A stretch of 64,000 nucleotides of DNA from an uncultured delta proteobacterium (GTDB taxonomy: Bacteria; Desulfobacterota; Zymogenia; Zymogenales; Zymogenaceae). The position numbers and the translations under genes were made by a program. The notes beneath the pieces were generated by a model. It was not told the DNA's origin. It saw only the letters and a list, made by a program, of their open reading frames with translations, and did not search any database. The stretch lies in the NCBI GenBank assembly GCA_963792965.1, contig CAWBYW010000007.1:160001-224000 (forward strand). Reading direction: 5' to 3'. Position 1 is the first letter of the stretch, and each line of letters begins with the position of its first letter. This document shows positions 1-64,000 of the stretch, piece after piece.

Positions 1-2
1 GG

Positions 3-1037
3 ATCGAAAAACGGGCAAATGAGCTGGCGAAATCGGGGAATTTTCAGATCCTGAAAGAGTCGGAGGCCAAATCGAGAGGCCTCTGGGAGGAGGTAGACCT
101 GGCCGACGACTATCTGATGGGCCTTGAAAAAAAGATCGACTTTTCCATCATCAAAGAAAGGGGGATGACGATCGCGTACGATCCCCTCTACTCTACGGGC
201 ATGGGGTATCTCGACAGGATCCTCACCCGTCACGGGATAGATGTCGTCATGATCCATGACTGGCACGACCCGCTCTTCGGCGGGGGCGCGCCGGACCCCT
301 CCGGGTCGCGGCTGGCCGAGCTTTCGCATCTCGTCAAAGAGAAGGATAACGTTATCATCGGCCTTGCGACCGACGGGGACGCCGATCGGTTCGGGATCGT
401 GGATAAAGACGGCGCCTTTATCGAGCCCAATTACGTCATCGCGCTTCTCCTGGATTACCTTATCGCGGAGAAGGGATATAAGGGGGGCGCGGCGCGGACC
501 GTCGCGACGACGCACCTGATCGACGCCGTCGCGAAAAGCCACGGCATCACATGCTATGAGACCCCGGTCGGATTCAAGTATATCGGTCAGTATATCGCCG
601 AGGACAAGATCGCGGCGGGAGGGGAGGAGAGCGCGGGGTTTTCCATCTCCGGCCATGTCCCGGAAAAAGACGGCATCATCGCGTGTCTCTTAACGCTCGA
701 GATGGTCTGCCGTGAAAAAAAGACGCTCGCCGAGCTGCTGGCTGAGTTATATCGGAAGGTTGGGACCTACCGGACAAGACGGGAGAACCTGAGGCTGACC
801 GATGATTTGAATAATGAATTTACGAAGAAAATGACCGTATCACCCGTCGAATTTGCCGGTGTCCCCGTAGTGAAAAAGATCACCATAGATGGTAATAAGT
901 TTGTGCTGAAAGACGGGTCGTGGATACTGTTTCGAAAGTCGGGAACGGAACCCGTTGTGCGGATTTATGCGGAGGCCTCCGACGACACGAAGCTGACGCG
1001 GCTCATGAAATCAGGGGCCGATTTCATCACCACATAG
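3..1037 (+). CDS. Phosphoglucomutase/phosphomannomutase family protein, 5'-truncated by the window edge
   Basis: Frame open from position 3; metal loop DGDADRFG, sugar-binding GGEESAG, C-terminal RKSGTEPVVRIYAE. Confidence 0.92.
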   Translation: MEKRANELAKSGNFQILKESEAKSRGLWEEVDLADDYLMGLEKKIDFSIIKERGMTIAYDPLYSTGMGYLDRILTRHGIDVVMIHDWHDPLFGGGAPDPSGSRLAELSHLVKEKDNVIIGLATDGDADRFGIVDKDGAFIEPNYVIALLLDYLIAEKGYKGGAARTVATTHLIDAVAKSHGITCYETPVGFKYIGQYIAEDKIAAGGEESAGFSISGHVPEKDGIIACLLTLEMVCREKKTLAELLAELYRKVGTYRTRRENLRLTDDLNNEFTKKMTVSPVEFAGVPVVKKITIDGNKFVLKDGSWILFRKSGTEPVVRIYAEASDDTKLTRLMKSGADFITT

Positions 1038-1051
1038 TAAGGATAGACAAC

Positions 1052-2083
1052 GTGAAAATACGCATCGCGATACTCCTGGCGGTTATGCTCCTGACTTCTA
1101 CGGCGCTCGCCGCAGAACAGGAGCCGGTAACGGCTAAAGACACCCCGAAGATGCGAGAGGCCTACGAGAATTTCGTTCTCGGAGAAAAAAACCCGGCTTC
1201 CGCGAAGAACAACGAGGGGAATTTTTACCTGATCAAGGGGCGATATGATGAGGCAATCAATAAATATCGAGAAGCCCTCGCGACAGACCCTGCGGACACC
1301 CTTATCCTCGACAATCTCTCGTGGGCCCTGATTATGGCCGGGCGCTATCAAGAGGCGCTTGAATCCCTCAAACAATCTATCGCGATTGATCCGAAGAACG
1401 CGTCGACGAACTTTTACGTTGGGGTCGTCTACTGGATGCTTTCCGACGTGACGGACGCAAAGCCGAATCTCGAAAAGGCGGTCGCCCTCAATCCGGGTCA
1501 CCCCTATGCTCACTACTACCTTTCGATGGTCTATGAAAAACAGGGAGACCTCACCAACGCCATTGTACAGGGAGAGCTTGCCGCCTATATCCTCGGCAAA
1601 TCATGGAACCCCGATATCGCCCTCTATCTCGGCGATCTTTACGCCCGTGCAGAGATGTTTCAGAAGGCGTTGCTCCAGTACCAGAAGCTGGTCGACGAAA
1701 AGGACTACGCCTTTAGGGCTAATTATGGGCTCGGGATTGCCTACGGGAGATTCGGTGACGAAAAGATGTGCGAGAAGCATCTGTTGATGGCATATGATCT
1801 CAACCATAAAGATCCGATGGTCTCCTACGCCCTCGGGAAGCTCTACTCACAAAAGAACGATAAGCTAAAGAAGGCGCTCAGTTTTGCCAAGGATGCCCTC
1901 GGAGATGAGCCGACGAATCACCGTTTCCTCTATCTCGTCGGCTGGATCTATTATCGAATGGGGGAGAATGAAGACGCGCTCTCCTACATGAAGAAGGCGC
2001 TTACGGCCGACCCCGAGAATGCAACCTACCGAACTCAGGTGAAGGTGCTTGAAAGCGAACTGTCAAGAAAAGAGGGAAGATGA
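1052..2083 (+). CDS. Exported tetratricopeptide-repeat protein
   Basis: GTG at 1052 after AAGGA; signal peptide KIRIAILLAVMLLTSTALA; many TPR units (AxxxYxxALxxDP). Confidence 0.85.
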   Translation: MKIRIAILLAVMLLTSTALAAEQEPVTAKDTPKMREAYENFVLGEKNPASAKNNEGNFYLIKGRYDEAINKYREALATDPADTLILDNLSWALIMAGRYQEALESLKQSIAIDPKNASTNFYVGVVYWMLSDVTDAKPNLEKAVALNPGHPYAHYYLSMVYEKQGDLTNAIVQGELAAYILGKSWNPDIALYLGDLYARAEMFQKALLQYQKLVDEKDYAFRANYGLGIAYGRFGDEKMCEKHLLMAYDLNHKDPMVSYALGKLYSQKNDKLKKALSFAKDALGDEPTNHRFLYLVGWIYYRMGENEDALSYMKKALTADPENATYRTQVKVLESELSRKEGR

Positions 2084-2094
2084 TTCTTTACTGC

Positions 2095-2123
2095 TTGACA
2101 AAGAAAGAAACATAGTGTTAAAT
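2095..2123 (+). promoter_or_regulatory. Sigma70-type promoter of the tRNA operon
   Basis: TTGACA, 17 nt, then TTAAAT preceded by TG, about 20 nt before tRNA-Gly. Confidence 0.7.
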
Positions 2124-2142
2124 ATATCCGTTTTGGACATAA

Positions 2143-2217
2143 GCGGGAATAGCTCAGCGGTAGAGCATCGCCTTGCCAAGGCGAGGGTCGCGGGTTCAAA
2201 TCCCGTTTCCCGCTCCA
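2143..2217 (+). tRNA. tRNA-Gly(GCC)
   Basis: GCGGGAA/TTCCCGC acceptor stem, anticodon loop TTGCCAA, GGTTCAAATCC T-arm, encoded CCA. Confidence 0.97.
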
Positions 2218-2225
2218 CTTCTTCA

Positions 2226-2299
2226 GGCGGCATCGCCAAGTGGTAAGGCAAAGGTCTGCAAAACCTTCATCCCCGGTTCAAATCCGGGTGCCGCCTCCA
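2226..2299 (+). tRNA. tRNA-Cys(GCA)
   Basis: GGCGGCA/TGCCGCC acceptor stem, anticodon loop CTGCAAA, T-arm, U73-CCA. Confidence 0.97.
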
Positions 2300-2306
2300 A
2301 GTTCTT

Positions 2307-2393
2307 GCCTGGGTGGCGGAATAGGTAGACGCAAGGGACTTAAAATCCCTCGACGGCAACGTCGTGCCGGTTCGATTCCGGCCCCAGGCACCA
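2307..2393 (+). tRNA. tRNA-Leu(TAA)
   Basis: GCCTGGG/CCCAGGC acceptor stem, AGGGA-CTTAAAA-TCCCT anticodon arm, long variable arm, CCA. Confidence 0.97.
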
Positions 2394-2445
2394 CGAGTCG
2401 AAAGATCTCCACGGGTTGGCTGACATGCCGACCTTCTTTGTTTTG
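2331..2445 (+). repeat. Left att-like direct repeat (tRNA-Leu 3' half plus terminator)
   Basis: 115 bp, identical to 6203-6317 except at 3 positions. Confidence 0.95.
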
Positions 2446-2469
2446 CATTTGGTTAAGCTTATGGTCTCT

Positions 2470-2625
2470 TCATCTTTTTATGAGCTTCTCCCTTTTTTTG
2501 GTGGGTAGACGCCACCAACAGAAGACATAGTCTATCAACGCCTTCCACGAGTGGCCCGCCCGTTTGTGATAGATGTTTTTCTGCTTTACATTCTTTCCGA
2601 CCTTGGTGAGTTCTTTACCTGCCAT
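2470..2625 (-). CDS. Small basic hypothetical protein, 51 aa (MAGKELTKVGKNVKQKNIYHKRAGHSWKALIDYVFCWWRLPTKKREKLIKR)
   Basis: Below the ORF-track cutoff; RBS AAGAGGA before ATG; upstream TTGACT with an AT-rich -10 region. Confidence 0.55.
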   Translation of the reverse strand: MAGKELTKVGKNVKQKNIYHKRAGHSWKALIDYVFCWWRLPTKKREKLIKR

Positions 2626-2939
2626 TTATTTATCCTCTTAATTAACCCCTAAATGATCTTCATGTCAATGCTCAATGAGGATAATATTTATTCTTAGCAT
2701 AATACTTATAAGCTTTAATTGTTAAAGTCAAGCGCGTTCCGTACAGTTCGTCCTCTCGGGTCAGCCCTATTAGGCGGCTACCCCTTCAGGGCTAACAGGA
2801 CCACCGCGAGTCGTTACTTATTTACTTGTCACCTGTCAACATTTTAGTGACTAGCGCACATAGGCCTTTACTTGTCCCCTCATCTCGACTGCAAAAAGTT
2901 CGTTAAACTGATACAGCCTCACGATGGGCGGCGGGTCAC

Positions 2940-4226
2940 TTACGGCCGCTTGGACCAGCAACAATGCTTTGCCTTGCGGCCACTGCCGCAGGGACATGGG
3001 TCGTTCCGTCCGACACCTCGCCACCGAGCCAGTGACTCGGCACGCAGTTCGGCCATAATGGCGTCGGGAGTTAACCCGCGTTTCCTGAGCTGCATGACTT
3101 GTCTCAATGGTTGTTCAGCGTGAGCAAAGAACTGCCGAAAACCGCCGCAGAGATAATTAAGTCCGGGCTCACCATTCTCTGCTAAAGCGAACCGGTCTTT
3201 AAGACACCCCCCATTGCATATCGCAAGCCACGAACAAGAGCGACATTGCAAAGGAAGGCGGGCTCGTTTGTCGTTGCCGAAGCGGCGCTGTACCGGTACG
3301 TCAACCAGCGTACTAAGGGGGCAGGTCTCAATGTCACCGATGCGGTGGTCAGGAGTAACAAAGTGATCGCACGAGTACACACCGCCGTCATGCTCAACGA
3401 TGAGCACCCGACCGCATGTCGGGGCCATCCAGCATAAGCTGGCAGTCCCCCCTGACCATACCAGTGCCATTTCGGCGAACAGTTGTATATCCAGCCGTCC
3501 GAGATCGTGGCGGATCCATTCGTCGAAAACTGTACACAAGAAATACCCATATCCCTCGCCTGTCACAGACTCCGATGTCGTCTGTCCGTCCGTTGTGCGC
3601 CGCACGATGGGTATGAACTGGATCCATCCTGTATTAAGGTCTCTAAGCGCCCGGTAAACGGCGATAGGTTCTTTTGCGGTTGCGGATGTTACTGTGCACA
3701 GCAAATCAGGCTGAATACCATGGGCTTGCAGTCGGCGGACAGCCGCGACCGCACGTCCATAAGTGCCGCTGCCGCTGTGGTCTTTTCGGTATTCGTCATG
3801 CAGCCATTGTGTGCCGTCTATACTCAGCCCCACATCAAAGTGGGCATCTGCCAAAAACGAGCACCACTCATCATCAAGAAGAATCCCATTTGTCTGGAGA
3901 TTGTTCCAGCAACTCCATCCTTCCGGGAGGTATCGCTTCTGCAGTTCCACTGCAAGCCGGTAGAAGTCAAGTCCGGCCAGCGTTGGTTCCCCGCCATGCC
4001 ATGTAAACTGCACGATAGGCCCCGGGCTTGCCGCTATGTACTGACGGACATACATTTCAAGCAGACTGTCCGACATTCGGAATTGATGTGAACTTTTATA
4101 AAAACGCTCGGTCTCTAAATAATAACAGTAACTACATTCCAGGTTACAGAGCGGACCGACTGGCTTGGCCATGACAACGAATGGCTCTGAAGCCATAGTA
4201 CCAATCTTGGGGGCTTCGCCTTGCAT
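2940..4226 (-). CDS. Anaerobic sulfatase-maturase-like radical SAM/SPASM protein with C-terminal SEC-C motif
   Basis: CNLECSYC, WHGGEPTL, SPASM cysteines (CWMAPTC..YSCDH..CRSC..CNGGC..YLC), GRNDPCPCGSGRKAKHCC. Confidence 0.93.
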   Translation of the reverse strand: MQGEAPKIGTMASEPFVVMAKPVGPLCNLECSYCYYLETERFYKSSHQFRMSDSLLEMYVRQYIAASPGPIVQFTWHGGEPTLAGLDFYRLAVELQKRYLPEGWSCWNNLQTNGILLDDEWCSFLADAHFDVGLSIDGTQWLHDEYRKDHSGSGTYGRAVAAVRRLQAHGIQPDLLCTVTSATAKEPIAVYRALRDLNTGWIQFIPIVRRTTDGQTTSESVTGEGYGYFLCTVFDEWIRHDLGRLDIQLFAEMALVWSGGTASLCWMAPTCGRVLIVEHDGGVYSCDHFVTPDHRIGDIETCPLSTLVDVPVQRRFGNDKRARLPLQCRSCSWLAICNGGCLKDRFALAENGEPGLNYLCGGFRQFFAHAEQPLRQVMQLRKRGLTPDAIMAELRAESLARWRGVGRNDPCPCGSGRKAKHCCWSKRP

Positions 4227-4250
4227 TTCAACTACCTTCCTCTTAGGACA

Positions 4251-5012
4251 TCAGCGATGTTCCCCAAAGAAATCAAAGACCTTCTGCCATGCATCCATCG
4301 CCTGTTGCGGCCGGTACATGTCGTTATGATAATACCAAAATCCGTGTCCCGCGCCATCATAGCGATAGAATTTATAATTCTTCCCATATTTCTTAAGCTC
4401 TTCTTCGTGCAAGTCTACCTCTTCCGGTGTAGGGTATTGATCCTCGTTTCCAAACAACCCCAACAGAGGACAACCCAGTTGCTGCGTATAGTCAATTGGA
4501 GCAACAGGCTGGGCAGGCGTCAGATTTTCTTTTGAGACGACCACGCGGCCGCCCCAGCAGTCAACGGCCGCATTAAGGCCATTGATCCTGCACGCAGCGA
4601 GAAATGCATGGCGCCCACCGGAGCACATACCTATTACGCCTACTTTGCCGTTGGAATAAGGCAAAGAGGTCAGGTATTTCAAAGCTCCCTCACAATCTCC
4701 CATCACGCTGTCATCGGCAACGCCACCCGCGGCGCGGGCTTTTGCCGATATTTCCGCAGGAGACCCGTGTCCAAACCGGCAATAAATGTCGGGGCAGACT
4801 GCAAGATACCCATGCTGGGAGAACCGGCGAGAGGTCTCACGGCAGAACTCATCCCACCCAGGCATATGAGGAATCAATATTATCCCCGGGAACGGCCCCT
4901 TCCCAAGCGGTCGTGAAAAGTAGGCGTGTATCTGATCGCCGTTATGTCCGGTCATTGTGATTGTCTCAGCCAGCATCCCTTCATACTCATCAGTTCTTAA
5001 TTGGTCCCACAT
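4251..5012 (-). CDS. Dienelactone hydrolase family protein
   Basis: Nucleophile elbow GMCSGG, YDGAGHGF His motif; RBS GGAGG favours ATG at 5012. Confidence 0.92.
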   Translation of the reverse strand: MWDQLRTDEYEGMLAETITMTGHNGDQIHAYFSRPLGKGPFPGIILIPHMPGWDEFCRETSRRFSQHGYLAVCPDIYCRFGHGSPAEISAKARAAGGVADDSVMGDCEGALKYLTSLPYSNGKVGVIGMCSGGRHAFLAACRINGLNAAVDCWGGRVVVSKENLTPAQPVAPIDYTQQLGCPLLGLFGNEDQYPTPEEVDLHEEELKKYGKNYKFYRYDGAGHGFWYYHNDMYRPQQAMDAWQKVFDFFGEHR

Positions 5013-5224
5013 AATCATCCTCCTTGCCTTATTGATCTTTTGCCATATCTTAACTTGATTATAAACCTAAGGAACGAATTTGGATACTCTATACAAACCT
5101 GTGGTTAGTATGTTATCTACGCTCAAAGCAATGCAGGTTCTATCTCGCTCTTTATCTTATCAGAATATATGGAAAGTGGCAGGTAATTCCTAAAGGCTTC
5201 AAGATGTTGGGACTGGCTATCCAT

Positions 5225-5271
<47 letters not shown>

Positions 5272-5529
5272 CAAGGTCAATCAGTTAAGGGTCATTCGTG
5301 ACCCCTCTTTATTGCACGATAGCAACCTGCTCCCCGAAAGCGAGTCCATGTCATAAATTAGAGTTTCAAGTAAAACGGACTCAGAAAGGAGGGCAAATCA
5401 GTGGACACGAAATATACGCCTGTGGACTAACTTAAGCGGTGGTATTTTTGATAGGGATATGTCACCGCTTTCTATTACTTGCCCCCATTGGTTTTTATGG
5501 GCACCTGATTTATGATGCCTTTTTTCTTT

Positions 5530-5558
5530 TTGCTGATTTCAGAGAAGTGTACTATACT
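5530..5558 (+). promoter_or_regulatory. Sigma70-type promoter of the Lys-rich small ORF
   Basis: TTGCTG-N17-TATACT. Confidence 0.6.
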
Positions 5559-5627
5559 CTGAACCACCGAGCGGAAAGCGAGAGGCAGGAAGAAGCGCAT
5601 ATACTATTATAGGGAGGAATATTACCC

Positions 5628-5804
5628 ATGGCAAAGAGTAACCCTGGAGTGTTTGCGAGGATAAAAGAAAAACTATTTGGGAAGAAGGAAACACCCAAAA
5701 AAGCAAGCTCTTCTAAGAGCTCTGCTGCGACAAAAGCGATAGTAAAGAGCACAGGCAAGAAAAAGTCGGGAGAGAAAAGAAAGAAACCTGCAAAAAAGAA
5801 ATAG
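5628..5804 (+). CDS. Small Lys/Ser/Ala-rich (histone H1-like) protein, 58 aa
   Basis: MAKSNPGVFARIKEKLFGKKETPKKASSSKSSAATKAIVKSTGKKKSGEKRKKPAKKK; strong RBS AGGGAGG; own promoter. Confidence 0.75.
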   Translation: MAKSNPGVFARIKEKLFGKKETPKKASSSKSSAATKAIVKSTGKKKSGEKRKKPAKKK

Positions 5805-6202
5805 TCAGCGGTATTCTCGGCCAGCTCCTCATTGCTTCTCTTGGGACATCCAAATATCTGGATGCCCTTTTCATTTCGGAAGGTGGCATATTACATCTCT
5901 GCTCGGCGTGGGAGTGGAGAGGGGAGGGAACGGGCAAACCGAACGTAGGTCTTTTCGATGACGCTCGAAAATTGGGTTGAGAATACCCCGACTTAGAATT
6001 ATAAGACCAGGTACTAAAAAACTGTTCCACTTTTTCAAAAAAAAGTAGCTTCATTCTGCCTTTTCTGATAATGTAGTAAAAGTAAAACGCATTTGATGTT
6101 TTGGGAGAGAATCCGCAACAGTGCGTAATTAAAAGGAGTTTTGGTTTTTGCCAAGCCCTGCCTTACCTTCAGTCTTTAGGTGTTTTCACTTAATTTACTC
6201 GT

Positions 6203-6317
6203 GCAAGGGAGTTAAAATCCCTCGACGGCAACGTCGTGCCGGTTCGATTCCGGCCCCAGGCACCACGAGTCGAAAGATCTCCACGGGTTGGCTGACACGC
6301 CGACCTTTTTTGTTTTG
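6203..6317 (+). repeat. Right att-like direct repeat (displaced tRNA-Leu 3' half)
   Basis: Copy of 2331-2445 with no tRNA 5' half. Confidence 0.95.
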
Positions 6318-6651
6318 TCCATTTGCCGACAGAGCACGAAGTAACACTTCTTTGTGTGAGCTCACGACGTTCCGGTATAAGAGAATAGACTGGGACAGGC
6401 CGGCGGCATCTCACCGCGTGATACCGACTGAAATCATCGATACCGGCCTTCTATCCCTTTTACCGTTACGCGGGCCGGTGGCCTCACAAGCGCAGGGCGC
6501 AGATACTTCCCATGACACAGGTCGATCGGGAGCGGTGGCCGGACACGGGCGGCATCGAAAGCGCTGACGTCCCGAGGTCGGCAGGAAGACGGATCGGCGA
6601 CGCGCAAAGAAGCACGTCATAAATAATCCGAACAAAAAGTGGAGTTTCGAG

Positions 6652-7641
6652 ATGAAGCGAGTAGTGACATTCGGAGAATCGATGATACGGCTTTCGCCGC
6701 CGGGGTTCGGCCGGCTCGAGCAACCCGGCTCGTTTGACCTCCACGTGGGAGGTGCCGAGCTTAACGTGGCGGCCGGTATCGCGCGGCTCGGGATCAATTC
6801 CGCCTTTGTGACCGCGCTCCCCGAAAACCCCCTCGGAAGGCTCGTCTCCAACGAGATACGGCGTGCCGGCGTCGATACCAAGCACATCCTGTGGCAGCGC
6901 GACGGCAGGGTGGGCCTCTATTTTGTGGAGTACGGGGCAAATCCCCGTCCATCCCGGGTCGTCTACGACAGAGAGGGGTCGGCTATCGGCCGGCTAAAGG
7001 GAAGCGAGATCGATTGGAAGAAGATCTTCTCCGAATATGAGCATTTTCACACTACCGGTATAACGCCGGCGCTCGGCGCGGGGTGTCTCGAGCTGACCAG
7101 GAGCGCGCTGGCGACGGCAAAGAAGATGGGGCTTTCCACGAGTTTCGATCTCAACTATCGTGTCCGACTCTGGAGCGAGGTGAGGGCCCAGGACTCTATT
7201 ATGCCCCTCATGGAGTTGATCGATCACCTGATTACCACCGAGGAAGATATCTTTCGTGTTTTCAAGATCAAGGGAGAAAACTTCGAAACGCTGGCTAAGG
7301 ATCTCGTCGGGCGGTTTTCGCTCCAATCGTGCGCAATAACCCTCAGGGAAGACGTCTCGGTTCTGAGGAACCGCTGGACCGCTGTAGCGTCGGACGGCAG
7401 GAGCATTTTCAAAGATAAGCAGTACGAGGTCGAGGTGGTCGATCGGGTCGGGTCGGGAGACGCCTTTGGCGCCGGATATATCTACGGTGTCATTACGGGA
7501 GACATCGGGATGGGGGTTAAGGTCGGCAACGCCATGGCGTCACTGAAGCATTCGGTTCCCGGCGATATGATCGTCTGCGAAAAGGAAGAGATCATGAGCC
7601 TCGCCCAGGGCAGGGACACATCCCTGCGCATCAAACGGTGA
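6652..7641 (+). CDS. kdgK: PfkB-family sugar-acid kinase (2-keto-3-deoxygluconate kinase-like)
   Basis: FGESMIRLSP, GGAELNVA, FDLNYRxxLW, VDRVGSGDAFGAG. Confidence 0.85.
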   Translation: MKRVVTFGESMIRLSPPGFGRLEQPGSFDLHVGGAELNVAAGIARLGINSAFVTALPENPLGRLVSNEIRRAGVDTKHILWQRDGRVGLYFVEYGANPRPSRVVYDREGSAIGRLKGSEIDWKKIFSEYEHFHTTGITPALGAGCLELTRSALATAKKMGLSTSFDLNYRVRLWSEVRAQDSIMPLMELIDHLITTEEDIFRVFKIKGENFETLAKDLVGRFSLQSCAITLREDVSVLRNRWTAVASDGRSIFKDKQYEVEVVDRVGSGDAFGAGYIYGVITGDIGMGVKVGNAMASLKHSVPGDMIVCEKEEIMSLAQGRDTSLRIKR

Positions 7642-7997
7642 TTCGAGGCCGTCGGGGTCCTGGGTGAGAGGTGCACCACGGAGAGCGCTCGGGATAAGAA
7701 AGACACTGAGAAGAGCCGGCGTCCAGCGACTGTTCCTGAGCCTACGTGCCCCATATAACCGCACTTCATCGAAGAGGGTCCTTTCGGACCCGTAAACACC
7801 CGTCCATTTCACCGCACGAGTCATCAAAAACCATCCGAGAGAATCAGAGTCTAAATACAGGCGAGCGGTACGACCGATAAACCCCCGTCGGAAGGGTCTT
7901 TGAGCACATTTTCGACGTAGTGTCTGCAGGAACATCGAAAAATAACTAAGTGGCGACCGGCTTCGCGGGAATTTCCTATTACAATGCAAAATAGTGC

Positions 7998-8060
7998 TTG
8001 ACTGCTTTAAGGGAGGGGAATAGTATACGTTTTAAAGGTCTGATGGTATGATGATATGAT
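7998..8060 (+). promoter_or_regulatory. Promoter plus putative GntR/FadR operator
   Basis: TTGACT-N17-TAGTAT, then tandem 8-mers GGTCTGAT GGTATGAT GATATGAT at 8037-8060. Confidence 0.6.
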
Positions 8061-8070
8061 ATTACCTGCT

Positions 8071-8759
8071 ATGAAACCGGTAACCCGCACCAATATCTCC
8101 GAATCGATCGTTCGGCAGATGATCAATCTTATCGGTACAGGCGTCTATTCGCCGGGCCAGAAGCTTCCCCCGAGCGCGAGCTGATGCAGAGCCTCGGCGT
8201 CGGGCGCTCATCGGTCAGGGAAGCGTTCCAGGCCCTTGCGATCATGGGTCTGATCGATATACGTCCGGGCCTGGGGACCTTTGTCAGGGAGATCACCAAC
8301 GAGATGGCGATCCCCAGTAACATATTTGCCCCGCTCATCAACCCCGAGGGGACCGAGGACCTGCTCGAGGCTCGGTTGGCGGTAGAGCCGACCATCGCCT
8401 CGCTGGCGGCCGAGCGCCATACGCCTGAAGAAATCGAGGAAATTGAGCGGGTCCTTTTGGGGAGCCGCGACGCCTTCACGTCGGGAAAGCCGGTCTATCC
8501 CGTGGCGACTAATTTCCACGTCCAGATAGCCCGGGCGTCGCATAACATGGTCTTCATACGGTTTATCGAGACCGTCTCGGGCCTCTTTGCCGTTAGGGGC
8601 GCCTTGATGGAAAAGCACAAGGACTATCTCGCCTGGGAATATGATTCCCACTACTCGGTGCTCAGGGCGGTCGGCTCCGGCGACCCGGAATCGGCACGCC
8701 GCCAGATGCACGAGCATATCCAGGAAGTGACACGCCGCTACGTGACGCGCAACGACTGA
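8071..8759 (+). CDS. FadR/GntR-family transcriptional regulator (one apparent frameshift near 8170)
   Basis: MKPVTRTNISESIV..PGQKLP joins ERELMQSLGVGRSSVREA if one C is added to the C-run; FCD domain follows. Confidence 0.9.
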
Positions 8760-8989
8760 CGGGGCGCTCCGTCAGCCGATCTCCTTCAGGGCGGAGAGGG
8801 GAGGGGCGGAACATCGAACCGGGCGGACGTCGGTGAGGTAACACGCACGGTGCTCCGTCATGGATTTGGCACCCTTCCAAACGCGGCGGCAGGTATAAAC
8901 GACGACAGAAGCCCGACGAAGCGCCTCGCAACGGGCGTTCGGTACAACGTCATACCGTCTTTCATCGGAACAACGATAAGGAGAAACCC

Positions 8990-9697
8990 ATGTCACCAGC
9001 ACAACTTTCCCACGAGGAGATCATCGCGTTGTGCGCGCGCCTCGAAAAGACCTACACGCCGGCCGTGTCCGATACACTCGACGGCATGGGGCTCATGAAC
9101 CAGGCCATGTGCTCGGGTTTTTCCCCCATCATTACGGGGAGCGTCGTGGCGGGCCCCGCCTTTACCCTCGATGAGGCGAAAACCAAAAAGAGCCAGAGAC
9201 TTTCCGAATACAACCCGGAGTTCGTCGCCCAGGCCCTCACCGCCGTATTCGGGACCATGAAGAAGGGGCAGGTGATCGCGGTAAACACGAACGGATTTTC
9301 GGGAGCCGGGGCGTTCGGAGAGCTCATGTCCACGACGAGCAAGTACTACGCAGGCGTAAGGGGGGCGGTGGTCGACGGGCCGATACGTGATATCGGCCGA
9401 ATCAGGGAGATCGATTTCCCCGTCTGGGCCACGGGAAACATACCAACCGATTCGATCGGGAGGGTCGATCTTGTCGGTGTCGGCGGCCCGATCTTCTGCG
9501 GGGGGGTCCGGGTCAACCCGGGAGACATAATCTTTGCGGACTGCGACGGGGTGGTCGTGGTCCCGATGGCCGACGTCGATCTCGAGGAAGTCGTCCGAAA
9601 GGCGGAAGAGGTCGTGGCGGCCGAGCGGCGCTCCCGCCGGGAGATCAAGGGTGGCAGCTCGCTGCTCGATGTCTACAAGAAGTACGGGAAACTCTAA
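8990..9697 (+). CDS. RraA-family (HMG/CHA-type) aldolase/decarboxylase
   Basis: TPAVSDTLD, GAFGELMS, GAVVDGPIRD, GGVRVNPGDIIFADCDGVVVVP. Confidence 0.88.
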   Translation: MSPAQLSHEEIIALCARLEKTYTPAVSDTLDGMGLMNQAMCSGFSPIITGSVVAGPAFTLDEAKTKKSQRLSEYNPEFVAQALTAVFGTMKKGQVIAVNTNGFSGAGAFGELMSTTSKYYAGVRGAVVDGPIRDIGRIREIDFPVWATGNIPTDSIGRVDLVGVGGPIFCGGVRVNPGDIIFADCDGVVVVPMADVDLEEVVRKAEEVVAAERRSRREIKGGSSLLDVYKKYGKL

Positions 9698-10950
9698 TGG
9701 GAATGTATCGGTTCCACTACTTCGATCGCCTCGTCGAGGTGACTCTCCCGGACGCGCGGATAATAAAAAAGGCCGAACCCGCCGCCGTCCCGGCCCTCGA
9801 GGACATCTATCGCGAGACGATACGTGCGATCCGTGCCCCGATCGGCGCTCCGCCGCTGGTGGAGTCTCTCGATGCGCGGGACAGGGTTCTCCTCGTTGTC
9901 CCCGATAAGGGGCGTCATACGGACCTCAGGGACGTCCTCAGGGGCGTTCTGGACGGTATCGCGGAGGCGGGCGTCCCCAAGGGGCAGATCACGATACTCA
10001 TCGCGCTCGGTACTCATCGCCGGATGACACGCGAAGAGATAGAAGAGAAATATTCGGCGGGCATCCTTTCCGGGTACCGCGTCGTTAACCACGCATATGA
10101 CGATCCGTCGGCCCTCATCGATCTCGGAGAGACGGCCGACGGCCTTCCCGTGCAATTCAACAGGCTGATCGATGAGCACGATTTTGTCATCTCCGTTGGA
10201 AACATTAGCCCCCACCCGGTGGGGGGCTATTCGGGAGGGGCAAAGGGCGTCCTGCCGGGTATCGCCGGCAAGCGATCGACGGACTATTTCCACTGGGAAG
10301 CTACGAAGTATCCCCTCTTCGATATATTCGGAAACGCGGATAATCCCGTTCGCGGCGAGATGGAAGCCATCGTGTCCAAGGCGGGGCTCGATTTTATCGT
10401 CAACACCACCGAGAACAGCGACCGAAAGATATCAGGAGTTTTCGCCGGCCACTTCGTGGAGGCGCATCGTGCGGGGGTCGATTTCCTGAAGAAGAGCCCG
10501 CTCATCGCCTTCCCCGTCGAGCTTCCGGACGTTCTCGTCATCGGGCTCGGTGCCGATCGCCCTGATTTCTGGGGAGGGGCCGCGGGGATCTACGCGGCGG
10601 CGGCTTTCCTCAAAGAGGGGGGGACGCTCGTCTTGTTCGCCGCCTGCCCGGAGGGAGTCGCAAAGCAGCACCCGATCGTCCTCGAATACGGATACGGCAG
10701 ATGGCAAGAGGTGAGGGAATCTGTTGATCGAGGCGAAGTCCTCGACAGGACGGGTGCCTCCCATGTCGTCACCGTCGGCAAGATCATCGAGCAGAAGAAG
10801 ATGAAGGTCTTTATTGTCTCGGAAGGGATAACGGCGCCGGACGCCGAAAGGCTCGGATTCGTCTGGTTTCCAGGTCCCAGAGAGGCGGTGGATCGTGCGC
10901 TCGAGGAGGCGGGTAGAGAATCGAGAGTCCTTATCTACGAAAGGATATGA
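9697..10950 (+). CDS. LarA-family nickel-pincer-dependent 2-hydroxyacid racemase/epimerase
   Basis: PDKGRH, IALGTHR, VVNH, PHPVGGYSGGAKGVLPG, AACPEG motifs. Confidence 0.9.
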   Translation: MGMYRFHYFDRLVEVTLPDARIIKKAEPAAVPALEDIYRETIRAIRAPIGAPPLVESLDARDRVLLVVPDKGRHTDLRDVLRGVLDGIAEAGVPKGQITILIALGTHRRMTREEIEEKYSAGILSGYRVVNHAYDDPSALIDLGETADGLPVQFNRLIDEHDFVISVGNISPHPVGGYSGGAKGVLPGIAGKRSTDYFHWEATKYPLFDIFGNADNPVRGEMEAIVSKAGLDFIVNTTENSDRKISGVFAGHFVEAHRAGVDFLKKSPLIAFPVELPDVLVIGLGADRPDFWGGAAGIYAAAAFLKEGGTLVLFAACPEGVAKQHPIVLEYGYGRWQEVRESVDRGEVLDRTGASHVVTVGKIIEQKKMKVFIVSEGITAPDAERLGFVWFPGPREAVDRALEEAGRESRVLIYERI

Positions 10951-10951
10951 C

Positions 10952-12584
10952 ATGGCAAAGAAACCGCGAAGCGCAGCTCTCGTCAAGGATGCCGACAGGC
11001 TCGCGACCGCGCTCATCCGCGTCGAGCTTCTTAAAACGTGTGGAATCGCACGGGAGGAGATCGAAGGACAAGCCCCTCATCGGCATCGTTAACTCGTGGA
11101 CGGATCTTCTCCCGGGCCACCTGCACCTGAGGGAGCTGTCGAGGTCGGTGCGGGACGGCATACTCATGGCCGGAGGCATCCCGCTCGAGTTCAACACGGT
11201 CGCCCCGTGCGACGGGTATTCAAACGGGCTGTTCGGCATGCGCTACGTCCTTCCGATGCGCGACATCATCGCCGACGCGATCGAGTCGATGGTCATGGCC
11301 CACGGCTTCGACGGGCTGGTCTTCCTCTCGGGCTGCGACAAGATCGTTCCGGCCCAGGTCATGGCCGCCGCCCGCCTTGACCTCCCGTCGATCTTCGTAA
11401 CGGGAGGCCCGATGCTTCCGTTCAACGAGTTTGCCCCCAAGGGAACCCCACCGATACTTTCCATGGTCAGCTGTCCGGGGCCGGGTGCATGCAGCGGCAT
11501 GGGGACCGCGGTATCCATGCAGTGCCTCGTGGAGGCCCTCGGCCTGTCGCTGCCCGGCAGCGCGGCGACACATGCGGTCCACAGCGAGAAATACCTCATG
11601 GCCAAGGCCAGCGGAAAGCGGATCGTTGCGCTCGTGGAGGAAGGTCTGAGCGCACGCATGATCCTAACGTCGGACGCGATCCATAACGCCCTGGTCACGA
11701 CCGCCGCCGCCGGTTGCTCGACCAACGTCGTCATCCATCTGTTGGCACTTGCCTCCGAGCTCGGCGTGTGTCTCACCCTTGAGGATTTCGATCGGATCGG
11801 CAGGGAGGTCCCTCATCTTCTGGGCGTCTACCCGTCCGGGCCCTATTTTCTTCTTGACGTCTATCGAGCCGGCGGCATCCCGGCGCTCCTTAACCGGGTA
11901 AAGGAATTCCTCAGAGGTGATGCCCTTACCGTCACCGGGAAGAGCCTGCGTGAGAATAACGCCGGCCTTGAAAGTCGGGACGACGACGTCATACGTGAGC
12001 TCAATAATCCCTATCATCCCGAGGGTGGGATCGCGGTGGTGAAGGGCAACCTCGCGCCGGACGGCGCCGTCGTCAAGACGAGCAGCATCCCGAAAGAGAT
12101 GATGCTCTTCTCCGGGAATGCCCGGGTCTACGAAAGTGAGGCGGAAGCGATAGCAGGGGGACTGCGACACGAATACACCGCGGGTGACGTGATCGTCATA
12201 CGAAACGAGGGGCCGAAAGGCGGACCGGGCATGCCGGAGCTGCTCACCGTGACGGAGCTTCTCTTTCAGCTGGGACTCGCCGAAAAGGTGGCGTTGATTA
12301 CCGACGGCAGATTCTCGGGCTTTTCTCGCGGTCCATGCGTCGGGCACGTTTCGCCGGAGGCGTTTATCGGAGGACCGCTCGGGCTCGTCCGGGACGGGGA
12401 ACGGATTACGGTCGATATCGAAAATCGTCGGCTCACCGTCGATCTGTCGACAGGTGAGCTCGCGCGAAGGCGAAAAGATCGCGTCCCGATCGAACGGTCA
12501 CTTTCGGGCGCGCTGAAGAAATATGCGGCCCTTGTGTCTCAAGCCGATACCGGATGCGTCACCATACCGCAGGAGGAGTCATGA
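10952..12584 (+). CDS. IlvD/Edd-family dihydroxy-acid or sugar-acid dehydratase (apparent frameshift near 11064)
   Basis: KPLIGIVNSW, PCDG, GCDK, GPKGGPGMPE, TDGRFSG, GHVSPEA; true N-terminus MAKKPRS lies in another frame. Confidence 0.9.
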
Positions 12585-13546
12585 AGATAGCCATAACCGG
12601 AAGTTCGGGGTACCTCGGGAGGCATGTCGTCTCGCTCGCCCTCAAGAAAGGCTTCGACGTTGTCGGAATCGATCTGGTGCCGTCGGGCGTCCGTCACGAG
12701 AGGCTGACCGAATCTGTCGTCGACATCACGGACAAGGCGTCGGTTCAGGAGGCGGTAAGGGGAGCCCAGGCGGTTTTCCACCTTGCGGCGGCGCTTGCGC
12801 AGTTCGTGCGGGACGAGTCCCGGATGAAGAGGGTTAACGTCGACGGCACCGCGAACCTGCTGGCGGCAGCATACGCGGCTAAAGCGAAAAAGTTCGTATT
12901 CGTCTCGTCAGTGGAGGTCTACGGGATCGATGTCCCCACGCCGTGTCCGGAGGCCGCGCCAGTTTCCCCGGTCTGCCAATATGGGCGCGATAAGGTGGAG
13001 GCCGAGCGATTATGTATGGAGTATCTCAAGAAAGGCCTGGATGTGACAATCTTCCGCCCGCCGACCATCAACGGTCCCGGCCAGAACGAGCCGTTCCTGG
13101 TGTCGCAGATGGAGGCGATCGCGCGCGGGAAGAGCACGCTCTTACCCGGCGGCGGAATGACGCGGCTCCAGATGGTAGATGTGGATGACGTGGTTTGTGC
13201 CCTCTTTGCTGCCCTCGAGACCCCCAGATCCGTGGGAGAGGTGATGAATCTCGGCAGCGACGACGTGCCGACCCTGAGAGAGCTGACGCTGGCACTCTAC
13301 GCTCACGCGGGAAAAAAGCCCCGGTTAATATCGGTGAACGCGGCACTGGCCCGCGCGGCGGTCAAGAGCCTCTCGGCATTAGGGCTTTCGCCGATCGAGC
13401 CGCAGCATCTCGAGATTGCCCTGAGGGACTACGTCTTTGATAACCGGCATGCCAAGGACGTGCTCGGATGGCGGCCGACGAAAAACGACGTCGAATCGGC
13501 AACGGCCGCTTTTGACGATCATATCGGGAGATTGAAAGAGAAGTAG
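12581..13546 (+). CDS. Extended SDR NAD-dependent epimerase/dehydratase
   Basis: TGSSGYLG, HLAA, SSxxVYG, YGRDK; RBS AGGAGG. Confidence 0.9.
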   Translation: MKIAITGSSGYLGRHVVSLALKKGFDVVGIDLVPSGVRHERLTESVVDITDKASVQEAVRGAQAVFHLAAALAQFVRDESRMKRVNVDGTANLLAAAYAAKAKKFVFVSSVEVYGIDVPTPCPEAAPVSPVCQYGRDKVEAERLCMEYLKKGLDVTIFRPPTINGPGQNEPFLVSQMEAIARGKSTLLPGGGMTRLQMVDVDDVVCALFAALETPRSVGEVMNLGSDDVPTLRELTLALYAHAGKKPRLISVNAALARAAVKSLSALGLSPIEPQHLEIALRDYVFDNRHAKDVLGWRPTKNDVESATAAFDDHIGRLKEK

Positions 13547-13656
13547 TCGGTGAGGCCTTTCATATACGAAGCAAACCGGGGGGGGCAGAAATGCCAAGAA
13601 GCATTAAGGTGGCGGCGATAACCGGAATCATCGTTCCGTAGGAAAGGGAGGTGTTC

Positions 13657-14343
13657 ATGGAGATCACGCTCATCGGGCAGAGCACGCTCGTAATCAGGAT
13701 GTCGTCCCTCGTGATCATGACCGACCCCTGGTGGGGATCATTCGAGTTCTTACGGGGGGTCCCGTTGTCGATGGACCCCGAATCGGTCGACCCGATCGAC
13801 ATCATGCTCGTCTCGCACAACCACGTCGATCATTGGTGTCGGAACGCGATTCGTCTTGCCGCCGAGCGCTCCATCCATGTTGTCGGCTCCCAAAAGGCCG
13901 CCGCGCGAGCCGCGCGGCACGGGGTGGCAGGGGCCACAGCGCTCAGACCGGGCGAGAGCCACGCGTACCGGGGGATCACCATTCATGCGACGCCGGCCTT
14001 TCACCCGTTTGCCAACGATGCCATCGGGTTTGTCGTAGAGGGTGACGAAACGTTCTATTTTTCCGGAGATACCCGTTACAACCCCGCACTGAGCGATTTT
14101 CTGAGGCGCTTTTCCCTCGATGTTGCTTTCGTGCAGGTCGCCGCGTCGACCTATCCGCTGGTCGGCAAGGACGGCATGGATCTTTCCGATGCGGCCCGCC
14201 TCGTCTCCGAGATACGCCCGAGAACAGTCGTTCCGATACACTTCCAGGTGAAGGGAAAGACTATAGATACCGAGACGCTCAAGAAATGGAAGACCGCGTC
14301 CCGGGTCGCGGTCCCGCATCCAGGGAAACCCGTGGTGCTATGA
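13657..14343 (+). CDS. Metallo-beta-lactamase-fold hydrolase (UlaG/lactonase-like)
   Basis: TDPW, SHNHVDH, PAFH, YFSGDT, PIH. Confidence 0.88.
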   Translation: MEITLIGQSTLVIRMSSLVIMTDPWWGSFEFLRGVPLSMDPESVDPIDIMLVSHNHVDHWCRNAIRLAAERSIHVVGSQKAAARAARHGVAGATALRPGESHAYRGITIHATPAFHPFANDAIGFVVEGDETFYFSGDTRYNPALSDFLRRFSLDVAFVQVAASTYPLVGKDGMDLSDAARLVSEIRPRTVVPIHFQVKGKTIDTETLKKWKTASRVAVPHPGKPVVL

Positions 14344-14387
14344 AACAATCGTATCGAGTCGAACTATCATCCATGTAAGGTGTCAAA

Positions 14388-15737
14388 ATGGCCGAGGAAA
14401 GAAAGATGAAGGACAACATGACGATAGGTGAACCCCCGAGGGGGTGGCGTCGTTTGGTGGCATTGGGCCCGGGACTCGTGTGGGCGGCAAGCTCCGTGGG
14501 CGTGGCGGAGCTCGTCTTCGCGACGCGGGCGGGGGCGATCTTCGGGTTTCTGCTGCTCTGGGTTCCGATCGTCTCGTTATTCTTTAAGTACTTTTTTACC
14601 GAGATGATGGGACGCTATACCATCGCGACCGGTGAGGATGTCATATCCGCGTTTGCCCGTATCGAGACGAAGATCGGACCGATTACCCTGCCGAAGGGGT
14701 GGATCATCTGGATATTCTGGGTTTTCTTCATCGCGAGTGTGGCGGGGATGGGCGGGATTGCGCTGACGGTCGGCAGTGCGATCTTCGGCGTCTATTCGGG
14801 CGTTTCGTATGTGGTGTACGCAATTATTTCCCTGATGTCGGTATGGATCATCCTTTTTATCGGGAGTTACCGAGGTCTGGAAAACGTGTCGAGGATTCTA
14901 ATCGCGGCGATGATATTCTTTGTTATCTACGCCGTGGTCAAAGAGTCTCCGCCCGCCTCGCTGGTTGGGTCCGGACTCATCCCGAATATCCCGGACAAAT
15001 CGCTCAGAGAGCTAATCCCGTTGCTCGGCTGGACGGGGGCGGGCGCCATGGGGACGATCTGGTTCTCCCTCTGGACGAAGGCGAGCGGAAGAGGGGTGTC
15101 GGAAAAGCCGGGCAAGATGACGCCGGCCGTTCAGCGGAAGATATCCGGGTGGATTGAGATAAGTCGCATAGACCTGATATTTAATATGGTGCTCACGGGA
15201 ATATTGACGATCGGATTTCTCCTGGCAGGAGCCTCGATCCTCCATCCACTGGGCCTCGTGCCGGAGGGGGAGGGGATCGGGATAATCCTGGCAGGGATCG
15301 CCGGCAAATTCTACGGGAGACAGGGTGAGATCATCTTTCTTGTTGGGGTATTCAGCACCCTCTACAGCACGCTTCTGGCCGATATCGACGGGCTTTGTCG
15401 CGTGGCGTCCGGCGCCGTCGAGTCGCGATGGGGCAAAAAAAGAGACAAGCGCTTCTACTATCTCATATTCCTCGCCGTCTATGTGGTATCTGCCGGGCTC
15501 TTCGCCACGATCATATCGGCACCAGTTATCCTGCTTCAGCTCACGGCGGTTATCGATACGCTCCTGCTTCCGGTCGTCGGACTCATGGGAATATACATCT
15601 GCACAAGGTTCCTCCCGCCGGTCTTTCGGCCGGGACGCTGGTTCGTGATATTCTCGTACGCTTCGGTGCTCTTCTTTGTCTTCTTCATCGTCCTTCTGAT
15701 TATAGCCGTAGTCAGAGGGGTCAGCTTCTCCATATAA
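14388..15737 (+). CDS. NRAMP-related (APC superfamily) secondary transporter
   Basis: About 11 hydrophobic segments; LGPGLVWAASSVGxxEL N-terminal motif. Confidence 0.8.
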   Translation: MAEERKMKDNMTIGEPPRGWRRLVALGPGLVWAASSVGVAELVFATRAGAIFGFLLLWVPIVSLFFKYFFTEMMGRYTIATGEDVISAFARIETKIGPITLPKGWIIWIFWVFFIASVAGMGGIALTVGSAIFGVYSGVSYVVYAIISLMSVWIILFIGSYRGLENVSRILIAAMIFFVIYAVVKESPPASLVGSGLIPNIPDKSLRELIPLLGWTGAGAMGTIWFSLWTKASGRGVSEKPGKMTPAVQRKISGWIEISRIDLIFNMVLTGILTIGFLLAGASILHPLGLVPEGEGIGIILAGIAGKFYGRQGEIIFLVGVFSTLYSTLLADIDGLCRVASGAVESRWGKKRDKRFYYLIFLAVYVVSAGLFATIISAPVILLQLTAVIDTLLLPVVGLMGIYICTRFLPPVFRPGRWFVIFSYASVLFFVFFIVLLIIAVVRGVSFSI

Positions 15738-15853
15738 GGTGATCTTAGAGGAAAAGCTAGAGGGACCGCGGTAATTGCCTCATCACATTAGAAGGACGGG
15801 TTACAGGTGATGAAGATCTCTCGGGATAGCCGAGAGTGACGCAGAAGGGTAAA

Positions 15854-15880
15854 GGTCGGCCGGAATGCCGGCCTTTTTCT
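15854..15880 (+). terminator. Intrinsic terminator
   Basis: GGTCGGC-cggaat-GCCGGCC then TTTTT. Confidence 0.7.
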
Positions 15881-15996
15881 CGCTTCGGAGCGTGAGGTCA
15901 TATCCTTTCCTTGGAGGTATCCGAACCGACAAAGAGCCGACGACGGAATCACCGTATCCGAGAGCACCTGATTTCATCGATTAGTCGGATTGTAGA

Positions 15997-16025
15997 TTGA
16001 AAAAGGAAACGCAATCGGGTATAAT
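15997..16025 (+). promoter_or_regulatory. Sigma70-type promoter of abfD
   Basis: TTGAAA-N17-TATAAT. Confidence 0.7.
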
Positions 16026-16100
16026 AAAAAGATAAATAACGAAAGGTGCGCCGCACTACGCGGCGCGCTCTACAACCGGCACGATAATGAGGAGATCTCA

Positions 16101-17555
16101 ATGCCTCTCATGACCCCACAAGAATACGAAAAGAGTCTCAGAAAGCTTAAATTGGTTGTCTATATGTTCGGAAAACGCCTTGATAACGTCGTAGACGACC
16201 CGATCATACGCCCTTCAATGAATGCGGTGGCCCTCACCTATGAGCTTTCACATCGCCCTGAATACGAACAGCTCCTGACGACCACATCCCATATTTCCGG
16301 CAACAAGATCAGCCGGTTTACCCACGTCCATCAAAGCATGGATGACTTAGTCAAGAAGAGCAAAATGGGAAGACTCCTCGGATCGTTGACCGGGTGCTGT
16401 TTTCAGCGCTGCGTCGGGATGGATGCGCTCAACGCCCTCTCTATCACAACTTACAATATGGATAAGAAAAACGGCACCGAGTACCACGGGCGGTTTCTGA
16501 AATACCTTCGTTACGTCCAGGACAACGACCTCGTATGCGACGGCGCCATGACCGACCCGAAAGGGGACCGCTCCCTTTCGCCGCACGAGCAGAGTGACCC
16601 CGACCTCTACCTGAGGGTGGTCAAGGAAACCAAAGAAGGGATTATCGTGCGGGGGGCCAAGGCACATCAGACGGGCGCGGTCAATTCACATGAGATCATC
16701 GTGATGCCGACGGTCTCGATGCGCCAGGAGGACAAGGCGTGGGCCGTTTCGTTCGCCCTGCCGAGCGACACGGAAGGGATCATCTATATCATGGGCAGGC
16801 AGTCGTGCGACACGCGCAAGGTCGAGGCGGGGACGATCGACCGGGGTAACCAGTGCTTCGGCGGGCACGAGGCGCTCGTCGTCTTTGACGACGTCTTCGT
16901 TCCGTGGGACAGGGTATTCATGTGTGGCGAGTATGATTATTCTGGCGAGCTTGTGGAAAAGTTCGCGTCATACCACCGCCAGAGCTACGCCTGCAAGGTC
17001 GGTGTGGGGGACGTCCTCATCGGTGCAACCCAGACGATCGCCGAACAGAACAACATTGCCAGGGCTTCTCACGTTCGTGATAAGATCATCGAAATGAATC
17101 ACCTCAACGAAACGCTCTACTGCGGCTGCATAGCCTGCGCGGCCGAGGGGCACCGCGAGCCTTCCGGCACCTATGCCGTCGATACCCTCCTTGCCAACGT
17201 GCACAAGCAGAACGTCACACGGTTCCCCTACGAGATCGCGCGGCTGGCGCAGGACATCGCCGGAGGTATACTCGTCACCCTCCCGTCGGAGGAGGACTTC
17301 CGGTCAGAAGAGGCGGGCAAATGGGTAAATAAATACCTCAAGGCCGACTCCTCGGTCCCGACGGAAGATCGAATGCGGATGCTGCGCCTCGTGGAGAACC
17401 TCACGATGGGGTCGGCGGCGGTCGGCTACCTCGTTGAGTCCATGCACGGGGCCGGATCCCCGCAGGCGCAGCGCATCATGATTTCCCGGGAGGTCAACAT
17501 GAAAGAAAAACAGCGCAACGCACGGCGCCTGGCGGGGATTGCTGACGAGTCATGA
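16101..17555 (+). CDS. abfD: 4-hydroxybutyryl-CoA dehydratase/vinylacetyl-CoA isomerase
   Basis: CFQRCVGMDA, GAMTDPKGDRS, GAKAHQTG, HRQSYACK, ESMHGAGSPQAQ. Confidence 0.93.
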   Translation: MPLMTPQEYEKSLRKLKLVVYMFGKRLDNVVDDPIIRPSMNAVALTYELSHRPEYEQLLTTTSHISGNKISRFTHVHQSMDDLVKKSKMGRLLGSLTGCCFQRCVGMDALNALSITTYNMDKKNGTEYHGRFLKYLRYVQDNDLVCDGAMTDPKGDRSLSPHEQSDPDLYLRVVKETKEGIIVRGAKAHQTGAVNSHEIIVMPTVSMRQEDKAWAVSFALPSDTEGIIYIMGRQSCDTRKVEAGTIDRGNQCFGGHEALVVFDDVFVPWDRVFMCGEYDYSGELVEKFASYHRQSYACKVGVGDVLIGATQTIAEQNNIARASHVRDKIIEMNHLNETLYCGCIACAAEGHREPSGTYAVDTLLANVHKQNVTRFPYEIARLAQDIAGGILVTLPSEEDFRSEEAGKWVNKYLKADSSVPTEDRMRMLRLVENLTMGSAAVGYLVESMHGAGSPQAQRIMISREVNMKEKQRNARRLAGIADES

Positions 17556-17645
17556 TCCACATCTACTCGGAATCTTCGGAGGGTGCTTTGATAGGCGAAG
17601 GGTAGGGTATTGTAGGAGCACCTCGCAGGGAGGAAGAGGATAGTG

Positions 17646-17676
17646 AAAAGGGTCAGCCGTAAGGCTGACCCTTTTT
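17646..17676. terminator. Bidirectional intrinsic terminator between abfD and hydA
   Basis: AAAAGGGTCAGCC-GTAA-GGCTGACCCTTTTT. Confidence 0.85.
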
Positions 17677-17759
17677 AGTTTGAGCCGAGAAATGCTTGTG
17701 CAGTCGCCGCGGATCGAAAATCTCACCTTTTCCGCGAGCCGGCTATGTTGTATGCCTCG

Positions 17760-19511
17760 CTATCGTTGAGGCAGACTTGAACCCCTCTTTACGTAGTGGG
17801 TATGGAGGAGCTCATGAGACTTATGTCCGAGGGGCTCCTTGAGGAACGTGTCATAAATCTCCTTGATTGCCGGGTTCTCGTGCGACTGGCGGTACGTTTG
17901 GACGGATGCGTCGTCTTTATACAGCGCGCCGGAACGTAACGTTCGTATCTCGTTTGTCGTCGGGATCGGCTCGCCGCCGCCGGCGATGCAGCCTCCGGGG
18001 CAGGCCATTATCTCGATGAAGTGGTAGTCGGCCTTTCCTGCGCGGATCTTGTCCATCAGCTTTCGGGCGTTGCCCAAGCCGTGCGCTACGGCGACCTTGA
18101 CGTCTCCGAGCGCGCCGACCGCAACTGTCGCCTCTTTCACCCCTTCAAGGCCGCGGACCGGTGTGATGTTGAGATCCTTCAGATTTTCGCCGGTTACCAC
18201 GGCGTAGACCGTGCGCAGGGCGGCCTCCATGACGCCGCCGGTAGCACCGAAAATGGTGCCTGCGCCGGTGTACTGCCCCATGGGGGCGTCGTACTCGTCG
18301 TCCTTCAGCGCGTTAAAATCGACGCCGGACTCCTTGATCATCCGTGCCAGCTCCCTGGTCGTGAGGACATAGTCGACGTCGCGGTAGCCACTGGCGTTCA
18401 TCTCGGGCCGCTGTGCCTCGAATTTCTTAGCGGTGCAGGGCATAATGGATACCACCACGATATCCTTGGGATCGATCCCTGAGGTCTGGGCATAATAGGT
18501 CTTGGCAAGGGCGCCGAACATCTGCTGGGGCGACTTGCAGCTTGACAGATTGTCCAGGAGATCGGGATAGTTATGTTCGCAGAACTTGATCCATCCGGGG
18601 CTGCAGGAGGTGATCATGGGGAGGGTCCCGCCCGTCTTTACTCGCTTGAGGAGCTCGTTTCCTTCTTCGATAATCGTCAGGTCGGCGGTGAAATTGGTGT
18701 CAAAGACCCGGTCAAATCCGATTCTCCTCAGGGCCGCGATCATCTTACCGGTCACAAGGGTGCCGGGAGGCATGCCGAATTCTTCACCGAGGGCGGCCCG
18801 AATGGCCGGGGCTTCCTGAACGACCACGTGCTTTGTCGGATCCTGAAGGACCTTCCATACTTCCTGTACGTAATCCTTCTCATAAAGGGCGCCGACGGGG
18901 CAGGCCATGACGCACTGACCGCAATTGATGCAGGTGGTTTCGGCCAGAGGGAGGTCGAACGCGGGAACAACGCTTACCTTGCTTCCTCGCCACGCGGGTC
19001 CAAGAACGTTGACGGTCTGAACTGATTGACATACCGTCACGCAGCGGTGACAGTTGATGCACTTGCGGCTGTCGCGGACGATGGAGGGACTCGATTCGTC
19101 CAGCATCCCTTCCTTGGGAACGGAAGAGTTACGGAACCGTACGTCTTTGACCCCCACATGCTCGGCGACCCTCTGGAGCTCGCAATTACCGTTCCTGACG
19201 CAAAAATTGCATTCGGCCGGATGACTCGAAAGCAAAAGCTCGACGACCAGCCTGCGAGCGGTTCGTACGCGTTCGGTATTCGTTTGAATTACCATACCGT
19301 CGGTAACGGGGTGGACGCACGCCGCCACGAGGTTCTTCAGGCCCGAGACTTCGGATACACAGACGCGGCACGCACCGGGAGTATGGCCGATCTCTTGCCA
19401 GGCGCAGAGGGTCGGTATTGTGATACCGGCTTTCTTCGCAGCGTTGAGTATCGTGGTTCCCTTTTCCACTTGGACATCGATGTCGTCAATCGTCACCTGT
19501 ACCAGAGACAT
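17760..19511 (-). CDS. hydA: Group A [FeFe]-hydrogenase catalytic subunit (2Fe-2S, His-ligated 4Fe-4S, 2x4Fe-4S, H-cluster)
   Basis: TSCSPGW, MPCTAKKFE, EIMACPGGCIAGGG; start MSLVQV after AAGGAGG. Confidence 0.95.
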   Translation of the reverse strand: MSLVQVTIDDIDVQVEKGTTILNAAKKAGITIPTLCAWQEIGHTPGACRVCVSEVSGLKNLVAACVHPVTDGMVIQTNTERVRTARRLVVELLLSSHPAECNFCVRNGNCELQRVAEHVGVKDVRFRNSSVPKEGMLDESSPSIVRDSRKCINCHRCVTVCQSVQTVNVLGPAWRGSKVSVVPAFDLPLAETTCINCGQCVMACPVGALYEKDYVQEVWKVLQDPTKHVVVQEAPAIRAALGEEFGMPPGTLVTGKMIAALRRIGFDRVFDTNFTADLTIIEEGNELLKRVKTGGTLPMITSCSPGWIKFCEHNYPDLLDNLSSCKSPQQMFGALAKTYYAQTSGIDPKDIVVVSIMPCTAKKFEAQRPEMNASGYRDVDYVLTTRELARMIKESGVDFNALKDDEYDAPMGQYTGAGTIFGATGGVMEAALRTVYAVVTGENLKDLNITPVRGLEGVKEATVAVGALGDVKVAVAHGLGNARKLMDKIRAGKADYHFIEIMACPGGCIAGGGEPIPTTNEIRTLRSGALYKDDASVQTYRQSHENPAIKEIYDTFLKEPLGHKSHELLHTHYVKRGSSLPQR

Positions 19512-19630
19512 CCTTTTCCTCCTTAGGCAAGATGGGCCGCCCGGGGCGCGTGGCGCGGCCGGGCGGTACTCAGCATCCTTCACGCAGTCGCCGCACGGGC
19601 GACACGGGATCGTGATTGGATTAACGTTTC

Positions 19631-19659
19631 AGTATAGTACGGCTGGTTGCCGCTGTCAA
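19631..19659 (-). promoter_or_regulatory. Sigma70-type promoter of hydA
   Basis: TTGACA-N17-TATACT on the minus strand. Confidence 0.75.
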
Positions 19660-19718
19660 TATAATTTACAGTTTCCTCATCCGGTCCCGCATTACGGGAT
19701 AGGCCTCCCGGTTCGGCG

Positions 19719-21329
19719 TCAACTGCCCTTGGTGAAGGTTCTCAAGAAGAGCTTGGTCGTCTTCAGGCTCCCGACGAGCTTTTTCGCGATATTTCGGGAA
19801 TAGAGGAAGTCGATCGTCCCCTTGATCCCGTCGTAGACCGATTTGCTCTGCGGATACCACCACATGTTCTTCTGGACGCCCGGAAGGTAGTCGTGGACGA
19901 TGCAGAGGGGCTCGGTCATCTCGTTGAAGCCGAGCTCTCCGTGGGTTCGGCCGATCCCGGATTCCTTAAAGCCGCCCCAAGGCGTCTCCGCCAGCCCGTT
20001 GCTCATCATGTGGTCGTTGATCATGACGACCCCGGCCTGGATACGCCGCGCGAGCGATTCGGCTTCTTTCCGGTTCTTCGACCAGACCGATGCGGTCAGC
20101 CCAAGGTTCGAGTCGTTGGCAAGCTTGACGGCCTCCTCCATGTCGTTTACCTTCATGACCCCGACCACCGGGCCGAAGGTCTCCTCACGCATGACAAGCA
20201 TGGAATGGTCAACGTTGGTGAGGACCATTGCGGGAAGGAAATTCCCGTTCGATTTCTTCGGACATCCCGACTCGGCGGCGATCTTGGCCCCCTTTTTGAC
20301 GGCGTCGTCAAGGTGCCTCTTGACCGTCTCCACCTGCTGGGTCGTCGTCATCGCGCCGATGTCGACGCAAAAATCGGTATCATGGCCGACCCGAATCGAC
20401 TTGACCTGATCGACCAGGAGCTTGAGAAACGGATCATACACGTCCTTATGCACGTAGATACGCTCGACCGCGGCGCAGGTCTGGCCGGTATTGGAGAGCC
20501 CCGCCCATACTGCGCCCGTCGCCGCCCGGTAGAGGTTGGCGTCGGGACAGACCAGCATCGGGTCGTTCCCCCCGAGCTCCAGCGAGACCGGCGTGAGGGT
20601 CTGGGCCGCCTTCGCCATCAGTTCCTTTCCAACGGCTGTGCTCCCGGTGAAGAAAAGCTTGTCGATGCCGGCGGCAAAGAAGGCCTCGCCCGCCTTCCTG
20701 CCAGGAAGGTTAAGATGGGTAAACAGGCCGTCCGGGAGGTCGGCCGCGGCGACGCAGCGCTCGATGGCGCTCCCCACCAGCTGGGTCTCGGTGGCGACCT
20801 TCAGGATGACGGCGTTTCCCGCCATAAGCGCCATTACGATCTCGGCAAAGGGGATCCCGAAGGGATAGTTCCAGGGGGAGATGATCCCGATGACGCCGAA
20901 CGGGACGCGAATGATCTTGCTCCGCTTATAGGCCATTAACAAGTTTGCCGGCGGGAGCGGCTTGTCCTTGAGGAAGCGGGGCGCTTTCTTCGCGAAAAAA
21001 TCGATGTTCATGGCCGTGCCGAAGACCTCGGACACCAGTGCATCGGTCCGGGTCTTGCCGTTGTCTTGACTGATGATCAACGCCAATTCGTCGGCATGCT
21101 CCACGACGTAGTCTCTGATCTTCAGCATCGCCCGGGTGCGCTCCTTTACCGGGGTGGCGGCCCAAAGGGGTTGGACCTTCCGGGCCTTCTTTACCGCGGC
21201 AACCACGTCCTCGGGACTATTCAGGGTAACGGTACCCAGCTCTTCACCGGTTGCGGGGTTCTTTGAAACGACGTGGCGAGCGTTTTCCTTAGCTTTTTGG
21301 TCTTTCGCAAGAGGTATCTGGCTCATCAT
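19719..21329 (-). CDS. NAD(P)-dependent aldehyde dehydrogenase (succinate-semialdehyde dehydrogenase-like)
   Basis: ISPWNYP, FTGSTAVG, LELGGNDP, GQTC, EETFGPV, PWGGFKESGIG. Confidence 0.93.
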   Translation of the reverse strand: MMSQIPLAKDQKAKENARHVVSKNPATGEELGTVTLNSPEDVVAAVKKARKVQPLWAATPVKERTRAMLKIRDYVVEHADELALIISQDNGKTRTDALVSEVFGTAMNIDFFAKKAPRFLKDKPLPPANLLMAYKRSKIIRVPFGVIGIISPWNYPFGIPFAEIVMALMAGNAVILKVATETQLVGSAIERCVAAADLPDGLFTHLNLPGRKAGEAFFAAGIDKLFFTGSTAVGKELMAKAAQTLTPVSLELGGNDPMLVCPDANLYRAATGAVWAGLSNTGQTCAAVERIYVHKDVYDPFLKLLVDQVKSIRVGHDTDFCVDIGAMTTTQQVETVKRHLDDAVKKGAKIAAESGCPKKSNGNFLPAMVLTNVDHSMLVMREETFGPVVGVMKVNDMEEAVKLANDSNLGLTASVWSKNRKEAESLARRIQAGVVMINDHMMSNGLAETPWGGFKESGIGRTHGELGFNEMTEPLCIVHDYLPGVQKNMWWYPQSKSVYDGIKGTIDFLYSRNIAKKLVGSLKTTKLFLRTFTKGS

Positions 21330-21590
21330 ATACTCCTTCTGAATCTTACTTGTTATTCACATTGATAAGGAAGTATGCCGATGTCGTGACCGACACCGAC
21401 ACGACAACAGTAATCCCCGGCTCTTTGAGGTAAGAGAACACCTTTAAAGATTCGTTGGAGCCGTGTATTGGCCTGCGCCGAAGAGGCGCATGCTCTGCTG
21501 TTTCGAGAGTCGGCCCGCAGAAGGACGAACTACTCCACCGAATCTTTCAAACGATCCAGGACCGGAAGACTACCGCGCAGGATCTTTGTT

Positions 21591-21698
21591 TCACGAAAAT
21601 CTCATGAAAGGTCCCGGTAGTCCGCGGGGAGGCGGAAAGTAGTTTTTGAGTGGACAGTTAAGGCGACAGTTCAGTCGATAGGCAGGCTTCGACACCAT
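21591..21698 (-). CDS. Micro-ORF 2, 35 aa (MVSKPAYRLNCRLNCPLKNYFPPPRGLPGPFMRFS)
   Basis: ATG directly after the AAGGAGG that forms the 3' strand of riboswitch 2. Confidence 0.5.
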   Translation of the reverse strand: MVSKPAYRLNCRLNCPLKNYFPPPRGLPGPFMRFS

Positions 21699-21704
21699 GT
21701 GTTT

Positions 21705-21826
21705 CCTCCTTTCCAAACACGGGAGGCGCGGCCGTTTCCAACCGAACCTTATCGGCCGGTCACCATAGACGGGCTCTTCCATTATGGTTCTGGCGCCCAA
21801 TCCACAGGTGATGCGGCTCGGAGGTT
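21705..21826 (-). promoter_or_regulatory. Moco/Tuco-class riboswitch, copy 2
   Basis: Minus strand CCTCCGAGCC..P2..TAAGGT-CGGTTG GAAA CGGCCG-GCCTCCCGTGTTTGGAAAGGAGG, matching the Moco RNA motif 3' signature. Confidence 0.9.
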
Positions 21827-21828
21827 GT

Positions 21829-21852
21829 AAAAATGCCGAATAGAATCCGGCA
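21829..21852 (-). terminator. Terminator-like hairpin between micro-ORF 1 and riboswitch 2
   Basis: TGCCGGA-ttcta-TTCGGCA followed by TTTTT on the minus strand. Confidence 0.55.
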
Positions 21853-21873
21853 ACCCATTTTATAAGTGCAGCT

Positions 21874-22017
21874 TCACGCTGCGGCGAGACGACATTCTTC
21901 AAGAAAGGAGGCAATTATCTTTCCGGACTGCCGGCAATGGAGACGAAATAGGAAGCGGGAAGGGGCCGAAGCTCCGGGTGGGACGCACTGCGTCGCTTTT
22001 GGGCGCACAAATACCAT
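21874..22017 (-). CDS. Micro-ORF 1, 47 aa (MVFVRPKATQCVPPGASAPSRFLFRLHCRQSGKIIASFLEECRLAAA)
   Basis: ATG directly after the AAGGAGG of riboswitch 1. Confidence 0.5.
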   Translation of the reverse strand: MVFVRPKATQCVPPGASAPSRFLFRLHCRQSGKIIASFLEECRLAAA

Positions 22018-22022
22018 CCTAT

Positions 22023-22140
22023 CCTCCTTTCCAAACACGGGAGGCGTGGCCGTTTCCAGCCAAACCCTAACGGCCGGCTGCCATAGACGAGCCCGACTAT
22101 CGGTTGGGCTCCTGTCCACAGGCAGTGAGGCTCGGAGAAT
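22023..22140 (-). promoter_or_regulatory. Moco/Tuco-class riboswitch, copy 1
   Basis: Minus strand CTCCGAGCC..P2..TAGGGT-TGGCTG GAAA CGGCCA-GCCTCCCGTGTTTGGAAAGGAG; covaries with copy 2. Confidence 0.9.
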
Positions 22141-22147
22141 TCTTCGT

Positions 22148-22176
22148 AGTATGGGTGATATGCTGAGTTTTGTCAA
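22148..22176 (-). promoter_or_regulatory. Sigma70-type promoter immediately upstream of riboswitch 1
   Basis: TTGACA-N17-CATACT. Confidence 0.75.
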
Positions 22177-22214
22177 CAGAATTCCAGTTGGCCAGCCGCG
22201 CAGGCGTGGAGTTG

Positions 22215-22256
22215 AAAAACGGCCGCCCAAAGGACGCGATCTTTGAGGCGGCCGTC
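22215..22256 (-). terminator. Terminator downstream of mop
   Basis: ACGGCCGCC..GGCGGCCGT stem followed by a T-tract on the minus strand. Confidence 0.7.
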
Positions 22257-22276
22257 CGGTCATAGGATGATGGCAG

Positions 22277-22486
22277 CTATTCCGTCGCGATCATGACATT
22301 TGAGGCTTTGATGACGGCATATACCTCTTTGCCTTCGGACAGTTTCAGGCTCTCGACGGACGTCTTAGTGATTATGGAGACTATCTGAACGCCTCCGGCA
22401 AGCTCGACAACGACTTCGGAGTTTACCGCCCCCTGTACTATCTTCTTTACCTTTCCCTTGAGAACGTTGCGCGCACTGATTTTCAT
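22277..22486 (-). CDS. mop: Molbindin (Mop/TOBE) molybdate/tungstate-binding protein
   Basis: MKISARNVLKGKV..SIITKTSVESLKL..AVIKASNVMI, 69 aa. Confidence 0.95.
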   Translation of the reverse strand: MKISARNVLKGKVKKIVQGAVNSEVVVELAGGVQIVSIITKTSVESLKLSEGKEVYAVIKASNVMIATE

Positions 22487-22780
22487 TATTTTACTCCTGT
22501 AATCCCGTTATTACTATTGATGCGTCTCGGTACAAAAAGATGCGGGCACCACGCTCGAGCGCGGGCGCAAGTCCGTTGTCTTGCCGCATCCTCCAGGACG
22601 TCAGACGATTTGATTCCACACCTAATCAAGATACCGGCCGGCGAGACCGGAACCTCAAAACACGCACTCTTACCTTGACGACCCACCCCGTGATTGATAT
22701 GGTATTAATATCCATGATAGGTTTAGAGATATTCGTTCGGATGTAGTGGTATTCGCCTTATGCAAAAGGATGACACGATA

Positions 22781-23144
22781 ATGAACGGATTCACGCCCGC
22801 ACCGGTAAAGCAGGCCGCTACCCTCGGAGGATCTCGAGAGACTCGACATCAGGGTGGGAACGATCTCGGAAATCACCGATGTCTCGGGGTCCGACAAGCT
22901 CGTCTCACTAAGCGTCGATTTTGGGGACCATAAGAGGACAGTCCTGGTCGGCATGAAGGGAGAGCGAAAAGATCCGGCCGAGATCAAGGGAAAACAGGCC
23001 CTCTTTGTCGTCAACCTGCCGCCGAGAAAACTCTTCGGCATTATTTCGGAGGGGATGCTCCTGGATATCGGGTATGCGGACGGGATTGTTCCGGTCCTGG
23101 CCCAACCCGAAGAGCCCGTTCCCAACGGAGTCCGTGCGGGGTGA
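22781..23144 (+). CDS. CsaA/Trbp111-like tRNA-binding OB-fold protein (apparent frameshift near 22826)
   Basis: LDIRVGTI..VNLPPRKLFGIISEGMLL; N-terminus MNGFTPAPVK lies in the adjacent frame. Confidence 0.85.
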
Positions 23145-23148
23145 AACA

Positions 23149-23177
23149 TTGACTTTTCACCGGAGATGCGATAGACT
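23149..23177 (+). promoter_or_regulatory. Sigma70-type promoter of pgi
   Basis: TTGACT-N17-TAGACT. Confidence 0.6.
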
Positions 23178-23204
23178 GATGTCGTTTCTTTTGAACGGGT
23201 ATGT

Positions 23205-24599
23205 ATGAAAGAGTTGATTTCGCTGGACTATAATTACCTCATGAATAGCGTGTTGGGGACGCAATGCGCCGTCGATGACAAAGATATTGCGTCACTTACC
23301 GAGCACGGGCAGGCGGCCCGCAGCCGTATTGAGGATGAAAGAAACGGAGGTGAGCTTGCCTTCATGGACATTGACGGGCTCCGCAAGCATATACCGGCGA
23401 TAAAAGAGGCGGCCGATCGGATAACAAAGCGATTTTCAACCCTTGTCGTCCTCGGGATCGGGGGATCGGCCCTCGGGGCGCGGGCGGTCAAAGAGGCGTT
23501 GGTCAACCCGTTCAAAAGGGATGGGTGCCGGCTTATCATCGCCGATAACATCGACCCGGCGTATACCGCACAGCTCATCGACGGCCTCGATCTAAAGGAA
23601 ACGGCCTTTAACGTCGTCAGCAAGTCCGGGGGCACGGTTGAGACACTCGCGCAGTTCATGATCATCACGGGGCTTCTCAAAAAAATTCTCGGGCAGGACG
23701 GTTTTCGTGAGCGCGTTGTCATCACGACGGACCCCCAAAAGGGGGTGCTCAGGGAAATCGCACGGGAGGAGGGGGTCGTTTCCCTCGAAGTGCCGCCGAA
23801 GATCGGGGGAAGGTTTTCCGTGCTGACGCCGGTGGGTCTTTTTCCGGCCCAGTGCATGGGGGTGGACGCAGAGAAGATTCTCGACGGCGCGGGCGCGTTC
23901 GATGTCTCAACGCGGAAAGGCTTGTGGGAAGGCAATCCCGCCTATCTCTACGGGGCGCTCCTTTTTATCGCTGCCGGGCTGAAGCAACGGAATATCTCCG
24001 TCATGATGCCCTATTCGGCAAGGCTTTTCTCCTTTGCGCTCTGGTACGCACAGCTCTGGGCGGAGAGCCTCGGCAAACCGAAGGTCCTGGGTGGGAAGAA
24101 GGTCGCGTTGGGCCAGACGCCTGTGGCGGCGGTAGGGGTTACCGATCAGCACTCGCAGCTTCAGCTCTTTATGGAGGGGCCGGAAGATAAGGTAATAACC
24201 TTCATCGACGTGAAGGATACCGGGGGCGACGTCGCGATCCCGAAACTGTATGGAGATCGTGAGTCGCTCGGCTACCTCGGTGGCAGGACAATCGGTGAAC
24301 TCTTTGATGCCGAGCGTTCGGCCACGGAATCGGCCCTGGCCATAAAGAAAAAGATGTCGATGACCGTCGCGATCCCGGATATTTCGCCGCAGACCCTCGG
24401 CGTCCTCTTCTCTTTCTTTCAGTCGGCAACGACGTTTGCCGGGTATCTCTATGATATCAATCCATTCGACCAGCCAGGCGTCGAAGACGGCAAGAAATAT
24501 GCGTGGGGAATCATGGGAAGGACCGGATATGAAGAAAAACTGAAAGAGTATCGTGGCCGTCCGAAGAAAATTCCCGGGTATATCAAGGCGGCCACGTGA
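23205..24599 (+). CDS. pgi: Glucose-6-phosphate isomerase
   Basis: LGIGGSALG, SKSGGTVET, GGRFSVL, QLWAESLGK, DQHSQLQ, NPFDQPGVE. Confidence 0.96.
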   Translation: MKELISLDYNYLMNSVLGTQCAVDDKDIASLTEHGQAARSRIEDERNGGELAFMDIDGLRKHIPAIKEAADRITKRFSTLVVLGIGGSALGARAVKEALVNPFKRDGCRLIIADNIDPAYTAQLIDGLDLKETAFNVVSKSGGTVETLAQFMIITGLLKKILGQDGFRERVVITTDPQKGVLREIAREEGVVSLEVPPKIGGRFSVLTPVGLFPAQCMGVDAEKILDGAGAFDVSTRKGLWEGNPAYLYGALLFIAAGLKQRNISVMMPYSARLFSFALWYAQLWAESLGKPKVLGGKKVALGQTPVAAVGVTDQHSQLQLFMEGPEDKVITFIDVKDTGGDVAIPKLYGDRESLGYLGGRTIGELFDAERSATESALAIKKKMSMTVAIPDISPQTLGVLFSFFQSATTFAGYLYDINPFDQPGVEDGKKYAWGIMGRTGYEEKLKEYRGRPKKIPGYIKAAT

Positions 24600-24717
24600 G
24601 CCGCTGACGTCGTCCCCCTCACGAGGGGGACCGAGATTTCCCCTTGATACGCGGTAGCGTTGTGATATAATAACGAAAGAACACACGAAACATCGAAAAC
24701 ACCTCTTTTTTTAAGTG

Positions 24718-25080
24718 ATGACGAAGAAGAAGATTTTTATTCCTCAGGAAAAACTTGAGATTTGGGTGCACGAAGGGAAGATATCGATGACGAATAACGT
24801 CATCACTACACTGACGGGCAAGAAGGTAAGCTATAAGTTGATCCCGGCCTTTAAATTTCTGAGACTCACTTCCGGAAACAGCGATACGGAAAGACTGATC
24901 GGTACCGTGAAGACCAAGGACGACATCAAACACCTGAAACCGGATATCTTCATGGATTCCATCATCATCGGCGACAAGGCCTATGAGGTCGAGATGGGGT
25001 ATATCGGATACCTGACGGGCGACGATAAAGAGCTCGACGATATCGCGCTGCTCTCAAAGTATATCCTCGAAAACATTTGA
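24718..25080 (+). CDS. Hypothetical protein, 120 aa
   Basis: Clean ORF with an upstream TTGATA..TATAAT; stop overlaps the miaB start region. Confidence 0.8.
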   Translation: MTKKKIFIPQEKLEIWVHEGKISMTNNVITTLTGKKVSYKLIPAFKFLRLTSGNSDTERLIGTVKTKDDIKHLKPDIFMDSIIIGDKAYEVEMGYIGYLTGDDKELDDIALLSKYILENI

Positions 25081-26423
25081 TCACACGCATGACCAGACCG
25101 GCAGAAAAGCCCCCGTCGGTGGGGAGCGCCTATATCAGGACGTTCGGCTGTCAGATGAATGAATACGATTCCGAGCGAATTGCCGGACTTTTATCCCTGG
25201 CGGGTTACCGACAGGTCGATGACCCAAATGTCGCGGAGGTCATCATCATCAATACCTGCAGTATCCGCGAAAAGCCCGAGGAAAAAACCTATAGCGAAAT
25301 CGGAACCTATCGGGCAATTAAGGAGACAAAACCGGGGGTAGTCCTGGCGGTGTGCGGATGCGTCGCCCAGCAGCGTGGAGCCGAGATCATAGAGCGTTTC
25401 CCCTACGTCGACCTCGTGGTGGGGACAAACCAGATCGACCGGATCGACGCCCTTATCGCGCGTGTCCGGCAGGGAAGGGGGCCGCAGGTTGCGACGGAGT
25501 TTTCCGAAACTCCGCACATCACGGCGTTTCCCCGCGTCAGCGATCGATATACCGCCTCCGTGACCGTCATGCAGGGGTGCAATAATTTCTGCTCTTACTG
25601 CATTGTGCCCTACGTCCGGGGCAGGGAGATATCGCGTCGGTCCGAAGAGATCATCACCGAGGTGCGGGGGCTGGCGGACGAGGGCTTCATGGAGGTGATG
25701 CTCCTGGGCCAGAACGTCAATTCGTACCGCGACCCGACGAGCCTGCTTCCCTTCCCGATGCTCCTGCATGAGGTCGCGGCGGTCGCCGGCATCAAGAGGA
25801 TCCGCTTTACGACCTCGCATCCGAAAGATCTTTCGCCCGAGCTTATCGCGTGCTATCGAGGGGTCGACTCCCTCTGCTCCCATATACACCTCCCGGTTCA
25901 GTCCGGATCCAGTCGAATTCTTGAGCTGATGAACCGGGGGTATACGAGGGAAGGCTATCTGGAAAAGATACGCGCCCTCAGGGCGGCGCGTCCCGATATT
26001 TCGGTGACGACCGATATCATCGTCGGATTTCCCGGGGAATCGGCGGCGGACTTCGACTATACCCTCGCGTTGATGGAAGAAGTGAAATTTGACGGGGCTT
26101 ATTCCTTCAAGTATTCCCCAAGGCCGGGGACGAAGGCCGCGGCCCTGCGCGATGACGTGGACGAGGTCGAAAAGTCGCGCAGATTGGCCGTCCTTCAAGA
26201 GCTCCAGAAGGGGCATACCCTCTCGGCGAACGAGAAAAGCGTAAACCGTGTCGAGGAGGTCTTAGCCGTCGGTCCGAGCGTACGCGACCCCGGGGAGCTA
26301 ACCGGAAGATCTCGGACGAATAAAGTCGTCAACTTTACGGGCGGGCGCGAAAGTATCGGATCGCTGGTTGGTGTGAGGATAAAGAAGGCCAACAACAACT
26401 CCCTCTGGGGGGAGGCGGTGTAG
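25077..26423 (+). CDS. miaB: tRNA-i6A37 methylthiotransferase
   Basis: TFGCQMNEYDS, NTCSIRE, GCNNFCSYCIVP, C-terminal TRAM domain. Confidence 0.95.
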   Translation: MITRMTRPAEKPPSVGSAYIRTFGCQMNEYDSERIAGLLSLAGYRQVDDPNVAEVIIINTCSIREKPEEKTYSEIGTYRAIKETKPGVVLAVCGCVAQQRGAEIIERFPYVDLVVGTNQIDRIDALIARVRQGRGPQVATEFSETPHITAFPRVSDRYTASVTVMQGCNNFCSYCIVPYVRGREISRRSEEIITEVRGLADEGFMEVMLLGQNVNSYRDPTSLLPFPMLLHEVAAVAGIKRIRFTTSHPKDLSPELIACYRGVDSLCSHIHLPVQSGSSRILELMNRGYTREGYLEKIRALRAARPDISVTTDIIVGFPGESAADFDYTLALMEEVKFDGAYSFKYSPRPGTKAAALRDDVDEVEKSRRLAVLQELQKGHTLSANEKSVNRVEEVLAVGPSVRDPGELTGRSRTNKVVNFTGGRESIGSLVGVRIKKANNNSLWGEAV

Positions 26424-26444
26424 TCACGAGATAAGGAGAAGTCA

Positions 26445-26945
26445 ATGCCGAAAGAAATGAAGATAAGCGGTATGGCGATCGATCCGTTTACGAACGTGCC
26501 GATCGTCATACTCAGGGATATGGAGGAGAAGAGCACCGTGCCGATCTGGATCGGACTTCTTGAGGCCAGCGCAATTGCAACGGTGCTCGAAAACATCCAA
26601 TTTTCTCGTCCCATGACCCATGATCTCTTCAAGCGGGTGATGGATACCCTCAACGTCGTCATAGAGAAGATCGTGGTGAACGATCTGAAGGATAATACCT
26701 ATTACGCTACGATCTACCTCACGTCCAATGGAGTACAGTACCAGATCGACTCCCGTCCGAGCGACGCGATCGCCATCGCGCTCAGGACAGACGCCAAGAT
26801 ATACATGGAGGAATCCGTTATCGAGAAGTCGAAGAAGATCGAGCTTACCAAACCCGATGACATGACTACCGAGGAGGCAAAAAAGAAATGGGCCGAAATC
26901 CTCGAAAACCTCAACCCGGAAGATTTCGGCAAGTATAAGATGTAG
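26445..26945 (+). CDS. Bifunctional nuclease (DUF151) family protein
   Basis: PIWIGLLEA, RPMTHDL, DSRPSDAIAIALR. Confidence 0.92.
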   Translation: MPKEMKISGMAIDPFTNVPIVILRDMEEKSTVPIWIGLLEASAIATVLENIQFSRPMTHDLFKRVMDTLNVVIEKIVVNDLKDNTYYATIYLTSNGVQYQIDSRPSDAIAIALRTDAKIYMEESVIEKSKKIELTKPDDMTTEEAKKKWAEILENLNPEDFGKYKM

Positions 26946-26951
26946 GTCTTG

Positions 26952-27350
26952 ATGTCTTTTGTCTCTCGTGAAAAGGGAATCTTGGCATGGACGGCGGTCA
27001 TTATCTATTGTATCCTCATATTCATCGGTTCATCTATTCCGGGCGATGAACTCGATACAGGGCCTCCCGGTTTCGATAAAATCCTTCACATACTTCAATA
27101 TTTGATACTGTCCCTTCTGATCTTTACCGCACTCAAATTCAGCCTCCTGTCATTGTCCGTTACGGCTATTTTCTGGCTGACGGTGGCCGCTTCGTCGCTC
27201 TACGGCGCATCCGATGAGATCCACCAGCTCTTTGTGCCGTTTCGGGAATGTGATTTTCTTGATTTCTGTGCGGATCTTCTCGGATCTTTGCTCGGTTCAT
27301 ACTGGTTTTCGAAAAGACTGAATAAGCGGACGCGTCCTTTTAATCCTTGA
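26952..27350 (+). CDS. VanZ-family membrane protein
   Basis: DKILH, YGASDEIHQLFVPFR, DFCADLLG. Confidence 0.9.
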   Translation: MSFVSREKGILAWTAVIIYCILIFIGSSIPGDELDTGPPGFDKILHILQYLILSLLIFTALKFSLLSLSVTAIFWLTVAASSLYGASDEIHQLFVPFRECDFLDFCADLLGSLLGSYWFSKRLNKRTRPFNP

Positions 27351-27426
27351 CAAAGAGAGAGCATTTTGTTATATAAACTTAATTTCTTTACATGTGCCAA
27401 TGTTTTCTTTAAGGTCGGAGTATTCC

Positions 27427-27807
27427 ATGAATAAGAAAGAATTTGAACCGGGCAGGAACGCTGGATTTAACTCCCAGATCGGCGAGAGCACGAAGTTTGT
27501 CGGAAACATCACCGGCTCCGAGGATGTGTTAATTAACGGGGAGATGAATGGTGATGTCGATGTCCGGGCAAGCGTCCACGTCGGCGGGACCGGCAGGGTC
27601 AAGGGCACCATAAAGGCTCAGAATGTCGTTGTTGAGGGCAAGGTAGAGGGAACTCTCAAGGCAGAGGATAAGATCGAGTTGATCAACAGCGCCAATATCA
27701 ACGCGGATATGGAATGTAAGCACTTGGCCGTTGCCGATGGCGCTTTCTTCGAGGGAAAGGTGCATATGGAGGGCATGGATACGGTCAAATCGTCATTCAC
27801 CGGATAG
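27427..27807 (+). CDS. Bactofilin (polymer-forming cytoskeletal protein)
   Basis: Beta-helix repeats (IGESTKFVGNI..INGEMNGDV..GAFFEGKV); promoter TTGACA at 27347. Confidence 0.9.
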   Translation: MNKKEFEPGRNAGFNSQIGESTKFVGNITGSEDVLINGEMNGDVDVRASVHVGGTGRVKGTIKAQNVVVEGKVEGTLKAEDKIELINSANINADMECKHLAVADGAFFEGKVHMEGMDTVKSSFTG

Positions 27808-27830
27808 AGACTTAGAAGGAGTAAACATAG

Positions 27831-28505
27831 TTGGCCAGGCGCATAAGGACATCACGAAAGAAATCGATAAATAAACCGGACGAATTTATCTCGACGTGGG
27901 CCAAGATCATTCAATATTTGTACGAGCATGAGATTCTATTTTATTCGGCCTTCGCGGTGGTGATCGCCCTCTGCGTCGGCATCGTCGCTCTCTCATTTCT
28001 CTTCTTTCATCGGCAGACGGAATCCCAGGAGATTCTATACCGCGGGATAACGGCCTACAACGATGCGGGCACGAGTGAAGAGAATCTCAATAAGGCTCTG
28101 CTTTCATTCACGGCCGTCGCAAAGAAGTATCCTTTCTCCAAGTCAAAGAAGATCGCCATTCTCTATCAGGGTAACGTCCTGTATGACCTCAAAAAGTATG
28201 ACGAAGCCCTCGATAAATATAAAACAGCCGAAAAGCAGTTCTCCGGTCCGCTCAAGGATATCGTGAGGGAGGACGTCGGCTATACGCTGGAACGAATGGG
28301 TAAATATTCCGAGGCGTCGGACATATTCAAGACCCTCATATCTCCAAAGAACGAAGGAGCTTACTTAGATCTCATCAGGAACCTTGAGGAAGCCGGGAAA
28401 AAGGATGAGGTCGTCAAATATGGTAAAGAGTATCTAACCTATTTTGCCGATTCTTCGCACGCCCCGGCGATCAAGGAGAAGCTCGAGACAACCGGGAAAA
28501 AATAA
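27831..28505 (+). CDS. Membrane-anchored TPR protein (YfgM-like)
   Basis: Basic N-terminus KPDEF, one TM helix, TPR helices. Confidence 0.8.
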   Translation: MARRIRTSRKKSINKPDEFISTWAKIIQYLYEHEILFYSAFAVVIALCVGIVALSFLFFHRQTESQEILYRGITAYNDAGTSEENLNKALLSFTAVAKKYPFSKSKKIAILYQGNVLYDLKKYDEALDKYKTAEKQFSGPLKDIVREDVGYTLERMGKYSEASDIFKTLISPKNEGAYLDLIRNLEEAGKKDEVVKYGKEYLTYFADSSHAPAIKEKLETTGKK

Positions 28506-30296
28506 ATGGAACGAAAACTCCTTTCCGGAAACGAAGCGATCGCGCGGGGTGCCTATGAGTGCGGGGTTGTTTTTGCATCCGCCTACCCGGGAACCCCGTC
28601 GACGGAAATCCTCCAGGAAATAAGACACTACCCCGACGTTTACTGCGAGTGGTCCCCTAACGAGAAAGTGGCCCTCGAAGTGGGCGTCGGTGCGTGTTAC
28701 GCGGGGGGGCGGACGCTCGTCGTGATGAAACACGTCGGGGTAAACGTCGCGGCCGACCCGTTCTTCACCCTCTCCTATACCGGCGTCCGAGGAGGATTGG
28801 TCCTGGTCACCGCCGATGACCCGGAGCTTCACAGCTCGCAGAACGAGCAGGACAATCGGAACTACGCGAAGTTCGCAAAGGTTCCCATGCTCGAGCCGAG
28901 CGACAGCCAGGAAGCCAAGGATTTCACCAGGATCGCCTTTTCGCTCTCCGAACAGTTCAATACGCCGGTCATGCTGAGGACGACCACGCGTATCTCTCAT
29001 TCCCAGTCGCCGGTCGTATTGGGCGACGCCGAGCGCGAAAAATACCGCGGCAAGATCGGGATCGAGAAGGATCCCGAGCGGCTCGTGATGCTGCCCAATA
29101 ACGCCCGAAAGCGTCATCGCGTGGTGGAAGAGCGGATGGTTTCGCTCAAGGCATTTGCCGAAACCTTCGCCGAAAATAAGATTGAATGGGGTGACAAGTC
29201 CCTTGGGATCGTCACCTCCGGCATTTCTTACCAGTACGCGCGAGAGGTCTTTCCCAATGCCTCCATCCTCAAGCTCGGGATGGTTTATCCGCTGCCTGAA
29301 AAGACTATCCGGGATTTCGCCTCGGCCGTAAAGGAGCTCATCGTGGTTGAGGAGCTTGATCCTTTCATCGAAGAGCAGATCAGAGCGATGGGGATCATCG
29401 TTCGCGGGAAAGGACATATCCCTCTATACGGAGAGCTTAACCTCGATATCGTGGGCGCCTCCTTCGAGCGATGCCGGCGGAGGAGAAACCCAGCCGGTAT
29501 TTGAGCTGCCTAAGCTCCCCCGAGGCCGCCCAATATGTGTCCGGGATGTCCACACCGAGGCGTTTTCTACACGCTCTCGAAAAAGAAGATCTTCGTGGCA
29601 GGGGATATCGGATGCTACACGCTCGCGTTTCTCCCGCCGTTGCGCGCGATCGATACGTGTCTCTGCATGGGTGCAAGCATCGGGCAGGCCGTCGGGATGG
29701 ATAAGGTACTGGGAGACTCAGGGAAGGGAAAGGTCGCCGCGGTAATCGGCGACTCCACTTTCTTCCATTCCGGGATAACACCGCTGATCGATGCCTCGTA
29801 TAATAAATCAAGCGCCACCATCATCATCCTCAATAACAAGACGACTGCGATGACCGGCGCACAGAACCATCCCGGCACCGGCAAGACCCTCCGGGGAGAA
29901 GAGACTCACGCCGTGGATATCGCGACGCTGGCCACAGCTATCGGCGTAAAAAGGGTCAGGAAAGTCGACCCGTACCGCATCGAAGAGACGCGTGCCGCCA
30001 TCGAGGAAGAGCTCGCCTCAGTCGAGACGTCCGTTATCATCTCGGAAAGCCCCTGCGTGCTTCTGCCGGGAAGCAGAAGGGACGACTGGTATCTGCTGAC
30101 GGTCGACTCAGCGGTTTGTAACGGATGCAAGGCGTGTCTGATGCTCGGCTGTCCCGCACTTGGCTGGGAGCCGAATGAGACCAACGCAAAAGGGAAAAAG
30201 GGAAGATCGTCCATCGACCCGCTGCTCTGCATCGGCTGCGGCATGTGCAGATCACTTTGTAAATTTGACGCCATTGTGAGACGTGCCGGTGACTGA
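28506..30296 (+). CDS. iorA: Indolepyruvate:ferredoxin oxidoreductase alpha subunit (two apparent frameshifts near 29465 and 29520)
   Basis: SGNEAIARG, YPGTPSTE, MKHVGVNVAAD, RPPNMCPGCPHR, GDSTFFHSG, C-terminal ferredoxin. Confidence 0.93.
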
Positions 30297-30879
30297 TAAA
30301 ATAACAAATATCATGATGGTGGGGGTAGGGGGCCAGGGTATCATTTTGGCCTCAGATATTTTGTCCGAATCTCTCATGACGGCGGGTTTCGACGTAAAAA
30401 AGAGCGAAGTCCACGGCATGGCTCAGCGAGGCGGCAGCGTTGTCAGCCACGTCAGATTTGGGAAGAAAGTCTATTCCCCGCTGATAAAGAAGGGAGAGAC
30501 CGATATTCTTTACTCCCTGGAGATGCTTGAATCCCTGCGCTATATTGATTTCCTCAACAAGGATTCCGTCGTTATCCTTAACGATTACCGGCTCAATCCC
30601 CCTTCGGTATCACTCGGGGTCGAGCAGTATCCGGAAGGTATCTACGACATATTTAAGAAGTATTTCTCGCGGGTGACCCTGATTCATGGCTTCGAGATGG
30701 CTACCGAGAACGGCAATCCGCGAACGATGGGCATTATTGTCCTCGGCCATCTCTCTCGGTATCTTGATGTGCCGCAGGACATCTGGCACTCCGTCATCAG
30801 GCAGCGTGTGCCTAAGAAGGCCGTGGACGTAAACCTGAAGGCCTTCGAAATGGGAAGCGCCATCCCCACGGTATCATAG
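30283..30879 (+). CDS. iorB: Indolepyruvate:ferredoxin oxidoreductase beta subunit
   Basis: [19 protein letters not shown]. Confidence 0.94.
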
Positions 30880-30890
30880 GAGGTTTTTGC

Positions 30891-32194
30891 ATGATTTTTA
30901 ATGAAGAATTTGAAACCCTTCCGAGGCCCGCTCTCGAAGCGCTCCAGTTAAAGCGGCTCCAGGATGTGACGAAACGCGTCTATGAGAGAGTGCCCTTCTA
31001 CAAAAAGAAGTTTGATGAAGCGCATATCAAGCCAGGGGACGTGAAGAGCCTCAAAGACCTCCAAAAGCTTCCCTTTACGGTTAAACAGGACCTGAGGGAC
31101 AACTATCCCTTCGGCCTCTTTACCCTCCCGATGGAAGACATCGTCAGGATTCATGCGTCCTCCGGGACAACCGGCAAGCCGACCGTCGTCGGCTACACGA
31201 AGAAGGATATCGAGCTCTGGGCGGAGCTCATGGCACGAACGCTCTCCGTCGGCCGGGGCCACGAAGAAAGATATCATCCACAATGCCTATGGGTACGGGC
31301 TTTTTACCGGCGGATTGGGCATTCACTACGGCTCGGAGCGGCTGGGCGCTTCCGTCATCCCGATATCCGGCGGCAACACGAAGCGCCAGATCATGATCAT
31401 GCAGGATTTCGGATCCACGATCCTCGCCTGTACCCCCTCGTATGCCTTGTTTATCGCCGAGGTTGCCGAGGAGGTGGGCGTCGACTTTCAAGAACTTAAA
31501 CCTCAAGGCGGGGGTATTCGGGGCCGAGCCCTGGTCCGATAGGATGCGCCGCGAGATCGAGAGAAAGCTCAACCTGGACGCCATCGATATCTACGGACTT
31601 TCGCGAGATTATCGGGCCGGGCGTTGCGACGGAATGCCTTGAAGCGAAAAGCGGCCTCCATATCTTCGAGGATCACTTCATCCCCGAAATCATCAACCCC
31701 CAGACCGGCGAGGTCCTCCCGTACGGAGAGAAGGGAGAGCTGGTTTTCACGACAGTCACCAAGGAGGCGTTTCCCCTCATCCGTTACCGGACCCGGGACA
31801 TCTCGCGGCTCAGCCCGAGCCCTGTAAATGCGGCAGGACCCACGTGCGGATGGATCGCATAAGCGGTCGAAGCGACGATATGCTGATCATCCGCGGGGTC
31901 AACGTCTTCCCGTCACAGATCGAGAGCATCCTGCTGGAGATCGAAGGGGTCGAGCCACATTATCAGCTGATCGTCGACCGCGAGGGACCGCTGGACATTC
32001 TCGAAGTCCGCGTGGAGGTCAATGAATCCGTATTCTCCGATGAGATCAAGAAACTCCAGGTCCTCGAAGGGAAGATCGAAAAGGACATCAAGGACCTCCT
32101 CGGCGTGAACGCGACGGTGAAGCTCGTCGAGCCCAAGACCATTACCCGCAGTGAGGGAAAGGCCGTCAGGGTTATTGACAAACGAAAGCTATAA
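30891..32194 (+). CDS. paaK: Phenylacetate-CoA ligase, canonical motifs (four apparent frameshifts near 31248, 31490, 31604, 31815)
   Basis: [47 protein letters not shown], spread across frames. Confidence 0.9.
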
Positions 32195-32208
32195 GGGAGA
32201 TTGAGGCC

Positions 32209-32640
32209 ATGAAGGTAGAACAGATTTCGATCTTTTTGGAGAATAAGTCCGGAAGGCTGGCCGAAGTCACGAAGATTCTCGGAGAGGGCGGGGTCAATAT
32301 CCGGGCGCTTTCGCTGGCCGACACCTCGGATTTCGGGATTCTGCGCCTCATCGTCAACAATACCGAAAAAGCAAAGGATATCCTCAAAAAACACAACTTC
32401 ACTATGGGAAAGACCGAGGTCATCGCCGTAGAGGTTCCCGACAGGCCTGGAGGGCTCGGGCACATCCTTGAGGTACTCAGGAAGGAAAATATCAACGTCG
32501 AGTATATGTACGCTTTCATCGAGAGAAGCGGAAAGGATGCCGTCATCATCTTTCGCTTTGACGAGATCGATAAGGCAATCACGGTGTTGACGAAGAACAA
32601 AATCGTCGTTCTTCCCGGTGAAAAGGTCTATTCGCTGTAA
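32209..32640 (+). CDS. Tandem ACT-domain protein
   Basis: [34 protein letters not shown]. Confidence 0.92.
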
Positions 32641-32673
32641 ACGATACTACCCATCTATTATGAGGTTTTATCC

Positions 32674-33837
32674 ATGAAAAAGAAGGTTTTCTTTTCTCTC
32701 GTTTTGTGCATCGTCTTTGTCGGGCTGATCGTCTCCTCCTGCGGTAAGAAACCCGCCCAGCCCGGTGGCGAGCCATACATCATCGGCGGGGTCTTCTCTA
32801 TCTCGGGGAGCAACTCGCCGCTCGGTGAGCCGGAAAAGAACTCGATGAACATGTTCGTGGACAAGGTCAACAAAGAAGGCGGAATCGACGGCCACCCGCT
32901 GACTGCCGTCATCTATGACGACGAGGGCGACGCCACCAAGTGCCTGAACATGGTAAAGAAGCTCATTGAAAAAGATAACGTCCTGGCCATCGTGGGCCCG
33001 AGCCTGTCTGGCAATACCCTCGCGGTCATGCCCGTCGTCGAGGAAAAACAGATCCCCCTCATTTCGTGCGCGGCAAGCATCAAGATCACCAGTCCCGTCA
33101 ACAAGTGGGTCTTTAAGACACCTCAGACGGACGTCCAGGCCGTTGAGCGGATCTACGAGTACCTTGCGAAAAAGGGAATCAAGAAGATCGCCATCATGAC
33201 CGTATCCAACGGTTATGGTGACAGCGGCAAGGAGCAGCTCAAGGCTCAGGCGCCCGGCGCCGGGATGACGATCGTCGCGGAAGAGTCTTTCGGTGAGAAA
33301 GACGAAGACATGACCGCGCAACTGACGAAAATAAAGGGATCCGGGGCCGAGGCGATCGTCTGCTGGGGCACCAACCCGGGGCCCGCGATCGTCGCCAAGA
33401 ACATCGTTCAGCTCGGTATTACGATCCCGCTTATCCAGAGCCACGGTGTGGCTTCTCCGAAGTATATCGAGTACGCGGGTACGTCGGCAAACGGCAACGT
33501 TCTTCCCACGGGCAAGATCCTTGTTCTGGACCAGCTCCCCGCGACCGACCCACAGCGTCCCGTCCTTGCCGACTATAAGAAATTGTACGAAGACACGTTT
33601 AAATCACCGGTCTCAGGATTCGGCGGTTATGCATGGGACGCGATGGGAATCATCGCCGGTGCCCTCAAGGAATCCGGAGGCGACCGCGCGAAGCTGCGTG
33701 ACGCCATCGAAAAGACGACCGGCTTTATAGGTGTGAGCGGCATTTTCACCATGACGCCTGAAGACCACAACGGACTCACCAAGGACGCCTTTGTCATGGT
33801 CGTTATCGAAAACGGCACATGGAAGATCATCCCATAG
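32674..33837 (+). CDS. Liv-type ABC transporter substrate-binding lipoprotein 1
   Basis: Lipobox VSSC; periplasmic binding protein type 1 motifs. Confidence 0.92.
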   Translation: MKKKVFFSLVLCIVFVGLIVSSCGKKPAQPGGEPYIIGGVFSISGSNSPLGEPEKNSMNMFVDKVNKEGGIDGHPLTAVIYDDEGDATKCLNMVKKLIEKDNVLAIVGPSLSGNTLAVMPVVEEKQIPLISCAASIKITSPVNKWVFKTPQTDVQAVERIYEYLAKKGIKKIAIMTVSNGYGDSGKEQLKAQAPGAGMTIVAEESFGEKDEDMTAQLTKIKGSGAEAIVCWGTNPGPAIVAKNIVQLGITIPLIQSHGVASPKYIEYAGTSANGNVLPTGKILVLDQLPATDPQRPVLADYKKLYEDTFKSPVSGFGGYAWDAMGIIAGALKESGGDRAKLRDAIEKTTGFIGVSGIFTMTPEDHNGLTKDAFVMVVIENGTWKIIP

Positions 33838-33865
33838 TGGTATGATTTCCCGCATTCGATATCAT

Positions 33866-33896
33866 GAGGCTAAGCACGTCTGTTTAGCCTCTTTTT
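33866..33896 (+). terminator. Intercistronic hairpin/terminator after SBP1
   Basis: GAGGCTAAGCA..TGTTTAGCCTC then TTTTT. Confidence 0.7.
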
Positions 33897-33900
33897 ATAT

Positions 33901-34791
33901 ATGGTCATGATGCAGTTTGAGCAGATCCTTCAGTACCTGATCGGTGGTATCACCAAGGGCAGCATCTACGCGGTCGTGGGGCTCGGCTTCACAATTATCT
34001 ACAACTCCACCGAGATTATCAACTTCGCGCAGGGAGAGTTCGTGATGCTCGGGGCGCTCTTCATGGTGACTTTCGGCTCGGTATTACACCTCCCGATCGT
34101 GATTGCCTTCCTGCTATCGGTCATCGCGGTTACGATCGTGGGGATACTGGTCGACCTGCTCATTATCAGGCCGGTGAAGAGACCGTCGCCGGTGACACTG
34201 ATTATCATTACCATCGGGGCCTCTATCTTCATCAGGGGTGTGGCGGTCTTCGTGTGGGGGAAAGACCCGTATCCGCTGAAATCCTTTTCCGGTGATACGC
34301 CGCTTGAGATCTGGGGGGCCTACATTATGCCCCAGACGCTTTGGATTATCGGTATAACGGCCGTGGTCCTTGCCGTTCTCCATTTCTTTTTCGAGTATAC
34401 GATCGCGGGCAAAGGGATGCGGGCCTGCGCCGTCAACCCGCGGGCGGCCAGGCTCTTGGGGATCAGGGTCAAAAGGATGGTGATGATGACGTTCGCCCTG
34501 TCGGGAGGGCTCGGGGCGGTGGCGGGAATCATCATCTCTCCGATTACTCTGGCGACCTACGACATGGGGGTGATGCTCGGGCTGAAGGGGTTCTGCGGTG
34601 CGGTGATCGGCGGGCTCGGCAGCGTCCCGGGGGCGATTATCGGAGGTCTTGTCCTCGGGATTCTTGAGTCGCTCGGGGCGGGGCTGATATCGTCGGCCTA
34701 CAAGGATGCGATCGCCTTCGTGATACTTTTGATCGTCCTCTTTATCAAGCCCACCGGAATATTCGGGGCAGGTGAGACCAAGCGGGTGTAA
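33901..34791 (+). CDS. livH: Liv-type ABC permease (LivH-like)
   Basis: GSIYA..INFAQGE; GGLGSVPGA. Confidence 0.92.
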   Translation: MVMMQFEQILQYLIGGITKGSIYAVVGLGFTIIYNSTEIINFAQGEFVMLGALFMVTFGSVLHLPIVIAFLLSVIAVTIVGILVDLLIIRPVKRPSPVTLIIITIGASIFIRGVAVFVWGKDPYPLKSFSGDTPLEIWGAYIMPQTLWIIGITAVVLAVLHFFFEYTIAGKGMRACAVNPRAARLLGIRVKRMVMMTFALSGGLGAVAGIIISPITLATYDMGVMLGLKGFCGAVIGGLGSVPGAIIGGLVLGILESLGAGLISSAYKDAIAFVILLIVLFIKPTGIFGAGETKRV

Positions 34792-34794
34792 GCG

Positions 34795-35740
34795 ATGAAG
34801 GTAAGACGAGACGCCGTTTACTTCCTGATCCTCATCGCGACCGTCGCGGCACTGCCGCTTTTCCTGAAGGGCGATTACTATCTGAGCATACTGGCGGTCA
34901 TCGGACTCAACACGATTCTGGCGCTCGGGCTCAACCTCCTCATGGGGTACGCGGGACAGATATCCCTCGGCCATGCGGCCTTCTTCGGCATTGGAGCCTA
35001 TACGTCCGGGATACTCACGGCAACGTACGGTGTGCCGCCTCTTGTCGCGGCGGCCTGCGCCCTGCTCATCGTCGGCCTTGTCGCCCTCGTCGTGGGAATA
35101 CCATCGTTGAAACTGAGGGGCCAATATCTCGCCATGGCGACGCTCGGGTTCGGGATCATCGTCTACATCCTCCTCAGGGAGATGGGATGGCTTACCGGCG
35201 GCCCCTCGGGATTACGGGATATCCCGACGGCTATCGCTGTTCGGTTTCAGCTTTGACAGCGACCTCAAAAAATACTACCTGGTATGGGGGACGGCGATCT
35301 GCATCCTGGTGGTAAGCAGCAATATTGTCAACTCCCGCGTGGGCAGGGCGCTTAAGGCCGTTCACACTTCGGAGGTTGCGGCCGCGACGCTCGGCATCAA
35401 TATCCAGGGATATAAATTGTCGATCTTCGTTATCAGCGCACTGTTTGCATCCGTCGCGGGAAGTCTCTTCGCACACGTCATGAACTTCATCAGTCCCGGG
35501 TCATTCGGGTTCAATTTTTCCATCGTCCTGGTGACGATGGTGGTTGTGGGAGGGATGGCCAGTATCTGGGGCTCGATCTTCGGGGCATCGGTCCTGACGT
35601 TCCTACCCCTGTCGCTCACAGTGCTGGAAGAATTTGACATTGTCGTCTACGGCGCCATCCTCATGGTCATCATGATCGTCATGCCGGAGGGACTCACGCG
35701 TGGGATCATCGATCGGATACGGGGGAGGATCCGACGATGA
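34795..35740 (+). CDS. livM: Liv-type ABC permease (LivM-like; apparent frameshift near 35227)
   Basis: GQISLGHAAFFGIGAY, YLAMATLGFG, SRVGRAL. Confidence 0.9.
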
Positions 35741-36501
35741 TACTGTCGGTTGAAGGGCTCAGCATGAATTTCGGGGGCGTAGCCGCGCTTCAGGACGTCA
35801 CCTTCGGGGTCAGCGCGCACCACATCAAGGCTATCATTGGGCCCAACGGCGCCGGGAAAACCACGCTTTTCAATCTGATCACCGGGATTTACCCACCCAC
35901 GTCAGGAAGGATCGTCTTTGATGGAAAAGAGATCACAGGCAGGCGCCCCGATAGAATCGCCGCCCTCGGGGTTACGCGGACCTTCCAGAACGTCGAGCTT
36001 TTCTCGAACATGAGCGTTATCGAAAACGTCATGGTCGGAAGGCATATTCGGTCGCACTCCGGCTTTCTGACGAGCGCACTCAGCCTGCCCTGGGCCCGCA
36101 GGGAAGAGCGGGAAATAAAGAGCCGCGCGCGCCAATACCTCGATTTCGTGGGGCTTCTGCCGAGGGCAGGGGACATGGCGTTGTCGCTCCCGCTCGGACA
36201 TCAACGGTATCTTGAAATTGCCCGGGCACTCGCACTTGAGCCGAGACTGTTGTTGCTCGACGAGCCGGCCGCAGGACTCGATGAACGGGAAACGGAAGAG
36301 TTGTCGCTGTTGATAAAAAAGATTAGGGATACCGGGATCACGATCGTTCTGGTCGAGCACGACATGAGCCTGACAATGGCGATATCCGATGAGATTGTCG
36401 TTTTGGACTACGGCAGACTCATCGCCGAGGGAACGCCGCGCGAAGTCCAGTACGACAAAAAGGTCATCGACGCCTATCTGGGCGGAGGCACGGTTGCTTA
36501 G
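35737..36501 (+). CDS. livG: Liv-type ABC ATPase (LivG-like)
   Basis: GPNGAGKTT, RTFQN, LDEPAAG, EHDM. Confidence 0.93.
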   Translation: MILSVEGLSMNFGGVAALQDVTFGVSAHHIKAIIGPNGAGKTTLFNLITGIYPPTSGRIVFDGKEITGRRPDRIAALGVTRTFQNVELFSNMSVIENVMVGRHIRSHSGFLTSALSLPWARREEREIKSRARQYLDFVGLLPRAGDMALSLPLGHQRYLEIARALALEPRLLLLDEPAAGLDERETEELSLLIKKIRDTGITIVLVEHDMSLTMAISDEIVVLDYGRLIAEGTPREVQYDKKVIDAYLGGGTVA

Positions 36502-37228
36502 AGTCAGGAATATTACCTCGTGCTATGGAAAGATCAGAGCGCTCCAGAACGTGTCGCTCCATGTCTGGAAAGGTGAGATCGTCTCGATTATCGGCGCAAA
36601 CGGCGCCGGCAAAACGACGCTGATTAATACCATATCGGGGATTGTCTCTCCGGTAACGGGCGGCATCATGCTGGACGGAAAGGACATCACGAAAAGGAAC
36701 CCCGAGGATATCGTCGGAATGGGACTAACGCAGGTTCCGGAGGGAAGGCAGATATTTAACCCCCTGACAGTGCTTGACAATCTTAAGCTGGGGGCCTATC
36801 TCAGGTATAGAAAAGGTCAAAAGAAGAAAATCCACCAGGACATCGAAGAAGTATTCTCGATATTTCCGATACTCGGGGACCGCAGCTCCCAGCGTGCAGG
36901 AACACTCTCGGGGGGAGAGCAACAGATGCTCGCCATTGCCCGGGGGCTGATGGCCCGGCCCTCTCTTCTCATGCTCGATGAGCCGTCCCTCGGCCTTGCC
37001 CCGAAGATCGCGGCCGAGATCATCGACGTGATCGTGAGGCTTAAGGAAAAGGGGCTCACGATCCTGTTGATCGAGCAGAATGCCCGGGCGGCGCTGGCGG
37101 CCTCGGATCGCTCGTACGTGATTGAGACCGGCAACGTGATCGTCGAAGGGGAGGGGAGGGCGCTCCTTCATGATGGGGACGTTAAACGGGCATATCTCGG
37201 AAGGGATTACGGGGAGTTTTGGGAGTAG
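36494..37228 (+). CDS. livF: Liv-type ABC ATPase (LivF-like)
   Basis: GANGAGKTT, VPEGR, LSGGEQQM; TTG start after GGAGG. Confidence 0.93.
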   Translation: MLRVRNITSCYGKIRALQNVSLHVWKGEIVSIIGANGAGKTTLINTISGIVSPVTGGIMLDGKDITKRNPEDIVGMGLTQVPEGRQIFNPLTVLDNLKLGAYLRYRKGQKKKIHQDIEEVFSIFPILGDRSSQRAGTLSGGEQQMLAIARGLMARPSLLMLDEPSLGLAPKIAAEIIDVIVRLKEKGLTILLIEQNARAALAASDRSYVIETGNVIVEGEGRALLHDGDVKRAYLGRDYGEFWE

Positions 37229-37231
37229 ACC

Positions 37232-38540
37232 ATGAGGATCTATAATCGTCGCTACGAGAGGCTTTCGAAAGACGAAATAGAGCAGGTACAGCTTGAGCGG
37301 CTGCAGAGCACCGTTCATCGCGCGCATAAAAACGTCCCGTTTTACCAAAACGAGATGAAAAAAAGAAATGTCCTTCCTTCCGACATCCTCAATATATCGG
37401 ACCTTGCCAAATTCGGTTTTACGACGCGTGACGATCTCGGATACAACTATCCGTACGGGCTCTTTGCCGTACCCCTTCGAGACATCGTTCGGATCAACTC
37501 CACGTCCGGAACGGCGGGAAAACCTACCGTCGTCGGCTATACGAAAAACGATCTGGGCGTATGGGTTGACCTGCTCTCCCGCCTCTATACCGCTTCCGGG
37601 GTCACCGCCGACGATATCGTCCAGATATCCTTCGTCTTCGGGCTGACGAACTGGGGCAGGGGGATGGCCGCCTCCGCCGAACATATCGAGGCCTCGGTCA
37701 TCCCGATGAGCGCCCTCAACCCGGAAAAAGAGATCATGATCATGGCCGACTACAAGACCAGTTGTCTCGTGTCGACACCGTCGCATGCCCTGCATCTGGC
37801 CGGCCTTCTCGTCCGAGCTGGGGATGGGTCGGGATAAGCTCTCGCTCAAGCGCGGGATCTTGGTGAGCGAGGCGATCTATCCGGAAACGAGAATCCGTAT
37901 AGAGGAAGAGCTCGGCATCCGTGTTTCGTCCGGCTACGGTATTCCCGAAGCGATGGGTCCCGGGATCGCATACGAGTGTTCCGAGGGGAGGCTCCATGTG
38001 GCGGAAGACCATTTTATCGTCGAGATTGTCGATCAAAACACCGGCCACGCCCTCCCGGATGGGGAGGAAGGGGAGTTGGTCATCACGACGCTCACCACAA
38101 AGGCCAATCCGTTGATACGGTTTCGCACCGGCGACGTCAGCCGGATCGTGCCGAACGACGGGTGTCCGTGTACAAGGACAATGAAAACGATCGAGTTTCC
38201 GACCAAACGCGCGGACGACGGGCTCTCCATCCGTGGCGTCAGGATCTATCCATCACAGATAGAGCGGATCATCACGTCCGCACTCAAGGAGACTCCGCCC
38301 TACATGATCAGTGTTTACAAAGTCAACGAGCTCGATGAACTCGACATACTCATCGAGGAGGTGGAATCCCTCTTCTCAGATGAGATCAAGATACTTGAAA
38401 AGATGATCGCCACCATCAGACAGGACCTCTCGGAGATCCTTGGGATCAAGGCGAACATCAGGCTCGTCGAGCATGTTACCATGGACGCAATAAAGCGCGA
38501 AGGCGCTATCATTTTTACTAACCGTAGCACAAAGGAGTAA
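37232..38540 (+). CDS. PaaK-like CoA ligase paralog 2 (divergent; apparent frameshift near 37810)
   Basis: [27 protein letters not shown]; C-terminal EGK replaced by EGA. Confidence 0.85.
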
Positions 38541-38543
38541 CTT

Positions 38544-39687
38544 ATGAAGAGGATTATTCTATTTGCACTGGTCGCGCTCTTGGCTCTTTCTCTGTTCTGG
38601 ACCGGATGTAAAGAGAAGGCGAAAACCGGGGGAGAGCCGATTATCATCGGCTCGATCCTGAGGCTTTCCGTCGGGCGCATCGGACGGAATCCCGGCCAAA
38701 CGCGGCATTGAGATCGCCGTAAAGGAGATCAACGACGCCGGCGGAATCAACGGGAGGCCGCTTGAGGCAACTTTCGAGGACTCCCAGGACAAAGACACCG
38801 AGGCCGTGAACGCCGCCAACAAGCTGATATCGGTCGATAAGGTCCCCGTCATTATCGGCCCCATGAAGAGCGGTGAGACCCTCGCGGTGGCGCCGATCGC
38901 CGAGGATAACAAGGTTGTGCTCATTACGCCGACCGCCACGTCTCCCAAGGTTTCGGGTGTCGGGAAATACGTCTTCCGCGGCTGTTCCCGGATCGACAAG
39001 CAGGTGGAAGCCCTGGTGAACTACGCCATTGAGAAGTACGGCGCCAAGAAGGCGGCGATCCTCTACAGCAAAGAGCCGTACGGCGAGGGGTTCAAGGACC
39101 TGTTCATCAAGTTCTTCGGCGAAAAGGGCGTTGAAGTGGTCGCCGTTGAATCATTCATGGTGGGAGATAAGGACTTCAAGGCCCAGCTCACGAAGATCGC
39201 TGCCACAAAATTCGATATCCTCTGCATCCCCGGCTATCTCCAGGAAACGGCTCCGGCGGTCGTCCAGGCACGGATGCTCGGCATTACCGCTCCGACGTTT
39301 GGCGGTTACGGAGATATCGCTCCTCTCTACATTGAGCTGGCAGGTCCGGCGGCCGAGGGCCACGTCGTGTCGGGCGAGTATGACGAGGGATATGATACGC
39401 CAAAGAACAAGGAGTTCGTGAAGGAATATTATGACATCGTCAAGAAAGATCCCAATGAGCCCAACAACATCATGTTTGCCGCCATCACGTATGACATGAC
39501 CCACATCGTCGCTGACGCCATGAAGCAGGTCGGCACGGATCCCACGGCGATTAGGGACTATCTGAGGAGCCTGAAGGATTACGACGGGGTTACCGGAAAG
39601 CTGAGCTTCGATGATAAGGGAGATGTCCAGAAGGGTGGGATATACCTCTTCGAGGTACAAAACGGTAAATACGTCAAGGTTAAGTAA
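38544..39687 (+). CDS. Liv-type ABC substrate-binding lipoprotein 2 (apparent frameshift near 38670)
   Basis: MKRIILF..WTGC lipobox; INDAGGINGRPL; DFKAQLTKI. Confidence 0.9.
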
Positions 39688-39701
39688 GTAAATAGGCGAA
39701 A

Positions 39702-39726
39702 GGGGAGGGGGCAATCGCCCCTCCCC
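39702..39726 (+). terminator. GC hairpin after SBP2
   Basis: GGGGAGGGG..CCCCTCCCC stem without a clear U-tract. Confidence 0.55.
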
Positions 39727-39808
39727 GCCCTTATCTCCGTCAGGGCAGCATCGGCATCGATACCCCTCGGTGCTTCACGGCTCTTTTCATAGGACGCACT
39801 ACTACTCT

Positions 39809-40675
39809 ATGTTTCTACAGCAGCTCATAAACGGTATGGCGACGGGGAGCATCTACGCGATGGTGGCCCTCGGGTATACCATGATCTACGGCATCCTCGG
39901 GCTCATTAATTTCGCCCAGGGAGAGATCTACATGGCCGGCGCCTTTACTGCGGTATTGGCGATCTCCACTTTGCATGTCGGATTCGTAACCGCCTTATTC
40001 CTTGCGCTTGTGGTGAGCTCGCTGGTCGGGGTCCTCATGGAGCGGCTGGCATTCCGTCCGCTCAGAAACTCAAACCCGCTCATCCCCCTGATAGCCGCCA
40101 TCGGCGTATCAATTTCACTGCAGAGCCTCGCACGGATCCTTTTTGGGCCCAACAACCGTCCGTTTCCGATTACCTTTAATTATAAAATAGTGCACATACT
40201 CGGGACGAAGATTCCCGTACTCGATATCGCGATCCTGGCTGCCGCCGGTGCCCTCATGGTATGCCTGACCGTCTTTATCAAGAGATCAAAATATGGAAAG
40301 GCTATGGTAGCCTCTGCGACGGACGGCGAGGCTGCCCGGCTCATGGGGATCGACGTCGATAAGATGGTGACCCTGACGTTCGTAATCGGCTCGGTGCTCA
40401 GCGGTGCGGCCGGGGTGATGACGGCTGTCTACTACAACGCGACCTATCCGACCATGGGGATGCTCACGGGCCTAAAGGCGTTTTCCGCCGCTATTCTGGG
40501 CGGCGTCGGGAGCATCCCTGGGGCGATTGTAGGGGGATTGATTCTCGGCGTTGCCGAGAACCTCGGTGCCGCATACGTCTCGTCGGGCTTGAAGGACGCG
40601 GTGGCGTTTTCGATAATGATTATCGTTTTGATCGTGAGACCATCCGGTCTATTTGGTAGGGCGGGCAAACAGTGA
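39809..40675 (+). CDS. livH: Liv-type ABC permease (LivH-like)
   Basis: QQLING..GSIYAMVALGYTMIYG..INFAQGE. Confidence 0.92.
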   Translation: MFLQQLINGMATGSIYAMVALGYTMIYGILGLINFAQGEIYMAGAFTAVLAISTLHVGFVTALFLALVVSSLVGVLMERLAFRPLRNSNPLIPLIAAIGVSISLQSLARILFGPNNRPFPITFNYKIVHILGTKIPVLDIAILAAAGALMVCLTVFIKRSKYGKAMVASATDGEAARLMGIDVDKMVTLTFVIGSVLSGAAGVMTAVYYNATYPTMGMLTGLKAFSAAILGGVGSIPGAIVGGLILGVAENLGAAYVSSGLKDAVAFSIMIIVLIVRPSGLFGRAGKQ

Positions 40676-41598
40676 CGGCGTATATTCTTCATGTCCTGAT
40701 TTTCATGGCGATTTACACGATTCTTGTGCTTTCCCTTAATCTTATCATCGGCTTTTCCGGGCAGGTCTCTCTCGGCCACGCGGCGTTTTACGGCATCGGA
40801 GCCTACGTCAGCGCAATAGCGGTGGTCAAGCTCCTCCTTCCGTTCAGCGTCGCGCTTATATCCGCAGGCATCGTCGCCGGTTTTTTCGGGATACTCCTCG
40901 GGCTGCCGACGCTGCGGCTTAAGGATGACTATCTTGCAATCGTGACGCTCGGCTTCGGGATCATCATCGTCATCGTGGCGCTTAACGTCGATTACCTTGG
41001 GGGCACCGACGGCATTATGGGTATACCGTCGCCCACATTGTTCGGCATTAAGTTATCATCGAAAATAGAGTTCCTGGGCCTCTCGACGACCCTGGCGATC
41101 GTTACGGGATTTTTCATGTATCGGATAAAACGATCGAGAATCGGGCGTGCCCTTGCCGCGATCAGAGATGATGACGTCGTGGCCAAGGTCATGGGAATCA
41201 ACACGACGAAATATAAGGTCATGGCCTTCGGACTCGGTTCGGGGTTTGCCGGGATTGCCGGCTCGCTCTACTCCTCGTACGTCCATTTTATTGACCCCAA
41301 CACGTTCGGCCTTTCCACGTCGATCCTGATCCTCTGCATGGTGGTGCTCGGGGGCATCGGCAGCATTCCCGGCTCGATCTTTGGGGCATCGATTCTTACC
41401 GCTCTCCCGGAGTTATTGCGGCTTATCATCAAGGAGATCCCGGGCATTTCCGATAAATACCCCGAATTCCAGACCCTTGCATACGGCCTCCTTCTCGTAT
41501 TTATCATCATCCTGAGGCCACAGGGTATCCTCGGTAAATCGGATACGGGGAGAAAATTTTCACTCCAAAATATTCTGAAGATTAAGAAACGTGCTTAA
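40672..41598 (+). CDS. livM: Liv-type ABC permease (LivM-like)
   Basis: GQVSLGHAAFYGIGAY, LRLKDDYLAIVTLGFG. Confidence 0.92.
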   Translation: MTAYILHVLIFMAIYTILVLSLNLIIGFSGQVSLGHAAFYGIGAYVSAIAVVKLLLPFSVALISAGIVAGFFGILLGLPTLRLKDDYLAIVTLGFGIIIVIVALNVDYLGGTDGIMGIPSPTLFGIKLSSKIEFLGLSTTLAIVTGFFMYRIKRSRIGRALAAIRDDDVVAKVMGINTTKYKVMAFGLGSGFAGIAGSLYSSYVHFIDPNTFGLSTSILILCMVVLGGIGSIPGSIFGASILTALPELLRLIIKEIPGISDKYPEFQTLAYGLLLVFIIILRPQGILGKSDTGRKFSLQNILKIKKRA

Positions 41599-42316
41599 GA
41601 TCCGAAACCTCCACGCTTCATATGGAAACGTACATGTCCTCAAGGGGATATCGCTGCATATCGGCCATGGGGAAATCGTCACCATCATCGGGGCAAACGG
41701 CGCCGGAAAATCGACGCTCCTCAAGACGATCTCGGGTCTTGTCGGGACGGGCAGGGGAGACATCTTCTTCGAGGAGACGTCGATCACCGGGCTTTCCGTG
41801 GATAAGATCGTCAGGCTCGGCATATCGCACGTTCCCGAAGGAAGGAGGATCTTCGCAAAACTCTCAGTAGGGGATAATCTCGCGCTCGGATCCTTTTCCC
41901 GGGACGACCGGGAGATGGTCGGCGAGGATCTCGAAAGGGTATTGTCCCTGTTCCCGGTCCTCGGAAACAAATATCACCAGAAAGGCGAGACACTGTCGGG
42001 CGGCGAGCAGCAGATGCTTGCCATTGCCCGTGCCCTTATGAGCAGGCCGAAGCTAATCATGATGGACGAACCGTCCATGGGTCTTGCGCCCAAGATGGTC
42101 CATCAAGTGTTTCGGATCATCAGGAGCCTCAAGGAAAGCGGGACGACCATTCTCCTCATCGAGCAAAATGCGCGGGCGGCGCTCTCGATCGCCGATCGGG
42201 GCTACGTCATGGAAATGGGGAAATTCATCATCGAGGGTGAGCGCGAGTCGCTCTTCAACAACAATGAGGTGAAGCGAGCTTACCTCGGCAAGGGGTATCG
42301 GGAGATCGCCGAATGA
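41591..42316 (+). CDS. livF: Liv-type ABC ATPase (LivF-like)
   Basis: GANGAGKST, VPEGRRIF, LSGGEQQM. Confidence 0.93.
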   Translation: MLKIRNLHASYGNVHVLKGISLHIGHGEIVTIIGANGAGKSTLLKTISGLVGTGRGDIFFEETSITGLSVDKIVRLGISHVPEGRRIFAKLSVGDNLALGSFSRDDREMVGEDLERVLSLFPVLGNKYHQKGETLSGGEQQMLAIARALMSRPKLIMMDEPSMGLAPKMVHQVFRIIRSLKESGTTILLIEQNARAALSIADRGYVMEMGKFIIEGERESLFNNNEVKRAYLGKGYREIAE

Positions 42317-43092
42317 GCTTCTTCTCGACACAATCGCTCACCAAGAAGTTCGGCGGTGTATCGGCGCTGAGCGACGTCACGCTTTCCGTGCCGGAAGGGG
42401 CCATCATGGGACTTATCGGACCGAATGGCGCGGGCAAGACGACCTTCTTTAACGTCATCAGCGGCGTTTTCCGTCCATCGTCCGGGGACTTCTTCTTCCT
42501 CGAGAAAAGACTAACCGGTAAGCCGCCCTACAAAATCACGGAGATGGGAATCGCGCGCACCTTTCAAAATATCCGTGTTTTTTCGGGGATGACGACCATG
42601 GAAAATGTCCTTGTTGCTCGCCATAGCAGGACTACGGCGGGGCTCTTCGGTGCCCTCGTGGGTGGGCCGAAGGTGCGCCGCGAGGAGAGAGAGTCTTCAG
42701 AGAAAATCGTCGAGATCCTCGGATTCGTGGGGCTCTCCGAACAGAGGGATATACCCGCCGAAAGCCTTCCGTACGGCAAGCAGCGGCACGTCGAGATCGC
42801 GCGCGCTCTGGCAACAGAGCCGAAGCTTCTGCTCCTCGATGAGCCGTCCGCGGGCATGAATACGACGGAAACCGAACAGCTCATGGATTTGATCACCGCC
42901 GTCAGGGGCAGGGGCATAACGGTCCTCTTAATCGAGCATGACATGAACCTCGTGATGGGAATCTGCGACAGGATCGCGGTGCTTGACTACGGGAAAATAA
43001 TAGCCGAAGGGACACCCGTTGAAGTTCGTAACGACAGAGACGTAATTGAGGCCTACCTTGGTCGGGAGGAGGACTATGAAGATCTGGGATAA
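42313..43092 (+). CDS. livG: Liv-type ABC ATPase (LivG-like)
   Basis: GPNGAGKTT, RTFQNIR, LPYG, EHDM. Confidence 0.93.
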   Translation: MSFFSTQSLTKKFGGVSALSDVTLSVPEGAIMGLIGPNGAGKTTFFNVISGVFRPSSGDFFFLEKRLTGKPPYKITEMGIARTFQNIRVFSGMTTMENVLVARHSRTTAGLFGALVGGPKVRREERESSEKIVEILGFVGLSEQRDIPAESLPYGKQRHVEIARALATEPKLLLLDEPSAGMNTTETEQLMDLITAVRGRGITVLLIEHDMNLVMGICDRIAVLDYGKIIAEGTPVEVRNDRDVIEAYLGREEDYEDLG

Positions 43093-44359
43093 CAGATATG
43101 AGACCATGCCGATCGCCGAGCTCGAGCAGCTGCAGCTTGAGCGTCTGCAGGCAACGGCATACCGGATCTTTCGGCATGGGGTTACCTTTTATCGAAAGAG
43201 ATTTGCCGAGCTTGAGTTTGACCCCGAAGATCTCGAATCTCTAAGAGACATAGAAAAGCTTCCCTTTACGACCAAAGAGGACCTGAAGGAGAGTTATCCT
43301 TACGACATGTTTGCGGTCCCGCTCAGGGAGGTGGTCAGAATTCACGAGACCTCGGGCGATATCGGGATCGTCGGCTATACGAAGAACGATCTTGTCAACT
43401 GGTCAAACCTGGTTGCCCGAGCGCTCTGTTCATCGGGCATCGATGAAAATGATACCGTTCTCATTACGCACGCCTACGGGTTGTTTCCCGGCGCACTCGG
43501 CTATCACTATGCCGCCGAGCTGGTGGGTGCGTCTGTCATCCCGTCATCTACCGCTAACACGGATAAACAAATACAGATACTACAGGACTATCGATCGACG
43601 GCGCTCGTTGCCACGCCGTCGTATGCTACCCGCGTCATCGGTGAACTGAATGCCCGCGGAATCGATCCCAAGACACTTTCCCTCAAGTACGCCGTCCTTG
43701 GCTCAGAGCCTTGGAAAGAGGAGACCAGAAAGGAAATCGAAGACGGGCTTTTCGTATCGGCGACGTTCAACTACGGGGTCGCATCCGTTTTCGGTCCAGG
43801 GATAGCCTCCGAATGCCGTGAAAAAGAGGGTCTGCATATATTCATGGACCATTTCATCCCGGAAGTCATCGATCCGCGTACGCTGAAGCCGCTTCCCCCC
43901 GATCATGAGGGTGAGCTGGTGTTGACCACCTTGACCCGTGAAGCGTTTCCAATCCTCCGTTTCCGGACCGGTGATATCACAACACTCTACTATGATAAAG
44001 AGCCGTGCCCCTGCGGCAGAACGCACATCAAGATGAAACCGGTCCAAAAACGCCTTGACGATCTCATCGTTTTCAACGGTATCAACATCTATCCGAAGCA
44101 AATCGAGGATTTCCTCAGGAAGGTGCAAGGACACAAGCCGACCTTCCGCGTCGAATTGATGAGGAAGGAAAATCGGGATTTTATGGATATCGAGCTGGAA
44201 GTATCCGAGGACGTCTTCTTTGATGAGATGAAAGTTCAGAAGCGAATTATCGAAGATATGGAATATCGGTTTAATCGGGAGTTTGAGCTCTCGGCATCGA
44301 TAAAGTTCGTCGAGAGGGGTAGTACTGACAGAAAGAAAAGGGTCCTGGACAAGAGATAG
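43076..44359 (+). CDS. PaaK-like CoA ligase paralog 3 with degenerate ATP-binding motifs
   Basis: PaaK fold throughout, but P-loop HETSGDIGIVGYT and YGVAS in place of YGLSE. Confidence 0.85.
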   Translation: MKIWDNRYETMPIAELEQLQLERLQATAYRIFRHGVTFYRKRFAELEFDPEDLESLRDIEKLPFTTKEDLKESYPYDMFAVPLREVVRIHETSGDIGIVGYTKNDLVNWSNLVARALCSSGIDENDTVLITHAYGLFPGALGYHYAAELVGASVIPSSTANTDKQIQILQDYRSTALVATPSYATRVIGELNARGIDPKTLSLKYAVLGSEPWKEETRKEIEDGLFVSATFNYGVASVFGPGIASECREKEGLHIFMDHFIPEVIDPRTLKPLPPDHEGELVLTTLTREAFPILRFRTGDITTLYYDKEPCPCGRTHIKMKPVQKRLDDLIVFNGINIYPKQIEDFLRKVQGHKPTFRVELMRKENRDFMDIELEVSEDVFFDEMKVQKRIIEDMEYRFNREFELSASIKFVERGSTDRKKRVLDKR

Positions 44360-44450
44360 TAATGTAATGAGGACCAAATCTCGCCGGGAGGTAATGTCTG
44401 ATAAGATATATTATGTAAACTAATAGATAACCGTCTACTTCTTCTCTGTT

Positions 44451-44738
44451 CTAATAGTCCTCCCGTCCCTCATGGCCGTCCTCTTCACCACTCCTCTTGG
44501 AGAAATCGTTGTTCTTAATAAAGCTGACCACCTCCATGAATGCCTCCTGGAAGTTGTCAATATCTTCCGGGAACACCATAATCCGAAATCTGTCCTGCTT
44601 ACCAAAATCGACAGCCTTCGTCTCCGATATGATGAGGTACTTGTCATTATTGACGTTTTCCTTGACGTCAAAATAATATGTCCGCCTCCCTGCCTTTACC
44701 TTCTTGCTGAATAACTCCTCTTTACGCTTTTCTTCCAA
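44451..44738 (-). CDS. PUR-alpha-like (DUF3276) nucleic-acid-binding protein
   Basis: FSKKVKAGRRTYYFDVKE..YLIISE..IMVFPED. Confidence 0.88.
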   Translation of the reverse strand: MEEKRKEELFSKKVKAGRRTYYFDVKENVNNDKYLIISETKAVDFGKQDRFRIMVFPEDIDNFQEAFMEVVSFIKNNDFSKRSGEEDGHEGREDY

Positions 44739-44751
44739 TTTCGATCTCCCC

Positions 44752-45462
44752 TTAATTTTCCCCCAAATAGGCTTTCTTAACGGCCTCGTTCACGAGCAAC
44801 TTGTCGGATTTATCTTCCATTACAATTCTGCCGGTTTCCAGAACATAGCCCCTCTGCGATACCTGGAGCGCCATCTTTGCGTTTTGCTCAACCAAAAGAA
44901 TCGTCGTGCCTTTTGTCCTGTTAATCTCCTTAATTACGTCGAATATATTCTTCACGATCATCGGGGCCAGACCAAGGGACGGCTCATCCAAGAGGAGGAG
45001 CTTTGGATCCGACATGAGTGCTCGTCCGATAGCGAGCATCTGCTGTTCACCACCTGAAAGGGTCCCCCCGAGCTGCTTTTGGCGCTCTAAGAGTATCGGA
45101 AAGAGCTCGAGTACCTTCTTCAAGTCATTCTTCACGGTGGGGTCGCTTGTCCGAGCATAAGCCCCCATTTGGAGGTTTTCCTTGACGGTCAACAGCGGGA
45201 ATATCCTTCTGCCTTCCGGGACCTGCGAGATCCCCATGTTGACGATTCGGTCGACCGATGAGCGTTCGATATTCTTCCCCATAAGGACGATAGTCCCCGT
45301 TCGTGCCGGGGTAACGCCGCAGATCGTCATAAGGGTGGTCGATTTCCCCGCGCCGTTGGCGCCGATGAGCGTGATGATCTCACCCTCATTGACTACCAGG
45401 GATATTCCTTTAAGGGCTTCGATGTTTCCGTAATAGGTATGGATATCGTTCAGTTCAAGCAT
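44752..45462 (-). CDS. livF: Branched-chain amino acid ABC ATPase
   Basis: GANGAGKST, LSGGEQQM, VEQNA. Confidence 0.93.
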   Translation of the reverse strand: MLELNDIHTYYGNIEALKGISLVVNEGEIITLIGANGAGKSTTLMTICGVTPARTGTIVLMGKNIERSSVDRIVNMGISQVPEGRRIFPLLTVKENLQMGAYARTSDPTVKNDLKKVLELFPILLERQKQLGGTLSGGEQQMLAIGRALMSDPKLLLLDEPSLGLAPMIVKNIFDVIKEINRTKGTTILLVEQNAKMALQVSQRGYVLETGRIVMEDKSDKLLVNEAVKKAYLGEN

Positions 45463-45463
45463 A

Positions 45464-46261
45464 CTATTCGGTTCCGAGGTACGCCTCGATTACTTTTGGG
45501 TTTCTCCGGATCTCGGAGGGGGTGCCTTCGGCGATCATCGCCCCGTAATCGAGGACAATAACCCGGTCCGATATCTCCATGACCACCTTCATATCGTGCT
45601 CTATCAGGATAACGGTAATTCCAGTATCCCTGATCTTTCGTATCAGATTCATCAGGTCACCGGTTTCCCGCGGGTTCATTCCCGCCGCCGGCTCATCGAG
45701 CAGCAACAGCTTTGGCTCCGTTGCCAGCGCCCGGGCGATCTCAAGCCTTCGCTGGTCTCCATAGGAGAGATTAGAGGCCATCTCCATGATCATCTGCTCA
45801 AGCCCGACGAAAACGATAAATCTAATCGATTTTCTCAATATATCCTTTTCCTCGGACCTCTGACTGCCGGTTCTTAGCACCGATCCAAAGACATTCTTCT
45901 TCGACCGGCAGTGGCGACCGATCTTAACGTTATTAAGCGCGGTGAGACTGTTGAAGAGTCGGATATTCTGGAACGTTCGCGCGATGCCGAGCTCCGTGAT
46001 CCTATCGGGCTTCAGCATCTTCGTGCCGTTTGCCAACGTGCGAGATTTTCCATCGGCATTGAAGAGTATTTCCCCTTTGTTCGGCTGAGCAAGTCCCGTG
46101 ATGCAGTTGAAGACCGTTGTCTTTCCCGCGCCGTTCGGGCCGATGAGCGATAGCACCTCCCCTTCCCTAATAGAAAAGCTCACATCGTTTACGGCGACAA
46201 CACCGCCATAGAACTTGCTCAACGAATTAAGTGTGAGGATTTCGCCTTCCATAGCCGGCAC
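45464..46261 (-). CDS. livG: Branched-chain amino acid ABC ATPase
   Basis: GPNGAGKTT, LSYGDQRRLEIARAL. Confidence 0.93.
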   Translation of the reverse strand: MPAMEGEILTLNSLSKFYGGVVAVNDVSFSIREGEVLSLIGPNGAGKTTVFNCITGLAQPNKGEILFNADGKSRTLANGTKMLKPDRITELGIARTFQNIRLFNSLTALNNVKIGRHCRSKKNVFGSVLRTGSQRSEEKDILRKSIRFIVFVGLEQMIMEMASNLSYGDQRRLEIARALATEPKLLLLDEPAAGMNPRETGDLMNLIRKIRDTGITVILIEHDMKVVMEISDRVIVLDYGAMIAEGTPSEIRRNPKVIEAYLGTE

Positions 46262-46265
46262 GTTC

Positions 46266-47465
46266 TTATAATTTCTCTTCTTCGTGTGTCACTTTATAAA
46301 GGCTCTCGTTCATCGCCTCTAAGATAGTCTTCTCGTGTGTTCCCATCTCTCGCTTGACTCGTTCGATCGGTATGAGGCCGGCAGGCTTAAAACGCATCAT
46401 GACGATAAGGAGAACACCGAACAGGGCATATCTGGCCTGTACAAGGTCCGGCCACGGCTCAAGCACCTTTCTGAGGATCTCCGACAGGGAGATGAGGAAG
46501 GTGGCCCCAAGGATAACACCGGGAATGCTTCCCATCCCCCCGAGCACAACCATGCAGAGGATGAGTATCGATTCCCAAAACTTAAAGCTGACAGGCGAGA
46601 TAAAGCTGTACCATCGGGCGAAAAAGGACCCTGCCACGGCGCCGAAGGCCGCACTGATAGCAAACGCAGTTACCTTGTACTTTATGATGTTGATGCCGCT
46701 GCATTCAGCCGCGACCTCATCCTCTCTAATGGCAAGCCATGCCCTGCCGACGCGTGAGTCCTCCAGGCGGGTCATGACAAGTATAGTTCCGAGGACCATG
46801 AAGAAGATCAAGTAAAAGAACGCCGTTTCTCCTCTGAAGACATATCGAATGGGTTCCGAGTAGAAGTAATGCGTTAAGGGAAATAGAAATGCAAGGTCAA
46901 GGGACGGCGGAGGTATGCCCGGCAGGCCCATCGGACCCCTGGTGAGCCACATCTCGTTGATGATAATCAAGACAACGAGCTCCGCGAAGCCGAAAGTCAC
47001 GATGGCGAAATAGTCCCCCGTCAGGCGGAGCGTCGGCGCACCAAGGAGGATCCCGGCCAAAGCCCCATTTATCGCGGCAAGAGGAATAATCACCCAATAA
47101 CTGGCAAGGATATCCCAGGGTGCTCCGAGCGCGGCGCACTTGAGCGTTATGAGCCCCGCCGTATAGGCGCCGATGCCGTAGAAGCCGACGTACCCAAGGT
47201 CGAGGAGCCCCGTGAACCCGGGCAGGATATTCAGACCGAGTGCCAGGATAATGTACATCATCACATAGGTGCACAGGTGAATGATATAGTCGGGCAGGAA
47301 GGTTACCGCAAAGAGGTATCCCATGGCGAACTTAAGGAAATAGAGCAAGATCGGTATAAGGAAGACCAGGATAGATAGTGCGGCAAAAAAAACCTTGATA
47401 TTCTTTGAAAAGCCGAGGGAAAGTTTTTCGCGGAAGAGATTATACTGGGGAATCTTCTTGAGCAT
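46266..47465 (-). CDS. livM: Branched-chain amino acid ABC permease
   Basis: GLLDLGYVGFYGIGAY, GRAWLAIREDE. Confidence 0.92.
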   Translation of the reverse strand: MLKKIPQYNLFREKLSLGFSKNIKVFFAALSILVFLIPILLYFLKFAMGYLFAVTFLPDYIIHLCTYVMMYIILALGLNILPGFTGLLDLGYVGFYGIGAYTAGLITLKCAALGAPWDILASYWVIIPLAAINGALAGILLGAPTLRLTGDYFAIVTFGFAELVVLIIINEMWLTRGPMGLPGIPPPSLDLAFLFPLTHYFYSEPIRYVFRGETAFFYLIFFMVLGTILVMTRLEDSRVGRAWLAIREDEVAAECSGINIIKYKVTAFAISAAFGAVAGSFFARWYSFISPVSFKFWESILILCMVVLGGMGSIPGVILGATFLISLSEILRKVLEPWPDLVQARYALFGVLLIVMMRFKPAGLIPIERVKREMGTHEKTILEAMNESLYKVTHEEEKL

Positions 47466-47470
47466 CCTTC

Positions 47471-48379
47471 CTAAACCTTTACGACCTGTTTTCTTCCCAA
47501 CAGTCCTGACGGTCTCAGGATGATAACAAGGATCATGATGGCGTACGAGATGCCGTCACGATATCCGGACGAGATGTATCCCGCGCCTAAAGACTCCGCC
47601 ACGCCGAGGACAAAGCCGCCGAACATCGCCCCCGGAATGTTGCCGATGCCGCCGAGTACGGCCGCGGCGAATGCCTTAACCCCGGCATTATAGCCCATCG
47701 TCGGAAAGATGGCGTTATAATATATCCCGACGATAATACCCGCAACCGCGCCGAGCGCCGAGCCCACGGCAAAGGTAAACGAAATGACCCTGTTTACATT
47801 GATGCCCATCAGAGACGCCGTAACCTTATCCTGCGCACACGCCCTCATGGCCGTCCCGATACGGGTTCGGGTGATCAACAGATGCAGGCCGATCATGAGC
47901 AGGATCGTGACCACGAAGATCGTGAGCTGAAGCCACGAGATCTTGATCTCCTGAAATCGCTGACTGTGCTTAAAGAGGGAAAAGGCGACGTTATCGAAAA
48001 ACGGCGGCAAGGTATCGGCCGGGTATGTTTTCAGACGGCCACCCCAGATGATGAGCGCAACGTTTTGGAGAAAGAGTGATGCCCCGATAGCGGTGATAAG
48101 CGCGGCGAGCCTCGGTGCCTTCCGTAGTGGCCTATAGGCGATGAACTCAAGAATAATGCCGAATAGTGCGCATGAGCCGATGCTGATGAGTATGGCGATG
48201 GGAAATGGTACGTGAAATATAGCGACACTGGTAAAGGCGAGATAGGCGCCGAGCATGTAGATTTCGCCGTGGGCAAAATTGATGAGCTCAATGATGCCGT
48301 ATACCATAGTATACCCGACGGCGATTAGGGCATAGACACCCCCCAAGGTAAGGCCGTTGATAAGCTGTTGAAAAAACAT
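47471..48379 (-). CDS. livH: Branched-chain amino acid ABC permease
   Basis: QQLINGLTLGGVYALIAVGYTMVYGIIELINFAHGE. Confidence 0.93.
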   Translation of the reverse strand: MFFQQLINGLTLGGVYALIAVGYTMVYGIIELINFAHGEIYMLGAYLAFTSVAIFHVPFPIAILISIGSCALFGIILEFIAYRPLRKAPRLAALITAIGASLFLQNVALIIWGGRLKTYPADTLPPFFDNVAFSLFKHSQRFQEIKISWLQLTIFVVTILLMIGLHLLITRTRIGTAMRACAQDKVTASLMGINVNRVISFTFAVGSALGAVAGIIVGIYYNAIFPTMGYNAGVKAFAAAVLGGIGNIPGAMFGGFVLGVAESLGAGYISSGYRDGISYAIMILVIILRPSGLLGRKQVVKV

Positions 48380-48396
48380 CTAATCCCTGCCCGAGC

Positions 48397-48429
48397 AAAA
48401 AATGGGGGAGGGCTTTTCGCCCTCCCCCA
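48397..48429 (-). terminator. Terminator-like hairpin after SBP3
   Basis: TGGGGGAGGGC..GCCCTCCCCCA with a T-tract on the minus strand. Confidence 0.7.
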
Positions 48430-48447
48430 CCGTCTCCTTGGTGAGTA

Positions 48448-49617
48448 TTACTTCATCTGTTTTTCAGCGGCTACAAACACACCATCCTTGACAACCGCTA
48501 CGTAAGCGGGCTTCTGGCAATCACCGTCCTTATCAAAGTAGGTAACGCCCGTCAGCCCTTTATAGCCGGTTTCGGGGGAGTTCATGGCCTGGAGGCCATC
48601 TCTGATCGCTTTCCGGTCGGTTCCCACCTTCGTAATGACATCTGCGAGGATACCCACGCAGTCATAGGCGTTGGCCGCCATCCAGTCCGGGGTGGTCTTG
48701 TACTTGGTTTCGAAGTCCTTCTTGAACGTCAGGGCCTCTCCTCCGGCCGCTTCATACACAAAAGGAGAGCTGGCGACAAAGCCTTCGGCCGCATCCTTGG
48801 CAATGTTAATAAGCTCGGGATTGTTCAGGCCGTCAGCACCCATGAACTGGGCCTTAAGACCAAGTTTCTTGGCCTGGGAAAGAATCAAGCCGCCCTGCTG
48901 ATAATATCCGGCGATAAAGACGCCGTCGGGGGCAAGACCCTTAAACTTGGTGAGCTGAGGGGTGAAGTCCACGGCGTCGGAGTTATAGGCCTCGGAACCG
49001 ACAACCTCAAGCCCGCTTTCCTTTGCTGCCTTCTCGAAGGCATCCTTCAGGCCTATAGCGTAGTCGTTGTTCTCGTAGAAGATCGCAACCTTCTTAAGGC
49101 CGAGATATTCCTTCGCATACTTCGCCATGAAGCTGCCCTGGAAATCATCACGATACACGTCCCTGAATGTCCATCGGTTCTTACTGGCTGTCCCTATGTT
49201 GACATTCGTGGCGGTTGGCGAAATGATCGCGGGGCCGGCAACATCGTAGATCGGAATCGCCGCAAGCATCGCGGAGCTACAAACATGACCGACGATGGCC
49301 ACGATTTCCGGATTACTCACGAAATTCTGAGCGACTGCCGCAGCTTCCTTCGGGTCACATCGTTCGTCACCTATGACGAGCTCCAGCTTCTTGCCGTTGA
49401 TACCGCCGGCCGCGTTGATCTCATCGATCTTCATCATCGCGCCGTCTTTGATAATTTCCCCGTATGCGGCGGCGTCACCGGACATCGGTGCCGCCAGTCC
49501 AATCTTGATGGTTGCACCGGTTTCGGTGGACTTCTTGCAGCCGGCCACGAAGAACGTGAGTGCCAAGGCAAGAGCCGAAAGAACGATTAGAACCTTAAGG
49601 CTCCTCAAGTTTCCCAT
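48448..49617 (-). CDS. Branched-chain amino acid ABC substrate-binding lipoprotein (LivJ/LivK-like)
   Basis: Lipobox VAGC; DERCDPKEA, VGHVCSS, ISPTATN. Confidence 0.92.
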   Translation of the reverse strand: MGNLRSLKVLIVLSALALALTFFVAGCKKSTETGATIKIGLAAPMSGDAAAYGEIIKDGAMMKIDEINAAGGINGKKLELVIGDERCDPKEAAAVAQNFVSNPEIVAIVGHVCSSAMLAAIPIYDVAGPAIISPTATNVNIGTASKNRWTFRDVYRDDFQGSFMAKYAKEYLGLKKVAIFYENNDYAIGLKDAFEKAAKESGLEVVGSEAYNSDAVDFTPQLTKFKGLAPDGVFIAGYYQQGGLILSQAKKLGLKAQFMGADGLNNPELINIAKDAAEGFVASSPFVYEAAGGEALTFKKDFETKYKTTPDWMAANAYDCVGILADVITKVGTDRKAIRDGLQAMNSPETGYKGLTGVTYFDKDGDCQKPAYVAVVKDGVFVAAEKQMK

Positions 49618-49660
49618 GTTCGTGTTACCTCCTTCTTAGAAATAGGACCGTGCTATTTGC

Positions 49661-49825
49661 CTACTTGGCAGAAGGCGTGGGAGCGGGAACTTCCGTCGCC
49701 GGGGTCATGGGCGCAACGGGGGTCGGGGTGACCTCTTTCTTCTTGCACGCCACGGCGAAGAATGCCAGCGAGAGCGCCAGCGCAGCGATGATCATGATCG
49801 TTTTGAAGTTCTTGATCGTTTCCAT
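49661..49825 (-). CDS. Mini lipoprotein, 54 aa, Pro/Thr/Ala-rich tail
   Basis: METIKNFKTIMIIAALALSLAFFAVACKKKEVTPTPVAPMTPATEVPAPTPSAK; RBS GAGGAGG; first ORF after the promoter. Confidence 0.8.
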   Translation of the reverse strand: METIKNFKTIMIIAALALSLAFFAVACKKKEVTPTPVAPMTPATEVPAPTPSAK

Positions 49826-49884
49826 TTGGTTACTACCTCCTCAAGTGATTAAAATTTGCTAAAGAGAACCAATTTTAAATAGAT

Positions 49885-49913
49885 AATCTAAAACTTATTA
49901 TACCTTTTGTCAA
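49885..49913 (-). promoter_or_regulatory. Sigma70-type promoter of the mini-lipoprotein/liv operon
   Basis: TTGACA-N17-TAGATT with upstream A-tracts. Confidence 0.7.
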
Positions 49914-49938
49914 GACATTTTTACATTTTTTATTTAAC

Positions 49939-51264
49939 CTAATTCCTGGCCTTAAATACGAGTCTGATGGGCGTTCCCACGAAGTTGAATCGCTCCCGTA
50001 TCCGGTTTATGACATAGCGCCTGTAAGAAGGCTTTATCCCCTTGGGATAGTTGGAGAATATCAGAAATGTTGGTGGGGGTGTCCCCGTCTGGGTCACATA
50101 GTATATCTTTACTTCCTTCCCCCTGTAGACGCCCGGAGAGTAGTGCCGTTTTATATCCTCGAAAAAGGCATTTAGCTCCCCCGTACCGATCTTCCTCCGT
50201 CTGTTTTCCAGTACGGTGTCTACCGCGGCGAAAATCTGCTGGAAGTTCTTTCCGGTCAACGCCGAGGTGAAAATGATCGGGGCATAACTGATATGCGGCA
50301 GCTCTTCCTTCACCCTCTCCGCGTATTCTCGTGCGGTCTTCTCGCTCCTTGTCACGAGGTCCCATTTATTTACTACGATGACGGCCCCCTTCCCTTTGTC
50401 ATGGACGAAACCCGCGACCTTGGCGTCCTGGTCGGTCGGCCCCTCGGACGCATCAAGCATAATCAGGGCAATGTCGGCCCGATCGATGCTCTTAAAAGAC
50501 ATCAGCACGCTGAATCGTTCTATCCTTGCCAGTACCTTGCTCTTTCTCCTGATCCCCGCGGTATCAATAAGTACGTAGTCCTTCCCATTACGGGAGATAA
50601 GGGTGTCTATGGAATCTCGGGTCGTTCCGGGTATTTCGCTCACGAGCACCCGTTCATATCCTAATATCTTATTGAGGAGCGATGACTTGCCGACGTTGGG
50701 CCTGCCGACTATGGCGATCTTCTTGATATCAGCCCTCATACGCTCATCGGATGGCTCCTCGGAGAATCCGCGCGAAACGTCATCCATCAGATCGCCGATC
50801 CCGATATTATGCTCGGCGGAAATCGGATAGATCTTCTCGGCCCCGAGAGCATAGAACTCAAAGACATCATTTTCTTGTTTAGTGCTGTCCACCTTGTTGA
50901 CCACGGCGTAGATCTTTTTGTGAGCCTTGCGCAGATAATCATATATCTCTTTATCTATGGGGGACAACCCCTGGCGCGCATCCATCAGGAAAATAACAAC
51001 GTCCGCCTCGGTCACAGCAATCTCGGCCATCATGTGAATGTCTTTGGTCATTTCAGTTTCGGCACCGGGAAGGAGCCCCCCCGTATCAACGAGGAGATAC
51101 TCCTTATCGTCGTACCGAGCGTCGGCATATATTCGGTCTCTCGTCACGCCCGGCACGTCCTCGACGATTGCCCTTTCCCTCTTCAATAGTCGGTTAAAGA
51201 GGGTCGACTTACCGACATTCGGCCTCCCGACGATGGCCAGGACTTTCTTGGTGTTCATGGTCAA
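49939..51264 (-). CDS. der: Ribosome biogenesis GTPase Der/EngA
   Basis: Two GRPNVGKS G-domains, DTAGIRR, C-terminal KH-like domain. Confidence 0.96.
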   Translation of the reverse strand: MTMNTKKVLAIVGRPNVGKSTLFNRLLKRERAIVEDVPGVTRDRIYADARYDDKEYLLVDTGGLLPGAETEMTKDIHMMAEIAVTEADVVIFLMDARQGLSPIDKEIYDYLRKAHKKIYAVVNKVDSTKQENDVFEFYALGAEKIYPISAEHNIGIGDLMDDVSRGFSEEPSDERMRADIKKIAIVGRPNVGKSSLLNKILGYERVLVSEIPGTTRDSIDTLISRNGKDYVLIDTAGIRRKSKVLARIERFSVLMSFKSIDRADIALIMLDASEGPTDQDAKVAGFVHDKGKGAVIVVNKWDLVTRSEKTAREYAERVKEELPHISYAPIIFTSALTGKNFQQIFAAVDTVLENRRRKIGTGELNAFFEDIKRHYSPGVYRGKEVKIYYVTQTGTPPPTFLIFSNYPKGIKPSYRRYVINRIRERFNFVGTPIRLVFKARN

Positions 51265-51265
51265 T

Positions 51266-52159
51266 CTACTCGTACCCGAAACGTTTAATCGTCTCTTCGG
51301 TCTTGGCCCAGTCTTTCATAACCTTTACCCTGAGATCGAGGAAAACCGGTATATCAAACAGGGCCTCGATATCGAGACGGGCGTTACTTCCGATCCGCTT
51401 GATGAGGCTCCCTCCCCTGCCGATCACGATCCCCTTCTGGGATTCCTTCTCCACAAAAATGGTTGCCGATATCGACAACAGCCCCCTGTCGCCGTCCTCC
51501 TTAAACTCTTCGACCGAGACGGCCGTAGAGTAGGGGATCTCCTGACGGGTCAGGCCGAAGACCTTTTCCCTGATGATCTCGCCGACGATAGACCGCTCGC
51601 TCTGATCCGTCAGGGCGTCTTCCGGAAAATAGGGGTGACCCTCGGGAAGGAGTCCCTTGATTTCGTCGAGGAAATCGATCACTCCCTCTCCCCTCAGCGC
51701 CGAAAGGGGAATGATTGAGCTGAAGCCGTGGAGCCGGCTTGCCTCATCGATGAGCGGGAGAATCAGGGGCTTTCTTGTTATGTCGATCTTATTTATGACG
51801 AGGATTGCCGGCTTCTTGAGGGTCGTGAGTCCTTGTATAATCTCTCGATCCAGCTCATGCAGCGACGTGCGCGCCTCGATCATGACGGCGGTGATATCCG
51901 CTTCATTTTTTGCCGCCAGGGCCGTCTTGATCATGAAGCGATTGAGGCCCTTCCCTTCCGGGCCGTGGTGTATCCCTGGAGTATCAATGAAGACGATCTG
52001 ACACTCTTTGTCGGTATGGATACCCAGGATACGGTTCCGGGTAGTCTGACGCTTCTCGGATACGATCGATACCTTCTGTCCAAGGATGGAGTTAAAGAGG
52101 GTGGATTTACCGACGTTAGTCCTCCCGATTATGGCGACGAATCCCGATTTAAAGGCCAC
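51266..52159 (-). CDS. era: GTPase Era
   Basis: FKSGFVAIIGRTNVGKST, QTTRNRI, DTPG, EIPYS, VIGRGG KH motif. Confidence 0.95.
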   Translation of the reverse strand: MAFKSGFVAIIGRTNVGKSTLFNSILGQKVSIVSEKRQTTRNRILGIHTDKECQIVFIDTPGIHHGPEGKGLNRFMIKTALAAKNEADITAVMIEARTSLHELDREIIQGLTTLKKPAILVINKIDITRKPLILPLIDEASRLHGFSSIIPLSALRGEGVIDFLDEIKGLLPEGHPYFPEDALTDQSERSIVGEIIREKVFGLTRQEIPYSTAVSVEEFKEDGDRGLLSISATIFVEKESQKGIVIGRGGSLIKRIGSNARLDIEALFDIPVFLDLRVKVMKDWAKTEETIKRFGYE

Positions 52160-53171
52160 CGATTCGAACCTCCCCTCTTTTGAGCGAATCATCCCCGACG
52201 ATGGTGAAGTCCGTGTCGGGGTACCGCTCTTTCAACCGCTCGATGGTGTACCTCCGATTTCCGATAGCTCGGGACACCTCCCGCGGATGCACACGCAGTA
52301 CCACGCGCCCATGCATATTCTGGAGCCGGTCAATCGAGCTAAATAGTGCCTCAATAAGACGCGCCTCGTACACCTTGGCCCCGAGTGCCGGGTGATAAGG
52401 CCCGGCCGTAATCCGGCGCTCGAGTTCCTCGGACGGATGAAGCCCGAGCCGGATGACTGGTATGGACTCCTCTTCGAATATTCCGACGAGCCTCGCGAGC
52501 AGTGCGACGGCCCGGCTCATCTCAAGGGGAGTAAAATCACCTTCTTTATACATATCTTCAAGCTCGGTGCCGCGGATCACGACCGTCGGGTAGATCCTCA
52601 CCCCGTTGGGTGCCAGTTCTGCGACGCGATATGCGGTCTGTATCATCGTCTCTGCCGAATCTCCCGGAAGCCCCGGCATGATCTGGGCTATCCATTGGAA
52701 ATTTTCATCATTGAGGAGACGGGCGGCCCGGATCGTATCGTGAGCCGTGTGGCCACGACGTGCGCGCTGCAGGATCCGTTCATCCATCGACTGGACGCCG
52801 AGCTCGACCGTCTTAACCCCGTTTCGCCTGAGGCGATCCACTATCTGGGGCGATAGAGCGTCCGGGCGCGTGGAGATGCGAAGCGAATCAAGCCGGCCCG
52901 ATCTGATCAACTCGCTCCCGGCTTCCAGTAGCTCATCCTGTCGCCTTTCGGGGAGCGCCGTAAAGCTGCCGCCGAAAAAGGCGAGCTCTCGTTCCCCCTC
53001 CCAACTCGGCCTCGTCGCACTATAGCGGAAAACGGTCTCCTTAATAAGCTCCGGCGTAATAGTCTGATTAGTTACGCCGCTGATCGCATGCTGGTCACAA
53101 TAGATGCACCGGTGGGGACAGCCGGCAAACGGCATAAAAATAGGGATAATGAATCGCTTAAGTCTCTTCAT
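52149..53171 (-). CDS. Elp3/YhcC-like radical SAM protein
   Basis: IIPIFMPFAGCPHRCIYC, FFGGSFT, STRPD, ELGVQS. Confidence 0.88.
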   Translation of the reverse strand: MKRLKRFIIPIFMPFAGCPHRCIYCDQHAISGVTNQTITPELIKETVFRYSATRPSWEGERELAFFGGSFTALPERRQDELLEAGSELIRSGRLDSLRISTRPDALSPQIVDRLRRNGVKTVELGVQSMDERILQRARRGHTAHDTIRAARLLNDENFQWIAQIMPGLPGDSAETMIQTAYRVAELAPNGVRIYPTVVIRGTELEDMYKEGDFTPLEMSRAVALLARLVGIFEEESIPVIRLGLHPSEELERRITAGPYHPALGAKVYEARLIEALFSSIDRLQNMHGRVVLRVHPREVSRAIGNRRYTIERLKERYPDTDFTIVGDDSLKRGEVRIGGL

Positions 53172-53839
53172 CTCAAGAGCGCCTGCCGTGCCGCCTCCAT
53201 TTCCGCTTCTTTCTTGCTCCTTCCAGTCCCCCTCCCCCATTCCTCGTCTTCAACGTAGACCGCCACAAGGTAGCTCCTGTCGTGGTCAGGCCCGGTAATA
53301 TCGATCACCTCGTATCGGGGAAGGCCTCTCCCGTCTTTCTGCATCCTCTCCTGGAGGAGCGACTTGAAGTTTTTCGGGTCTATCGTTCCGTCGAGATACG
53401 CGATCTCGATAAACTGCCTCCTGATGATCGTCTCACAAGCCTCGTACCCCCCGTCCAGGAGTACTGCCCCCATGAGCGCCTCATACGCACCGGATAAGAT
53501 CGAGGCTTTTGCACTGCCACCCGCCGTTTGCTCTCCCTTGCCGAGTATAAGATGCCGCCCGAGGTCGATAGCCCTCGCTTTGATCGCGAGCGCTTCCTCA
53601 TCCACGAGCCGCGCCCTCATCTGCGTGAGCCATCCCTCGTCCTTTTGAGGGTAGCGCTCGAATAACACATGGGCCACCGCGAGATCGATTACCGCGTCCC
53701 CGAGAAATTCGAGTCGATCATTGCCGTAAATGCCCTGGCTGGCGACGGAAGACGCGTGGGTCAGGGCCTGCGACAGAAACTTCCGGTCCGCAAAGTGATA
53801 CCCGATCTCCTGTTCAATGTCATGGGCGGCGACAGCCAT
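53168..53839 (-). CDS. rnc: Ribonuclease III
   Basis: RLEFLGDAV; dsRBD with GRSKKEAE. Confidence 0.95.
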   Translation of the reverse strand: MAVAAHDIEQEIGYHFADRKFLSQALTHASSVASQGIYGNDRLEFLGDAVIDLAVAHVLFERYPQKDEGWLTQMRARLVDEEALAIKARAIDLGRHLILGKGEQTAGGSAKASILSGAYEALMGAVLLDGGYEACETIIRRQFIEIAYLDGTIDPKNFKSLLQERMQKDGRGLPRYEVIDITGPDHDRSYLVAVYVEDEEWGRGTGRSKKEAEMEAARQALLR

Positions 53840-55079
53840 ACACACCGTCTCGGAAGGCCCGATCGACGATCACGCCGACGAACCGGTTGATGTCATCGGG
53901 GCTCCCGGGCAAGTAAACCTTAAGATAATTTTCGGATTTTCCGGATACAATCCCGTCCCCACATTCCTCGATGAGGACGGTGACCTCTTTTCCATACCAT
54001 CGGTTGATATATTCTTCTTTCTTTCTTCTTCCAAGCTCACGTGCTATCCGCGCTCGCTCCTTCTTGATATCGCCGGGTACCTCTCTTTCCATCGAAAAGG
54101 CCGGTGTCCCCGGCCTCCTCGAAAAGGGGAAGACGTGAAGATAGGTGACCGGGAGACGCTCGATCAGCTCTACCGTGTGTTCAAATTCTTTTTCACCCTC
54201 ACCTGGAAAGCCCACCATCACATCGACCCCGAGGGCGGGGCCGCCGAGACGCCGGGAGGCTGCGCCGACGACCCGCTCGAATAGCGCTCCGTTATAGGGC
54301 CGTCCCATCGCGGCGAGGATCGTGTCATCCCCGCTCTGAAGTGGTATGTGGAGGTGCGGCGCAATAGCGGGACTATCTACCATGACCGAAACGAGCTCAT
54401 CGGTCAACTCCATCGGCTCTATCGAGGAAAGCCTTATACGCGCAGGAAATAGATCCAATGGAATCGACCTCAAGAGCCGTGCCAGGGAGACGGGCGAATC
54501 AAGGTCATTGCCATATCTGCCGAGGTGAATACCGACAAGGATGATCTCTCTGTATCCCCGTTCGACAAGACCTTCGACCCTTCGACGCACCTCTTCAGGC
54601 GGCACACTGCGCTCCGGACCCCTGGCGGCCGGCACGATACAGTAGGTGCAGCGCGCGTTACATCCCTGTTGAATCTTCAGGAAGGCACGCGTCCTTCCGC
54701 CACCGGGTGACGTATGCTCGGCCTGTATGGGCGCTCCAATCAGAGAAAAAACAATATCGCCGATTGTCTCGTTGAGGTGCGGAGCAATCACTGCGGAGAC
54801 GTTCACTTCTCGTCCGGTTCGGTCCGGAAACACCGTTGCCGCGCAGCCCGTAACCACGATCGGCGTGCCGGGAGATACCTTCGTTACCCTTCTGATGGCC
54901 TGTCGTGACTGATAAGCGGCGCGTCCCGTGACGACGCATGTATTGATGATCGAAACGTCCGCCGGGGCAAGGCCGTGAATAACCCTGTATCCCCGATCGG
55001 TCAGAATCTTCGTAATCTCTTCGCTGTCGGCATAGTTGACCTTACAGCCGAGTGTTATGATCGAAACGGTCGCAGTCAA
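53820..55079 (-). CDS. mtaB: tRNA t6A37 methylthiotransferase
   Basis: TLGCKVN, NTCVVT, RTRAFLKIQQGCNARCTYC. Confidence 0.93.
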   Translation of the reverse strand: MTATVSIITLGCKVNYADSEEITKILTDRGYRVIHGLAPADVSIINTCVVTGRAAYQSRQAIRRVTKVSPGTPIVVTGCAATVFPDRTGREVNVSAVIAPHLNETIGDIVFSLIGAPIQAEHTSPGGGRTRAFLKIQQGCNARCTYCIVPAARGPERSVPPEEVRRRVEGLVERGYREIILVGIHLGRYGNDLDSPVSLARLLRSIPLDLFPARIRLSSIEPMELTDELVSVMVDSPAIAPHLHIPLQSGDDTILAAMGRPYNGALFERVVGAASRRLGGPALGVDVMVGFPGEGEKEFEHTVELIERLPVTYLHVFPFSRRPGTPAFSMEREVPGDIKKERARIARELGRRKKEEYINRWYGKEVTVLIEECGDGIVSGKSENYLKVYLPGSPDDINRFVGVIVDRAFRDGVYGCRRP

Positions 55080-55173
55080 TGGATGGAGCCGATCCCACGG
55101 AAATAGTTCCTCTTAAAGCACAACCCACAATTAATTATATCCTATTTGATCAGGGATAACAACCGTGTTGCGA

Positions 55174-55659
55174 CTATTCGGACTCCATCAGCTTCTTCAG
55201 ATAGACCACCTTATCGTCGCCGTCTCGATAAAAATCAGGAAACACGGATACCACCCTGTATCCGTGTTTCTCATAGAACGACCGTGCCTTCAGGTACGGC
55301 TCCGTCGAAGAGGTGTCGACGTAGACGTGCCGGGCCGCTTTTTCTTTGAGGGCATTCTCCATCGCCGACAGGAGCAGTCTTCCGACGCCCTTTCGAGAGG
55401 TGTTTTGGTCCACACAGATCCAGTAGAGATCAAAACACCGGTCGGTAATGGGAATAGCACCGTAGCAGATATACCCGAGGAGACTTCCGTCGTCGTCTTC
55501 GGCGCAGAAGAGCTCGTAATCACGACGCTCGGGATAGATTTCCGCTTCCTCGATGACCTCGATGGCGAGATCGATCTCCTCTTCGGTAAAGGTTTCGCTT
55601 CTCTCTAATATATCGCGTATCCACGCTTTATCACGCGAGACGTAGGATCTGACGCGCAT
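55174..55659 (-). CDS. GNAT-family N-acetyltransferase
   Basis: DLYWICVD..RKGVGRLLL..ARSFYEKHGY. Confidence 0.9.
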   Translation of the reverse strand: MRVRSYVSRDKAWIRDILERSETFTEEEIDLAIEVIEEAEIYPERRDYELFCAEDDDGSLLGYICYGAIPITDRCFDLYWICVDQNTSRKGVGRLLLSAMENALKEKAARHVYVDTSSTEPYLKARSFYEKHGYRVVSVFPDFYRDGDDKVVYLKKLMESE

Positions 55660-56659
55660 CAGTTTGAGACCTCTGGGCCATAAAGTCCACCAGCTGGCCG
55701 ACCATTTCTTCATAGCGCATCCCCGACGCTACGGCCGCCGCAGGGAATCCTGCGTCGGGAGAAAGACAGGGATTCGCGTTGATCTCCAGCACGTAGATAT
55801 TGCCCTCGTTGTCTATGCGCATATCGACCCGTGCGTAATCTCTGAGCATGAAGGCGTGTGCGCATTCAATAGCCGTCTTTTCAATCCCGGCCAGCATAAA
55901 CCCCGGCAGATTCTTCGGAAACGTGCGAGGGGTGTTGTGATATTCGAAGGATTGTTTGTCCCATTTCGCCCGATAGCCGACGATCCGATACGTTTCCTTC
56001 GGGAAGTCGATGAACTCGATCTCGGCCGGGGGAAGAACCTTCGGCTCCGGATACCCGAAGACGGAGATATTGAACTCCCTCCCCTCGATATACTCCTCTA
56101 TCAGAAGGCTCCCGAAGCGAAAGGAGAAGTCGCCCAGTTTCCTGGTGAGCGACTTCCCGTCTTCAAAAACCGATTCTTGATCGATGCCGATGCTGGCGTC
56201 TTCAAAGCGCGGCTTGACGATGGCCGGGTAGCGAATGCCGTTTCGGTAGTACTTATTCAATCCGTCAAAGACGCGCCAGTTGGGCGTCTTGATGCCGCTG
56301 GTCCTGAGGAGCTGTTTGGTAACCAGTTTATCGGTCGTCATCATCAACGCTGAAGACGGCGATCCCGAAAAGGGGATACCGATGAGCTCCAACAGCGCCG
56401 CCGGGTGCCAGCCGAGCTGGGGGTTCTCGTCGACGGTTTCGCAGAGGTTAAAGACCATCTGGACCCGCTCTCGCTCAATGGTCTGGATAAACTCCTTCAC
56501 ATTTCTCGTGAACGGAATGCGAACGGGAACATGGCCCAGCTCCAGAAGGGATCTCTCGATGGCCTCCACCTGCGTGAGGACATCAAGGGACGCTTCGGAG
56601 AATTCCTCTCCGAGCGGTATGGGAACGTTATGGGCGATTCCGATAATCTTCTTATGCAT
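55631..56659 (-). CDS. Ddl-like ATP-grasp ligase B
   Basis: VFNLCE, DKLVTK, VKPRFEDASIGI, EEYIEGREF, DYARVDMR, EINANP. Confidence 0.9.
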   Translation of the reverse strand: MHKKIIGIAHNVPIPLGEEFSEASLDVLTQVEAIERSLLELGHVPVRIPFTRNVKEFIQTIERERVQMVFNLCETVDENPQLGWHPAALLELIGIPFSGSPSSALMMTTDKLVTKQLLRTSGIKTPNWRVFDGLNKYYRNGIRYPAIVKPRFEDASIGIDQESVFEDGKSLTRKLGDFSFRFGSLLIEEYIEGREFNISVFGYPEPKVLPPAEIEFIDFPKETYRIVGYRAKWDKQSFEYHNTPRTFPKNLPGFMLAGIEKTAIECAHAFMLRDYARVDMRIDNEGNIYVLEINANPCLSPDAGFPAAAVASGMRYEEMVGQLVDFMAQRSQTDARQILRLA

Positions 56660-57662
56660 GTGCGGCACCTATTCGATAGTCATCCTGGACGGAGACCCGG
56701 CTCATCGCCGAGGATATAATCATTTCGATCAGCTCTCTGTAACTGATGCCGACCAGTGAGGCGATGATGCAGAGGTCGGAGCGATCGGGGTTGATTCCCG
56801 CCAGCGGATTGACCTCGATGAAATTGGGTACGCCCGATTCGTCGCACCGCAGGTCAAGCCTGCCCGCGTCCCTGCACCCGAGGCCACGCCACGAGGCAAG
56901 CGCAACACGCTCGGCCGCTTTGGCCGTCTCATCGTCGACAAGCCTGTAGTTGACGAGGTCCTCGTATTTTTCTTTATTCAGGTACGAGTAGACATCGGGC
57001 TCGGCCTTGGTTTTCAGCAGGACTTCTATCGTCCCTATGGCGCGCGCCTCGTCACCCGTGCCCACAATCCCGACGGTAAACTCCCTGCCGGGAAGGAATC
57101 GTTCGACCAACGCGGGTTGATGGTAGGTCTCAAGGAGCTTTCTGGTGACGTTGGCCAGCTCAATGGGCGTCCCTACCTTCGAGGTAGAGTCAAGCCCCTT
57201 CCCCGAGCCCTCGGCCACCGGTTTTGCCAGCAGCGGATACGCCAGATCGATTCCCTCTATATCCTTTGTCGTCTCAACCACCTTGAAGTCCGCAGTTGGG
57301 ATCCCAATGTCCCTGATGACATGTTTAGTCATCCCTTTGTGGAGGGTGAGTGACAGGACAAGCGCATCGGAGAACGTGTAGGGGATGTCGTAGGCATCAA
57401 GAAGCGCGGGAACCTGCGCTTCCCGACCGTATCCCCGTATGCCTTCGGCGATGTTGAAGACGAGATCCCATTTGTCTCCGGCCGCGAGCCGTGTCGCCAG
57501 ATTCTTAATATTTCCGATTCGGTCGGTAACGTGCCCCAGCTCCCGCAGCGTCCCATCAATCGCCTCGATGGTTACGGGGCTGTCAAATTCGGCCGTCTCC
57601 TCCTCGCCCATCCCCTGGGAGAGGTAGTATTGTCTCAGATCGTAGGTTATGCCTATTTTCAT
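56652..57662 (-). CDS. Ddl-like ATP-grasp ligase A
   Basis: VFNIAEG, REAQVP, AKPVAEGSGKG, FLPGREFTV, DAGRLDLR, EVNPLAG. Confidence 0.9.
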   Translation of the reverse strand: MKIGITYDLRQYYLSQGMGEEETAEFDSPVTIEAIDGTLRELGHVTDRIGNIKNLATRLAAGDKWDLVFNIAEGIRGYGREAQVPALLDAYDIPYTFSDALVLSLTLHKGMTKHVIRDIGIPTADFKVVETTKDIEGIDLAYPLLAKPVAEGSGKGLDSTSKVGTPIELANVTRKLLETYHQPALVERFLPGREFTVGIVGTGDEARAIGTIEVLLKTKAEPDVYSYLNKEKYEDLVNYRLVDDETAKAAERVALASWRGLGCRDAGRLDLRCDESGVPNFIEVNPLAGINPDRSDLCIIASLVGISYRELIEMIISSAMSRVSVQDDYRIGAAHA

Positions 57663-57752
57663 GGTATCGTCCTTTCTTATCTCGGTTTTACACCGTTTCG
57701 TTTTTTCTTGCTCGGGTCTGCCGACCAAGCGGCGGCCCACACCTCTATCGTC

Positions 57753-58325
57753 TTACACATCGTAGAGATGAAGGCCGGGCGGAGCCAGACGCCCGCTCGG
57801 GACGAAACGAAGCCTCGATAAAAAAGGGACCAATCTTACGGGTAGCGCTCGATAAGGCGAAAGCCGGCGCAAACACACGACATAACGACTTATCCGAGGC
57901 TCTTCCCCCATGGGGGCAGGAATGTGCACATCGACCAACGATTCCGTTGCCGGCGAGACATTAGCTGTCCTGAAGACAAAGCCTCCGGTGCCAGTAATCT
58001 GCAATGATTGTGCAGGGTTACGGCGATACAGGCCGCATGCCGAGGGAGGACGTTCGTCATCTTCGTCAAAGAGGGAACAAGAATCCCCTCTCTGTCCGAT
58101 CAGATGGGCCGTGCTCTGAGAAAGCCGCGCGATCGGAGAAGATAACGAATAATGTCCTTTCTTTTGATTTCTGAGAAACGGGTGGATTTTGGGAAAAGGA
58201 TTCCGGGCACGCTGAGAATCATGAGAAGCGAGAGATTTTGTTTTTTCGTAGCCGTCTGAGTCTGCATTTCGGCTACAATTGGAGGGAGGTTCGACCTCCT
58301 CAGTGAGCGAAAAGCTTTTTTGCAT
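57753..58325 (-). CDS. Hypothetical, apparently disordered protein with repeated acidic-PPS-x-C motifs, 190 aa
   Basis: RBS AGGGGG; EEVEPPSNC and EDDERPPSAC; first ORF before the ATP-grasp genes. Confidence 0.5.
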   Translation of the reverse strand: MQKSFSLTEEVEPPSNCSRNADSDGYEKTKSLASHDSQRARNPFPKIHPFLRNQKKGHYSLSSPIARLSQSTAHLIGQRGDSCSLFDEDDERPPSACGLYRRNPAQSLQITGTGGFVFRTANVSPATESLVDVHIPAPMGEEPRISRYVVCLRRLSPYRALPVRLVPFLSRLRFVPSGRLAPPGLHLYDV

Positions 58326-58413
58326 GCTATCCCCCTATGTGTTGCCGTAGGTACATTGGAGAAAATCGTCTATGATCATGGAACGATCGTCCTTATGTAT
58401 CGTAGTTGAGGAA

Positions 58414-58481
58414 AATATAACATACTATTTCAAAAAAGCAAGCAAGTAATAACTTTTTTTTTACTTTTTTTTACTTTTTTT
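58414..58481 (-). promoter_or_regulatory. Promoter with phased A-tracts
   Basis: TTGCTT-N16-TATATT with extended TG; three A7-9 tracts about 10 bp apart upstream. Confidence 0.6.
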
Positions 58482-58651
58482 GTGGGCCTTTTGGAGCGCC
58501 TTTTCGGGTGTTTCGACGGTACGCCGCGCCATTTTTCGGCCGGAGATACGATCCGGGACCGAATTCCTCCCTCTGATCCAGCGCCGAGACACGTCTCGCG
58601 CCTCGGGAAGCTGAAGAGCATATCCCCATCACGCAAAGGAATCGCCCTCTC

Positions 58652-59059
58652 TTACTCGATCCGTACCTCCATGGCGTGAGGCGGGCACGCCGGCACACAG
58701 AGCTCACAACCGCTGCACATCTCGGAATCGAAGACGACTTCCATCGTATCACGCTTGATCGACAGCGACCCGGTCGGGCAGATGGCCGTACAGGCGCCGC
58801 AGTGGGTGCATTTCTCCTCATCCCGTTTGATATCCTGCTCGATCGGCTTAATCGTCACGCCGGAATCCTTCAGGTATTGGATGCCCGCCCGACAATCGAT
58901 TTGTTCCCCCTCGAGCTCCAGGACCATGAAGCTTTCCCTCTTGGGAAGGACGTTTGCCTTGAGGATATTGGGGATCAGGTTGTAGTCTTTGATGAGCCGG
59001 TAAATGATCGGTTTATCCCAGATCTCCCTCGAAAAATGGAGCACTATCTTTTTCTTCAT
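58652..59059 (-). CDS. NIL domain plus 2x[4Fe-4S] ferredoxin protein
   Basis: KPIIYRLIKDYNL..NILKA; CTHCGACTAICP and CSGCELCVPACP. Confidence 0.92.
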   Translation of the reverse strand: MKKKIVLHFSREIWDKPIIYRLIKDYNLIPNILKANVLPKRESFMVLELEGEQIDCRAGIQYLKDSGVTIKPIEQDIKRDEEKCTHCGACTAICPTGSLSIKRDTMEVVFDSEMCSGCELCVPACPPHAMEVRIE

Positions 59060-59207
59060 ACGTCAATCCTTTGATGTTATCATTACAAGTTTAATACACT
59101 TTAGGAGTTTCTTCAAGATATTTATTGGAGCAAGCCGCCAATAAATATTTCGCATTCAGACCCAGTTGTGGTATGATTCACAAAATTGTCAAGACACGGG
59201 AGCAAAC

Positions 59208-59663
59208 ATGAAAAAGATCGTCGCTTTTTTTGTCTGCCTGTTAGTTGTGGCTTCATTTCTGATGAGCGATGCGCTCTCCGTCGGCATTACCCAGAAGACC
59301 TTTACCGTCTCCGTGCCAAAAGACTACCGGACTCCGGAACCCTATAAGGCCGAGTTTGTCGTTCCCGATGGGATGATAGCCTTCAACTTCACCGTGTGGG
59401 GGGCCGGAAAGCCCTGGGGGATTACCGACATGTCCGGCGGGAAAAATAGGGAGATCTATTCGTCGAGGAATTCAGGGCTCGCCGGTGACTTGCCGGCTGG
59501 CGACGCTGAGTCTTCAGAGAAAGTAGAAAACCCTTCCGGTGGCGAGACGGGATTTGACTCGTTGTCGAGTATCTCCCTCAATCCGGGAACGTATATCATC
59601 TGGACAGAGGGAGGCCCGGGGAGCTCCATAACGCTACAGTATCTTCTGCAGGCAATACGATAA
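59208..59663 (+). CDS. Hypothetical exported protein
   Basis: Signal peptide MKKIVAFFVCLLVVAS; RBS GGGAG. Confidence 0.75.
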   Translation: MKKIVAFFVCLLVVASFLMSDALSVGITQKTFTVSVPKDYRTPEPYKAEFVVPDGMIAFNFTVWGAGKPWGITDMSGGKNREIYSSRNSGLAGDLPAGDAESSEKVENPSGGETGFDSLSSISLNPGTYIIWTEGGPGSSITLQYLLQAIR

Positions 59664-60194
59664 TCACTGGTATTTCTTCATCGCCTCAATGACGTCAGGA
59701 AGGGTAAACCGGTCTTTACCCTCAAGGAACCGACGCGAGAGCTCATAGTATACCTGGGCGGACTGCGCAATCGCCGCCCGATCCGCCTTTCCCTCCTTGA
59801 TCTGAGCAGGAACACCGAGGACGAGCGATCCCTCGGGAACCCTCATCCCGGGAGGGATGACGCATCCCCCGCCAACGATGCAGTGGCTGCCCACGTGCGC
59901 GCCGTCGAGGATCGTGCTGTTCATCCCGACAATTACGTAGTCTTCAATGCTGCAGGCATGGAGCACGGCGCCATGTCCGACCGTCACGTAATCACCGACG
60001 GTCGTCTTCATCGCGGGAGTGGCGTGAATAACCACGTTGTCCTGGATGCTCGTGTACCGGCCGATACGAATAGCATTGAAATCCCCCCGCATGACGGCGC
60101 CCGGCCAAACGCTTGAGTTCACCCCGATCGTCACGTCCCCGAGGATCACCGACGTTGGGTGTATGAAGATTCGGTTATCCAGATCCGATTTCAC
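59664..60194 (-). CDS. Gamma-carbonic anhydrase family (hexapeptide repeat) protein
   Basis: VWPGAVMRGD, IQDNVVIH, TVGHGAVLHAC. Confidence 0.93.
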   Translation of the reverse strand: MKSDLDNRIFIHPTSVILGDVTIGVNSSVWPGAVMRGDFNAIRIGRYTSIQDNVVIHATPAMKTTVGDYVTVGHGAVLHACSIEDYVIVGMNSTILDGAHVGSHCIVGGGCVIPPGMRVPEGSLVLGVPAQIKEGKADRAAIAQSAQVYYELSRRFLEGKDRFTLPDVIEAMKKYQ

Positions 60195-61114
60195 TATATA
60201 ATCCCCCGTATTTCGTCAAGACGTGCGATGCCGCCGTCTTCCATGTACGTTTCGATCCCCTCGATGACGGTGACGCACGTGCGCGGATCGATGAAGTTGG
60301 CGGTACCGACCTGAACCGCCGAGGCCCCCACCATGATGAACTCAAGTGCGTCCTCGGCGGTCATAATTCCGCCGATCCCAATGACCGGTATCGACACCGC
60401 GTGCGCCGCCTCCCATACCATCCTCAGTGCCACGGGCTTGATCGCAGGGCCGGAGAGGCCCGCTTTGATGTTCTTGAAGTATGCTCGTCGATTCTTATGA
60501 TCGACAGCCATTCCCATGAGGGTGTTGATGAGGGAGACCGCGTCGGCCCCTCCGTCCTGGGCGGCCGTCGCCAGCGGTTTGATGTCGGTTACGTTTGGGG
60601 TGAGCTTTGCGATCACGGGTTTGCCGGACTCCTCCCTGACCGACCTCACGATCGTCTTGACCAGCTTAGGGTCGGTGCCGAAGATCAGCCCCCCCTTGTC
60701 GACGTTGGGGCAGGAGAGGTTCACCTCCAACACGTCCACGCGATCGACGTTACGGAAAGCGGCCGCCGCCTCGTTGTATTCCTGGATTGATTCCCCGTAG
60801 ATGTTGACGATGATACGCGTATCGTACGCCGAAAGCTTCGGGAGGATTTCTTCGATGAGACGGCGCGCCCCGATGTTCTGGACGCCGATGGAGTTCAACA
60901 GGCCCGACGCGGTCTCAAACAGTCTCGGCGGCTCGTTGCCGGCCCTCGGTCGGGCGGATATTCCTTTTGTTACAATGGCGCCGATTCGGTTGAGATCGGC
61001 AAAGGGCTCAAGCTCAAGGCCGTAGCCGACCGTCCCGGAGGCCCCCATTACCGGATTTTTGAAGGTCACCCCGAACATCGTAACGGAAAGATCGGGACTC
61101 ATATCTTTTCCCAT
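60194..61114 (-). CDS. pyrD: Dihydroorotate dehydrogenase 1B catalytic subunit
   Basis: KNPVMGASGT, NLSCPN, KLTPNVTD, GLSGPAIKP. Confidence 0.95.
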   Translation of the reverse strand: MGKDMSPDLSVTMFGVTFKNPVMGASGTVGYGLELEPFADLNRIGAIVTKGISARPRAGNEPPRLFETASGLLNSIGVQNIGARRLIEEILPKLSAYDTRIIVNIYGESIQEYNEAAAAFRNVDRVDVLEVNLSCPNVDKGGLIFGTDPKLVKTIVRSVREESGKPVIAKLTPNVTDIKPLATAAQDGGADAVSLINTLMGMAVDHKNRRAYFKNIKAGLSGPAIKPVALRMVWEAAHAVSIPVIGIGGIMTAEDALEFIMVGASAVQVGTANFIDPRTCVTVIEGIETYMEDGGIARLDEIRGII

Positions 61115-61860
61115 CGGATCTGTTTCACGTCAAATACCGGCCCGTCCTTACAGGTGAGGAGATATTCGCCGTCCGCGCCCTTAACGGCGCATCCGAGGCA
61201 CATGCCCATTCCGCATGCCATCCGCTCCTCGAAGGAGACGAAAGCTTCAAAGCCGATCTTTTTCGACAGGCGGTTAATCTCGGCAAGCATCCTGTTCGGA
61301 CCGCAGGCGTAGATGAGGTCGTCGGCCCTTGCACGACTTTCGAGGGCCGATATCGCACTTCCCCGCTCACCGAAGCTCCCGTCCTCCGTCACGAATACGG
61401 TCTCGAGGGCGAGATCACGTGCGTCTTCGGTTATGAAGGTGACGTCGCCCTTCGTCTTGCCCCCCATGATCAACAGCGGTCGTGGCTCGATCGACTCGGC
61501 AAGGGCGATCAGCGGCGGAGCGCCGATTGCTCCCGCCACAAGTATCACGCGTCGCCCGGTGTCCGGCCTCGGAAACGGCCTTCCGAGCGGCCCGATGAGA
61601 TGGATCGGTTGTCCCGCCGCGGTGCGCGAGAGCTTTTTTGTGCCCCTGCCCGCTACCCGGTAGATGATTTCGATAGTGTCGATTTCTTCCAGGAAGCGCG
61701 CGATGGAGAAAGGCCGCCCGAGGAGGGGATCGGTCCCCCACTCTCCCCGAACCATGACGAACTGGCCCGGCTCTCCGCTCGCTACCGGCCCCACATCGGA
61801 AAGCGTCATCTTATAGTAGCCGGGACCAAGTTCCCTATTCCCTACGATCCGCGCCTTCAT
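61099..61860 (-). CDS. pyrK: Dihydroorotate dehydrogenase electron-transfer subunit
   Basis: PGQFVMV, RPFSI, ACGP, MACGMGMCLGC..CKDGPVF. Confidence 0.94.
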   Translation of the reverse strand: MKARIVGNRELGPGYYKMTLSDVGPVASGEPGQFVMVRGEWGTDPLLGRPFSIARFLEEIDTIEIIYRVAGRGTKKLSRTAAGQPIHLIGPLGRPFPRPDTGRRVILVAGAIGAPPLIALAESIEPRPLLIMGGKTKGDVTFITEDARDLALETVFVTEDGSFGERGSAISALESRARADDLIYACGPNRMLAEINRLSKKIGFEAFVSFEERMACGMGMCLGCAVKGADGEYLLTCKDGPVFDVKQIRWEKI

Positions 61861-64000
61861 AAACCGCCCGATAAATGCTTTCGGTATTGAGAATCCTCTT
61901 GACGTAACCCTTTGTCTCCGCAAACGGGATATTCTCGATAAACTCGTCCATCTCCATGTCCGGGTCACTGTTCTTGATCCATTTCCTGGTGTTTCCCGGG
62001 CCCGCGTTATAACTACACAGGGCGTAAACCTTTTCGCCGTTGAAATCCTTCATCAGGCCGCTCAGGTAGTATGCGCCGAATCTAATGTTTGTCTGATAGT
62101 CGGCAAGATCCCAGACCTTGAACTCGGTCATCCCGAGCTCCGACGCAATAGTCCTTCCCGTCGTCGGCATAATCTGCATGACTCCGATTGCCCCCGCCCA
62201 GGAGTTAACCCGCGGCTGAAAGAGGCTCTCCTCACGCATGACCGCGTAGACAAGGGAAGGCTCAAGGCGGTATTCCCGAGCGTACCGCTCGACCTCCTTT
62301 TTGTATCCCGTGGGGTATTTCATTTGCCAGTAGAGCTCGTTTTGTCCCGGATGGTACTCGGAAAGCAGATGCGAGAAGCGGCTCGTGGCGATAAGGATCG
62401 GGGTGTAATAATCCCCCGAGTATCTCAGGAGGCGGGCCACCTCGACAAGGAGCTCGGGGCTACCGACACAGCGATCCACGACCAGATTGAGCTCCTTTGC
62501 CGCCGCGTCGTCGAGGTTCATCGTCATCAGCTGGAGCGCCTCTGCAAGATGAGAAGTGATTCTCTTGTCGGAGGTAAGGGAGTCGAATCTGCCGAAGTCC
62601 CTCGTCCAGTAGCTCTCGTCGAAGGTCTTCTTATTTGAAGGCGCGTCCGCCGGCACCCCGAGCTTCTTGAGCCGGTCCTGCGCCTGCAGGCAGTAGTAGG
62701 TTGTGATATATTTTGTCCGGATGGTTTTGTAGAGATCTATTGCCTCGGACAGCTTATTCTGCTTTTCGAGGGCGCGAGCCTGCCAGTAGAGATATTGCGG
62801 GTACTCCTTCCTATCGCTATAGTCACCGGCCATCCGTGCAAAATATTGTTCGGCCTTCGCGTAGTCTTTTTTCATGAAATAGAGCCAGCCGATGGACCAT
62901 AAGACATCGCGCACCTTATCACCACGGGAGTAGCTGGAGAGATAGGTCTCGTAGCATCCAATGGCATCGTCGTATCGTTTCAGCTCCTCATCCGTCCGTG
63001 CCGCCAGGTAGATCGATTCCTCGGCCAGTCCGGTCTTCGGGTATTTGTTGAATATATCGAGATATCCGGCCAGTGCCATGTCGTCTCTGTCGAGCCGATT
63101 ATAGCATTGAGCACGCCAGTAGAGCAGCTCGACACGGGGAAGATTTTCCGGACTGGAAAGGAGCGCCTCGAAGAGCTCGCGGGCACTCTCGTACTTTCCC
63201 GATTTAAAGTACGACTTCGCCTTGAGGTACTCGATCTCCTTATTGATGTTGACGGGTAGCGACCCGGTCTTCTTGCCGAGGAGGGCCGGCATCTCGGCGG
63301 CGGCCGATATGACCCGATCATACGCCTCACCATCATAGAGGTTATCGATCCTCTTTTTCAGCTCCGCTACGGTAAACCCTCCTCCCGCCCCGAGCCGGTT
63401 GATCCCTTCAAAGGCCTTTTCCTGGGCGTCGCTCGTCGGATAGTCGATCCATATCTCCCTGTATAGTGCAAGCGCCTCGTTCTTTCTTCCCATCTCCTCC
63501 AGCGTCTTCCCCTTTTGATAGAGTGTCGAGGGGTATTTTTTTGACTCCTTGTTGTTGAAGAGGAATGCGTCATAGACCGTGAGGGCCGCTTCGTACTTGC
63601 CCATGCCGGCATAGTAGTCACCCATCATGACGGTCATCTGACTGTTCCAGATGCTGTCGGGATGGGTATCCACGCAGCGTTTGGCCGTCTCGAACGCGGC
63701 CTTATACTCTCCCTTTTGAAAGTAGGTCTGGGCCAGATAGTAGAGAGTGTAGTCCTCAAGCTCTCTATAGTTGTCACGGCAATATTCAAAGTAGCGCTGG
63801 GCCTGGTCGTAGTCCTGCAGGTTCATTGCCGCAAGGCCCGCCATAAAGGCGATCTTATCTGCCTGCTCAGGCTTGAGGGTGGTCAGATCGATGGCGTCGG
63901 CCTCGGATAGAAGACGTTGATAGTCCTTCTCGGACATGAGCGAGAGCGCCGACAGAAATTCGTCACCCGGGGCAAAACGCGGAATCTTCTTTACGCAGGC
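61835..64000 (-). CDS. TPR-rich soluble lytic transglycosylase (Slt-like), start beyond the window
   Basis: REESLF, GAIGVMQIMPTT, SYNAGPG, ETKGYVK; frame open to 64000. Confidence 0.92.
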   Translation of the reverse strand, partial: ACVKKIPRFAPGDEFLSALSLMSEKDYQRLLSEADAIDLTTLKPEQADKIAFMAGLAAMNLQDYDQAQRYFEYCRDNYRELEDYTLYYLAQTYFQKGEYKAAFETAKRCVDTHPDSIWNSQMTVMMGDYYAGMGKYEAALTVYDAFLFNNKESKKYPSTLYQKGKTLEEMGRKNEALALYREIWIDYPTSDAQEKAFEGINRLGAGGGFTVAELKKRIDNLYDGEAYDRVISAAAEMPALLGKKTGSLPVNINKEIEYLKAKSYFKSGKYESARELFEALLSSPENLPRVELLYWRAQCYNRLDRDDMALAGYLDIFNKYPKTGLAEESIYLAARTDEELKRYDDAIGCYETYLSSYSRGDKVRDVLWSIGWLYFMKKDYAKAEQYFARMAGDYSDRKEYPQYLYWQARALEKQNKLSEAIDLYKTIRTKYITTYYCLQAQDRLKKLGVPADAPSNKKTFDESYWTRDFGRFDSLTSDKRITSHLAEALQLMTMNLDDAAAKELNLVVDRCVGSPELLVEVARLLRYSGDYYTPILIATSRFSHLLSEYHPGQNELYWQMKYPTGYKKEVERYAREYRLEPSLVYAVMREESLFQPRVNSWAGAIGVMQIMPTTGRTIASELGMTEFKVWDLADYQTNIRFGAYYLSGLMKDFNGEKVYALCSYNAGPGNTRKWIKNSDPDMEMDEFIENIPFAETKGYVKRILNTESIYRAVYEGADRRE

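Follow-up and report, generated by a model that had tools for sequence, protein, structure and literature searches.

Serial P3-less Moco/Tuco aptamers with short upstream ORFs in the candidate leader of an aldehyde dehydrogenase and [FeFe] hydrogenase operon in Candidatus Zymogenaceae

The locus

The region at 21591-22176 of the window (the whole 64,000 nt stretch of DNA that was analysed) lies downstream of a small gene, mop (22277..22486), and like all features described here both are on the minus strand. The 69-aa product of mop is a TOBE/molbindin protein (Pfam TOBE, 66 bits; NCBIfam Mop domain, 89.9 bits with a cut-off of 55). The gene is followed by a terminator-like hairpin (22215..22253) in which a GC-rich stem runs into TTTTT, and of which the hairpin scan returned the inner part (22236..22224). 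The initial annotation had placed a molbindin gene with its own terminator here, and both were found. Adjacency to mop was absent from the two relatives in which the upstream gene was examined: in L007 this gene is unrelated and on the opposite strand, and in L050 there is a different frame.

A sigma-70-like promoter, TTGACA-N17-CATACT (22148..22176; 10 of 12 matches in the scan), is present where it had been reported and is the sole such site from mop to the aldehyde dehydrogenase (ALDH) gene downstream. As the scan of 21200-22700 found 1 site against a mean of 0.9 in shuffled sequences, and so no more than chance would give, the promoter is weak evidence when taken alone. It is followed by two full aptamers 314 nt apart, each with its own Shine-Dalgarno (SD) sequence and short upstream ORF (uORF). 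The terminator-like hairpin that had been described between the two units was found at 21829..21852. Its stem (21852..21834) has 8 pairs and a loop of 3, is preceded by an A-tract and followed by TTTTT, and reaches with its U-tract into the 5' end of aptamer 2. It formed in 4/4 predicted folds, constrained and unconstrained, and no regulated antiterminator for it emerged from the constrained folds. Efficient termination at this hairpin would cut off both aptamer 2 and the ALDH gene from the one promoter that can be recognised.

Neither the sigma-70 scan nor inspection by eye revealed a promoter belonging to unit 2, and the ORF list and the same scan contained no further gene and no promoter-like site between aptamer 2 and the ALDH gene. 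The second uORF is separated from the ALDH start by a 261 nt spacer (21330..21590) that is poorly conserved between genera, includes a terminator-like hairpin (21402..21375) and could conceal a promoter of a type that a sigma-70 scan does not recognise. A hairpin sequestering the ribosome-binding site of the ALDH gene was seen by eye in the window and was dropped, as it is not conserved in the sister genus g3.

Two P3-less aptamers in series

When the whole window was searched with cmscan, two minus-strand matches to Rfam RF01055 were returned, as the initial annotation had expected. These are aptamer 1 at 22149..22008 (69.4 bits, E = 1.1e-14) and aptamer 2 at 21835..21690 (60.8 bits, E = 3.8e-12). 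Both exceed the gathering score of 36 bits and match model positions 1-135 full-length. The Rfam envelopes give RNAs of about 142-146 nt, longer than the ~120 nt first proposed. Both copies carry a GGAAAC loop on P4. Of the CCUAAG/UAUGG motif in P2, which we take to be the receptor for the P4 GAAA tetraloop, the UAUGG half is present and the other half is CCUGUG rather than the model consensus CCUAAG.

Comparison of aptamers 1 and 2 confirmed that their differences in P2 and P4 are compensatory, and an RNAalifold analysis of 11 related leader aptamers gave 33 predicted pairs, 9 of which have two-sided changes that preserve pairing (9/33). The P3 stem columns are deleted in the alignments of both copies, and the earlier observation that P3 is missing holds to that extent. 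However, P3 is absent from 12/12 aligned aptamers from the Zymogenaceae, and its absence is therefore nothing peculiar to this tandem pair. We conclude that both copies are genuine P3-less Moco/Tuco aptamers in series. By analogy, their ligand is probably the tungsten cofactor, though the assignment of Tuco to P3-less RNAs was itself inferred by Regulski et al. in 2008 (PMC2408646).

The cores of aptamers 1 and 2 share 75% identity, as against 86.5-88.5% between the core of aptamer 2 and the leader aptamers of g3. As aptamer 2 is closer to the g3 leaders than to its neighbour, the two are not recent duplicates of each other, and a recent tandem duplication was rejected. Aptamer 2 and the uORF that follows it are orthologous to the ALDH leader of g3, which has its own TTGACA/-10 promoter. 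Aptamer 1 has no close orthologue and is 75-81% identical to all other aptamers compared.

An aldehyde dehydrogenase and a hydrogenase downstream

The next gene on the strand (19719..21329) encodes a 536-aa NAD(P)-type aldehyde dehydrogenase (Pfam Aldedh, 463 bits) and is likely the regulated gene. The nearest NCBIfam model, succinic semialdehyde dehydrogenase, was matched at 450 bits, under its cut-off of 521. After a gap of 135 nt, the same strand carries a gene (17760..19583) for a 607-aa [FeFe] hydrogenase (NCBIfam 'NADH-dependent [FeFe] hydrogenase, group A6', 920 bits, cut-off 765), which is probably the second gene of an ALDH operon; a hydrogenase orthologue also follows the ALDH gene in G002. 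Apart from the two uORFs, the aptamers thus precede genes for an enzyme of the Aldedh family and a hydrogenase of the [FeFe] type, rather than genes for Mo/W transport, cofactor synthesis or cofactor use.

ALDH orthologues (E <= 1e-100) were found in 7/10 genomes of the family, which is the whole of its order; this count includes the genome studied here. One more copy, that of G005, is split into three frames. In 6/6 relatives that have DNA upstream of the ALDH orthologue on the same contig (G002, G003, G004, G005, G007 and G009, representing three other genera), a single P3-less RF01055 aptamer in the same orientation lies about 280-340 nt upstream of the gene. The same arrangement is seen in one metagenome contig, whose ALDH is 64% identical. 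The claim that the aptamers control only micro-ORFs did not survive this comparison. Elsewhere in the phylum, 0/5 of the more distant orthologues of the ALDH (55-61% identity) have an aptamer within 1.5 kb, and 1/80 metagenome ALDH loci has the aptamer signature, a set in which most ALDHs are distant and some loci have no upstream DNA. The aptamer-ALDH association is lineage-restricted.

A uORF behind each aptamer

As had been described, an SD sequence that lies in the 3' strand of P1 leads directly into an open frame behind each aptamer. In aptamer 1, GGAGG is at 22027..22023 and the ATG of uORF1 (21874..22017; 47 aa) follows after 5 nt. The ATG of uORF2 (21591..21698; 35 aa) follows its GGAGG after 6 nt. 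The uORFs are C-rich and G-poor, with 35-41% C and 17-23% G compared with about 28/27% for the window.

In uORF2, the codons for K-N-Y-F-P-P-P occupy 21647..21627. Homologues of 24 aa that end in K-x-[Y/C]-F-P-P-P-I-stop were found behind the aptamer in 5 loci of g3, and 6 loci from two genera share the start, the reading frame and a K-x-Y-F-P-P-P end. Over the Y-F-P-P-P codons, the numbers of variable columns at the three codon positions are 0/1/5, with 5/5 third positions varying (P about 0.018, calculated by hand). This is a coding signature, and it suggests that the end of uORF2 is under peptide-level constraint, on the evidence of six loci in two genera and of a stretch whose CCNCC is also an anti-SD-like string. 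Only the first ~6 codons and the 7 that precede or reach the stop are conserved, with variation in between and in length (24 versus 35 aa). PPP translation requires EF-P, and uORF2 is probably a pausing leader peptide. No uORF2 homologue was present in 1.84 billion representative proteins, which is weak negative evidence as ORFs this short are rarely called. When genomes of 185,579 species were scanned for an aptamer 3' end followed by FPPP, there were 38 matches, of which the 5 with an aptamer signature are the g3 loci described above; the other 33 lack that signature and were set aside as chance matches.

We found no sign of such constraint in uORF1. A search for sequencing runs that contain the locus returned no RNA run. 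From 4 of 5 DNA runs that contain 0.05-0.11 of the sampled words of the query, one useful contig was obtained, 269 nt long and of low depth, which covers 21833-22101 (and so does not reach uORF2) and is about 91% identical. Its 18 substitutions in uORF1 are spread 5/6/7 over the codon positions, and 3 are synonymous compared with 4.8 expected at random. In 59% of simulations the frame stays open by chance. On these figures, uORF1 evolves with no peptide-level constraint. It had no homologue among proteins of 25-83 aa, again a weak negative given how seldom gene callers predict such ORFs, and in G004, G003 and L050 the type-1 aptamer is followed by no equivalent ORF. In the zone with listed differences, aptamer 1 has 2 changes in 53 nt and the body of uORF1 has 18 in 133 nt (P = 0.066, rising to 0.18 or 0.62 in the worst cases for the 4/25 differences that are unlocated).

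Inside uORF1 there is an anti-SD element, CCUCCUUUCU (21902..21911), complementary to the GGAAAGGAGG that both aptamers carry at their 3' end, and its core is unchanged in the ~91%-identical contig. In the unconstrained minimum free energy fold it pairs with SD1; once P1 of aptamer 1 is forced, it pairs with SD2 at nearly equal energy (-171.8 versus -171.0 kcal/mol). As SD1 is identical to SD2, cross-pairing of this kind follows by construction. The behaviour of unit 1 is ambiguous, as the SD1/anti-SD pairing of the unconstrained fold would silence uORF1 in the absence of ligand too. A similar element, CCUUUCC, is found behind the type-1 ALDH aptamers of G004, G003 and L050. As the leaders of these three have no uORF immediately after the SD, a uORF is dispensable for ALDH control.

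Other Moco/Tuco leaders in the family

The genome contains two further RF01055 copies, which precede TupA and AOR. It has four AOR genes (AFOR_N) and a gene for a TupA-like binding protein, and also encodes Rho. In the tupA leaders, a 42-aa uORF starts 6 nt after the aptamer 3' motif AAAGGAGA and overlaps the tupA start as ATGA. We compared this leader in the genome studied here and in three complete g3 loci, together with one that is cut by a contig end; the 42 codons and the ATGA overlap are constant in the 4 complete loci, and the peptide sequences differ. Judged from their sequences, aptamer-gated short ORFs recur in the Zymogenaceae. The AOR leaders are built in another way: there, a terminator takes the 3' strand of P1 as its 5' arm, and binding of the cofactor should therefore give read-through. 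They look like ON switches, the opposite of the logic predicted for the ALDH leader. A second tandem pair in the family, in G004, lies before AOR and is of this terminator ON type.

Interpretation and alternatives

We propose, with a probability of roughly 60%, that 21591-22176 is the 5' leader of the ALDH and [FeFe] hydrogenase operon, in which serial OFF switches use the uORFs as relays rather than as products. The OFF logic is inferred from the position of each uORF's SD in the 3' strand of aptamer P1: with cofactor bound, P1 would close and translation of the uORF would stop. When the cofactor is scarce, the uORFs would be translated, ribosomes would cover the C-rich, G-poor leader and both transcription and translation would continue into the ALDH gene. 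With the uORFs silent, the naked leader would be terminated by Rho or at the hairpins, or the downstream ribosome-binding sites would be sequestered. In this scheme the role of uORF1 may be limited to being translated or to carrying the anti-SD element, and two switches in series may sharpen the response. The operon, if its two genes are co-transcribed as we suppose, would provide a tungsten-free route of aldehyde oxidation that is off while the four tungsten-dependent AORs can work. The initial annotation had seen an undescribed stand-alone module here, a view that our comparison did not support; its 'two-step attenuator' option comes close to our reading. Nothing positive was found in support of its 'RNA cofactor sponge' and 'functional small peptide' options. 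It had also reasoned that full-length mod, tup, moa or aor genes after each aptamer in relatives would mark the locus as a deletion scar. No relative of this kind was found. The deletion scar was rejected on the grounds that uORF2 is conserved and that in none of the relatives is its place taken by a full-length gene.

The leader might instead work through RNA pairing only, with the micro-ORFs incidental and the aptamers, the anti-SD CCUCCUUUCU and the hairpins as the working parts. The 3' strand of aptamer 1 would hold the anti-SD when ligand is absent; with ligand, the freed element would sequester the SD/3' strand of unit 2 or a ribosome-binding site further downstream, and the hairpin at 21852 would act as an attenuator. 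The near-equal energies of the two anti-SD pairings are consistent with such a relay, as are the unconstrained evolution of uORF1, the RBS sequesters and anti-sequesters of the Tuco switches of Eubacterium limosum (PMC11725836) and, behind the uORF-less aptamers of G004, G003 and L050, a CCUUUCC element with a hairpin that keeps its pairing through a two-sided change. However, its long-range helices are predictions, and it leaves unexplained the conserved start and frame of uORF2, the restriction of variation in Y-F-P-P-P to third positions and the 42-aa uORFs whose ends coincide with the tupA start in each of 4 complete loci although their sequences differ. We regard it as unlikely. In a division of the locus, unit 2 alone would regulate ALDH, and unit 1 would be the mRNA of a 47-aa peptide, a small RNA or sponge that responds to the cofactor, or a cassette left stranded. 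This view, which is near to that of the initial annotation, also seems improbable to us. The hairpin that closes unit 1, with its A-tract, its U-tract and its formation in every predicted fold, argues for it, and so does the lack of a close orthologue of aptamer 1. Against this, unit 2 would then be left with no recognisable promoter where its g3 orthologues have a clear TTGACA/-10 pair, and uORF1 has neither a homologue nor peptide constraint. Aptamer 1 is perhaps maintained, as the 2/53 versus 18/133 changes hint, weakly, in the one low-depth contig. Terminators after the first switch are, moreover, part of the published serial-riboswitch design (PMC2408646).

It is very improbable that the micro-ORFs are the true regulated products, encoding functional small proteins, for example signalling peptides or chaperones for the cofactor or a metal. 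The SD-ATG spacing is good in both, and the constraint on the end of uORF2 acts at the level of the peptide. Conservation confined to the ends of uORF2 nevertheless fits a nascent-chain or pausing role and not a folded product; Pfam gave no matches, and searches of two very large protein sets (in which ORFs this short are seldom called) gave no homologues, and the uORF2 arrangement was found only in this family (5/38 pattern matches across the 185,579 species, all g3).

A bolder extension of the leader model can be drawn, which we consider rather doubtful as a whole. Here, the tungsten-cofactor switch would gate a conserved polyproline arrest peptide (K-N-Y-F-P-P-P) and so integrate cofactor status with translation or EF-P capacity, while the upstream switch would cross-talk with it via the shared anti-SD. 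Both would belong to a family-wide 'tungsten-sparing' programme in Candidatus Zymogenaceae, in which AOR is turned on by the cofactor, whereas uptake of tungstate, several hydrogenases and an NAD-dependent module leading from aldehyde to hydrogen are turned off by it.

Comparison with known systems

In 2008, Moco RNAs without P3 that stand in tandem or in threes, with terminators and with a long gap ahead of the first ORF, were described in Syntrophomonas wolfei and Geobacter metallireducens, and a more digital response was proposed for them (Regulski et al., PMC2408646). The tandem P3-less design is accordingly already known, and the novelty lies in a predicted regulon of ALDH and hydrogenases and in a polyproline uORF that is conserved. 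With the P3-less subclass of RF01055 as described in that paper, the present aptamers share P1, P2, P4 with its GAAA loop, P5 and the conserved 3' core, an SD in the 3' strand of P1 as in Escherichia coli moaA, and a host with tungsten enzymes and transporters. The RNAs of that subclass were tied 'almost exclusively' to MPT synthesis or Tuco-using enzymes (PMC2408646), whereas the NAD-type ALDH and [FeFe] hydrogenase here use neither cofactor. In the S. wolfei and G. metallireducens tandems the operon serves to make MPT and to transport molybdate/tungstate; the one here is a catabolic module independent of the cofactor, and each unit opens into a uORF, that of unit 2 being conserved. The main text of the paper mentions no hydrogenase and has the word aldehyde once, in a reference title (PMC2408646).

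In E. limosum, P3-less RF01055 RNAs precede WOR/AOR and TupABC and also non-cofactor genes (Fe transporters and FocA), translational and terminator platforms are mixed, and some targets go up under W limitation (PNAS 2024, PMC11725836). Non-cofactor targets and mixed platforms are shared with the present family; in the main-text passages of that report there are no ALDH or hydrogenase targets, tandem units or uORFs of the kind found here (PMC11725836). If our reading is correct, the Moco/Tuco riboswitch goes beyond feedback control of cofactor supply and chooses between tungsten-dependent and tungsten-free aldehyde oxidation and electron disposal in this family of uncultured anaerobes. It would then give a handle on trace-metal scarcity in syntrophic and fermentative anaerobes.

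Salmonella mgtA and mgtCBR leaders carry uORFs with proline codons, and there the translation or pausing of a short proline-rich ORF in an ion- or metabolite-sensing RNA decides on downstream transcription. EF-P-dependent coupling has been reported for leaders of this type (PMC5021804). The likeness to the ALDH leader lies in a sensing leader joined to a proline-rich ORF; the systems are not homologous, and pausing at PPP is a prediction in our case.

B12 riboswitches keep B12-independent isozymes off, and a switch that chooses between tungsten-dependent and tungsten-free enzymes would be their parallel, as well as a natural example of a riboswitch that works via a conserved uORF. In the Mycobacterium tuberculosis B12 riboswitches, which differ from the present RNAs in ligand and fold, a translational OFF switch has a uORF as its immediate target, and the uORF sets downstream expression (Kipkorir et al. 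2024, PMC11260477). Their target metE encodes a cofactor-independent isozyme, as in the logic proposed for ALDH (PMC11260477). Termination-reinitiation is excluded as the means of coupling in the ALDH leader, because the uORF ends >220 nt before the gene. The M. tuberculosis uORF uPPE2 carries polyproline at its C terminus and has a stop/start overlap of AUGA (PMC11260477), which the tupA leaders here share.

Layout of the tandem aptamer region

As the initial annotation had proposed, two RF01055 (Moco/Tuco riboswitch) aptamers lie on the minus strand of the window, aptamer 1 at 22149..22008 (69.4 bits) and aptamer 2 at 21835..21690 (60.8 bits), with the P3 columns deleted in the alignments of both to the model. 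The other elements described there are also present, all in the same orientation. Upstream is a 69 aa TOBE/Mop (molbindin) gene (22486..22277; 66 bits with Pfam, Mop domain with NCBIfam), and the sequence directly after it reads as a GC-rich hairpin then TTTTT. The promoter-like TTGACA-N17-CATACT (22176..22148) was recovered by a site scan that found one site where 0.9 were expected, and is alone not above chance. Aptamer 1 leads into the 47 aa open reading frame uORF1 (22017..21874), followed by a hairpin with a U-tract (21852..21829; hairpin scan), aptamer 2 and the 35 aa uORF2 (21698..21591). A gene-free spacer of 261 nt separates uORF2 from a gene for a 536 aa Aldedh-family (Pfam) aldehyde dehydrogenase (ALDH; 21329..19719, minus strand). 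On the same strand, 135 nt past the ALDH gene, is a 607 aa [FeFe] hydrogenase (NCBIfam NADH-dependent [FeFe] hydrogenase group A6, 920 bits, cut-off 765). A 12-pair hairpin at 21375-21402 (minus strand), about 45 nt ahead of the ALDH start, has a tail, ACUUCCUUAU, that is predicted to be able to pair with the ALDH Shine-Dalgarno (SD) sequence; this hairpin showed no conservation in the sister genus, g3.

The window aptamers are genuine members of the RF01055 family. Alignment and folding of 11 related leader aptamers (the window pair, eight taken from relatives and one on a metagenome contig) gave P1, P2, P4 and P5 with 33 pairs, at nine of which two-sided changes preserve pairing. P3 is absent from all 12 of the displayed Zymogenaceae aptamer alignments (the window pair and 10 others). 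The genome contains four RF01055 copies, namely the window pair, one before a TupA-like tungstate-binding protein and one before the tungsten-dependent enzyme AOR. It also encodes rho, four AFOR_N genes and two molybdopterin-oxidoreductase genes.

Probable role as the leader of an operon for ALDH and hydrogenase

In the set searched, the order to which this organism belongs comprises one family with 10 species genomes. ALDH orthologues (66-74% identity, E<=1e-100) were found in seven of the 10, own genome included, and the ALDH query returned no match in G001 and G008 (completeness 94 and 88). In all six relatives with DNA upstream of ALDH on the same contig (G002, G003, G004, G005, G007 and G009), a single P3-less aptamer in the same orientation lies approximately 280-340 nt before the gene. 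In G006, an aptamer lies 720 nt short of the end of one contig, and ALDH is the first gene on another. The layout recurs on a metagenome contig whose ALDH is 64% identical, and in G002 a hydrogenase orthologue also comes after the ALDH gene. The aptamer-ALDH link is kept across four genera of one family. It was not found outside the family: none of five more distant ALDH orthologues elsewhere in the phylum (55-61%) has RF01055 within 1.5 kb, and, of 80 metagenome ALDH loci, only the contig just mentioned has the aptamer signature. The closest of these loci (72%) begins with the gene itself, and most of the rest contain distant ALDHs.

The pair had been described as controlling only micro-ORFs. 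That headline is not supported, because the two aptamers probably form the leader of an operon for ALDH and the hydrogenase, with a single aptamer before ALDH in 6/6 relatives. The tandem switches and one conserved uORF are real; a module ending in micro-ORFs is not supported.

The G007 match begins only at residue 57. The G005 orthologue, which is additional to the seven, is split across three frames, its pieces of 138, 190 and 110 aa lying downstream of an aptamer and uORF (L019, G005:C1:154400-158700); either a pseudogene or faulty assembly could account for this.

Origin of the two units and their small ORFs

In its core, aptamer 2 matches the g3 leaders at 86.5-88.5% identity and aptamer 1 at 75%; aptamer 1 shares 75-81% identity with all other aptamers compared. 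The g3 aptamer has a clear TTGACA/-10 pair ahead of it, and in the window unit 1 and its hairpin occupy that place. This arrangement argues that the original ALDH leader is probably unit 2, to which unit 1 was added as an upstream switch carrying the only recognisable promoter.

A 24 aa ORF ending K-x-[Y/C]-F-P-P-P-I-stop comes after the aptamer at five g3 loci, with the spacing seen in the window. The gene downstream is ALDH at four of them; at the remaining one it encodes a NuoG-like protein accompanied by NiFe-hydrogenase subunits. uORF2 has the g3-type start, M-x-S-K/R-x-A, and K-N-Y-F-P-P-P, then 11 further codons. Across the Y-F-P-P-P codons, 0, 1 and 5 alignment columns vary at codon positions 1, 2 and 3, respectively (chance of at least 5/6 on one given position approximately 0.018, calculated by hand), a split that favours selection on the peptide rather than on RNA pairing. 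When genomes of 185,579 species, own genome left out, were scanned for an aptamer 3' end, 55-75 nt and F-P-P codons, 38 matches were returned, and only the five g3 loci combine the aptamer signature with an in-frame ORF.

A search of proteins 25-83 aa long gave no homologue of uORF1, and the aptamers most similar to aptamer 1 (G004, G003 and the metagenome locus L050) have no ORF beginning after their SD. Compared with an approximately 91% identical metagenome contig, uORF1 has 18 substitutions spread 5/6/7 over codon positions, three of them synonymous versus 4.8 expected at random. The frame is open in that contig, as it is by chance in 59% of simulations.

Possible coupling to ALDH

Coupling to ALDH may run via translation and Rho, via an anti-SD relay made of RNA alone, or by both routes. 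C makes up 35-41% and G 17-23% of the uORF regions, versus approximately 28/27% for the whole strand; on purely compositional grounds, this and the rho gene would fit Rho loading on an untranslated leader. For an RNA relay, CCUCCUUUCU within uORF1 (21911..21902) is predicted to pair with the aptamer 1 SD strand in the free fold. Forcing P1 of aptamer 1 shifts the predicted pairing to the identical strand of aptamer 2, with hardly any change in predicted energy. CCUUUCC elements related to CCUCCUUUCU come after the uORF-less ALDH leaders. The 21852 hairpin is present in every predicted fold, and no antiterminator competing with it was found in the folds.

The uORF-less leaders have a hairpin just past the aptamer (TCAATGA...TCATTGA in L021 and L023, TCGGTGA...TCATCGA in L050), in which pairing survives a two-sided change. 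A second hairpin and CCUUUCC, complementary to the aptamer 3' strand, follow in all three, and the whole looks like a conserved expression platform.

Other leaders of the family

The tupA leader of the same genome (L003 1501-1813, C7:364629 onward) also has a P3-less aptamer. A 42 aa ORF begins 6 nt past its AAAGGAGA 3' motif, and the ORF's TGA overlaps the tupA ATG as ATGA; this uORF, opened by the aptamer's SD, contains A-P-P-P-I-P. Leaders of tupA in g3 have 42 codons in three complete examples and one cut by a contig end. The complete ones share the 4 nt overlap, and their peptides differ and even shift frame internally. In two further tupA leaders the ORF has 36 and 20 codons and does not overlap the gene. 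The feature kept in tupA leaders appears to be translation through the leader, and uORFs behind P3-less aptamers a habit of the family.

In the AOR leaders of this genome and of G004, the latter a tandem pair, the P1 3' strand is the 5' arm of a terminator, so cofactor binding should block termination there. The G004 pair (L030 688-1040, G004:C49), the second tandem array seen in the family, consists of two 112 nt P3-less aptamers with a strong terminator each, which suggests ON-type logic; the AOR leader of this genome (L004 1612-1450, minus strand) is one terminator-type unit. Taken together, the leaders would have the cofactor turn AOR on and tupA and the ALDH operon off.

P3-less aptamers also stand directly before the genes for both NiFe hydrogenase subunits, small and large, in L022 (G003:C39) and L032 (G004:C76), and before a NuoG-like protein then NiFe hydrogenase subunits in L017 (G009:C4). 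Hydrogenases are not known to use the W/Mo cofactor. Those preceded by the riboswitch may dispose of electrons in place of W/Mo formate dehydrogenases.

Relation to known systems

The tandem P3-less architecture is already published. Regulski et al. 2008 (PMC2408646) describe Moco RNAs arranged in tandem in S. wolfei and in G. metallireducens. They also describe a triple P3-less array, thought by them to respond in a more digital way, that has a putative terminator behind each of its first two units and a long stretch ahead of its first ORF; the window pair has the same apparent architecture. P3-less switches of E. limosum precede non-tungsten genes too (PMC11725836), and Kipkorir et al. 2024 (PMC11260477) report B12 riboswitches acting through uORFs, one with a polyproline end and an AUGA overlap. 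No published report of an ALDH or hydrogenase context for a Moco riboswitch was found in a search of the main texts of openly available papers that included literature from 2015 on. New here are the genes that the pair probably regulates, an apparent ON/OFF split that sets AOR against a tungsten-free substitute, and the conserved K-N-Y-F-P-P-P uORF.

Surroundings of the putative operon

The nearest NCBIfam model of the ALDH is succinic semialdehyde dehydrogenase, with a score under the model cut-off. Convergent with the hydrogenase gene is a gene for an HpaB/4-hydroxybutyryl-CoA dehydratase family protein (16101-17555, plus strand; Pfam HpaB_N, HpaB). This neighbour and the nearest model together hint at metabolism of 4-hydroxybutyrate or succinate semialdehyde. 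Three tRNA genes are clustered at 2143-2390 (plus strand).
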